A DNA stretch of 59,152 nt, counting the filler, from Sphacelaria rigidula (taxonomy: Eukaryota): the NCBI GenBank assembly GCA_964200075.2. It is 9 parts of 9 records of this genome, joined end to end, with 100 filler letters (N's around TTAATTAATTAA, not from the genome) between each part and the next. Parts side by side here need not be neighbours in the genome. Positions count along the whole stretch, not along the records: positions 39,504 to 45,986 come from CAXNAA020019809.1; 8 more parts are not named here. The stretch is one strand, 5' to 3'. Below, one piece after another: positions 1 to 59,152 of this stretch (the stretch's first letter is position 1; each line of letters begins with the position of its first letter). The position numbers were made by a program, and so were the translations under genes. The notes beneath the pieces were generated by a model. It saw nothing but the letters and a program-made list of their open reading frames with translations. It was not told where the DNA came from and ran no database searches.

Positions 1-296
1 CCCCCCCCCCCCCCCCCCCCGTCCTTTTCCCTCCTGCTCTCCGTCGCACAGAGCCAAAATTGTCAGAATCGTGCTTATGGCTTGAGCGATGGCATGAGCA
101 CCCGCTGAGAAGCACAAATTCATGACTTTGTTGCCTATTTGAACGAGTCCTGTACGCATCAACAAAGCGATGTTATGCCTTCTTATTTCCCATACGTATC
201 ATATCTAGTTGACCCCGGCTTTTCTAAACGCATGAGGTATCATCTGTGCTCATTCTCAACATATGCGTGTGACGTGGTTTGACGTGGTTTGGCAAG

Positions 297-3200
297 GGGG
301 ACGCCAGTGGATCAACCATGATACAAGCCTTCGCTGGGAGGCCCGTTATCCGAGCAAGCGCCGGCTACAATCATAGTGCCGCCATCACCTCCTCTGGTCG
401 ATTGTTCTCCTGGGGCAGCGCTGCTACGGGGAAGGTGCTTGGTTTCCAGCTGGCCGTATGGTTTCGCTTTTTATTCGGCAATATAACAAGGCGGACGTCT
501 TGAAGGGCTGGCGAGTATGCGGGGGGCAGGGGTTAAACGTGGTACATTATTATACTCTTACTTGTGGCTCCAACGGGGGAGACAGCAGAAATGACGCGGG
601 GATCTCGTTTTTTTATTTACTATATCCATATATCTATGAGCACACGTAGGTATGCCATCGATAGTTCGAGGGAAGGTTTGGAACGCACCCATAGCAATAG
701 TGGTTTGTGTCCGCGGAGCACCTGCTCATTACTCCCTTAATGTAAACACATGACCCTTCTTGTTTGACCTTGATCTAGATCTTCGTCTCAAGTGTTTTCT
801 ATACCTATATCGCCCCGTTGCCCTCATCCCTCGTCACAACCCTGTTTACCGTAATATTCTGCCGCGTGTGATTCGCGTGCGCAACAGCTTGGACTAGGAA
901 CGGTGGATCGAGACGTGTACTGCAGCGTGCCCACGAAGGTCATGCTGGACACAAAATCCAAGATCAAGGAAGTGAGCCTTCGAAATTACTATGGGCGAGG
1001 GGGAAGGGGGTGTACTCATGATCTCGCATGCCGTAGTCCTCTGATCGTTGACCGTACATCCCTACAAAGCCGTGACGGAGAACGCCGGGTTTCCGCCAGA
1101 CCGGGCTCGCAATCAATCACCAAGCGCGAAGCGCCGTGATGTGTTCGGTGAGTCGCATGAAAGGTGAGCTGCATCCTGCTAAGGTTGTTCGGCCCGAGGC
1201 CTACTGGTTATCTTGCATTTGGATGACAGCCTCGAATGAGTTGCTGTATTTTCTGGTATCGCCACTTGCAGATACAGCCACGGATTACACACTGTCTCAT
1301 GGGTATCTCACCATTTAAACACTACGTGGGATGATCATCCACTTTGCGCGAAATTGAGATTTTCCCATCCCGCAAAATGCGAATTAGCTCGAACGTTATC
1401 ATAGTGACCGCAAAAAAGAACACAAGCGCGCGAAAACAATCGTTAACCTGGTTGCCTAGGTTACACAGTGAGTGGCGTGTTTTACAGCGTCGTTGCAAAC
1501 CGACGCCAACCCGATGGGGGGGTGTACTCACGATCTTGCGTGTCATAGCCATATGACCGTTGACCTCGGGGGGGAGGGGGGGGGGGCGACTTCATTAACC
1601 TCAATAACTGCGTCGGCAAAAGATAATGTCGAAAAGGGCACGTAAAGTGGTTCTCCGTGAAGACAAATGGCAATCTTGATTCACTTTGGCCTGTCATGGC
1701 ACCCTATCCTTCTTCAGGAGATGCGAACGGTCATGCCACAGGGTTTTCTCACGGCAAACTGCAAGCACATTTGAATACGAACAAGCAGCAGAGCAGTGAC
1801 GCTGCAATCGCTCTTGAGTGTTCCCCGCGTGGTATTTCGCGCAGTACCTGAAATGCCACTGCGTAACCCCCCCACGACCGGTAGGTCAGCTGTGGAGCGG
1901 CGCACACAGCGTGTGTAGTAGCATCAGGACAATTGTTTGTGTGGGGCTGTGGCGACGGTGGGAGGCTGGGACTAGGGGAGCATAGGCTAGGCATACAGTT
2001 TGAGCCAATCTTGGTGGAAGCGCTGGTGGAGGAGAGATTCACTTCCGTCAGCTGCGGGAACTCTCACACCCTGGTAAAATGGCTTAGGCCACGATGGGAG
2101 CACGATGGGAGTACGATGAATCAGAGTCGCGATGAGTTCTATTACGTGCTTACCGTGGTGGAGTTTCGACCGGAGCAAATCCGTCGTGGTCGCCTTTTAT
2201 ACCTTGTGTGTGCGTGCCCGGGTGGAAATTGGAACATAATAGGTCAGATAATCACAATATGTACCTGCACGGGTGCTTCCATCATTTTCAACGTTTGACC
2301 CACGTCGGTAAGGTTTGTTGTTCTGATTGAAATCGTCGTCTGTCGTGCGGTATGGCCATCTCATGGTAAATTCTGCATGTGTGTGTGCCTATGTACGTAT
2401 AATAGCACCTAGAAGTATCGTCGTTTCTGGTGGGCGCTTTGTTGAGAGCCTGGGATAAGGAGAGAATCGTACGGGTTGTGCCCAAGTTCTGCTCTCTCAG
2501 TAGCGCATCTTGGCACAAATACTCAAGAACCGCACGCTCCATCTCATCATTCGCGTATACTATGCAAAATAGTACAAGGTTGCGTCCTGTAGGGTATACC
2601 GGATGAACTCATTACTAGGGTATATACACAAGTACAAGGGAGGTATTTCATCAGCAAATGCCCTTCCGAACCATATCGGATAGTTGGAACAGGGCTCGAT
2701 ACCCTGACGGACAATACCGGGATGTTCGGTATACATTTCGGTAGGTTTAGTATGCCAACCAAAAATCCCCGACGTCCGGGTATACCCGACAGACTACAAC
2801 CTTGAAATAATAGGATATCGTATCTCCCATATCTTGCCGCAAAACGCCCGAACGGAAAACAATTATCACAACCATAGTATCGTCATGCGCACATGTATGT
2901 TCTCGCTGTCCCTTTGTAATGCGTGAGAGGACCGCGTGCTTAGAGAACCGCATCAGAATTTAAACACCCTTATGGTTATGGTTAGGGTTAGTGTTAGTGT
3001 AGGGGTTGGGGTCAGGAGCGTGGTCCCTGCAGGGACTGGCCCGATTGGTTTTGAAAAAAGCCGATCCTGAGGTGTTTTGGACTACGACGCGATCCTCTAA
3101 GCACGCGGTCCTCTCACGCATTACACCTTGCCAAGCACTTCCACCCTTGCCGCTAACAAGAGCAGGAAAAGAAATGGCAACACGGGAAAGCACAGTCGAA

Positions 3201-6200
3201 ACCGTCATCTGAAGAACCTGTGTGGGTTTTGAAACCACTGATGAGTGACTGCTCGCGCTGAATTTCGCATGACCAGGCGCTGACCGCGGTTCGAGAAGTA
3301 TTCGAAGGCGAGGGTGTGAATCGGGCAAAAGTTCAAAGGGGTGGCCAAATCTTGCAGGCGGGCTCGACAAACGTACTGGGTAAATTCTGCCCGGAGTTCA
3401 CGCTAGTACAGGGCTTGGAAGACCTCGCAATCAAACAGGTCAGACTGCTATGCTGTTTAATGTAACAATCTATGGGTTCCATATTGTGAGCCTGCAGGTA
3501 GGTACAAGTTCATCGCTGTAGCTCGGCGACTTCTGTACTCGTGTGCTAGGTCGCCCCTCTACCGTGATGTCTTCGTACCCACGGGGTGGTTTGCTACTTT
3601 TGTTTCGGATTAATTTTCAGGACAAGTCGTGGTACGGTGGGCCGCGCGACATGCTTGCTTTGATATCAACGATAGTGTGTGTTCGACTGACTGCTGATAA
3701 TAAGAAAAGACCCTCGCGACGGCAGTGTGATCTTACGGGATCCAAGCACGCCTTCGTTGCCGACAAACGAGTGGATTCGCCCCGCCGCTACAAAACGTCA
3801 AGACAATATTGTTTTTGTACTTGTCATCGGAGATTGCTCTCTAAGAAGCAAAAACGTTCCTTCCTTTCGAGCGACGCACGGGCATTGGTCAAACGATCAA
3901 GACATGCGAAACACCAGTATTCCCCCTCCTCCCTGCCTACCCTCCCGCTCGCAGGTGTCGGCAGGGTATGGACATAGCTGCTGCGTGACCACAGAGGGAG
4001 AGCTATACACGTGGGGAAGCAATCGCGACGGGTGCCTTGGCCTTCCTCGGGCGACCAAGTTCGCTACCCTTCCGCAGGTGTCGCTTTTGCACGTACTGCA
4101 TGTCTTGAACAGAGGAGACAAGACGGACTCAAGAACGATCGACGTTGTTACTTGTGTGGATCGTGTGCGGGAAATACTCCTCTCTCGTTGTATCTCTCAT
4201 TTCAATTATCGCATCCATTGATTCTTAGACATCTCTCCTCACGAGCTGCATGTCACGGATATTTATCGCATCACCATTTAAACCAAATTTACCTACAGAC
4301 ATGTACCGTGATCAGTGGATGACAAACAAATGGCGCTCTAGGCGTCAGGATCGTTGCCTTCACCCTCCAAAGGAAAGAGTAAACGGCCACTACGATGCTG
4401 CCAGCCACTCACGGTACCCCAGCATGCACTGATGAACAGTTAACCACCCCGTGCACGGGCGTCACATTTTCAACGAATACTCTCCCGTCCGTATGTATCA
4501 CTTTTTGTAATCAATGGTTGCAGCTGGTGTCTTGTCTTTATGTTCGCCCGAAGAACCTCGCCTTGGGTTGTTCTGCCCGCCAGAGCAGTGTGTACGATGG
4601 TTTGGGCGCAGAGATCGTTGTGGACGGCGACCGGTCCGGGGACGACCCGCGCCGGTGTAACTGCACGCAGCAGGACCCGCAGGGGTGGTGGGAGGTGGAT
4701 TTAGGGGAGCTTGTCCACGTTCATCAAGTGAAGGTATTTTTCAATTTCAGGAGGACATACTTCAATGTTGTCGCTAGCGTTTTCATTAATTCTCTGTGTG
4801 CTACTGCTGTTGCTGCTTGACCGGGCTCGCTCTCTTCCCTCCATCAATGACGTCTTGCGATGTACTACAGAATCTACTGTCTCCAGCGATTGATCATGTG
4901 CCCCCTTCATCATACACGCTTCCGTGCCCCTCACCTGAACTATTGCCGCACCAAACTTTCATACTTGCAGGTTTGGAATCGGTGCGACGAACCTACGGAC
5001 CCCTCTTTGGAACGTGACTTCTACGCCAAGCGACTCTTCCCGTGTCTTGTTATGGCGGCACAAGAGCAGTTCAACGACCAAGTCGGGGGAGGGGCATTGC
5101 TTGATGCCATGAACATGTCGGTCGCCCGCACCCATTTACGAGAGGCAAGAGTCAACTTTACAAGAGGCGTAACTCGGGAAAACCCTCACTTTACGTAGTT
5201 CTACCATGTCACACATTTCGTGGACTCAGGCAGTATGCAGCATGCGGTACACCTTCGTAGTTCCGTTGTACATAGTGTATGCGCTGGATGCACTTTGTGC
5301 GTCTCCGTTGCCCTCCGTGCTCCCCGCTTGGGCACACCTTCAGTATTCACCTCGAAGATTATATGCTAAATACGGTAGACCGGTGTCTGCCGTAATGTTT
5401 ACCGTCAACGTGGCGACACGCAGACTCCTTGCACAGATAGAAGCGTTGGTACTCTCCGTTGACAATAGGCACACTTTATGAGTTGGCTACATTCCGCCTT
5501 ATTCAGTTCTACTGAAAGGCACACTTCACTTCGTGTCATGTTGTCTCGTGTTTCCGTAGGTGCAAAAATGTTCGGTGTGGACATGTCCAGATCAGACCAT
5601 GGCTCGCTACATCCGTGTGCAGCTAGAGGGCTTCGATTTTCTTCACATTGCCCAGGTGCGGTACTATAAGCGTATTTCGCTACGATAATCAATACAGTAA
5701 TAATAACCAAAGTCGCGACTACCGCATGTTTGGAGATGGTGAGAAATTTTAATATCACAAAAAAGATTGGAATCGCACGGCTTCTCGGCAACGCTACTTC
5801 TCATATAGTCCAAATACCTCGCGCTGTCCTCTCACGATGTTCATTATATTGCAACATGATGGTAATCCTGCTGAGACTGATGTACACCGCTCACGAGACG
5901 GAAAACACGATTACCATACGTCTCCTGAAAATCGCGTGCGCAGCGTCTCCTCTTTTGAATCCCTCTTCGCCACCAGTACACAGTGGCAACGCAAAGCGTA
6001 TTCGTATGCAGCATGTTTACGCCCGGCTTCGAGTACCTCCGCAGGAAAGTCCGACGGACTCGACTCCCCCACCGTAGTTCCTGGTTCCCTAAACTGTTGA
6101 AGACACATGAGTAGTACTTCGACACCTCGCCAATTCCTCGACCGAAACTGTAGGTAGAGGTGTTTGGAACCACGGGAGCGAGACGCTCCCCTGGCCGAGC

Positions 6201-6384
6201 TACCAGCTGCTGCGCGGGTAAGTACGTCACCACGGCCGTCATCGCCGCCGCCCAAGATGCGGCCGACGTGGCGGTGGCGTACAAGAAGGCTATCCAGGCA
6301 GACGCTTTCAACGCTGAAGTTCTGCGTCAGCTAGAGACGTTTTTCTTCGCGTACGACGAGTGGGGCAGGGGAGACTCCATCAAG
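297..6384 (+). CDS. RCC1-repeat protein with an F-type lectin / galactose-binding-like domain (partial, 9 exons, both ends outside the contig)
   Basis: Exons at 297-434, 888-971, 1885-2073, 3277-3438, 3955-4077, 4524-4733, 4971-5144 (or 5150), 5560-5655 and 6154-6384 have AG acceptors and GT donors (one possibly GC) and splice into one open frame. RCC1 motifs: SAGYNHSAAITSSGRLFSWGSAATGK|LGLG, VSCGAAHTACVVASGQLFVWGCGDGGRLGLG, VSAGYGHSCCVTTEGELYTWGSNRDGCLGL. Lectin-like segment: NLALGCSARQSS..VVDGD..WWEVDLG..VK|VWNRCD..ARYIRVQLEG..LHIAQ|VEVFG. Confidence 0.9.
999..1085 (-). mobile_element. 5'-truncated LINE 3' end (poly(C)-ended family), intronic
   Basis: Reverse complement reads AGGGATGTACGGTCAACGATCAGAGGACTACGGCATGCGAGATCATGAGTACACCCCCTTCCCCC, which aligns by eye with the LINE 3' end at 45855-45950. 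Confidence 0.75.
1516..1586 (-). mobile_element. About 45-bp LINE 3'-end stub flanked by C-tracts on both sides
   Basis: Reverse complement: C-tract + GAGGTCAACGGTCATATGGCTATGACACGCAAGATCGTGAGTACA + CCCCCCC. Confidence 0.7.
2575..2804. mobile_element. hAT-like MITE in intron 3 of the RCC1 gene
   Basis: Imperfect TIR of about 26 bp (CAAGGTTGCGTCCTGTAGGGTATACC / GGGTATACCCGACAGACTACAACCTTG). Flanking 8-bp TSD AAATAGTA / AAATAATA has 1 mismatch. Confidence 0.75.
2915..3125. mobile_element. MITE with perfect 31-bp TIRs, 4-bp TSD and internal telomere-like repeats
   Basis: TGTAATGCGTGAGAGGACCGCGTGCTTAGAG (2915-2945) and its exact reverse complement (3095-3125). CCTT lies on both flanks. Internal GGTTATGGTTAGGGTTAGTGTTAG. 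A second copy is at about 57015-57150. Confidence 0.85.
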
Positions 6385-6484
6385 GTGCGCACCGAGATTT
6401 TTCCACAGGTACTATGCGATGGGGGGGGGGGGGGGGGGGGGTGATATTGGACGGAGCAGGAAAGAAAGCGAAGAGAGGGGGTTG

Positions 6485-6584
6485 NNNNNNNNNNNNNNNN
6501 NNNNNNNNNNNNNNNNNNNNNNNNNNNNTTAATTAATTAANNNNNNNNNNNNNNNNNNNNNNNNNNNNNNNNNNNNNNNNNNNN
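6485..6584. other. Artificial contig spacer (44 N + TTAATTAATTAA + 44 N)
   Basis: The same 100-bp spacer recurs at 13069-13168, 19653-19752, 26237-26336, 32821-32920, 39404-39503, 45987-46086 and 52570-52669. The contigs between are 6484 or 6483 bp. Confidence 0.98.
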
Positions 6585-6695
6585 CCCAAGTGTGGAGGGA
6601 TTTCTCACACACTTTAGAACCCTTTTTTTCGTCCAACCCAACCCCCCCCCCCCCCCCTATCGTAGGGTGACTCTAAGGCTCATGTCAAGACTCTC

Positions 6696-9600
6696 TTGAT
6701 GTACGAGAAGGGTTGGAAACGAAACCTGACTTTACTGATGACGATATTTGTGGCTACTGACAAGTGGAAACTTGTAGAATTTGTAGAACGCCGTGATGGT
6801 GGGCCAAATACGGGTGGATATCGTCGTAAACAAAAACAGCAGCAGCAGTCGCCTGCGCGAGGGACATCTACTCGCAAATGCTATAACTGTGGAGACCATG
6901 GGCATATTTTCAGAAGTTGCCCCAAGCCTCGCGCTGAAGGCGCTGCGCAAGGAAATGCGCGAGATGGGTCGAGATCTCGAGGTGGTCGTTGTGGCGGACA
7001 AGGGCGGAGCAACCAGAGATACGGGTGCAGAGGCAGGGGCCAAAAACGAAACCAAGCGACGGAGAAGTGTATTTCCGCCGCTACTGTATCCCAAACTGCG
7101 TTTTCAAGTGATGACACTAGATCTCCAGGTTCGCCTGTATCGGGGCGGCTAACATATGTGGGAAAAGCTGATACTTTGATAGGGAGTGCTGGAGCGGAAG
7201 GCTCGCAACCCATGGGCCTGGCAGGATTCGTATCGGGTGTATCTTCCACTGTTGCGACGAATGAAAAAGCATCGATGTCAAGTGCTGGAGCGCTGCCTTG
7301 GCGTCGAGTGACTCTAGGTACTAAACAGAGTTTTTCTTCGGCAGGGGTGGTGCCTGTCGACCGCAGCGCAGAATGCATGCACGCTGATCTATCTATACCC
7401 GGCTCTGTTGGTTCATTTATGGCTCGCGTTTTTCTCGACTCTGGATCAGCACTCACATCGATAAGTGTGGGGTTGCTGCAACAGCTGTCTTCACAGTTTG
7501 GATGCGCCCAGCTACAACTACCATTTGAAAATGGACCGCAAATGGCACAGAGCGCCACGGGTGCGCCCGTGACTACTTCTCATAAAACGGTTCCTATTGC
7601 TGTAAGCGTGCGAACGCCGTGGGGGTGCTGTGGAGATGCCGCCAATCACTTTCGCGGTCATGCCTGGCACCGACAACGTGGTGTTGTTTGGCATGGCGGC
7701 TATGAAGAAACTCGGGGTAGATTTGTACCCGCTGGCTTTCGAAACGTTACGCCCGCGTGCTGTGCCGGTGCAGATCGGCATGAACAACCCCAACTATCTT
7801 CCGGCTAGGCGGGTGATCGTCCCTGAGTGGTCGTTTCAAAGTGAGAGTCAGAACGATACAGGTGGAGAGGAAGAGGGAGCTCCTGAGAGTGGAGCCGTAC
7901 CGCCTATGAGGGTGCAGCCCCGGTCACAGGCGACGGCTGCGAAGGCCCAGCCCAATTACAACGATCCGGTGAAGGCCGGGTGGCTAGCTTCGTGCATTGC
8001 AGTTTTGGTGGCGTTTGGGTTACCGTACTGCAGTTTGGAGTCAAGCTTGGAGAGAGCGGCGATGGAAATGCCGGAATATTTCTGCTCGCGACGAGTGAGC
8101 GAATCCAAGGTGGGGGCGCACATTCTCCCTCCCCACGAGGATATGGTACATGGTGGGGATAAGGTGCATGGTACTCGCCCGGAGGAGGTGACGGAATTCA
8201 ATTTCCTCAGCGATGGAGCGAGTGGTCAGCTGAAAAATGGTGGGTTGGACGACGGAGATCCGATCCAAGATGATTTGGCGATCAAAGACGATGTGATCAA
8301 CTTCGTGTGGTTGGAGCCCGCAAAGTCTAGTGTGGAGGCGAAGAAGGTGGAGCATTTTCTGGCATGGTTCAAAGCAAAATCGATAGGGTCGCCGGAGGTA
8401 TGGGTCGGCGATACGGGATGGCATGTGAAGCATTGTGCGGTGAGAGCGTTTGATAAGGCGTTGATGGATCGTAGATTTCGGATGGTCACTTTGCCGTTGT
8501 CCCATCGTGAATGTAAACGAATGATGCATGATATTGCTCATATAATGTCAGGGCAGGTGCTTAATGAGGATGGTGTGGTGCCCTCGAGAGCTGTTGCTAT
8601 GCGGGACTGTATGATTGTTCCCGTTGCTCCTTCCGCTTCGCCTAAAAAAGCGACTGAAACAGGAGAAGTCGTCGATGCGCAAGCTTCTGTTGAGGCAGAG
8701 TTTTTGTCGCATTGGTTCGGCAGTAAGGACATGCTGTTTGGTGGCATGTTGAGATTCACCATGGGGGTGCTAGTGGTGGCTGCTGGGAGCTACCGTACGA
8801 AAGGAATTGTTGCTCTATGGTGTGCAGAAGGTGGTGGTTCCAGTGCTGCTACTTCGCAGGAGCGGATTGGAAGCCTACGAAGCGAGAATCACCTGAGATG
8901 AGTGATGTAGTGGTGAGCTCCGGATTGGGGATATGATATTGTTGAGGAGCAAGTACTTGTAAGGGTACTTGTTGAGCATGAGAAAACACAAGATGACTGG
9001 TATTTCCGAATCGTTTTCTGACGATTAAAGGTTGTTATGGTTTGCTTTTTGGGTCATATTTGTGTTGCTGTTCGCGCATGAAGCATGACAGTAGAGCGGG
9101 TGTGCTCGTGTTGCGTTCGCTGGAAAATGCTGGTGTACGCGTGGAATTTGGTATGCATGTGTTGTGCTGCTCGAAACAGTATGCATGATGCATGGTTTGT
9201 GCAACACGGGTTGCATTGCAGGTCCTGAGTAAAGTATTGGCATGCATGTACGAACTTTTGTATGCTGAGTGGGATCTTGGCATGCATGTGTGGAATTTCG
9301 CTCGAATGCTACTGGTGTGCATGGTGTCTGATGACCGTCAGGGCGAGGCAGTTAATAAAACACTGCTGGATGATGAATGAGATGAAACTCGTACTGACTG
9401 TAGGGGACGGTGACTGCTGCTGATGACGTGAAAATGAGCTGAAACTACAAAATGCGTGGGCTCGTTGTCTGTGAGCAGAGATCACACGAGTTCTCGTGTG
9501 TTTGAGGATGAAACATTATGCACGTATGAAAACTTATCCTTGCCCGTGGCACGGTTTTGGCGATACTGTTTAAGGTATTGCGCCAGGTGAGGATTATTCA

Positions 9601-10609
9601 ATTTGATTTTTGTACGTAGGAAGTAGCAAACTTGACGGTACTAACTGTCTGATGGTTTGCTGTATGTTTGTTATCCCGGATCATTTGACAAATTTCGTTT
9701 GGTTGGAACCAACCGAGGCCTGCACTGCCGAGGTTACGGCTAAGTATTTGTTGCAATGGTGCAAAACTTTGGGGATGCGGCGTGTGTGGGTTAGTGATAC
9801 CGCCACGCACTTCGAGAACTAAGTACAAGAATCGCGCAGTAGAGCGACGCGCTGGAGGTGCAACACCCATTTGATGTTACGTATACCCATTGATCGAATG
9901 GTTCTGAAGCAATGGTCATGTTATTGTTTTGGTCGATTGAGATGGGTTCGGTACTGAAGAAAGTACGTAAAAGTCTCTTCGGAAGATAAATGTTTCTGCG
10001 CCTGAATTTGTTGCGATAAAATTGCGTAAACTGAGGTTGTCTCAGGCGCTGACGAGTGAATTAGCGTCGGAGTATGGAATTGCTTTGTGATTTGGAGCAT
10101 GCGAATTCGCCTTGGTCTTTGCTGGTTGTCAAGCTCGTTCGTTTGTCTTGAACTCGCTTTGGGGGTGCTGTAGCCAAAATACACCAAGGCGTAGTAGATG
10201 TAGCATGTAGGATCCTGGATGATGACCAGGCGACAAGGGCATCCTGTGGATGATGACCCTCGCTGAATAGCCTAAGCCTGAAGGTACAGGCCGCGGCTGC
10301 TTACTTCGTGAATGGATGCTCCAAGAGACGTTCTTATCGAGCGTGAGGTCAGTGGATTCTGGGGAAGTCCCTCACTGAATAGCCCTCTTGTCCAGATCGT
10401 CTGGCAGAGGCTATAGGTGTACTGTATTCATGACACACAGTTTTCAAATAAATCGAGATCCTCCACTCAGTCCTATGATTCCGTACTGTGCGCAAGTCAA
10501 TACATGTATCTTATACGCAAGTCAGTACATGCATTATAATATACGAATCAAGTACGTACCGTGTTTTATTTTCCTGCTACCAATCAACCATTTCGTTTTC
10601 TGACTAACA
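6696..10609 (+). mobile_element. Ty3/gypsy-derived LTR element lacking RT/RNase H (gag zinc knuckle, protease, degenerate integrase x2, putative 3' LTR 10169-10609)
   Basis: CYNCGDHGHIFRSC knuckle and FLDSGSALTSIS aspartic protease lie in ORF 6696-7808. A frameshift leads into ORF 7630-8901 with an integrase-like segment (HGTRPEEVTEFNFL..DDVINFVWLEP..PEVWVGDTG). A second integrase fragment is at about 9580-9900 (DFLYVG..NFVWLEPTEACTAEVTAKYLLQWCKTLG..WVSDTATHFEN*). GGGGGTGC precedes a TGTAG...CTAACA segment. The LTR limits are tentative. Confidence 0.8.
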
Positions 10610-10610
10610 A

Positions 10611-12880
10611 TGTGTGGTGTTGTAGTGGCGTTCGTCAATCTTGTTCGGTCCGTTCTGGGCGGTGTCGTAGTATAGCTGCTCCCCTTATTCCGTGCCCTCA
10701 CTCGGCCGTAGTTGTTGCAGTATGTAGTGGTGGTGTGAAATCCTGAAGGGTGAAGCGCAGCGACCTGATCGCACGAAGTGTTCCGTTTCAAATGAAACAC
10801 CGGAAGTCCACTTGACGCGACTATGCTGTGGTATGCCCTGTGCTCCGACATGAGTGATGTTTCTGGTGATGGTGCTGAAGTGCGCTGAAGACGTGTCTCT
10901 GGATACTGGCTTCTTGATAGCGGATGCTGTTCTCAGGCTTGTTGGGGTCGCTTGGGATGGTTGCTTCTTGAAAAAGCAGGTGATCTTCGTTTGTTTTCGT
11001 GGTAATCGTGTTGGCTGGTTGGGATCTTCTGTACCGCGCATTTTGCTTGCGATGTCCCTTGGAGGTTGGATTGCCCCGCTTTTTACGTGTGCAGGTAGGG
11101 TATCTAGCACCTGCTGCTGTAGTACTGATGATGAGTCTGCTTTCTTGATGCCAAGTTGTTCTCTGGCATACTCTGTTGTTTTATCTTTAACGCCTAAACT
11201 GCCCTGGTGTCGTACCTTGGGCTGCTGGTGCTTTAGTGGCTGGTGCTTTTGTGGCTGGTGCTTTTGTGGCTGGTGCTGGTGCTGTAGTTGATGATGACGA
11301 TGGTGACGATGATAATAGTGATGACGGTGGCGAGAAGGATGATCGCGGTTCTTCTGCGGTGAGGTTGTCGATCTTCTTGAACTTCTGCTGTAATCTCCTC
11401 GTCTGTTGAAGTCGACACCTTTGTTGTTTTCGTAAAATGTCGGTTTTTCTCCCCTCGTTCTGTTGTATGCAGATGTAAGCTTGACCCATGAAGATCTATT
11501 ATTTTTACTGTAGCTTTTACCACTTCTCGTTTTTCTCGTTGAATCGTACGGTCTTGTCACTGTTCTGCCGGAAGATATCGAAGATGGTTCGGCAATCTTG
11601 ACTGCTCCTGTCGATTTGATGTCCGGGGGAGGTACTACTGCTGATAACGCTGTGCCAATCCCCATAAATTCCCCGGACACTACTTTAGCCGTGAATGCTG
11701 ACCGGGTGTTTGTTTTGACATTTCTTGAGTCCCGAACAATCTTTATGTTGATGAAGTGGAGCGTACCGTTGTTGTTGTCGGTGTGTATTGGAATCTTGAA
11801 TTTTCTAAGGTCGACGTGAGAGACGACGGAGAACACGGTTGAAGCTCCTCTTGTGAGTGCTTCAACTGGTGAAAACAGATGTTTCCCTAGACCCGGAACA
11901 ATAATGGCCGGAAGGCGGACGGGGTGTTGATTACCCTGTTGATCACAGACGATGGAGTGTAGTACTCCCTTTCCTGTCCCACTGAGGAGATGACGACCAG
12001 CTGTCAAAATTCTCATGGGAGGATCGAGTTTCACATAATCAAAGATTTCCTCTTCATTATTAGGGAGTAGCTGATTGTCGATGTAGTGATGACTGGCCCC
12101 GGAGTCGCATACCATCTTGAATGATATCGAAGCCGATAGCTGAGTCATGTCCTTGTCTGCAGGATCGACAAAAGAGGTATAGCCTATGCCACTTGGTGGC
12201 GCGTATATTTCAATCAACGTTGAAGATGAAGGTCCGCTGATGTCTTGAGCTTGATCATTGGAAGGAACAGTAGTTGAAGGAGTGGTTGACTCAGGGTCAA
12301 TGGTGACGGTATTCGCTTGATTCGGATGGTTGATGGTGTTGTTCGTGCTGAAGCCGGAGTTGGTGTTGCTGTTGCGCGTGTTGTTACGACGGCGATGGTT
12401 GTTCTTGTTCTGGTAGTTGTTGTTCCTGCTGCTACTCGTCGGCGCAGCCCCGTTAGTGATTTAACTCTTACATTCTGCGTTGTCATGTTTATCTGTACGA
12501 CGCAGGCTGCACCATTTCACAGTCCTGCTCCTGCTGTTAGGTTGTCGTTTTGAGCGACAGTCTCGGCTTTGGTGTCCAGGCCGACCGCAGCAAAAACATT
12601 TCCCAGAAAGTTCTGTAGTTGTTGCAGATGAATCGAGAGGTGAGGTTGTTATCATTGCGGAATCACGGCCGCGTGCTCCCTTCGACGAAATTCCGCGTGC
12701 GACGCGATTTGAATACATCTTCCTCATTGTTACTTCGATGTCGGAGATGCTGAAGTCTGGGTCACGCTCCGCATCATACTTTATCCTGTCGTATTCATCT
12801 TTTAAGCCTTCCACCACGATGTCCGTGAGTTTATCATCTGAAATGGGCTCACCCATGTACACCAGCTGATCAGTGCACAC
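10611..12880 (-). mobile_element. Ty1/copia-derived element with gag + protease but no integrase/RT; putative 3' LTR 10611-10799
   Basis: Gag-like MGEPISDDKLTDIVVEGLKDEYDRIK and CFCCGRPGHQSRDC knuckle (12461-12880). Copia-type protease CDSGASHHYID...IIVPGLGKHLFS lies in the 510-aa ORF 10685-12217, followed only by low-complexity sequence. The minus-strand segment TGTTTCATTTGAAACGGAAC...CACACA resembles an LTR. Confidence 0.82.
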
Positions 12881-13013
12881 CCATGAGGCAGTGTATTAGC
12901 CATGGCTGTCCCTGGAAGTGGCGATACCAGATAATAAAGTAACTCGTTGTAGGCTGTCACCCAAATACGAGATGATCAGTAGGCTTCGGGCCGAACAAGC
13001 TTAGCAGGGGAGT

Positions 13014-13068
13014 GATGCTACGGTAGGGGTACAGAAATATTTTCTGAGGTTAGAATTGTTAGGAGCCC
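13014..13068. repeat. End of a dispersed DNA-transposon/MITE family (ATGCTACGGTAGGGGTRCA)
   Basis: Near-identical to the reverse complement of 55094-55148. Related ends are at about 28837, 36860, 54901 and 56333. Confidence 0.7.
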
Positions 13069-14733
13069 NNNNNNNNNNNNNNNNNNNNNNNNNNNNNNNN
13101 NNNNNNNNNNNNTTAATTAATTAANNNNNNNNNNNNNNNNNNNNNNNNNNNNNNNNNNNNNNNNNNNNCCACGTCAAACTTCTGGCATGGTGTGTCCAAC
13201 GGGGGGGGGCGGGAGCGGGGGGGTTGGAACAGTGCGATGCGATGTAGAAGCGCAGCAGATCATGTGTCGTACCCAAAATAGCGGCGGCTAATGCGCGGTG
13301 ATGAGGTGGTTGTTATATTTGTTTTTGCCGGGGAACTGTTCTCCTGTAGCCATACACGCTAACACCAACGTTACTCCCCAGTAGGAGAGCCGTTACAAAC
13401 ACGTGCATGTCGTCGTTGCTGGGGTGTTGCGTGAAGCATGCGTGGGAGATCGCCGCTCAAGGCAAAATGCACACACACTATATGAAGCATGTCCTAGAGA
13501 CTCGATGAAGAACACCATCCGACGTTTTTTCCAACGTTCAGCGCATCTTGTCGTACCGACGGTTCCCAGCAGTTCTCTCGCTGTCAGAACGCAATCGATA
13601 CCCCGCAACGCACAAAGTCGATGCGCATGCGTTGGTTGTGCCGCAATCTTGAAAACAGTCCAGTTGGATACCATCGTTTTGGTTCAGATTTGTGTCTTTG
13701 GTAGCGGTACACTCGTTCAATTGAGATTAATATTGATCATCACGCACAAACCGCGAATCGCCCGATCGTGTCGCCAGACCAATCCCCACACACTTGTGCA
13801 CCCAAGGGCTCACCGCACCATGCACCAGTCACCATCACGATGCACACGAGGTGCGGTTGATGGCCACCTTCTGCAGAAGACAAGCTTGAAGAGTACCAAC
13901 GTCAGGCAACTCATGACTTGACTAAGTTATGTGGTATAACTCATCTTGAATGAAGTTATACTGCTGATTTATACGGTATAACTCGTCTAATTGAAATGTG
14001 CACGGCTGCTTTATAACATACTTCGTATAATTCATCCAGTGGGAAAATGTACCGCTCAGTAATACGGTTGTACTCAGCCTGTGGGAAGAGGTACCGGTGA
14101 GATGTACAATAGAACGCAGCCAATGGAAAACAGTACAACACACTTATATCTCAGTCATGTTGTGCAACTCATGGAGTTAATTTTATGAGCTACGGTGACA
14201 CCCCCTCGAGGGTACACATGCAAGTCACAACGGTCAACACTGGCTAGTGCGAGTGACCACACGTGATATGGCTTTCAGCATACGTGAGAGAATGAACCTG
14301 CTTTTGATGTACCTCGGAAGAGACGAAGGTGGAACATGAAATTTCAATGCTAACATATATATACATATATATATATATATGCACATGTATCATTTCGCAA
14401 TTTTCACCCCTGTCGACGACTTTTCTCTAACGGCAAGGCATCTTATACCGCGCTTTCTTTTTCAGTGCACGAAGAAGGGGCAGCGGTACATTACCTGTGA
14501 GATTCAGGTGTCATGTGATACCGGTAGCGCGTGTTCTTGCCATCGAAAGTCGACCACACTGGCTCTATTTCTCGGGGTGTTAATCCCAAACCACCGAAGC
14601 CTCCTCAAGACCGTGCAAAACTTGAAAAAGGAACCGGAACCACAAAAGCCTGTTCATGGCTGGGTATTTCTTCACCATGTGATTATCTTTGCAATGTCAT
14701 CGATTGAGTTCATTGGGTGTCAGCAGTCGCTTT

Positions 14734-16394
14734 CACTTGGGCAAATATTCATTCCGTATGTTCTCTTCTTTGCCTCTACCACTGGCGTTTGATCACAGCG
14801 ACACGTCGATATCATACTGAGGGATATGAAGGGCCTCAGGGACAAGCTACTACAGATAACATGTAGTGCGTCGTGGAAGTGCATTTGAGAACTGAAATAT
14901 ATTATTCACTGATTGATCGCCTCACGCTCTCACTGTGTAGTATCTATTCTCGAGCTCACTAAAACACTGTCTATCACAGGAGACTTTGTTGAACTGTGTA
15001 CCTTGGTGGACACAGTTTATGCAAGTCCGGCATGCAGAGCTACACCTTTTGTACATGGATCAGTAATGCGAATGCATGCTCCTGTATTATGGACGGACTA
15101 TTGACAGGTGAGGTGGAAATAGTCCTGTAGACAAGGCTGTACCTACCGTGCTATTACTATACAGTCCAAATTATCATTTTTACAACAGACGTTTATCCGG
15201 GCGTTGACCTGGAGTTCAACGCACACAGTAGTTGGGGAAGAAACATCTAACACCGTCATATCTACTCAACACTTCACGAAAGCATGTTTAAATTATCAAT
15301 AGATGTATCTCAAACTCGGCTCAGGTCCAGTACTGTGATTTTCTTTTCATCGTCATCGATTTGGGAGTACAATGACTGCTTTGTTGCAGCGAATGTGACG
15401 AGCACATGAGAGCAAATAAGTTCAAAACAATTGATCATTGCCCTGGCCTTTGTCAGCAACAAACACAAGTCGAATGATTTGGAAAATCTTCTGTTTCGCA
15501 CTTGAAACGTTTAACCCTTAGACCGCGAGGTTAGTCTTCTGTTGAATCGGCATCAATTTCAAGTGAAAAAAAGTATGCATGATCCAGAAAGACTAATCTC
15601 GCGATGTAAGGGTTGACCCTTAGACCGCGAGGGTAGTCTTATCTGGATCATGCGTACGTTTTTCAAGTGAAATTGATGCCGACTCAACAGATGACCTACT
15701 CTCGCTGTCTCAGGGTGAACCCTTAGACCGCAAGATTAGTCTTTCTGGATCATGCATACTTTTTTTCACTTAAAATTGATGCCGATTCAACAGAAAACTA
15801 ACCTCGCGGTCTAAGGATTAACACAGTCATACCTACGTCATGCCCATTCACTTGAAAAAATAGTACAAAGAGCCAGCGAATAAACCAGGAAACCGGGAGC
15901 AAAGTTGGATATACCTCCAAAGAGTTCAAACTGTACGGTCATGCGAACTCAACAGTCGTGGTTGCTCTACGTGGACGAAACGTACGAACCCAACAGCGTG
16001 ATCATTCTTCGTTGACCAGACTCGGTCCTGTCCATAGAAACGTTTGACCACGAGGAAAGTTCCTCGGGTGTCGGCTTGACTGCTATAAACAACATTTTCG
16101 TGAAATCGAGAGTAGAGCAGTAGGGCGTCGATTGACAGTGGCTTTGATCATTCGATTACACTTGGTCAAATATTCATTCCGCGTGTACTCTTCTTTGCCT
16201 CCATCACCGGCGCGTGCTTTCAGTGACACGTCGATATCATAATGAGGGATGTCAAGGGCCTCAGGGGCAAGCTACTACAGAGAGCATATAGTGCGTCGTG
16301 GAGGTGCATTTCGGAACTGAAATAAATCATCCACATATTGACTGCTTGACGCTCTCATTGTGTAGCGTTCACTCTCAAGCTCACGAAAACACTG
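14734..16394 (+). repeat. Diverged direct repeat pair of about 235 bp (14734-14970 and 16159-16394)
   Basis: Both copies share CACTTGG.CAAATATTCATTCCG...GACACGTCGATATCAT...AAGGGCCTCAGGG.CAAGCTACTACAGA...AAAACACTG. Confidence 0.85.
15511..15821. mobile_element. Trimer of about 98-bp piggyBac-like MITEs
   Basis: Units 15515-15612, 15617-15715 and 15720-15817 each start CCCTTAGACCGC and end in an imperfect complement. They are bounded by TTAA/TTGA/TGAA/TTAA. Unit 1 is inverted relative to units 2 and 3. Confidence 0.85.
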
Positions 16395-16429
16395 CTTAGC
16401 CCTCGGGCTCGGTGCTAATTTATAGTGTC

Positions 16430-17420
16430 CCGAACAGTTCATCCGAATTTGCCACGCGTTTAAGTATTTCGGTAAGTTGCTCTCGTGTTGCACGAGATGT
16501 GCTCATCACTCTGGCACGTCGGAAATATCACACATGTTCAACGCTGGCGATTTAGCCGACGTGATCGGTCTGAAATCCCATTCATACAACCGACGTGTAT
16601 TGCCCGAGCTCACCTCTGCCACCCACCAGTACATTCCACTTCTCTTCCCGACAAAAGAACCTGGTCGTAGTCTGTTCTGGTCGCTGATAGGTGTGATTTA
16701 ATCAACATGATGGATCTCGGCAACAACTCCTCAGCAAACGCAGTGGGTTTGCTCGCCGGCCATGCCTCGTCCACGGGCTCGGTTCAAATTTACATTTTCC
16801 CGATCTGTCCATCGGGATGTTCTACGCAATCAAATATTTCAGTACGTTGCTCTCGTGTAGCTCGAGAAATAGTTATCACTCTCGCACGTCAAAAATATCA
16901 CATATGTTGAACGCTGGCGATTAGGCCGACGTGATCTCGAGAGATCCCATTCTTCCGAACAACGTCTATCGGTTGCGCTTACCCCTATCACCCACTGACA
17001 CATTCCACTTCTCTTCCCGAGAAAACAGCCAGGTCGTTGCCTATTCTCTTCCCTGATACACGTAATTTAATTAACGAAATGGCTTGCAACAAGCGTTCGT
17101 CAGCAAACATGGACAGTTCACGCGCCTGTCATCGCTCGGTTACGGGCTCTGTCGGAATTTACATTTTCTCGCACTGTCTATCCAAATGTTCCACTGCACG
17201 TCGGGAATATCACACAAGTTCAACGCTGGCGATTAAGCCGACGTCCCATTCTTCCGGACAAGGTGTATGGCTCGCGCCTGCCCCTCCAGCACACCAACAC
17301 ATTCCACTTCTCTTCCCGAGAAAAGCACCTGCAAAAGTGAATTAATCGACGTGATGGCTCGCGGCAACCGCTCCTCAGCAAACGGAAAAAGTTCGCACGC
17401 CGGTCGTGCCTTGTCGACGT
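16430..17420 (+). repeat. Three degenerate tandem units of about 310-370 bp
   Basis: CACGTCRRRAATATCACA..GTT.AACGCTGGCGATT..GCCGACGT recurs at about 16515, 16884 and 17197, each followed by ACATTCCACTTCTCTTCCCGA and TC(C/G)TCAGCAAAC. Confidence 0.85.
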
Positions 17421-17955
17421 CTACAATCTTGCTACTCCCCCGCGTGACACCCCTTCGCCTGAATATTTTGGCGGGAGTGGGTTATCATCTCCACGCACAA
17501 CTCCTTCGACCAGTCGAAGCTCTTTAGCGAACGACGACGATATCCCCGAGGACCGCAACCTCGACTTCCTCTGCCCTCGAACGGGGTGCGCTACGCCCCT
17601 TTTCTTGAAGGCAAACACAAGACCTGACCGCAGCGACTACCATGACCAAATTCCGAATTCTGGTGGAATGACTCTGCATGCTTCAATTTCTGCTGGAACA
17701 CATTATGAACAAATACGGACAGCTGGTTGTCCGGACCAAACACACAATAGCGTTCAGCATCACCTTCAGCTCATGTCGCACCTTTACGCATATGCTACTC
17801 ATGTCGAAATTGTAGTTGCCCAACAACTGTACAACATTAAAATCCGTGTTACTCAAGTTGGTGATCCTTATCCGGGACCACCATTCGAAAAAACATGCGA
17901 CGTTTTGTACGGCGACGATCACTATAATACATTGAAATGCGACAGCTTCTCTTGA
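17341..17955 (+). pseudogene. Degenerate OTU-like (ovarian tumour deubiquitinase fold) domain
   Basis: HYEQIR...HHLQLMSHLYAYATHVEIVVAQQLYNIKIRV...VLYGDDHYNTL matches the C-terminal half of OTU domains by eye. The DGNC catalytic-Cys motif is not recognisable. Confidence 0.55.
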
Positions 17956-18392
17956 CCATCTTTTTGCGACTTGCGTCACCCCCGGGAGGCCCGTACCAAC
18001 CTGCCGAAGGGGAACCTTGTATATATATATATATATATATCCGACGCCCCTATAGAGGCAGTCCGTGGAATAGTTTGGCCGATTCGGGAGAGCCACAGTG
18101 TGAGCCAGAAAATACCAGCATCAACCACCATTTTCGTATATAAATCTTTAGAGTTTGCTATCGCCAGTAATGTTTTTCGCCGTCTAGAACTGACAAGTTC
18201 TACACATCACAGCAGCAGTTCGGTGCTACTCATACGAATATACAGGCAAACAGCAGAGAACACCAAAAGAACCATGAAAATGAAGGCCAAGATCCGGTTT
18301 GAATGTCGCAAGGAGAACAAAACCAAGAGAAGGAGGCGAAGCATTTCCTACATTTCGAATGCACACCCCCCCTCAACATCTTCCAGACGCCT

Positions 18393-19560
18393 CTAGAGCG
18401 TGGGGACGTCGTCTTTGACTTTGTACTCGTCGGCAACGTCGGCGACGACGTTCTCCGCGCCGGTAGAAAGGTCCAGCAGTTTTCCCCGGGGGTTGGTGAG
18501 CTGGCGGTGTACTACCTCCTTAGCCTGCTCATCTGACATAGTGGGCACCTCGATAGGGATGTACTTCTTGTTGGCGCGTAGGAACAGTGTGATCTCGTTT
18601 ATTCGCCCTGACAGCCGTCTTCGGGACCCGGTCATCATGCGCCCAGCCGTGCTGAAGTCCCCCTCGAGGACGGCAACAGACGGCGGCACAGACAGTATAA
18701 GTTGAGCCACATGCGCCATGTTCAGGTAGAGCGATTGCCCCTCTCGGACCCAAAAGGAAAAAACTCTCCCAGTGGGTAGCCTTTTTTTTTCGTGTCTGTG
18801 AAGCGCAATAGGCGGTCGAACTCCTCGTGGCGAATATCATGCAAGGTTAAGGCTACCTTGGGTGGTCCAGTGTCATCGTTGTCGTGTTCGGAGCTGTCAC
18901 CAGAAAGGCCCCTGTCGGCCCTTCGCTTCGTCACGGTCCCATCCTGCGTCTTGGAGATGCCGGAGCCGGCAAACGGCCCGACGGAGCACCTGCACTCGTT
19001 GGAAAACGCGGCATCGTCGACGTCGGGCTCTTCCTCAGGCCAAGCCTCCACCCTGTCAGCCATGCCCACCACAAGGTCCACCACCTCGCCCCGATGTGCT
19101 TGCTGACACCTTGGGCTTTCTTCCCACTGCTGCACAATCTGGGCAACAAGTTGAGGTTGTGGCAGTGGGGGCTCATACACCCCGCCATATCGAAGCTCTC
19201 GTGGTGGCGCTTGTCGAAAAAGCATTTTCAGGATCGCATTCCGGAGCTTTCCGCGGGTACTGGTGGTAACGTCCTAGAGGCTTCCCACCATGCGGTATCT
19301 GCTTGTCATGGTTGGCCCGTTTACCTCCAACCACACCTTGCGAGGCACCGTGACGATGATCGGCTTCGTGACGCCCAGCGTGGCGTACTGAGTCATCAGA
19401 GACAGGCTGTACAGCTCTCCGATGGCCTTTTTGTGAAGAGCAAAAAAGAAAAGACCCCCACTTCGTTCTCCAGCACCTAGCAGGTGAACATCCAGCAATG
19501 GGGGACGGCGTTCACTAGCCTCGTGGTGTTACCGAAGATGAGGTGCAGCATGCCTCCGTA
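18393..19560 (-). pseudogene. hAT transposase relic (C-terminal dimerisation domain)
   Basis: MAHVAQLILSVPPSVAVLEGDFSTAGRMMTGSRRRLSGRINEITLFLRAN resembles the hAT dimerisation motif. Upstream TRLVNAVPHCW resembles the TRW motif. Frameshifts and stops are present. Confidence 0.78.
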
Positions 19561-19580
19561 CTGGAACTGGTGATGAGGTA

Positions 19581-19652
19581 GAGGGGAGGGTGTACTCATG
19601 ATCATGCCTGCCATAGTCATCAGACCATTGACCTCGCATCCCTACAAAGCCG
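19581..19652 (-). mobile_element. LINE 3' end (poly(C)-ended family) at contig end
   Basis: Reverse complement: CGGCTTTGTAGGGATGCGAGGTCAATGGTCTGATGACTATGGCAGGCATGATCATGAGTACACCCTCCCCTC. Confidence 0.75.
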
Positions 19653-22229
19653 NNNNNNNNNNNNNNNNNNNNNNNNNNNNNNNNNNNNNNNNNNNNTTAA
19701 TTAATTAANNNNNNNNNNNNNNNNNNNNNNNNNNNNNNNNNNNNNNNNNNNNGCCGGGTGTTCAGACGTGTGCTTTCCCGATCTACTAGGGCATGCAGGT
19801 TCATGGGGCCCCCCCCCCCCCCCCCCTCCCTCTCCTTCACTCAGGAAAAAACACGGCGGGGCTGATCTAGATGCCGCGGCGCTTCTTTTCTTGCAGCGGC
19901 GCTTTTTGAATAAAATTATAATATATTTTTTCGGCCCATCCGCCGAGATGTTTTTTGGGCCGTTCGCCATGAAGGGCAGCATAACCAGTGGCGCAGTTAC
20001 CCTTGCTGTGGTACACACCTGTCGCAGCCCGGACCTGAGACATAAGCTCACAAAAAATTGTGATCTCAACTGCAGGATAGACAATGAAAAGCACGAGCCG
20101 CATCTATTTATCAACCGAGTATGACGCTTTTAGCTCGGGGAAAATCGGTTCTAAACTGAGACACGATGACTTCTGTCAGACAGGTGCCGTTCAACACACT
20201 CACGAACGGTCAACAACATCATCTTGAGCAAGTTTGTTGCACCGGCACGGCCGGCCCTGTTCCAACATGCGACGGATTGCCGTGAAACAAACATCGCTGT
20301 TCTGTGTAGGTGAGCAAGAGCTAGCGCCAGGCGTGATGTACTTGTGCTTTGTCGGTCACGATGGAGTCGTCGACCATATGTGGGTGTGTTGTACTGCCCC
20401 CGTGTGACGAAAATCATCGTCTCATTCAATTTTGAACCGATTCGGTCCCATTTTGAGGCAAAGCAATGAGAACGGAATGATGATGATAATGACATGCCGA
20501 CACGAGAAATCCGGAGGGCGGCAATCACGCGCAAGGTGCATGAACATTCTCGCACGGTCGAAACGCGGACCGTCTCGAGCACGAGAAGCACACAGCAGCA
20601 GCAGCAGCAGCAGCAGTAGCAGCAGCATCTTTACTATCAGCAGTCCATGATGTGCCATGAGGCCCCCTTGTTATACGAGCTGGGCCGGCAGTAAATCCCA
20701 CGTTCTCTCTCTGCACTGCAACTTCTCAAGTTTCCCGAATCAGCGCGACTTGAGCATATCGCTGTGAACTGCAGACTAACCTGGTAACACACGGCACCGC
20801 CGCTGCTTGATTGTACTGCATTGAGTACCGGGTACGTCTATTGCCATTGCGTGACAACGTGTCTGGAGACGTTTCCTTTCACAAAATGCGGTGGAATTAC
20901 GATAGAGCGTTGCGCCGCATAGGCACACGCACACCCGACATGCCCAGGCAAGAGCACACTGGTCGTGCTGCAAGATGGCATCAAGCTCGTCATAAGCTCT
21001 ATAATGGGAGAGAACCTCCGAGCTAATTGTCGTATATCACCGCACGAAGGAGAAGTACTATTTGGAACTGCGCTATACCCCCCCCCCCCCCCCCGAAAGC
21101 AAAACCGTCACCAAAATATCGAGACCCTGTGCAACCCAGAGGTATGAGAGATTTTGCACGGTTAGTGTGCACAAGAACGTTTTTGTCGTGTCGGGATTCG
21201 AACTCATGACCGGTGTAATTTGAGGTTCTATCAGTTTGACCACCGGGGTCACACAAAAAGTGCGATGCTAAGGCCAATTTTACGTATTTTTGGCTGAAAA
21301 TTTACATGGATGTGGTTGACGCGAGTGCCCGTATGTGCCGGAGCGTTGTCATCGTTATTACATCATTGCTTAAGGAAGTTATAGCTTTTTTTCTGCTCTT
21401 GCTGAAACTCTAACCCGCTCTAACGTCCTGTTCTTTTCCCCCGCGACACCCCTCACAGGGTTGCGCGGATTGATAATGAAAATGTCGTGTCAAAATTTCA
21501 GCGCCCCACTTTTCGAAATGCTTATAGCATCTCCACTCTTCGTTTGAAAATCACTGATGGCCAGCCCAGCTCGTATGCTTTTGAGCAGCCCAAATGATAG
21601 GCTTGTAGTTCGGTCGGTTTCATCATCACAATTACATGGCAGCCAATCTACCAAAACATCACCAGTGAAAATATGAGTGATGAGTTGGTGCTGTAGTGGC
21701 TTAAGCCGCCAGGAGAGGGGGTGACCCCGAAGAAAAACGCCCCCGCCCCCCCCCAAGCTCTCCAGCTGGAGGGGCAGTCCCGACAGAGGCGTTGCGGAAG
21801 GCAGAAAACTACTTTTATTGGCTTCATTTCTCATCGAGATCGAGTCCATTTTTCACCGGTCAAAGGCAGTCGGTGCGTACAGAGTTCAGGTTTGGAGCCA
21901 CCTCAGGGGGGATAAAAGGAGGGTTCGACCATATCGTTGTACACAATCGCCAGGAGACGTTACTCAAGGTAGCAGGGGGTGCTTAAAACGATATTGACGC
22001 CAATTTTTAGCGACTGGTCGGTAACTTGACGCTTTCCCCCCAAAAGATAGCACCTACAGGCGTGTTCCGTGATACTAGCGGCTTGACACTGACTTTTGAT
22101 TTGAAGCTACGATTTTGCTCTATTGCAGTCTTGCGTGCTTGTCCTCATGACATGGGTATTGTACCCAAATGGTGTGAAGTTATTTCTGTAGGGCATTTTC
22201 GGCCCATGAAGATGTTTCGGAAGAATCGG

Positions 22230-25200
22230 GTGTTTGCGCGGATGAAACTCGGGTCTGGTCCTGAAGTTCAGAGCAAGATGGAACTGTAACCCGACTTCGG
22301 TTAAACAACTAGCTTTGAAAGACCCCACCGACTATGGTGATGTGAAAACCAAAGTTGGGTGTTGGGCTCGGTCATTCCTATTGGCCAACAATCTCAAGTC
22401 CGCTCGATCTTTACCGGTACGATGTTTTGGGAAGCAAGTTTGCCCCCAAAGTCCGCAACCACAAGAACGTCCTGGTCTTCCCTCGGTTTGGTCTTTTAGA
22501 TGTACATGCTGTCGGTCGACAAACCCGAAGGGTTTTCCGTCCTCCCGGCACATACCGCACTAGCTCTATCATCGCGCGTAGGACGTACACCAGACCATAC
22601 GCCGAAGACGATTGATGTGACATTGGTGTTTTCATGAAGTCAGCACTGCAGCATATGCACAAAAAAAACAGTGTTGAGCACAACTTGACACAGACACCGA
22701 GTAGCGTGAACAACATGAACAAACGTGAGGTGTATCCGGCTTGCACGGAAGTTCAAAGCAGGAGAAGGAAGTAAGCATTCGATACAGCAGGCCACGTTTT
22801 TCGGCTCACATCCCACAGATGAGGGTAACTCGAGGTGAATAAAAAAAGGTCGCGCGAAGCGCGATCACGGCCGAGCGTTTAAAAATCGGCACTCGGCAAA
22901 AATTGAGGACCCATCTGAAATGAGGGGAAGAACTGTCACATTGGACATGTGCTGCTTTACCGTGCTGTAGCACAAACATACTCACGCTCTCTCTCATGTG
23001 CTGTAACTGTCACTGTGCTATGGTGTGGACCTTTCCGAAGATGGTTTGGTCTACGCTTGACTGCATCAGTTGCCTTACTGTCACTGCCGTGGTCTTGACA
23101 GAAAATGAGCGAAATCATGTTTGTCGGCACGCAGTGCCATATACACACTACTGTCGGTGTTGGCTGTTTCGTCTTACGTCAAACGAACAAGGCACTTCCC
23201 ACACCCATCATTTCTATGCTGTAGTGGTCGCTGTACTGTTGTACAATCAAGCACTTTACGACGAACATGGTGTGCTGTATGCTAGAGAGGGCCTGAACAG
23301 TTGAAACGGATATGTGACGACTGTGCAGCTGGTCTTTGGTAGTTCAGTTGTACTCGGGTGCTTTGATCAGAGCAGACACGCAAGGCGGACGCGTGCAGGT
23401 TGGAGCAAACAGACTGAGCCAGCACGGAGCTGCTGTATCCCAAGCGGTTGATGGTAGCAGCTGTCTGCCTTGATGTCCCTTGCGATCGTTCTTTCCCTCA
23501 TTTCAGACGGGTTCTCATTTTTTTGTAATCTCCCCCAAAAGCCGTCGAAGGAAAGCATATCACAAGATCATGGCGCACCCTCGACAGTAGACTACATGAA
23601 AAGAAGTGTACTGCGTAAAGTGCAGGAGCGGAAAGACTGTTGCTCCGGTACGCAGTACACTTTTTTTCCAGTGTAGGCTGTTGGCCAGGGTGTCTCGTTG
23701 TCAAGGGCGTGACTTCGGGAGTCGCTCAAGTCTCGGAAGTAATCAGCAAACTTGATATGTAGCCGCATGTCTCTGTAAGCGCTTTGGGGGTCCAAAACCA
23801 GTCAATCGCCGCTGTGTTGACCCACTGCAAATTTATGTTGCTCATGCTAATCGCTCTTGTGTACAGCCAGTACTGTCTGTTGGCTGTGCTCCAGTCAGGT
23901 AATTATCGGCTCGCCCACAGATCGGGATAACTCAGAGTGAACATGAATTATTCTTGCGCGAAGCGCAAATGTGGCCCAGCATTTGAAAACCGCCGCTCGG
24001 CCAAAATCGAGCCCATCCGAAATCAGGGGAAGACCTATCGCATGAGACATGTCCTGTATCAATGTGCTGTAGCACAAACACACTCATGCGCTGTAGCTGT
24101 CGCTGCGCTGTGGTGTCTCCAGGCCTTTTCAAAGACGGTTTGGTCTCCACCGGGACTGACTGCGGGAGTTACTTTATTACTGCCGTGGCGTTCGTCTCTT
24201 CTAAAACAAATGCTGTCAACACGCAGTGCTCTCTAGACACTGTTGACACCTTCATGGTGTGTTGGCTATTTCGTCTCGAGTCGAACGAATAAGGGGCCTC
24301 CCAAAGCCACAATTTTATGTGCTGTAATATTGTTGTGCTGTTGTGCATCTACAGTTTACGACGATCACGGTGCGATGTGCACTGGAGAGTTCCTGGACAG
24401 TTGTAGCGCTGCATGCGGTGTTCCGGTCTACACAGAGTCGGGGTGGGACCAAAGTATCTATCGCCCCTTGGAGGAATCATAGTTGGTTTGGGACTGAACA
24501 CGGATGATACACTTTGCAATACGACCTACTGTCTGTTATTCACCTAGGGTTTAACTTGATGCTCCGCAAATATAGAGAAAATGCCACAGGAGAAACCCTC
24601 ACGAGTTTACACCCGCCCGCACTCAGATGCGGACAAAGTCAGTATCAGTTGTATATCTTCGCTGGACTCAGCAGCAAGAAACAGTGAGCGTGCATCGTTC
24701 TGCACTGAACACAGTCTACTGCACGCTACTGGTGTCTCTGCTTAGTGTTCCACAACACTACAGTGTGAAGCTATGTTGGCAACACAAGAGGGGTCAGGCA
24801 GGCGGCAAAGACAGGCCACGAGTAAAAAGTTCGTCGTTTGTGCCCATGTGATTCATTACTTGTGATCAAAGTGATTCTCCTGGTCTGCAACAACTTCTGT
24901 GCAAACCGGATACACGTCACGTCAATCGCTGTCTGTGTCAAGTTGTGCTCAAAATACTGTTTCTTTGTGCATATGTTGCTGTGGTGACCTCAAAAGAACA
25001 CCACTGCCACGCCATCACCCGTTGATTCGCCATGTTCTGGGCGTGTGCTCTGGTGTTTGCGCGAGCAGCGAGGTGGCTGGTGTGGTGTGTGGTGTGTGTT
25101 GCCGGGAGGGCGGCTACACGTTACACGTCACGCCTGTTGGCCAATAGCATCTGCTATTAATAGTCCGAACCGAGCGAAACGCAATCATCGAACTTTGGAC

Positions 25201-25266
25201 TGACTTTAGACCTCGGGGGAATTATGAAGTCCAAGTCCTGACCCGAATTTGGTCTGCGCAAACACA
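22230..25266. mobile_element. Non-autonomous element or composite with long diverged inverted arms and internal direct repeats
   Basis: About 22230-22752 is a patchy inverted match to about 24891-25266 (e.g. TTGAGCACAACTTGACACAGACA / TGTCTGTGTCAAGTTGTGCTCAA). Inside, about 22851-23302 and 23956-24403 are direct repeats that begin GCGCGAAGCGC. Confidence 0.65.
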
Positions 25267-25573
25267 GTAATATACTGAGATTTTGGTCTCAAAGAGGACA
25301 GGAGCGGTGCGGACAAAATTTCAACCCGTAAAACTTCCTCAGAAAGCTCTGTTGGATGCACGGCGTGTTCTGCCAGCAACAATTCACAAGCGCATGTACA
25401 GTGTGTTACGGTTCAGTACAATACTTCATTGCTCAGAGCCCCTTCCCCCTTGCTAATCTTTGTCTTCCTCGAACTCCGCACATGAAACGAATATGGAGCC
25501 GTCGTCCTAGTAATTTACACACGTCGACCCACGAAGCTGGTGGCCCCGCGTCCTAGGGTGTTTGCTTCATTTT

Positions 25574-25972
25574 GTGAAAAGGTGATACCTTGACACTTGT
25601 GGGCGTTTGTCCCGTTTATGTGGTGGTTCCCACATCACCCCCCTTTCATGAACCTCTTGGAGGTTTTGTAGGAGTGATCTTTTACGCCGGCTAGCGGTTG
25701 GAATCCTGCCTTTCAATTCACATATCTTCTACGTGTGTTGGGTCATCCAACCAACAATCGTCGGAGGACATTTTCCATGAGTTTTAATCTCCGCTACAGG
25801 GGGTACCCGCCATTTGTTTTGGCCCCCACTATTTTGGTGGGGTCCGGGATTTGAACCCGGGACCGTCTGTTCGTGAAGCATTCGAGCTATCTCACTGGTG
25901 TCGCCAGTGTGAAAGGTGATTCCTTGACAGACACTTGTGGGAAATTGTCCCTTCTATGTGGTGGTTCTCACA
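25574..25972 (-). mobile_element. tRNA-derived SINE-like unit between direct repeats of about 60 bp
   Basis: Minus strand 25905-25835 has a T-arm/B-box GGGTTCAAATCCC and ends CCCCACCA, but has no acceptor-stem pairing. Direct repeats lie at about 25574-25635 and 25908-25972. Confidence 0.55.
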
Positions 25973-26174
25973 ATTTGACGTTTATTGTTTTTCAGCTCTT
26001 GACTACCCAGAGCGTCCGTGTGATGCATCGACATCCTGTTATTCTCACAAATGACGACCAGACCAGTTGTTTTGTCTGTCACGCTCGCAGAATTAATCCT
26101 CGTGAGCGTCTATGCCTTCTTCCCAAGGTTTTATTCGCTTGCAGTCCCGCAGTCCCCGCAGTCCCTGAGCCGGT

Positions 26175-26236
26175 CGCCCCGGTGGCTCAGTTGGTAATCT
26201 CGTAACCTTCTGATGGTTGAGTAGGGGGGTTCGATT
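26175..26236 (+). mobile_element. tRNA-derived SINE head truncated by contig end
   Basis: CGCCCCGGTGGCTCAGTTGG (A-box) ... GGTTCGATT (B-box). It has the same CGCCCCGGT start as the SINEs at about 35812 and 52965. Confidence 0.6.
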
Positions 26237-29200
26237 NNNNNNNNNNNNNNNNNNNNNNNNNNNNNNNNNNNNNNNNNNNNTTAATTAATTAANNNNNNNN
26301 NNNNNNNNNNNNNNNNNNNNNNNNNNNNNNNNNNNNTCCATCGCTGGCTTGTGAGCTGCACTGGGTGGAATCGAGCCGGACTGGGATGAGAAGGTAGCTT
26401 CAGATACATACTACAGCCATGGATCGCTTTAGTTGCTATATTGCCTTCTTTACACTTCTTAGACTCCGCCGCGTCTTCATTTTGGGGGTGGTGGTGGGAA
26501 ACGTGACACTAACCCCCGGCGAAACACTGAATTCATTGATGTGCATTGACGTGCATAGCCAATCAGAGCTCACAGAAGTGACAAGTATGGCAGGAAGGTG
26601 CCGCGGCGCTGTTGAATTGATGCGTAGGCGTGTTAGCCCCAGGGCGGTTTGGACAGCGATTTCTTGCCTGTTTGGAGAGATGCATCTAGCGCATCCACTG
26701 CAGGCAACATATCGGCACCACACCGAATGATGGAGTAAGCTTCTATATGCACAACTCCCTAATACCCTTCGTGTAGTCTTCTTAGATGGCGTATGTGTGT
26801 CGGCAGCAGTGGGTTGTGCTGTTGGCGTCAAGTGCGGTCGCCGTTTGCAGACAAACCCAGGAGAATTTGACTTACTTTCGAACTGAAGAGCAGAACAAAT
26901 CCAGTACTTCGAAGTAGTAATCTACCTGCCTGCTGTGCTGCACAAGCTGCACGCTACGGCACCGTCTGTACCATAGGTAATATCTGCAGGTCGTGGTTTA
27001 TTGAGTGTATCTGAGCGCACGACTGACAGAAAGCAAGGGTACTTGGTATATGCAAACCTGGCATTGAGCGCTTGAGTGCCTCTTGTTTTGTTCGACAGCG
27101 ATCTACTGCCGCTGACGACCCCCGCAACAGCAAGGATTTAAATTCTGAGCGATTATTCAAACACAACACAGCTGTCCGGCTGTCTGCGCAGATACACAAC
27201 AGCAGATCACAGCAGACATGAAGCAGGTAGTTCCTCCTGGCAAAAAACCTTGTGACTGCGATCTAGAGTACATGTTGCAACGGAGCCACTCAACGAATAG
27301 CCCATTTATATATCTCCTGCTTTGTCATTTCTACAGTCGGTGTATAAATTTATTTGTGTGTACTGTTATGCCGCTTCCTATAATAAACAAAAATCACCCT
27401 CAGAATAAATATTTTTTTCCACTTTTTGTCCAGACAAAAACGTGACGTAATTTTTGATCGACCACTTCTTATTACTGAGCAAGTTGGGCGAAATTTGGGG
27501 ATTTTCGGGGGGTCAGTGTGGAGCGTACCGGGGTATCAGCGCGGCAGAGGGCTGGAACGTTCAGTTTTGCGCGCAAAGAAAATAAAAATGTTTCGGAACA
27601 GAATCTGACCCTTTTGTCGCCCCCGGCTGCGGCGCTGCACAACGCAAGCGGAGATGAAACGATATGGGCTTGTTGGCTGTGCTTCACAGGTCATGTGGCC
27701 AAAGTTTCAGCGCGTGAAAGCACCCACAGCGCACGTATGGGCGTTCCTCCGCACCTCAGGTCCTCTGCAGGCAGTGTGGGACTGGGTTTCGCAGTTATTG
27801 TCATTTTCCAGCGGGCGTCCCGGAAGAGGTCGATGTTTGTTTCCCCTTGCTACAGCCGTCGAAGGACTCATGATGTGGATGTCAGTGCACCGGTGCATCA
27901 AAGTGTGTCACAAGGGTCGGTATACGAAGTTTCCGCCCCGGGTGGGCCGTGTGGAGGGCGTATGGTCTGTATTACGAAAACATCTTCCACCACCGCGCTA
28001 ATATTCGCGCCGCGACGAAACGTACCCCCGCTTGGTGTACATGCAGAGTGCATCATACCCAACTCGTGTGCCAAGTTTCGCGTGGGGTCTTACAACCTGG
28101 GGGGAGAACTTCACAACCAAGTTTTCAGTAAAAAACGGCAAAATAGTAGCAGTCGGCCAGTGAAGATACGGCGGGAACGATTGCGCCGCATCTTCCGCGT
28201 AGGGGAACAGAAAGCATGCAGCCGTCGTATCTACACTCTGACTGTCCCGCCCCAGTGATATCCATCCATGTGCAGGGGCCCGCAAGCGCTCTCTCGGGCT
28301 GCGTGCAGAACATGAAGTCGTGGCACCTCATCTTCCCCATGAGACCGTGGACAATAATGCACGCAACCTACAGCATCCACCCGGCAGCAGCGATGTATAT
28401 GTTTGACTGACTGAAAAACTGTGTCGTGGACTCGAGGTGTGGGGGCGGGCGGGCGGCAGGTTCTCTGTTTTGAAGACAGACTACTTGGTGGCTCTGTTCT
28501 TTTGTGTGTGCTTTTCGCCCTCTGCCATGCTGTCGTGCGCTTCCACCTGACCGCCCATGTCCCTCTCCGGGTTATGAAAAGCCCCGGTGGCAAAGTATGA
28601 AGGAAACGATATTACCGTCTCTTACAAAGCTCGAAGGGGCATCTCGACCTTGATCACGTTTATCAATAAAAAAAATGCCTTGCTAGCCATGGGATGGTAA
28701 AGTAGCAATATCGCGAAAATATTTCCCTATATGGCGCGGGGAGGAGGTGGGGGTGTGCTACAGCCTTTTCCTCCGGCTGTTGCAACACGGCTGTGCGAGC
28801 GTCATCCAGGAAATGATTTTATTACGAGTCAAGCGACGGTAGGGGTGCACATTTCAGTTCAAAATATTTCTGAGGCTGAACACTAAGGCTCGCCCACAAC
28901 ATGTTTGGGATGGAGAGTCCTACGGCAAAGAGGCTCAGGACATTGAAACAAACATCCCTGCGGTGGTATAGCCCTCAGGATTTGCTAGCGTGCGACCATT
29001 TCGGTCCATCACTTAAGAGAGTTTCTCCCGCTGTAACCAAAAATTGACTGCATCGAACGGTGAAGACATCCCCGCCTGGGCCAACCACCGCTCGCCACCG
29101 ACGGAGATATCCCAGACACGGGGAAAAGTTCCTGCACAATTTTAAGTGTGAACTCCCGGACGGTACTTGACAGTATTGGACCGAGGCCCACCGTATAGAA

Positions 29201-29701
29201 GAATCGCTGCAGAAAACATTTTTGAAATAGACTGCAGGCGCCGGCTCGGCGGGCACACACAAGATCCACGCGGGGCAGACATTTCAGGGGCGTTGTGACC
29301 GATAAACGGGACGATGCAGACATTTTGTTTGCAACACTACCGTTCCGCGATCGCGACGCCTTCAGCGGCATGTAGTGCCTCCCCTATTGTTGGCCTGCGG
29401 ATCAGCGTCCGGTTACGGATAGGCAACAAGAAATTCCGACCCTCGTCGCACACTGGTCACCCTGCGTTTGGTAGACACACCCCGTCTTTCAATTTCACAG
29501 TTGTACAGTCTGCGATGCCGTCAACTCCATATTTACGGCATACATAACCCCCGGCAACTTCACCAACCCTGCCCTGAAACCTAGTAGCCCTCTACTCTCG
29601 CTTCATCGCCGGCGTGACGCTCCGCTATTCCCCACCTCCCGCGTTACGAGTGCCTGCCAACACCTGATCACGAACGGGATACGCGCGGTGAACACGGTTA
29701 A

Positions 29702-29917
29702 ACTTGGGACACCAATGGTGGCCACGGACGGCGAAACAGGGCTGGAATAAGGTATGTAGAGGGATTTTGTGTAATCTATGTCATGAACTTTATGAACACC
29801 CCACTGTTGGAGGTGTCTCCATTACGAGTAAGAGCGGCACTCCGTGTCGAAAGGGATGCGTGGTCAACGGTGAAACGACAAAGGCAATCAACAATTGAGT
29901 CTCCCCCCCCTCCCCCC
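29702..29917 (+). mobile_element. 5'-truncated LINE 3' end (poly(C)-ended family)
   Basis: Encodes WWPRTAKQG...VGGVSITSKSGTPCRKGCVVNGETTKAINN*, homologous to the ORF2 end at 45460-45900. It is followed by GTCT and a C-tract. Confidence 0.85.
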
Positions 29918-29968
29918 GCAATGCGCACCTCCCGCGTGCAGCATGATATCCGCTGAAACTGTGCTCCG

Positions 29969-31855
29969 TCATGCCAGGGTTGCTCGTTCAAGGCAGCGGT
30001 CGACCTCGTCCATGCCGCTGTCGTCGCTGAAGTCACAACAAGCATCCGAGCTGGTGCTGCCATCTGTGTCCGACCCGACCGACATGGTATCGGCGTTTTC
30101 ATTTTCCCCAGTGTCACGTTGCACTCCCGTCTCCCACCACAATACTTCAGGGTATGAACCCGGTGCTGTGGCGTTGCTCGGGTTGCATCGCCCCTTACAG
30201 CCGCAGAGAATGGGATGGTAACCTTTGCCCGATCTCGCGCAAGTGCACCTGCACCGGCATTGGTGCTTCTCCGCCGCGGTAGAGTTACACCCGCACGTAA
30301 GCTGCTTGATTTTGCCCGTGCTATCGATGTATGCAAGCTCGGACAGGTTGAGGACAATATTGTCATGTGTCGCAGCCTCCCCTGTCTTGCCCGACGCCGT
30401 ATTCTATCCGCGATCCTTGAAGTCAACATAGGGCATGATATCAGTCATCCCCCCCATCCAGTATTCTAAGACAGCAGCTGCTCGCTTGACCTGGTATCGC
30501 AACGCATCCTCCGGCGGGACCAGCTGCCTGGGCTTCGTGCCGCCCATCTTCCACGTCAACAACCTCACCCACTTGACGAATGTTGCAGTATCTTCGCCGG
30601 CTTGATTGTAAAAAATATCCTGGGCGCGGGTGCCATTCGTCGAGAATGCGGATTCCCGTTTATAGTAAAACGCTACAGCGAGAAACTTCACCACTTCATC
30701 CTCGTCGACTGCCACCGATCCGCCCTCAAATCGCAACAGCGCCTTCGGGAAGAGACCTGGCACGCGCAGGCCTTTGAGAAGCGCCTGCCACATCGACTGG
30801 AAAGGCAGGCCATGCAGGGCAGAAAGTCACAACCACTCAGCAAGAACACCAGCACAAAAAGGGCGACCATCAAACCGCCTTGTTCGGCCACCCACGTGCT
30901 ACTCCCTTCCCACGCACCCACAGCACCGTCTTGTAGGTTCGTGACTGCTTCGTACACGCGATTGACGTTGACATATTCCACGCCGTCGGCGACTCGGCGA
31001 CGGATCGTCACGCGCGTGCGCTCCTCGCCGTTGGCGGAAATTTTCCCCGCCGCCATAGCCAGGAGGACGATCATAAACTGATCAGTGTCGACAGATGTCA
31101 CCAGCCACATCTCTATCCTTGCAGCACCACGCTCGAGGTACTTCGTGTGATTAATCAAGAAATAAACAGTCGCCAGCTCCCCCTCTCCGATTTGCGGCCC
31201 GGTTTCGGGCTCGATCCGTCCCTGGTGACACATACCGTCGCGCGCGTGCGTGGAGGAGATTCACGGGCACCACGCAGGCGCGAGGCGAATGCGCCAGATC
31301 CCCTCTGGCTGTGTCCTCCTCGTGGCGCCGTGTCTCGATTTCCTCGCGCGGTACGCACGAGCGCGCGGGTACCGGATGAGCGTGGAGTGCAGGTGCCTCT
31401 ATGGCATACGCCGCCGTGGAGAAGGAGGGTAGAGGAGGCTGCGGCACAGGGGCGGAGCCCCCTCCCCTGCCCTCGCGGTCGCCCGTATCCGGCGCTTGTC
31501 CATCTCTGGCATCGACCGCGGCAGAATTTATCGCCGGTTCGCGCCACAGAGGCAGGGAGGCACTGCTGTATTCCGTTCGCGACGCATGGGATTTCAACAG
31601 GAGACAGGCATCATGCGAGGGGTTGGCGGGCGAGGCCATTACTCGCGACGGTATCCGGGGCGGATCTACTCTCTTCTCCATACGCGCAGGCGGATTGGCG
31701 CAGTTTTCCGATGCGAGACCGGCGTGGAGGACGAGGTCATGCCCATCACCCGGTGTGTCTTGGTTTAAAAGTGAACGAGCCTCTGGTGTTGACAGCGCGG
31801 CGCCGCGTGGGGGGCGGAGGCAACGGCGACGAGTGAAGTTCCAGTACTTCCCATA
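29969..31855 (-). pseudogene. Academ-like XPG/FEN-family nuclease with C-terminal CXC Cys cluster (disrupted)
   Basis: IGEGE...VTSVDTDQFMIVLL...LLSGCDFLP (30688-31233), then a frameshift into LVPPEDALRYQVKRAAAVLEYW...DRG* (30404-30793). Reading through the stop gives LTCGCNSTAAEKHQCRCRCTCARSGKGYHPILCGCKGRCN and an acidic tail. Confidence 0.72.
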
Positions 31856-32920
31856 TCAAGGGCCGTGTGCGAGTGGCGTCCGATTTATCCTTGCACAAGG
31901 TGAGACAAGTCTAACTCGCCTTCTGTCCGTATGTCATCCTCTGCATGACAAGCACTTACCAGGGAGGTTTGCAGGTGGTTCTGCTGAGTATCCTGCGACA
32001 ACAAGGCGTATGTCTGCCAGGCCTCCGGCCGACACCTGCAGCGGGTTGCGAATGCACAGTCGAGACAATGTGTTACCGGGGGATTATCGGCGGCAAGCGG
32101 GAGGGCGGAGATAGGTACCCGTGTCGCCCGGGTGACAGCCGCTGGTGTACCATGAGTCCTATTTGGCGGACTCCCATCGACGAATTGACGTGACATTCGG
32201 AGTGGTGTCCAGTACAAAACGATTGCCGTAACACGACGTGGTGTTGACGGTTGGTGACTACCAGTTGCGGCCAGTTCCATAACGAGATATTGTCCGGAAG
32301 AATGAGCTTCTACCCTCTAAGAGTATTTCCGCCACACTTTCAGCGACTGTGCTCGGCGATTTGTTTCGGCTAGATGCTCCCCGATGATGGCGTGGATGCT
32401 TCATTCCACGCCTTTCACCGAAGCCGTAACAGTACAACTCTGACCAAAATCTTCATATAACCCTCATAACGGTTCGGGAGGGGGAGTGCGGTTGTGCTCA
32501 GCGCTGTAAGCTGACGGGTTCGGTACGAAGCGATGAGATACCCCGTGCGCGGCCGAGGGGAATCAGGCTGAGCAAAAACGCATCAGCCGCCGTCGCTGAA
32601 GGTGCGGGGAAAGCTCTGTTTGCGGCTAGACGCTCACTGTACTGAGAAGTACTTTTGAGTATGTGATTGGCTGTTACGGGCAGTTGCAAACCGACAACAC
32701 CGGGCGGTGTTGAGGCAGTAATTATTTATCAGGAACTGGTGGGCAAGGTATTTCCATCCGGGTGGGGAGCCCGCCCAACAGGAATCATATTCCAAAGGGC
32801 AGGCCCGAGAAGAGCAAAAGNNNNNNNNNNNNNNNNNNNNNNNNNNNNNNNNNNNNNNNNNNNNTTAATTAATTAANNNNNNNNNNNNNNNNNNNNNNNN
32901 NNNNNNNNNNNNNNNNNNNN

Positions 32921-32961
32921 AGCAACAAATGAGTACGCCCCCCCCCCCTCCCCCCCTCCCC
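32921..32961 (+). mobile_element. LINE 3' terminus + poly(C) at contig start
   Basis: AGCAACAAATGAGTACG + C-tract; the junction is identical to 45889-45906. Confidence 0.8.
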
Positions 32962-33859
32962 GCACGCCGCATTTGGGTTTACACCGTATACATATTTTGA
33001 GTGTAGTGTCGGTACCAAAAAATATGACACCAGGGCTGTGAACTTTGTCGATTAAACGGGAACTGGAGGTGAACTGGAACCGGCGACAAGGGTGCCAGTT
33101 GTCCGCAGTTTGTTTGAAGTTTGTCGTTACCGGCTATGTTGTTCACCAATTTTTGTTCTAGGCATTTCCACGCTGTTCGAGGCCACGTTTTTGAGGTTCT
33201 CAAGTTCAAATACTTAGAGAACTCATGAAAAGCCAAGATTCGACAGATGGCACATAATAGTATATAAACAACATTTGTCAACCCGATTCGGGTGTGGGGT
33301 ACATGGTAGCGCAGGGAACGAAAAAAAGCCGTCTGCGGGACGTGCTTCCCACCGTTAAGTTGAGGTTGGTATCCATCGTTCTGGCCTATACCGTACGAAT
33401 GGCAATACGTTTGTATGCCATGAGATTTTCTTCGGAACTCTTGAATAGGAAGATAATAAAGTAATAATTATTCCCTTATCCGGAGACCTCATGTACGCAC
33501 CTTCCCCCAAAAGGACAGCTGTCAACCGGGTGGTATCTACCGTTTTGGGGGTGTGACTCACGAATGGCGATGTACCTAAAGACACGAGCACATCGATAGA
33601 ACGTTCAAAAACAAAGTAGTTATGCCCATTTCCGCGTTTCTCCCCACCCGGGGATGAAATTGCTGCATCACCTCTCCAGACACGATCGGGTGATCTACCG
33701 TTTTCTCTAGTTACATACGCATTGATACACGAATGACGATGCCCGCGAACACGAGGGGAGCATCGTTAAAACATATTCACCACATACACTTCCCTTTTGA
33801 TTCTCTTCTTCCCCAATCCCCTTTCCCGGGGTAAAAACCAACACATTCCCCTTCCGAGA

Positions 33860-33956
33860 CGTGACCACGGAAGGCGTCCGCATAAGATGCCCAGTACCAA
33901 TGTACCGCGCAGATATCGGAACGGCTTTTAATGTGAAGACAACAACAACAACAACA
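33860..33956 (+). repeat. Retroposon-like 3' end with (ACA)n tail
   Basis: GTGACCACGGAAGG..TCCGCAT.AGATGCCCA...CGCAGATATCGG.ACG..TTTAATGTGAA + ACAACAACA. An inverted copy is at about 36970-37115. Confidence 0.6.
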
Positions 33957-35811
33957 GACATTTCAGCGGAAAGGGGATGTTATCCAACGATTGAGCCATT
34001 TGCGGGTGGACAACAATAAATCTTAACGCGCGACTAGTACTAGTAGAAAGCGTACACTCTCTCCCAACTAGCTACACATGCCGTTTTTCTTAACGGAGCT
34101 ACAGACACCATGGGGAAGAGTTATATGGGGAAGCGTTTGGAGGCAACACAAGCCAAATAACGCAATTTTTCTTGCCTCCGGCAGCGCGCACGCGGACCCC
34201 CCTCACCAGCCGGGGGGAGGCGTTGGGCGTGACGGCTTCGTCACTCGCCCTCGATACTTTTCCATGTAATCGGCGCAGCCACTTACCGGGAAAACATCGG
34301 TTTACTGCCCGCTGGTACTACCAGTTTAGAGTCAACTGACAAGAGCCGCCTGTTCATTTCCTCATGTGGCGCCCCTTTATGAGGCCCGCATAAATCGCGC
34401 TTTTCATTTGTTTTGATTCCTCATTATCGAGAAACACCTGTGTAAGATCTCTCTTGCACAAAAGTTCTGCAATACTGAAACTTTTGAGGCTCGGTGTTTT
34501 ATAACCCCACCCCTTCTTAACGGGCCCTAGTTGTATGTAAATCGAACAGCAAAAACTATTTGATCGGCGGTGGTCTTCACATCCAGACATCGACGGCCAT
34601 TCGTATAAAGCCGCACGGGGAAGGGCAGAAAAAGCTGACAAACAGCAGAGTACGCTCTCTCTGGGAGCTATTAATGGTAATTCTCGAGATATTTTCTTGA
34701 CGACAAGATTGACATGATTTGGACGTTCTTACTCTAGCACTTTTCCAAGACGTGAAAAAATAATCATATCGCTCACACCAGCAGCATTCCTGTGTCAGAT
34801 GCCCCCGCGGCGACAGCAAACATGTCGGGGACAACTTCACCTGCCGGCGGAATATCAATTCTGCCCTACAATCCTGCGTACGATTCTGATGAAATCACGA
34901 CACGTATACACACATACATGCGCACCCTGCTGAAGCAACGCGTTAATTCTGACGGTAATTGCTGCCCACTCGAAATCTCGTGATCGCGGAGGGACGGAAC
35001 ACAACAAGGACCAGCTCCACCAAACCGCTACAAGTGCCAACACAGTTACGGCAAATGTGCCCACACACCCGTGGGCACAGTCACCGTTGTGCGTGCAGTG
35101 CTGGCAGGAAAAAATGCAAACCCGCAGGAGCGAAAGATCACAACTTGGCCCTACCGTACTGCTGGAGAAATGACCAAAGCCACAAACATACCGTGGCGAC
35201 GAAAAATGATCAGCAACAGACAACAATCATAGTACATGCTTGTTGTTCCTCTTGTTATTTCCTTGTTCTACTTTGATATGGCGTGTAACCGTTGTTGCAC
35301 ACTGCAGGCGATGGAAGGAACCAGAGGTGAGCGGAATCAAGACACAAACACTTCACTACTCGACTAGAGCCGACGCACACAAATTATAGCGCACGTCCGC
35401 AGAAGCGCTTCCATTCTTTTCTCGAACATAGCTTCGCCGCTGCGCCCTCTCTCGTTGTCGTCCACTGCCATCGTTCTCTTCTTCAGAGTGAAGGGTAGGG
35501 GCGGGATGTGCGCTCCGCCCCACCAGAATCGGTCGACGCCCGGCCCTGACATTGGAAGTCCTTGGCCTCAGATGGCCCACTAATCATCGCCTGGTCCTCC
35601 TGAGCCGTATGTAGCAAAATGCAAGTCGGGCATAGTTGGTGAACCTCAAGGGTTTATGTTGATGTGAAGGAGTCCCTTCAACACACGCTTTCATCAATTA
35701 GACTGCACACCACACACGTAAGCGGGGTTCCCGAAAATGAACCCCATGTGCAGTGCAGGTGGTATCTCGACATATTCCTCCATACGCAGTACGCGTAAAG
35801 GTTTGCCGCCG

Positions 35812-36150
35812 CGCCCCGGTAGGCCGAACAAAGCTAACTGATGCAGCTGATGTCATTCGGGGCGGAAGAATGTGGGTTTGACTCCCCGCGGGTGCACTTG
35901 GTTTATTTCCTCAGAAAGTACCTGATGGTATTTTACTATACCTGATTTCCGTCCTTGAAAAACTGAGAACGTGACTAGCAAAGACAGATCGTTTGCTTGT
36001 TTGGCGACAGTCGAAACGGTGCGGCAGCGCTGATCCTATCCTCAATACCGACTTGAAAGACGTGCACTGGGAGAGAGATGGGTTGATCCCCTTAGGCCCA
36101 TGCGCTCGCTCCGAGAAAGGGAAGGGGTTCAACGCCTCACAAAAGAAAGA
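35812..36150 (+). mobile_element. tRNA-derived SINE
   Basis: CGCCCCGGT start, GGGTTTGACTCCC B-box-like motif, and body GAGAACGTGA...GAGAGA..GGGTTGATCCC...CCGAG.AAGGG.AGGGGTT shared with the reverse complement of 52670-52965. Confidence 0.65.
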
Positions 36151-37931
36151 CAACGACACGTAAACGCCGCTGTCGCAACGATTCCCCTCCTCGAAGCCTT
36201 GCTGCTACTACACACATTGTATATTCCAGGCTGGTGGCGCTCTCCGGCGACCCGATCCGAGCTCCTCGGCGTCTGTATTTGTCATGCCGATGACTTCGAT
36301 TTGACTTGCGAAAGGCAGCACTCAAAACGTACGTAAAATCGAATCAACGTAGCTTGTACTATTTCCAATGTCTTTCTGGTTCCAACTCTCCATGCTTCAA
36401 CATGATGAAATGCATGTCAGCTAGTGGTATCAAGGAAATGTATCAGTAGATCAGGTTATCAACCACCATATATATTTCACTCCCGGGACAATACAATAGT
36501 ATGTAATATGTAATATATACATTGCCCGTTCAACATGTCGACGCGTCGCGTGCTCAATATATATTGGCCGAGCAATATGATGGAGCGGGGGACAGATCAA
36601 TATATGGTGTCATCACCATGTCAAGGCTCGCCACATCAATATATATCGACACGCGCCACCTCAATATATATACATATATATATATATGTATATATATTAG
36701 CCGAGTAATATGTTAGTACCGTAAGGCGCCAGTATATTTTTGTACAGTAATATATTGGCTGCCACACACGGTCAATATATATTGACGATTCAATGCACCC
36801 AATACCCGGAACGCCAATATATGTTGCCGCCGGAACATGTTGTGCGTCAATGCAGAGTAATGCTACGGTTGGGGTGCACTTTTCAGTTCAAACATGTTAT
36901 GAGGCTGCACACGGAGGCTCAGATGTTTGTCATCGAGAGGCTTCTGCAGCAAAGAGCCCCGTGAAATTAACTGTTGTTATCGTCGTCGTCATCGTCATCA
37001 TCGTCGTCGTTGTTGTTATTGTTTTCGTCATTTTTATATTCACATTAAAGATCGTCCCGATATCTGCGTAGTACTCTCTATTGGGCATCTGATGCGGACC
37101 TCCTTCCGTAGTCACAGGCTAGCTACCCTAAGTAGGATAAGATAAAATAAAAAATGAAAATTGGACCCAGGAAAATTTTCAAAGACACGATACAAAAAAA
37201 CAAACAAACGAATGAATGCATGAAAATATTGATAGAAATGAAAAGGAAGAAAAAATATATACTGCTGGCCCCCTTAGTTCCAATGCCGTGTGCGATCATT
37301 CGGGCTAATGGAGGCAGGGCCCATTAGTTCACTCAGCACGCGAAGCCAAACAGGAATGGAGTCAAAATCAGGGACCAAGATCACCAATCATAGCGATAAG
37401 AATCGCAGGTTTCTATCCTTGCACCTCTGAGGGACAGCCATGCGTACAAATATCGTAGGCGCAGCAGAAAAAGCAATATATATATCGCATTATTCCAATA
37501 TGATGATCGATTAATGTATACTGGAAACATATTGCATTGTCCAGGGTGTAATCTATTTCGCAAAAATCGTAAATACCATCATTTTCTACGACTAGGTATG
37601 AGTGTGGTTGCTGTGCAAGGCCTTTCCCGCCAAGCCATGTGGCAGAGGCCGGCAATTTCTATTTAATTTTAATTCTGTTCTGTTGTCGTCTTCCTCTATT
37701 TTTGTTTTTTTACTACTCTGGTGTTCTGGATTACATTTTCTGTTTTCTCTTCACCGAGTGTTACATCATTGACATATTCGTGACTGAATCTTCGTCGTCG
37801 GGTAGGTCTATAATCCAAATGATAGAAGTCCGACAAACCCCGACGGCGAAGATCCATCCACGAATATGTCGATGGTGTAACATTGTCCGCCGTGCCATGG
37901 TGGTCGAACTGCTACGGCACATTAACATTAA

Positions 37932-38667
37932 TAAGGGCAGGTCCATTAGGGTATGTACTTTCAAGTACTCGGGGTAAAATACCCGGGTATTTACTCTACC
38001 CAGGGTCTGGGTAGATTGGGTACGGCCTCGATACTCTACCCAAATTTCGGGTAGATTGGGTTTGGCCTAAATTACTCGGTCCGAAGGTTGGGTAGATTGG
38101 GTACAAAATCGAATGCACAACCCAAACTTTGGGTGAGCATTCGCAGCAATACTTGGGTGTAGAGTACCACTTGGGTATGACCTCAATACTCTACCCAAAA
38201 TTTGGGTAGATTGGGTACGACCTCAAATACTTCACCCAATGTTTGAGTAGATTGGATACAATCTCAAATACTCTGCCAACATTTTAGGTAGGGTGGATAC
38301 GACCTCAAATACTATACCCAAATATCGGGTAAGCAATCTCAGCAATGCCTGGATACAGATTATCACTTGGGTAATTTATGACCTTAATACTCTACCCAAC
38401 TTTCGGGTAGAATGGGCACGACCCCAATACTCTACTCAAATACTGGGTAGGAACTCCAATTTATACCTGGGTATAAAGTTATCACTTGGGTATGACCTCA
38501 ACACTATACGCAAAATTTGGGTAAGTTGGGTATTACCTCCAATACTATACACAAAGTTTGGGTAGATTGGGTACGACCTTAAATAATGTACTATATCCAA
38601 ACGTTTGGGTACGAGTACACTTTTCAAAGTACCGAGTATTGGGTGTAATCTACCCGGCCTGCCCTTG
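37932..38667. mobile_element. hAT-like non-autonomous element filled with palindromic tandem repeats of about 40 bp
   Basis: Termini TAAGGGCAGG / CCTGCCCTTG, with flanks AACATTAA / CAAATTAA. The interior has roughly 15 degenerate units of TTGGGTAGATTGGGTACGACCTCAATACTCTACCCAAA. Confidence 0.7.
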
Positions 38668-39367
38668 CAAATTAAAAGTGTCAGTAACATTAACATTGGC
38701 AGTTAGTTGAGGCGGACTTCGTACCCGAATACAGAGAATGAAATCTTCAGTTCTGGTTTTCGTGCCCCGAAGACGTGAGAATATGATCTGGCACCAACAA
38801 AACAAACGCTGACAGTGGTGGACGTGATGCGGGAGTGTTGGTCCCAACTCTCAGTAGTAGACTTCAATGTAAAGGCCCGAGCAGGGATGACTTTATCCCT
38901 TGAAACTACGGGTTTGTCCTCAGAAACACCGTGGGTGGATGAAGCCCAGAGAACATCATATGTCATTCCAAGTCTTCGCAAAAATTCCGTAAACTCTGCT
39001 ACAGACGTTGAAACCAGACACAATGTTTTACCGCAAATGTTTCGTACACCTCCATCTCATCCGCATTGTTGACTTGTGCTAAAGTGAATTGCATGGATGC
39101 CAATATCGGGCGAGGAAACCGTCGCGAAACAACAGAATTGGCCTATTTGCTGGAAATGCCGAGCGTTTTGCTCTGTCAGTTTGATTCCACGCATCCGCGC
39201 GATCATTTCCCGCCATCACTGTTGCATGGGGCTTCATGTTTAGAGAGAAAATAAGGAACGATTCCTGGTCGTTGACTACAGAAGAATTCGATGCCTTTTT
39301 CAACTGACGACACATACCTCAGCCCGGGTACTACACCCGAACTTTCATATAAGCACAAATTTGGCTG

Positions 39368-39403
39368 GGGGGGGGGGGCGTACTCATTTGTTGCTTGCCT
39401 TAG
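39368..39403 (-). mobile_element. LINE 3' terminus + poly(C) at contig end
   Basis: Reverse complement: CTAAGGCAAGCAACAAATGAGTACG + C-tract. Confidence 0.8.
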
Positions 39404-39989
39404 NNNNNNNNNNNNNNNNNNNNNNNNNNNNNNNNNNNNNNNNNNNNTTAATTAATTAANNNNNNNNNNNNNNNNNNNNNNNNNNNNNNNNNNNNNNNNN
39501 NNNTAAAAACACCCTAACCTGTATTAAAATATAGTGAAGACCCTTTTTTCATAAAAACACCATAACCTGTATAAAAAAAAAAAATGAAGGCTCATTTATT
39601 TTTTATTCGGCACTCTTGTGTGGTTCTCCACACCAAAATTCGTCGCCATCCGCTTAATGCATCGATCGGGAGTTTCATAGAGATTTTAGTATTGGCAAGG
39701 TATTGGCGCTATCTCCCTTAGATATAGGAATAATTACTAGACATGGGGTTTAATCGACGAGAAAATATAGGCCCAAACTTTTGAGCAGATACAGATGGGC
39801 ACCTCCCCCTTGATTAGACGATTAGTACGATATTATATGCGGATCACGGCCCAACTCGTCTGCGTCGAAGAGATATTGCTTTTAGAGCTTAAATCCGTTT
39901 TTAAGCTGGCCCAGCTCGTAAGCAGAAAATAAGGAAAATGGAAGAACGAGAGGAACGGGATGGGAAGACAAGAACGGAAAAGTATTTGA

Positions 39990-40093
39990 CTCTTAGACCG
40001 CGACGCGGGCAGTCCGTCTGGATCACCAATCAATTTTTCAAGTGAAATTGATGATGACGATTCAGCAGGTGACCTACCCCCGCGGTCAAAGGG
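39990..40093. mobile_element. Solo copy of the about 100-bp piggyBac-like MITE
   Basis: CTCTTAGACCGCG...TTTTTCAAGTGAAATTGATG...CGCGGTCAAAGGG, flanked by TTGA on both sides; homologous to 15617-15715. Confidence 0.75.
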
Positions 40094-41031
40094 TTGAGGA
40101 AGGAAAAAAACACCAATCTACACACACACATGTATGTATATATATATGTATGTAATGTATGCGAAGAAACGTGTCACGACCAGAAGAAACGGCGTTGCAT
40201 GGAGCGCATGTCTCCTTTTTTCGTCTGTTTTCGGCTTGACTGCATGCAGGAGGGCAGCTAACATCACGATGAATAATACTGACGGCGCTGTACCGTACTG
40301 TGGTATCTGTAGTGAATACTGCGACTGTTCTTGACTGTGGTATCCATCAATCGGCACCCCTTACCCCTCCCCCCCCCCCCTCCAGCTGCATCTTTAGAGT
40401 CTAGTCGCATTGCTTCGGTGTTTCAATTGCGGAATTCGCTCGGTGTTGAGCGTTGTGGCTATTATCGTTGTTGTCGGCGGCGCATGCGCATGTTGCCTCC
40501 CAAGAGCCTACCTCCTGGCAGACACAGCACACCTCGCGCCATGGATACATGGATGCGAACAGGACGAAGCAGCATCTATATGCCACAGGGCTACAACCTG
40601 CTATTATGCACAGTACATTATTCTTGAAAGCGAGTTGCGTGCTGCAGCGGCCAGAGGGGCGGACCTTGGACCCGTCCGTGTATACCATGCGAGAAAAGTA
40701 TTCCACTTGTGTTCGCCACGATTGAGTTGGCTTTCATGATCCTGATACCGGAGTTTGTCATGGGGTGCTGCCATTGACAATCTAGCCGAGAAGCCCGGTT
40801 GCGCCAGTGGTCGTAGCTGGCGGACCGCAGCTGCGTATAGATCGGCCTTGATCCCTACTAACAACCGGGTCAGCATCGTACCACGAAACACCACGTTTTT
40901 GAAGGGTCCGAATTTTTCGGACTTGTCCAAAAATTCGGAGCAGAAACTCAAACCGTTGAACTTCGTTTTCGGAGAGAAGTCTGAACGCGGAGTTCGAAAA
41001 ATTCCGACTATTTCTGACATCTCCTAAAAGA

Positions 41032-41261
41032 CAAGGTCGATAATATTAGAGATTTCGGAAAACGCTTTTTTGTCATTTCAGAGTGCAAACATCTCAGGAT
41101 TAGAGTGCAGAAAAAAATAAAATAAAACTCATCGAAAAAAAGTTGAGGGAATACCATATTTGACGGAGGCGGAAAAATTATTCGTCATACTCGGATCCTG
41201 AGATATTTGCACTCTAAAATGGCAAAAAAACGTTTTCCGAAACTCTCTGATAATGGACCTC
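41032..41261. mobile_element. MITE / hairpin with inverted arms of about 75 bp
   Basis: TTTCGGAAAACGCTTTTTTGTCATTTCAGAGTGCAAACATCTCAGGAT pairs with ATCCTGAGATATTTGCACTCTAAAATGGCAAAAAAACGTTTTCCGAAA. Confidence 0.75.
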
Positions 41262-41538
41262 AGAGGGCACCGGAAACGTTGGTAGACGCCTCACCAACCC
41301 TAACTAATAATAGTATCACGCCCTAACTACAACGTAGCTCTTCGGAGAGCTGCCCTGTGTGTACGCAGTGGCGCTCGCAAGCATTCGAAAGAGCCATTAC
41401 GTACCTTTCCAGTCCCGAAAATTTCGGAATTCTCCGAAAACACAGCGTCGATAATGGTCGGCCTGACAAATCAAATAATCACGGGATTTATCGATGAACT
41501 AGCTGTTGGGTGCCGAGTTCATTGTATTTGCATTCTAA

Positions 41539-42263
41539 GAGATGATCCTGGAAAACGAGGTTGAATTTTCAAATGGGGCTGAAGCCACCTGCCGAAAAAA
41601 TTCACAATTTTCCCGGAACAGTTTTACACAAACGACCAACTACTGAGGGTTTTATGCGTCTGTTGAAACTTCCCTTGCCTTGCCATTCCGCGCATTATTG
41701 CTCCGGTGTCTAAAGACATCCAGCATGTATCTCCTTTCGTACATTCGAAACGGCTCTCAACACGTGAGGGAAGCCGTTTTTGACCGGATTCCCATCTTTG
41801 AAAGACATGATGCCGGAGTTTTGTCGAGCCCCAGGAAAGTTCGCAAGGGGCAGGGAGTTTCCCACCCTTCAAAATTCCCATTTTTACATATGTTAAACGT
41901 TTCCAGCAAATAATTTCTTTAGCGAAACGCCAACGGCGACACTAATTTTCATGAAAGTATTCCCTCTTTCATCATTGCGAGAAAGCTCGACAAACCCCGG
42001 ACATTTTTTTATGACACCCGAAGGAAGACACCCAAATAGTCTCTTACCTGGGAAGAACTGTTTCGAATGATATGCGAAAAGAGACACATTTGACTTTAGA
42101 AACCGGAGCAACAATGCGCGACAGGGCAACCTAGGGAGAGTTTCAGCATACAAGTAATCTTCAGTGGCTTGTGTTCATCAAAGCTGTTCCGGCGAAAAAT
42201 GTGAATTTTCGGAAGGTGGCTTCACCCCCATTTAAAAATTCAACCTCATTTTCTAGGATCCTC
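41539..42263. mobile_element. Foldback-type non-autonomous DNA transposon (about 720 bp, diverged arms of about 290 bp)
   Basis: GATCCTGGAAAACGAGGTTGAATTTTCAAATGGGGCTGAAGCCACCT pairs with AGGTGGCTTCACCCCCATTTAAAAATTCAACCTCATTTTCTAGGATC. Complementarity continues inward to about 41830/41985. Confidence 0.8.
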
Positions 42264-43709
42264 TATTTTCTGTCATTTTTCATGTATGTGCGGACAGTCC
42301 GGCCAGGGAAACGCATTATTTGCGGTCTTCTGTCGCTATCTCCTCCCAGAGTATACCACTCCACAGTTTGGCACCGATGTAGAAACATATCCCGATTAAC
42401 TCGGATCAAGACTGCTGAGCAGAGCGAACCGTCGTTGACTGGGCATGGGTACACCACCCACCCGAAGAAAATCGTCAACCTCGGCTTTATCTGCGTAGTA
42501 CGGACACCGCTTTGTATGTTTTTCGACGAAGAGAATCGCTTGGCGACGTATTCGACACTTCTAATCGACACTGTCGGTGATTCTTCCGACACCGTGGGTA
42601 AGCTAAAGCAATGTCGGGAGCCTAAAGCCCTCCTGGTAAGTGCGGGTAACGGTGTCAGAGATGTTGGACACACATCCGGCAGTTGCACCGACGCCTCTGA
42701 CTTGATTCGCCGACACACACTTCCGACAATTTACGGCAGGCTGAACCTGTCGGCAACACTGTCGGGGTTGTTTATGTTACAGTTCGACTTACAGCTCAAC
42801 CCGTCAAGGTATCTGCCGACACCTCCGACTGTATTGTTTCTGACAGCACCGACACTTCCGAGGACATCGGTGACAGCCCTGAACCATCGACAGCCACGTT
42901 GTCGGAGTCCATCCTACTAGCGTACACCGCACGGGACTGTACAGACCTCGCTCAGAGTATTCTCGATACAACCCAAATTACAACCCAGTGTCGTTGATTG
43001 AGAAGAAATCTTGAACAGTTACCCTGGAAAGTTGTGATCGCAAGGGACTGGTGCATCTCATAGCGTATGGTACGCACCAAATTTCAGTAGAGTTGGCGTT
43101 AGAATGAATGTAGTTTAAGTTCAGAAACGTGTCTCAGAATCTAAACTATACTACAATGTGCTCACATCGCTTGGTTCATATCATGCATGCAACGCGTGAG
43201 CACGCGGCGATCCCCTGCCCAAAAGACAGTCGATGATTTTGAATCTGGCGACGTTTTGTTGTTCTGTTGCGTATCCCTGTCTGTGTCCTACTCGATATAG
43301 GGCAGTGTGTCCAGGGAACGCTTCACCCTGCGCACGATCAACCGCCAGCGTAAAAACACACTCAGCTAGTTTTTGCGCTTGGGGCTACCAAATAGGGTAG
43401 TATTACACAACCGGCCTGCAGATTGATCCCGCAAGATTCACGCTACACTATATACCTCGGGCTATGTCGGAGAAAATGGTTGCTTCATGCCGACGAGAAG
43501 TGTGCGTTGAGATTTGTCTTGGAGAGTACATTGATGTCTCGAGGAAATGCACCGCGGTGTACTGTGCTTCTCCCTCATCATTGTAGCGTTTGAAGGCTCG
43601 CAGACAGCGTTACAAGGGATATCGTACAGTTTGCGTTTGAACGCGTACGCTCTACTTCGACACATGAATATACATATTATATACACACATACGTTGTGTC
43701 ATTCTCCAG

Positions 43710-44170
43710 AGTAAGATTTTTGTCTCATCCAATCTTGTGGCTCATGGACAATGGCGAGTTTCGAAGCGCTTTCTCCATTCTGTTTTCCGTGCGAAGCGAA
43801 GGTACGCCTATGTGTTGTCTTATTCCACGTATTGTGTTGTTCTGTTTTGAGTTGATTTTGATTTGCCGATCAAAGATCATTGTATTACGTAACTTTGTGT
43901 GTTGTGTTTTCAACGTTCCTTCTCCTTTCCCTTCCTTTCCTTTCCACCCCCCCCCCCCTTTTTGTTTATTTTATTTTATTTCCATTCTTCTCTTTTTCTT
44001 TCCAATCGGCTCGCAATATTTGCAGGATTGACGTACTGGTTCAATGGAATCGTGGGCTACAGCTGTGCGTCGCTAGCGGTGATCACAGGGTCATGCCTGT
44101 CGCTCAGTCAAGGGCTTGTTCTTCTTCATCTTTTCATCAAAACCAGCGCGTTCAACAGCAAAGATACAAG
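43710..44170 (+). CDS. Two exons of a putative membrane protein, weakly mitochondrial-carrier-like
   Basis: Exons 43710-43801 and 44026-44170 have polypyrimidine-AG acceptors, GT donors and compatible phase 1. They give FLSHPILWLMDNGEFRSAFSILFSVRSE|GLTYWFNGIVGYSCASLAVITGSCLSLSQGLVLLHLF. Confidence 0.45.
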
Positions 44171-44473
44171 GTAGGGCGAACTGCTGGGAGGACGAGGAAC
44201 GGTTGTACTGTTCGCTCTTTCTAGCACTTTGCATGTCTACGTGCGATAAAAAATGTTGATAAGAGTGATTCCGCGATAGCACCCCCCCCCCCCCCCCCTC
44301 CGCCATCCCCCCACCACAGCCCTCCCCCCCCCCATGCCCCCACCGCACCACNNNNNNNNNNTTTTTTTTTTTTTTTTTTTTCTTTTTTTTTTTCTCTTCC
44401 TAAAAAAAATTTTTATAAAGTTTTTCCCCCCGTACCCCCCCCCCCCCCCCCCCCCCCCTCCCCTCCCCTCTTC

Positions 44474-45952
44474 GAAGAGGAAATGCCGATCATAGACCAG
44501 TATACATACCTTGACGTAGAGATATCAAGAAACTGTTCTTGGGATGCCCACATGAATGAAGTTATAGAAAAGGGCAAGGCGCAGATAAGAAGGATGAACG
44601 TGGTCCTTAGAGACTCGCACCTAGACACTAGGATTAAGAGATGTATCCTGATGAACATGATCGTACCAAAGCTGGAATGTGCAGGAGAAGTATGGGAAGG
44701 GAGCGTGAAGTTGACGAAGAAGTTGGAAACAGTACAGATGGCAACGGCTAAGAAGATACTTGGATGCTCGAAAACGACGAGGAATACAGTTTTGAGAGCA
44801 GAGTTGGGAATGTACTCACTTAATTTAAAACAAACAGAGGCGTGAGGAAATTGAGGCGGCAATATAGCGTAAAGAAGATGCAGAGAAAGAGATTGCCAGC
44901 TATAGTTGATAGGGCTGTATGTAAGAAAAAATCTAAAAGGAAGGGTACAAGATGGGATAGAGAAGTCGAAAAAGTATGAAAGGAGATAGGAGAAACCCAA
45001 GACGAAATACTGTCCATAGGTGAAGGCGCGGGGTACAAGACAAAATTAAGAGATACGATCGAAATAAGGGGAAAAGGAGCGCTCAGGCGCAGAGTAGACG
45101 AGAAAGAAAACCTGAAGATATACGGGTGGTTGAGAGAGAGGATCGGGATGAAAACATATCTGCATGGCCCAATGGACGCGACGAAAAAATAGAAAGTGCG
45201 ATTTCGGGAGGGGGACCTGGACCTGCCAGAAAGAAGAAAGAGATATACCAGTAGTCGAAAGGAGGAGGAAGTAGGTGCACAGAACTGCCCCTGGGCAAAG
45301 CAATAGAGAAATTAACTCATATGGCTGCAGAATGTGAACTATACCAGAGGGAACGAGACGTGCTAGAGGGGGAAAGGAAATGCGGGACGTGAACGAAGAT
45401 GGGATGAAGTCGTTTGATGCATTAGACAGTAGAGAGAAAATGATTGCTATGCTAGAAGATAGATTGCGGCCACAGACGGCGAAACAGGACGGGGATAAGA
45501 TATGTAAAATGGCACTCTCTACGATAGCCCCCCCCAAAAAAACAGCCCAAAGGTGTCGCGGAAAAAATGGTCATACAGAACCTGATGTTTGGTTTTAGGC
45601 TGCATGAAGCGCTTCATATGGGCGACATCGGTGAGAACGAACCCAAGCGTGGGAATTCCCAGCTGCTCGTTATGCTCGGCTTTTTCCATTTCGATTTACG
45701 CGAACATTTTGCCTCTCCAAACCAGGCACGTTTTTTGGGGGGGCTATTGTAGAAAGTGTCAAATGTTTTCGTGCAATGAATGGAAGAAACGTAATGAGCG
45801 CCGGAATGTTGGAGGTGTCTCTATTAGAAGTAGGAGGGGTGCTCCGGCTCGAGAGGGATGCGTGGTCAACGGTCAAACGACTAAGGCGAGCAACAAATGA
45901 GTACGCCCCCCCGCCCCCCCCCCCCCCCCCCCCCCCCCCTCCCCCCCCGCCC
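44474..45952 (+). mobile_element. 5'-truncated LINE (ORF2 RT thumb and C-terminal region, disrupted) ending in poly(C)
   Basis: PIIDQYTYLDVEISRNCSWDAHM...MIVPKLECAGEVW...LETVQMATAKKILGCSKTTRNTVLRAELG is typical of the non-LTR RT C-terminus. Stops and frameshifts are present. The ORF ends KASNK* at 45900, then GTACG and about 45 nt of C-rich tract. The 5' flank is also a C-tract. Confidence 0.9.
45511..45760. mobile_element. 250-bp MITE with 4-bp TSD inserted in the LINE
   Basis: TIRs GGCACTCTCTACGATAGCCCCCC.. / ..GGGGGGCTATTGTAGAAAGTGTC. AAAT is duplicated at 45507-45510 and 45761-45764. Excision restores DKICKMFSCNEWKKRNER. Confidence 0.85.
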
Positions 45953-46086
45953 GCACGAGCCCAACGTTCCGAGAACACAGCAGCCCNNNNNNNNNNNNNN
46001 NNNNNNNNNNNNNNNNNNNNNNNNNNNNNNTTAATTAATTAANNNNNNNNNNNNNNNNNNNNNNNNNNNNNNNNNNNNNNNNNNNN

Positions 46087-49000
46087 ATCTGTGTCCCAAG
46101 CTTCACAGGTGGGCGCTCCGACTCAAGGAGTACGACATGGAACTTCGATGGCAGGAGGGAACTCAACAGGTGTTACCTGACGCTATGTCCCGCCTGCCTC
46201 ATCAACAGGGACCAGGAGATGACATAGACGGCTCATTCCCCGACGATTTTACCGCCAGCACATCCTCGGAAACCGCAAGGTCTTGCGGTCCACAATTAGA
46301 CGGAAAACGGTTGTCAGAATTGTCACCTTTTGATGTCACGGGAGAAGGCAAGATTATAGATGAGGCGAGATACGTAAGCACCTCGCGATCGCTCCCGTCC
46401 GCTGACTGCGCGTCGATAGAAGACGAATCACCCCGTCGTTCCCCCAGAACTCGCCGTCCGTCCGTACGCTTGCAGTTCCCAGGCGCTGCTCGCATACATT
46501 CCGTGCCCACAGATGTTCAGATGAACCTTCAGCCGTCGGTAGGTATCACAACTATTGAAGCCCCAACGAGGGAGCCTACTCCCATCACCCCTGCTCCAGT
46601 CAGTGAGAGGCCGGAGGTGGAAGAGGTGCTCATCGCCGGGGGGGACAAACCCTCGTCTACGGTGAAAACTGCAGTAGACACGTCGGCATTCAAGAGGGCG
46701 ATCCAGATGTTGACAAACGCATCCGCGCTGAAACGCGCACAGGAGGAGGACCCGTTCCTGGGGCAGGTGAGATCGATACTAAAGGGAGAGGAGGAACACT
46801 GTATGAAGGGCAAGGATGGCAAGAGGCGACGAGTGCAGACGAGGTGCAGGGGGGAAAGAAGGTACCCAATACGAGCGATGCAGACTGCGAGAGTACGGTG
46901 AGTACAGACGAGGTGCAGCGGGAAAAGGAGGTGCACAATACGAGTGATGCAGACTGCGAGATTGTGGCGAGTGCCGACGAGGTACCAGAGGAACCCAGTA
47001 CGGAAAATGATGTCAGGATTAGGGTGAGTGACGACGTTGCACACCAATACAGTCTGGACGATCAAGGTGTGGCGTGGCTAACGAAGGACACTAAAAAAAA
47101 CGTTGCTAGCCATCCCCTCGGTTATGGTACCTGACATCTTGGCGTTGGTACACTCCCTACATGGTCATATCGGAGTAGGAGCCACGCTGTCTTTGATGCG
47201 AGATCGCTTTTTCCGGCCGTCAGTTGTAAAGGATACCAGACTATGCGTGTTATCTTGCAGCTGTAGAAGGAGGAAGAGGTCGAATAGCTGTAAGATTGCA
47301 ATGACACCGGGACGAGCCGTAGAACCATGGGAAGAGTTGGAGATGGACCTGCTGAGTATAGACACTGCATCGCTTACGAACAACAAGTACATTATTTTGA
47401 TCGTAGACCGAGCCTCCAATTTTCCCTTCGGCTTCCCACTTCAAACGAAGCAGGCTGAAAGTATAGCTCGCATCCTTGCTGAACTCTGGTTGACATTCGG
47501 CGTCCCCCGCAAAATCCGCTGTGATGGAGGAAAGGAATTTAGAGCTGAGGTGGTGACACACCTGTGCAGGTGGCTGAAAAGCAGACATTGCTTTTGGGCC
47601 CTCCGACCACCCCAGAAACCAAGGAGCAGTCGAGAGGCTGGGGGGGTGGCTACTAGACATGCTAGCAGAGCTGTGTAGGCCGTGGCCCCAGAGATGGGAC
47701 GAGTACGTCTCCCCAGCGCTCTAGATCAAGCGTACCTTGCCAGACATTCCCCTTCCCGCAGACATGTTCCCGTTTGAGCTTTTGTTCGGTCGTGAACCCC
47801 GCACCTCTCTAGATTCGCTCATTCCCCTGAACCAGGAGAAGGAATCAAGTAGCGGTCTGGATGCCTTCGTGGAGCAACGTAGACAAAACCTCAAGGACGT
47901 ACGTCTAGCTCTTCACAAAAGACACGCCGCAAAAGCATTGACTCGTGCGAAGATGAACGCCTCAATTTTGAGACCTTCTCCCGGAGTGGCGGCGAGAGAA
48001 GGGGATCTGGTCATGGTATGCGAATCGGACAGCAAGATACATCGGGACGGTAAGGGTAGAAAACTGCAACACGAAAGGTACACGCGGCCCTGGAGAGTGA
48101 AGGAAGTGCTGATGACCGGCCTCAGTGTAGAGGTAGTCATGCAGGGGCGCAAACGTCGTACACGTAGAGTAGCAGTCTCTGACGTGAAACCCTTCCATGT
48201 TCGCCCACCGCATGTCAGGCACTCGATAGCCGACGAGTTCGCTCAATACGTATGGGGTTCAGATTGCACATCCAACACTACTCCTCCCCAAACTCACGAG
48301 TTCGTCACTTTGGTGGACTGCCGAGAGATCTACTCCATAACCGGCACGGAACAATGGGAACACGAGGCCAGGTCGTTGGAGGGGAAGATGTCAGACTGGT
48401 TGCCAGAGAGCCAGCTCTGAAACAGCCTTTCCCCTTTGGAAGTAGACGCTTTCCACGCACTTTGGCACCTGTACAACCCCGTAGTTGCACACAATCCGCC
48501 CCCGCACTCCAAGAAGCACCCTGCTCCCCTGTAGCGCAGTGATGCCTTGAAGCTTTTCCCAATAGGTGATACTTTCTGGAAAGACTTTCGAGGTCTTAAG
48601 GTCAAGGGTCAGGTATATGACTACGGGAGTCGCTTTTGGCGAGTACGATACGAGGACGGAGACTGGGAGGAGCTATCCCGCCAGGAAGTAGACCGCTTAA
48701 CGCGGGAAAAAAGACCCCGACTTTAGACTGGAGTGGGAATGTCTAGGAATAGTCGGTATATGAAATGGTACAGGATATCATTGCACAGGGAAGGGGGTTG
48801 TAAAATAAGCAAGAAGAAGTGTTAGTACCGTACTCTTCAGTGTTAATTGCGATTGTGCCTGTTTTCTATTTTTTTTGTCGTTCCTTGGCCTTGTCTGGTT
48901 CCCATTTTGTTACATGTCAATACATTTATGAATCAAGGCGCATGGGCTCTATTTTTCGTAGCATAAACATCAGTAGTTACAGGAAAGCACTTCCCAATAG

Positions 49001-49491
49001 CTGCACGCCTGTAACTATTGATAAGTTCGTCGAAAGGTTGTTTTTAGCGAATCCAACTTGAGTTGGATGTGGTTAAAGCCCCGCACTACCCAGGAATTCA
49101 GTGCAACTGATCTAGGGTGTCGACGCGCGATGAAGCTAATTAGCTAATCGTTCTCCAGTCTAACTGAGATCCGGGGAAAACGACGGCGATCGCACTTGTC
49201 TGCGGTTTCTATCGATTGGAAAAGGCGCTAGAGATTATTTTCCTTTCCTAACGGATAGGGTTTCCCCCGTCTAACGGGGTTTACCTATCTATTAGATACC
49301 GAATTGTTTCCTGCGACATTAGTGGCAGGTTATTCTCGTTTCCTTATTTCAGGTGTTGATGCACAGGCTTCGTTTCCCACATTTCTTTCGCTTAGCCTTA
49401 TTAAACGGCTGGGGGGATGTTCCGGATTTATCGGTTATGGTCCAGTCGAGTAGATTCTATATGTCATACTCTTGCGTTGTCTAGCCCGACA
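46087..49491 (+). mobile_element. Ty3/gypsy LTR retrotransposon, 3' part (RNase H end, integrase, chromo-like and Tudor-like domains, PPT, 3' LTR about 48740-49491)
   Basis: RWALRLKEYDMELRWQEGTQQVLPDAMSRLP; HSLHGHIG..CSC zinc finger; PWEELEMDLL..IVDRASNF..FGVPRKIRCDGGKEF..GAVER core; PFELLFGREPR. GGAGTGGGAA is followed by TGTC...GACA. Several frameshifts and stops are present. Confidence 0.92.
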
Positions 49492-50599
49492 GGTCATGGG
49501 CCATTCTGAGTCTGATTGATTTCGACAGTGCCCCCTACTCGGGCACAAGTCTTTTGGGAACTTGTCTCAACGCGCGATTAGCAGCTACTAGCCGGTTGCC
49601 AATAATACAAGAAGCATCAACACTATCACGAACTGCTATCTCAGAGGAATCTTTGGTCTTCACAAATGTAAGCCCGCATTGCACGCAAGACATGGGTTTT
49701 GTCTCCGGCGTGAACCATGGGCATGGCGCCTGGTCATTGGTGTGTGGGTTGACTCCCCACATGGTAAATCGAGCTCAATGGCTTCGATACTAATGATTGT
49801 GTTTGGGCCCGCTAGCCTGGTGCCCACTGAACTGGCACCACTCCCACCTAAGTGGTAAGTATTGAACCATGACATGGTGTCCAACCGTGCTTGTGTAGAG
49901 TCAACACTGGCATGCTCCGACCACACACTTTCGGAGGGGAGGGTTTTCTGGCGTGTGGGTCGGATGAGGTAAAATGTTACTTCGTTTTTGTAGAGTAAAT
50001 AGTGTGCCTGTTCACAAATTGTAGTTTCCACAGCGTATCTTACGTGCAACATCTATTAGCATGTAGTAGACAGTGCTTTTGAAGTTTACCACTCAGTGTC
50101 ACTGGGATCTTTGAAGAGCATGTACAGTGAGCGTACTATGAGGGTACGCTGCTTCGGCTCTTCGCACTCTTTCGCTCTGTCGTCTACTTACCATTCGTTC
50201 GTTAAGCATAACAAGTTGAGCATGGTCTATGTAGTTTGTTCCTGTCCCGTGGTACCCTCTGTTCCTCCCAGGTTTTGCCCCGTGGGTGCCCTGTGCTTCG
50301 TCTTTCACGGGGCAAAACCGTACTCATGCGCAAACAGATCATCGGGTGGTCAGAACCAGTTTCTCAACAGTGTCGCGCCCTACGATATGACGGAGGGAAC
50401 CCGATGTTCCAAGCACAATGACCTGAGCCGATATATAATTGAATGAAAGGCAAATACGGTCGGTACGAGCATCTGTACGAGCATCATCAGGAGGTGCTAC
50501 AATTTTTCATCCCGGCGGACTCGTCATTTTACTTCGGGCTGCATGATGGAGACGGCTACTCTTCAGGGCTTCTGAGGGCTGCTGTTACACATGGCCGTG

Positions 50600-50921
50600 G
50601 GGTCTATCCATGCTGCTGTGGTGTCTTCGCCACACGGCTGTGTTGTTGCTCTGTGCTGTTGCTCGTCGCTGCCGCGCCGCTGCTGTGTGTTGCTGCTGCC
50701 CGCCACACGGCTGTGCTGTTGTTTTGTGCTGTTACTCGCGCTGCCGTACCGCCGTTGCGCTGTTGTTTGTTGAAGCCGTGCCGGTGTTACGTTGCCCTTA
50801 TTGCGGTGCTGCTGCTGCTCGACGCACTGGTGTGCTGCTGCTGCCTGCCGTCGTTGTGTTTCGTACGCGCGGCTGTGTTATCGTTACTGTTTCTGAATGC
50901 TTCCGCTGCCTTCGTTGTTTC

Positions 50922-50979
<58 letters not shown>

Positions 50980-51180
50980 GCTGTTGCTGTTGCTGTCTGC
51001 TGTTGCTGTCTGCTGTTGCTGTTGCTGTCTGCTGTTGCTGTCTGCTGTTGCTGTCTGCTGTTGCTGTCTGCTGCTGCTGCTATGTTGTCGTCGCTGCTGC
51101 TGCTGTGTTGCTGCTGCTGTCGTTGATATTGCTTCTGCTGCTGCTGCTGTTTCTACCGTGCTTTCTGCTATCCTGGTTTG
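50600..51180. repeat. (GTT)n/(GCT)n microsatellite and low-complexity region (poly-Q-like on minus strand)
   Basis: A pure (GTT)n run at about 50922-50980 is flanked by GCTGTT/GCTGTCT-type repeats. Confidence 0.92.
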
Positions 51181-52669
51181 CTGTTGTTATCCCGCTTGTT
51201 GTGTTGTTTTTGCCCCCACCACCTACTGCCGGCTGTACTTTGCTTGCTTGCTATCGCATCGTATGTTGTCATATGCACGCGTATTTCACACTCTCATGTT
51301 CCCATCATTTTGTACCTTGCTCTGATTGGAACGCCCAGTTTTTGTCATTACCGCTGCACCTATCCAGCAATGATCGTGTTCCAGGCATTCTCCAAATTAT
51401 TTCGGCCTTTTTGTTGCATATTGAACTGGGACAATCAACCCACCATGATCAGCACTAGGTGTATTTTGTTTCCGGGGTTGCATTTTTATTGTGGCCATGG
51501 GGATTTGTGCAATGCACGTGCGGTAAAGCTGTCAATTTTTTTCGGTCTTGCTTGTTTTTATTTCATCTTACACATCATATTGTCTGCATCTCCGGGTGTC
51601 ATGTCTACCATAACTTTCTTTTGAGCCACCCGATTGTATTGCGTGTTTTATAATTTTGCGCCGCCGTCGTCTTGCTCTGCAGAGCTGCACGATTTTTCAT
51701 TTCATGTTTTGGTCATTTTGAATTTGGCGACCGTGATATTTTTCCTTTTGATCGTGCGGGTGTAGGCTATCTGCAGGGCCTTGTCGGTTGCGCTGCCTGT
51801 ACTCATATCGTTTCATTTATCTGGTTCGCAAGGCCGAATCGACGAACTTACCGCCCGGCACACGACATTCCGATCTGCGTCACGTGGTATAAAATCGAGC
51901 CATATTTTCACGGACTCCAAGACCTTCAACGCATACTAACCGGACCCTCTATTACTTCCTCCCTTGCTTCACCTATACTCTTGCCTTGGGTGTGTCACAT
52001 CCCGATGAGGGGACCGGCGCTGAACGTGATTGCTTCGGGGAGGACACGCAGAAAACACTGAACGGTTTGCTCATGACGGTATGTTTCGGCGTGGAGTGTC
52101 AGCAACCTGGCTTGGTATAGCTAATCCCGTGTACGTTTTTATAGGATTCTGGTGGCAGGGTTATGGCCTTGGTGTCACTTGACATGATCTCCATTTTATC
52201 CTACTCTGGTGATCGATTGTATGGTTTGCTATTCAACAGGTTGACTTCTTGACGCACCCTGTACCGTAGTTGACTACTACCTTGTCCCTTCCCGATACCG
52301 TAGTTGGATACTACTTTGTTCAGTTGCTGTAAACTTGGCTCTCGATACCATGCAACCACAAATATTTCCATGCAATGTCTTGTCATTACTTATGCAGTAC
52401 GCAGACTTAGTTTCCCTGCTTTATCTTTTTGCCCTTCATGCCCAGCGAACCATGCAAGTTGACTGCGCGACTACATCCCGCGTCTTTGACAGTTCTTACA
52501 GATTCTACATAAAACAACAAATTGTGAGAATTGAGGTTTAACTTTGAGATGAGGTTGAAGCCTGAAACANNNNNNNNNNNNNNNNNNNNNNNNNNNNNNN
52601 NNNNNNNNNNNNNTTAATTAATTAANNNNNNNNNNNNNNNNNNNNNNNNNNNNNNNNNNNNNNNNNNNN

Positions 52670-52965
52670 TTTTCTCACACTTTTAACCCCTCCCCTTCCT
52701 CGGTATAAGTCCGTGGTCTCAAGGGATCAACCCCTCTCTCCCCCGGTACGTGCCTTTCATTTTGGTCTCGTGGATTGGGTCAGCACTCCCGCACTGCGTC
52801 AACTCACGCCACACAATCCCAGTCGGCTACTTTGTTTATTCACGTTCTCACGCTTTCCACGGTGGAAATCATGCATTACGAAGGAAAAACCCACCGCATC
52901 GGGAATCGAATCCCCGTTCTCTCCACCCTAATGGCGACAGTCGGACCATTACACCACCGGGGCGC
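52670..52965 (-). mobile_element. tRNA-derived SINE
   Basis: Minus strand CGCCCCGGTGGTGTAATGG (A-box) ... GGGATTCGATTCCC (B-box), then a body shared with 35812-36150. The end AAAGTGTGAGAAA is also seen at about 6601-6622. Confidence 0.7.
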
Positions 52966-53716
52966 TGTACAAGCAGATCTTGCTCAAATCACAATGCCCA
53001 AATTGGTGTTGTGGGGGCGATGCGGAGTAAAGACCCCGTGTATCAGGAGGATGTTATTGATCGTGAATGGTCCAAGAAACATAGTTTTCCGGCTTCAGCG
53101 CAGTGAATAGGTGGAATTAAAAACAAATAACACTTTTCGAGTATTGACTTCTATGATCGGGATCGAGTCGGTCCACCGAAAATACCGAAAAGCTAGAGCC
53201 TGGGGTGGCACTCGCAGGACCCCCGAAGAACGGCCAAGCCCGTGATTCACTCAATATTGATCGCCGAAGTTTTTTCTTTCGATGATTGTCAAGAGGATAC
53301 ACATATCTTCAGATGTCCATTTTTTGGCTTCCAACAGTCTCTGTGATGAGCAGTGGCAAGCGAAACAAATTTGGAACATCTTCGAGAAACTAATAGGTAA
53401 CGAATTCTGCATACTTCTATCGCTGACTACTGTACTCTAGACGTTGCGGCTTGAGTCTTTGCCCACACCTTGGTAACTGCATTGAAGTCACCTTACGATC
53501 GTGGAGGGGGGTTTGGGCCAATTCCTCCACGAAGATCTCCTTCAAATCGTCGTTGAAAACAGCAAGCGCCTTGATGCTGACGAGACGGGTGGACCTTCTA
53601 CGGTCGACTCCATCAGCGTTAGAGTGAGACTGACCGCCCTAATGTTATCAGAGCGACTGCTCACTACGTGTTTCACACGTACAATATAATGATGTTGCTC
53701 TTGGTCCACCATATAG

Positions 53717-56700
53717 GTTGTTACCAATCTCAGCGTCCTTAGGCCGCACATGACCGGGAAGTTGGAGTCATACTCCATCGAGGATATCATCTTGGGAAAG
53801 GGCGACTTCGGACACGTAAGCATTGTAACGAGCGAGAAGTTTGGTGTTCAATTTCAAGTTAAGCTTTTCGTCTACATGGTGGACTGTTGAGAAGAACGGA
53901 ACGACCTCGGTAGCTAGGTGTTTCCCAAACGCTGCGTAGCTCGTACAAAACATTATCCCAAAAGCTTGCGTTACATTCACGAAGCATCACAGAAGCGCAC
54001 TCTCAAAATGTGCCCACCGCCCTCTTCCCTTTCCCCTTTTTTTCGCGTTCATATATCTGACCACTGAATAGGTGAAGAAAGCCAAGCACGTCAAGTCTGG
54101 CGTCACTGTCGCAATTAAAACAGTATATACAGAGGAATATGAGGTATGCGCAGCATGTGAACTGTTGCAACTTCGTATTCCAAACTCCAGACGTCACCCA
54201 CGGGTGATGAAGCAAGTAGATTGTCAGCCGAAGAAGGTATGCTCCGAGCGAAATCCTTCCCTCTTGAAGCACTGCTGCAGTTGTATGTCCATCGCACTGA
54301 CACATCTTCCGGAATACCATCTATATCCCTCGTGGCCGTGAAATAGGTGAACATAAGTGTTGAATGTTCGAGGTGTTTTAGACACTTGGCTCAGAGACCG
54401 ACAAACGAATATCCTTCAAAAACTGTGTGAATATTTCTCCACCATTATGTCCTGGTACAAACGCTTATCGCCTACCACGTTGCGGGCAGATCGATGAGAA
54501 GGAGGAGCTAGAGGAGGTGAAGATGATGAGGAGGCTCTCCCACCCGAGCATCATTGGCTTTGCGGAGGTCATTGAGGTATAAACTCGCCGTAAACGTCCC
54601 ACATGCAAGTGGTCCACACCTGGGAGATTGTTACGAGTGTTTCTCGCACGTGCTTCTCTGTCTCCTCCTCACTTAACATGGTGACGAGATCGAGTCTTGT
54701 CCTACAGGTTCATAGTGCTGTTGGTGATACCAAGCCTTGAACTATTGATGATGCATGCGAGTTGAATAGATGATTCGCTGCCCTCCGCTCTCCGCTCGGG
54801 ATCCGTTCCTTCCGATCACCTGTTGTACGTATCATGCATTGGCGCATGGAAATATAAATATTCTTCGCCTCACAAAAACCTTTTGGCAGAGGCATGAAGC
54901 AATGCCCCGGTAGGGGTACACGTTTTGCGCAAACTCTTGTCTGGTTCAGGGGCTCCTCAGGATTCTAGATTGCACGAGGATAGGGATCAGGGCATCCCCG
55001 TTTGCAATTCATTCGGGAAATCTCTAGCACATTAAAATAGTAATCCTGGCGTACCCTCACATATCTCGTAAGTGGTGCTTTGGATGAGATACAGGGCTCC
55101 TGACAATTCAAACCTCAGGATATTTTTCTGCACCCCTACCGTAGCATCGTTCCATGCGTGATGCCATATTTCGCGCAAACAACATCTTCTCACGACATGT
55201 TTTTATTTCACTCTTCTGGGGAGATGTTCACCCTTCCACCAACGTTACCAACAGCTTCGCAGTGATTGTGTTTAAAACTCTCTGCTAAATTTTCTGCGCG
55301 CTAAGCATCTGATGAAAAAGTAGTGATATTATTTGAACGAAGATAGTGTTCCAGGACATATTTCAAAGTCGTGTCCCGACGTAGCGACGAGGACATCACA
55401 TAAGTCGTCTCCACTACGCACTTGCCCGATTTGACAAAGGAAAATACACCCCAGGATGGACTTCAGTGTCATATTGTCATGGAACTTGGCACGGGTGGCA
55501 CACTGATGAGCTTCTTCAAGAGCCGGGAGCGTGTATCGGAGGGAAAAATCAAGAGTCTCTTCCGGCAGCTCGTAGGAGGAGTGAGTATGCCCTGCGAATT
55601 AACACTCGTTTGCGTACTCCGGCTGTTCAACGTAACACGAAGATGGCGGAACGGCGATCTCTATTTCTGTCACGGAGCTCTTCAGCTGTGTGATGTTCAC
55701 GATTGAGGTGTCAAGGCAAAGGGGCATTGCTATAAATAGGGAGACAGAGCACACGGGTGTGAGTTCTCAGTCCATTGTCTTGTGTTGCGAGCAGCTACGC
55801 GCAGGTCGAACAAGTACTCCCATCCCCTGACCGATTGTCGAGCGTAGGGTGCGCATCTCTGGGTAAGTCAAAGCCCCCTTGCACGGCGACAAGTGGGTAA
55901 CGTGCAGAATCGCGCTATGTGGCATCATAATGATTCAGTGACGATACGCTGTTGGGCCTGGTTTCATGCTCAAAACGTCCGATCGATACCCATTTACTCT
56001 TACATGGACAAATCGACAGGTGGCGCACATGCACGCCAAAGATACGATCCACGGCGACTTGAAACTCTCCAACGCCGTGCTGGATGTTACCTTTACTCGC
56101 GTGAAAATTATTGATTTTGGCCAGAGCAGGGCATCTTTGCATCCTCAGACCGGCCGGTGTGGTGAGTAACCATTGCTTTCTGCCTAGCGACAGAGCAGCA
56201 CTTACACAATTCATTCTACAGTGAGAAGGCCCAAAATTCCATATGTAAATTGATCGTCGCAACATAGCTGATTCCTCACGGATCCAGCCGTGGTCACCCG
56301 GTAGAAGGAACAGTCCCAGCGCTTCCCATGTGAACCCCTACCGTAATACTAGCCTTGTCCAACGCCCCTAGGCTTTACGGAGCGGACGGGATGTGGTGCT
56401 ATCGACGTGTGTTATATCCGTTCAAGTGAGGTGATGGTACAAAATAGCTTGTGAGACAACATGGCGAGGTTAGAACCCGATGCACGAGTGTTAGGTATGG
56501 CCAACTGTTGCCCATTCACAATGGGACGTAACGTTACCGCCCACAGACATCCACTACAGTGCACGGTGCTAATGATATTTTCGAACGATCTGCGTTAATT
56601 GATTCGTTACGAATTCAGGCGGGGTCACAAGATTTGGGTACCCAAGGTGAATTCAGTTGACGGAAGTGCTCGGTGACCGAAACTGGAGAAAGGGGCAAAA

Positions 56701-58088
56701 AACAAATGAAATGAAGATAAAGCAAACTGAAAAAAAAAGAGAAAAATGAACAGCAAATATTTAATGTTGTTACAGGAACCTCCATCACGTGCCCTACATT
56801 ATTGTGCATAGTTCCAGTGGTGCTGGCACGTCTCACCGTCACGTCCCACTGGCATCTTGAACCACGTCGCACTGGCACCTCAGGAGGCGATGGGCACGTA
56901 TCACAATCATCTCAGGTACAACGGCACGTTACACGGGTACCTGCCTAGGTTTCGTAATTTTTATCCCCAGTCCTCAACCCTACCGCCAGTCGAAACGACT
57001 CCAAACCCTTTGACCGTAATGCGTGGGAGGACCACGTGCTTGAGAGACCGCATCACAGTTCAAAACACCTCAGGACCGACGTTTTTCAAAACCGATCGAG
57101 CCAGTCCCTGCAGGGACCACGCCCCTGACCCTAGCCCCACCACTAACCCCACGCATTTCAGGATCGTCACACAGTTTTTGAATGTTGCATTTGCTACTTG
57201 TCACCACATTTTCCTACCCATGAGGTGCCAGTGCCATGTACATAGATACCTCCTAGGCACCACGATGACATGCGTCGCCGGTGCGTACCACAGACACCTC
57301 TTAGACACCGCAATTACACTCTCTGCCGGCAAGTTCCAGGTGCCACGGGCACTATACACAATGATGGATGATTATGAAACTTCGAATTTTGCCGTGCGTT
57401 TTAAAGATGGCCAAATGTGTGTGTTTGGTTTCGGGAGAACAAATCGCGTGTATTTCTGCGCCGAGGCTGCGATGGATCCACTGAACAGGGTCGCCGTACC
57501 ACAACCCACCTGCTAGTGCAAAACGTGCCGTTCAGGTGCAGAATGTTCCCCGTTTGGAATGATAAAGGTACCCATTCACCGATCGTTTCCTACGTTTGGA
57601 GACAATCACGTTGCGGTGCGGGACAAGTTTATTCCGGTTGCCCAAAAAGTTCACATTTCCAGTACTCTCCGCACACCCAGCGGGCTCGTACCTCTTTTCA
57701 GTTTTAATATGGCCATGAGAGATTGTTGTCAGGTCCCAAGATGGTCACGCAAGAGTTGCTTTGTCGAAATTGCACTCGGTTGTAAGTTGGCCCGGTGAGT
57801 GTTTCATCATTGCCGTTCTGTGCAGAGATGACCACGTGAGTGTACCGGATTCAAAGACGACCATTCGAGAGTTTGGATTGCACGTGAAACGCCTTGACTG
57901 CAACAAGTTTAGTCGTGCAAACTTCTTTCATCCTAAAATGTCACTTCCACGGTATCGTTCCAAATCTCAACAGGCACACTCAAGTATCAGCCTCCTGAGA
58001 TCGTCGATCCCAAGATGCGTCGAAACGGATATGGATGCCCCATCGACATTTGGGGCCTCGGCGTGTGTTTACATATGATGCTGGGTTG
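53717..58088 (+). CDS. Ser/Thr protein kinase (CAMK-like, non-RD), multi-exon, partial
   Basis: Exons 53717-53815, 54072-54143, 54490-54576, 55455-55580, 56020-56161 and 57974-58088 splice in frame: LGKGDFGH|VKKAKH..VAIK..|..EEVKMMRRLSHPSII..|..IVMELGTGGTL..|..IHGDLKLSN..KIIDFG..RC|GTLKYQPPE..DIWGLGV. A probable upstream exon ends at 53623. The C-terminal exons were not resolved. Confidence 0.9.
54901..55148. mobile_element. MITE in kinase intron
   Basis: CGGTAGGGGTACA (54908) and TGCACCCCTACCG (to 55141) form an inverted pair; same family as 13014-13068. Confidence 0.65.
57015..57150 (-). mobile_element. Truncated second copy of the telomere-repeat-containing MITE
   Basis: Matches the reverse complement of about 2990-3124 (GTAATGCGTG.GAGGACC.CGTGCTT...CCAGTCCCTGCAGGGACCACGC). 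It stops within the CCCTAA-like tract. Confidence 0.8.
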
Positions 58089-59085
58089 GTGAGCAGAACT
58101 GTTGAAAAGCTAAGCGGGTGTGCGTCTGTGGTTGGCAAAGGGGAGGGGCGCAAGGTGGAGTAATGGTGGTGATACGAGTAGAAGAGAAGCTTTCAATGAG
58201 TTCCAACGACGTAGGAAGCCAAAACCGGCATAGACCTCGGTATGAGTAAACAATCAGCGATATATCACACAACGCTTTCTTCGCATCATCTATATTTTCA
58301 TCGCTTTACACCCAAACTCAATATTAACAGTTGGTCGAGTTTTTCCCTCCTTTCACAGGTCAGCTACCTGCGGCGTATCACGTATGCAAGTGAAGACCCT
58401 ATTCACCCCTCATTCAACACCTCATGAGTTGCTATTTTTGAGCCAAACAACATGGGAACGGCCCAGAGAGTAGGTTGCTTTGCTGTTGACCAGGGGTGGG
58501 TTAGTACCAAATGGTCAAGGGATGCCGGGATTGCTATGACTGCCATGCCCTGTCGTCTGCTGCACGTTTCTCTCTAGATTCTCACTATGGCTCCCCGCTT
58601 CCTTCTTCCTTGTGCTTTTCTCTTTCACACGTTCTTAGCGTGCACGTTTGCCTGCGTGTCTTCACGTCAGCTTCAATGCTTGAAGCCTTCCGCCTCCTGC
58701 GGACCTCACATTATTGCGTCGCAAACCTCCTCTCTTGCCTTGCCTGTTGCAACAACCCCTGTGCCCCTTCTGGGGGCTTGTAGAGATTTCCCTGCGCACC
58801 GTTTCTCGTCGGCCATCTTGTGGGGTTATAAGTGTACCATATTTGTATCTATCTTCCTATGTGTTCCTAGTTATTTTGTCCGAGGTTTATTATCGAACGA
58901 GTGTTGTTGCAGTTCAGTTACCTTGGCTATATTTGTTTACCGTCAGACCACGGCTAGACTCGTGGAAGATCGCCTGTCGATTGTCAGACAGCCCGCCGAT
59001 GAAACAGTCAACAATCTCTCAAGCTCCTCCCATGCATTTTTGGTACATGAGCGCTGTGATTCCCGCATCTTCTCACGTACCCCCC

Positions 59086-59124
<39 letters not shown>

Positions 59125-59152
59125 CCCCCGCCCCCACCCCCCCCCCTAGCCG

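Follow-up and report, generated by a model that had tools for sequence, protein, structure and literature searches.

L1-like LINEs usually end in poly(A) or an A-rich 3' tail. A different kind of end is already in print in the notes of a transposable-element table for Ectocarpus sp. 7 (PMC12477816), where the family RTEX-1_Ec32 is described as "single EN-RT ORF; (C)n 3'" and RTEX-2_Ec32 as having "(C)n termini/TSD". The same table gives the target-site duplications (TSDs) of the RTEX families as "C-rich", calls the families very abundant, and lists RTEX-N1, a non-autonomous partner of 607 bp with a 60-bp 3' end in common with RTEX; the partner can occur in tandem. An annealing logic for insertion into homopolymers has been proposed by the authors who described the poly-A-targeting LINE Zorro3 (PMC1965478). 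Here we analyse a LINE family of Sphacelaria rigidula that ends in a C-tract, is accompanied by a non-coding partner, and on our analysis probably targets C-runs.

The window analysed, a stretch of 59,152 nt, is made of nine unrelated contigs of ~6.48 kb with N-linkers between them, from an assembly of 244 Mb in 27,214 contigs. An earlier note on this DNA had reported a LINE whose stop codon is followed by only a few bases and then by a C-tract, with seven such junctions on five unrelated contigs; all seven are present, on five of the window's nine contigs. The main copy (44474..45905, +) is a decayed, 5'-truncated LINE that aligns by tblastn with residues 973-1360 of a full-length relative, P0002, and comprises the RT thumb and the C-terminal zinc-knuckle region. 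Its reading frame, ...GCVVNGQTTKASNK, is closed as the note had it by TGA at 45898-45900 (...TTKASNK*), after which come GTACG and a 3' tract of the form C7-G-C26-T-C8 (45906..45952, +). The copy is dead, with stops and frameshifts, and harbors a 250-bp MITE (45511..45760, strand unassigned) with C-runs in its terminal inverted repeats and a 4-bp duplication, AAAT. Seven fragments of it gave no Pfam match; the copy is without the RT core. Three further LINE ends are a degenerate 3' fragment with its C-tract (29720..29917, +), a 17-nt 3' stub cut by a contig start and followed by a C-tract (32921..32961, +), and a 24-nt stub cut by a contig end and ending in C12 (39367..39403, -). Elsewhere in the window, open frames at 46035-47134, at the start of the next contig, resemble an LTR-retrotransposon pol fragment and are unrelated to the LINE; a 126-nt inverted repeat (92%, 59-nt spacer) lies at 15511-15821 and an array of ~40-nt tandem repeats at 37992-38604.

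The remaining junctions, 999(-), 1516(-) and 19581(-), had been counted among the LINE copies. They form no LINE subfamily but belong to a non-coding partner element of ~560 bp that has only its last ~65 nt in common with the LINE and whose head repeats its own subterminal ~45 nt. In the window the partner is represented by a nearly full-length copy with a C-tract that is without ~60 nt of the 5' head (996..1515, -), by a 45-nt 3' fragment with C-runs on both sides that is stacked on the 5' end of that copy (1516..1586, -), and by a 3' fragment with a C-rich tract that is cut by a contig end (19581..19652, -). Genome-wide, 2,038 exact partner ends were found, with NCCY as the next bases in 1,613. 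An Rfam search of five loci, three of them with long partner copies, returned one miRNA match at chance level; in these decayed copies it thus lends no support to a tRNA-, 5S- or 7SL-derived head, as in a Pol III SINE, or to a module that contains a known ribozyme.

A further repeat, starting (T)ATCGTAG(G), often follows C-runs, LINE tails included (6642-6680 in the window; L072:3205-3230; L029; L008), and is possibly another C-run-associated family. Telomere-like TTAGGG units form filler at one 5' junction (L086:1440-1460) and occur in one joined contig; these may be chance, a flanking repeat or telomerase-type healing.

Longer genomic copies show what the LINE is. They carry an APE endonuclease, a reverse transcriptase (RT) and a C-terminal zinc-knuckle-like motif: RVT_1 scored above the Pfam cut-off in copies L062 and L041, the nine PDB matches were R2, L1 or RT entries, and APE motifs are visible in L067, L072 and L078, the Pfam APE score being below cut-off in decayed copies. 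Two full-length relatives, P0002 (1,360 aa) and P0003 (1,328 aa), have both RT and APE above cut-off, end in the LINE's C-terminal peptide and are colinear with the genomic copies as one ORF. Residues 1-1358 of P0002 run colinearly over copy L078, which points to a single EN-RT ORF rather than the second-ORF layout implied by the earlier label "ORF2", though a further ORF may lie upstream of it. The two longest copies match up to a contig start, leaving the true 5' end of the family beyond them, and none of the loci examined holds an intact LINE copy. RT, APE, a fixed 3' end with the varying 5' truncations that the note had reported, and a target duplication of variable length are the features of an APE-type non-LTR retrotransposon. 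The element is a LINE with an APE endonuclease and a reverse transcriptase, and five bases separate its stop codon from the C-tract.

The closest named protein matches are from Ectocarpus, at up to 64% identity, and the protein cluster of P0003 includes Ectocarpus proteins. A likely brown-algal host is indicated by the named matches and by the label algae metagenome on one public run that contains the sequence. The protein homology and the matching anatomy suggest that the LINE is of the RTE-X type and belongs with the Ectocarpus families of that type. Like RTEX-1/2_Ec32 and RTEX-N1/N2_Ec32 as tabulated, it is abundant, has a single EN-RT ORF, a (C)n end and a C-rich target duplication, and has a partner close to 600 bp that shares its 3' end (~65 nt here, 60 bp there). 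The likeness is judged by anatomy and protein homology. The Sphacelaria copies differ in being decayed and about 80-90% alike; according to the table's paper, most TE copies of Ectocarpus are young. More distant homologues (P0015-P0017), about 38% identical across the ORF, retain a terminal peptide, GCVV(N/A)G, that matches the 3' module of the LINE, which, judged from peptides, hints at a deeply conserved RNA element.

Does the C-tract really mark the end of the element? An exact 20-mer of the LINE 3' end has 4,150 genomic matches, followed by NCCC in 3,334 and by three A/T bases in just 7; the reversed-pattern control gave 0. Among the 3' ends retrieved, a C4 run begins within 15 nt in 128 of 136 and an A6 run within 40 nt in 3 of 136, and the C content, about 0.9 just past the end, is down to background some 40 nt on. 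Searching 193 kb of sampled contigs with a profile gave 20 ends, of LINE or partner, and 0 in reversed sequence; extrapolated, this amounts to roughly 25,000 ends genome-wide. The earlier claims of almost no 3' UTR and no poly(A) tail therefore hold for the family. It could still be argued that the tract is internal to a longer, poly(A)-ended 3' UTR, or that it is an artefact of sequencing or assembly, given how fragmented the assembly is and how many ends coincide with contig breaks. When 3' ends are aligned, however, homology stops at the C-run, as the note had anticipated: past the tract the copies have unrelated sequences, which match the 5' flank. In contigs from four public runs, one of which may be the assembly's own source, the loose ends just past the element are all C-runs among the matches listed, and depth collapses there. 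LINE copies in two records of a metagenome collection end in C-runs too, and the near-gapless Ectocarpus assembly is annotated alike in the table cited above. An internal or artefactual tract is scarcely credible against this evidence; the C-tract is neither, and the C-ended LINE is real and unusual in comparison with textbook LINEs.

The earlier note had further read the tract as a C-tail. That a C-tract stands at the end is correct, but is it a tail or a piece of the target? From 202 ends we obtained 85 copies that were short (at most 130 nt) and could be read in both flanks, and set aside 14 that had been chosen for their location in a MITE. In 57 of the resulting 71, a C4 run lies within 25 nt upstream, against a background of 6.8%. 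A duplication of at least 8 nt with at least 3 non-C bases flanks 31 of the 71, against 2.4% of 4,942 mismatched pairs; it takes in part of the C-run and, downstream of the run, unique bases numbering 6 in the median (range about 3-13). No clear duplication is seen at the 8-nt threshold in 40 of the 71, and longer, older copies give a weaker signal (upstream C-run in 23 of 41). The main window copy has a C-rich tract directly 5' of its truncation point (44426..44473, +), likely the target run, and thus C-tracts on both sides, yet a unique-base duplication cannot be recognised for it. These counts make the C-tract largely a duplicated target site, not a pure tail, and the pairing of a C-rich target duplication with a (C)n 3' end is that noted for the RTE-X families of Ectocarpus.

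Empty sites known in advance, a comparison that the earlier note had proposed for finding duplications, are provided by the MITE, because its inverted repeats hold a C-run. This element is 250 bp long, with inverted repeats of ~17 bp followed by C-runs and with apparent 4-bp duplications, and has 2,495 exact ends genome-wide; no GACAC terminus appears among the entries consulted in the Ectocarpus TE table (PMC12477816). The terminal module sits inside the MITE C-run at 31 of the 2,495 ends, with varied junctions, whereas 0.8 would be expected for 6,000 randomly placed modules (the real count is 5,267). Runs that carry a module are longer, being C10 or more in 18 of 31 against 786 of 2,495 overall (p=0.002, counted from the list). 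Of 20 such insertions examined, 7 break off without reaching the 3' end, 2 stop at a contig edge just past it, and in 11 the MITE sequence resumes after a second C-run, that is, in 11 of the 13 with the 3' end inside the locus. Because MITE sequence resumes past a second C-run at known empty sites, the C-run must have been present before insertion and been duplicated.

Is the whole tract then target? A reading under which it is pure target duplication would have the element RNA end in GTAC(G), or carry a poly(A) that is skipped, with extra C's arising by later expansion or assembly error. It agrees with the target-derived runs of the MITE insertions, and the 31 duplications go some way with it: the 3' tract equals the target run in 10 and is shorter in 10, so that 20 tracts do not outrun their target, and two copies join their target without any C-tract, as if primed by microhomology. 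The other 11 have 3' tracts that surpass the target run by at least 3 nt, although "longer than target" is a soft measure for homopolymers, whose lengths drift and mis-assemble. Several targets with 2-6 C's have C-rich 3' tracts of 8-19 nt (one has 3 C's and a 13-nt tract), which is too much for drift, and 80% of exact ends run straight into NCCC. We regard pure duplication as unlikely. The 11 longer tracts imply that some of the C's likely come with the element, from its RNA or by slippage.

Such C's could in principle be a true non-templated poly(C) tail, added to the RNA by an enzyme of the host or the element, with C-runs then targeted by annealing at existing nicks. The 11 tracts with more C's than their targets would fit, and polycytidylation has a precedent in Chlamydomonas mitochondrial mRNAs, as reported in PMC5727444. 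Against this, 3' tracts are often broken by T, G or A, as genomic C-rich tracts are, 20 of 31 do not surpass the target in length, two copies lack a tract altogether, and read-through or slippage accounts for the extra C's with no new enzyme. A tail of this kind is quite unlikely in our judgement.

We consider it probable that the family is instead a C-run-targeting LINE that nicks the G strand and primes on C's at its RNA end, a model drawn from the sequence features above. The abundant LINE and its partner would insert into existing C-runs and duplicate them. The APE endonuclease would nick the G strand, either within the G-run or beside it, and the freed, G-ended strand would anneal to C's at the end of the RNA and prime reverse transcription, so that the G-tract priming suggested in the earlier note is a likely mechanism, in line with the C-run insertions and duplications. 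The C's of the RNA would come from transcription that reads through into the copy's own flanking C-tract, with slippage adding more. A second nick would fall about 6 nt past the run. The last 65 nt may fold into a structure that the RT recognises, the cDNA often being joined just past this module by microhomology. Each insertion would turn one C-run into two and so make new targets; because each event would leave two C-runs, copies should be found stacked in each other's tails, and such stacking is seen. As an observation beside this, at 7 of 13 loci a long partner begins in or just after the C-tract of a LINE 3' end (L002, L012, L028, L034, L075, L119, L187), a biased count, as these loci were chosen for LINE ends.

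In its annealing logic the model follows that for Zorro3 in Candida albicans, an L1-type LINE that likewise inserts into homopolymer tracts and has tracts on both sides, and for which nicking of the complementary strand and annealing to the RNA tail were proposed (PMC1965478). As described there, Zorro3 differs in using poly-A/poly-T where the present element uses poly-C/poly-G, in having two ORFs, and in making no sizeable unique-flank duplication. Insertion at (C)n is also described for the Chlamys elements (PMC8557442), which use (CA)n as well; these are Penelope-like, with a GIY-YIG endonuclease and pseudo-LTRs, and their RT and endonuclease are unrelated to those of the LINE.

The terminal ~65-nt module common to LINE and partner (45840..45904, +, in the main window copy) overlaps the last codons of the LINE and is predicted to form two hairpins in a junction closed by the module's own two ends. 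It is also a size class of its own. An unbiased pattern search gave 31 LINE ends, of which 4 that ran into contig ends or gaps were set aside; among the 27 whose junction could be read, 14 were 61-66 nt long, so about half of the unbiased LINE copies are the 65-nt piece alone. Genome-wide, 790 of 2,950 exact matches keep the exact six LINE bases upstream of the module's 5' edge, divergence explaining part of the gap, and among the matches listed C-rich loose ends occur at this edge in two runs. A separate mini-family with diagnostic bases was sought without success: 39 short and 75 long copies agree in majority sequence and diverge to a similar degree (p=0.32), a handful of the 39 "short" copies being misclassified long ones. 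Because short and long copies have one majority sequence, a truncation hot spot is favoured over a separate family.

Set against the predicted fold, majority differences between LINE and partner fall at 1 of 40 paired but 10 of 25 unpaired positions (Fisher p=1.5e-4), this being one comparison of related sequences. The fold has a z of about -1.3, the best fold of the partner keeps the first hairpin alone, and RNAalifold on 33 ends, whose alignment was misaligned across the first hairpin, yielded a consensus that was weak (-2.8 kcal/mol) and in which no pair covaried on both sides. We treat the predicted structure as a lead, weakly supported by these folds. A bolder reading would make the terminal 65 nt a structured RNA that propagates itself as a micro-retroelement, truly C-tailed and mobilised by an APE endonuclease that reads G-runs, within a G-primed system that breeds its own targets and shapes the C/G homopolymers of brown algae; it is speculative, and we think it doubtful as a whole.

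How much of the genome's C-run content can be laid to this family? The suggestion that it is a major source of C/G homopolymers proved overstated. There are 45,686 runs of C10 or more or G10 or more genome-wide, and 2,268 of them (5%) directly follow the end motif, and we rejected this family as the origin of most long C-runs. A sample of 251 kb, made up of the window and 20 other stretches, contained 50 runs; automatic scoring placed 8 of them at an element end and inspection by eye 5 more, giving 13 of 50, of which about half are pre-existing targets; traces of very old insertions would escape this count. The family is a contributor to the C-runs, not their main visible source. The companion claim, that these elements break the assembly, stands in part: contig breaks do have an excess of ends, with 12 of the 100 listed first falling within the first 100 bases of contigs >20 kb, but the break is often inside the repeated module and not in the C-run.

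That a LINE can end in C's is thus already in print in the Ectocarpus table notes, while the 65-nt class, the geometry of the duplication and the evidence from empty sites appear to be new detail. The RTEX_Ec32 descriptions, in their tabulated form, give no duplication geometry, empty-site test, ~65-nt class or 3' structure. In the open-access literature, with Repbase notes outside its scope, we found no main-text account of C-tailed LINEs and none of the duplication geometry, 65-nt class, empty-site evidence or priming step of C-ended LINEs.

If the proposed mechanism is right, homopolymer-primed retrotransposition would be extended from A/T to C/G tracts. It points to an APE endonuclease with a predicted preference for G-runs, which could be tested in vitro, and offers a candidate 65-nt minimal cis element for recognition by the RT that overlaps coding sequence. 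In genomes of this kind it would also account for some of the long C/G runs and contig breaks.
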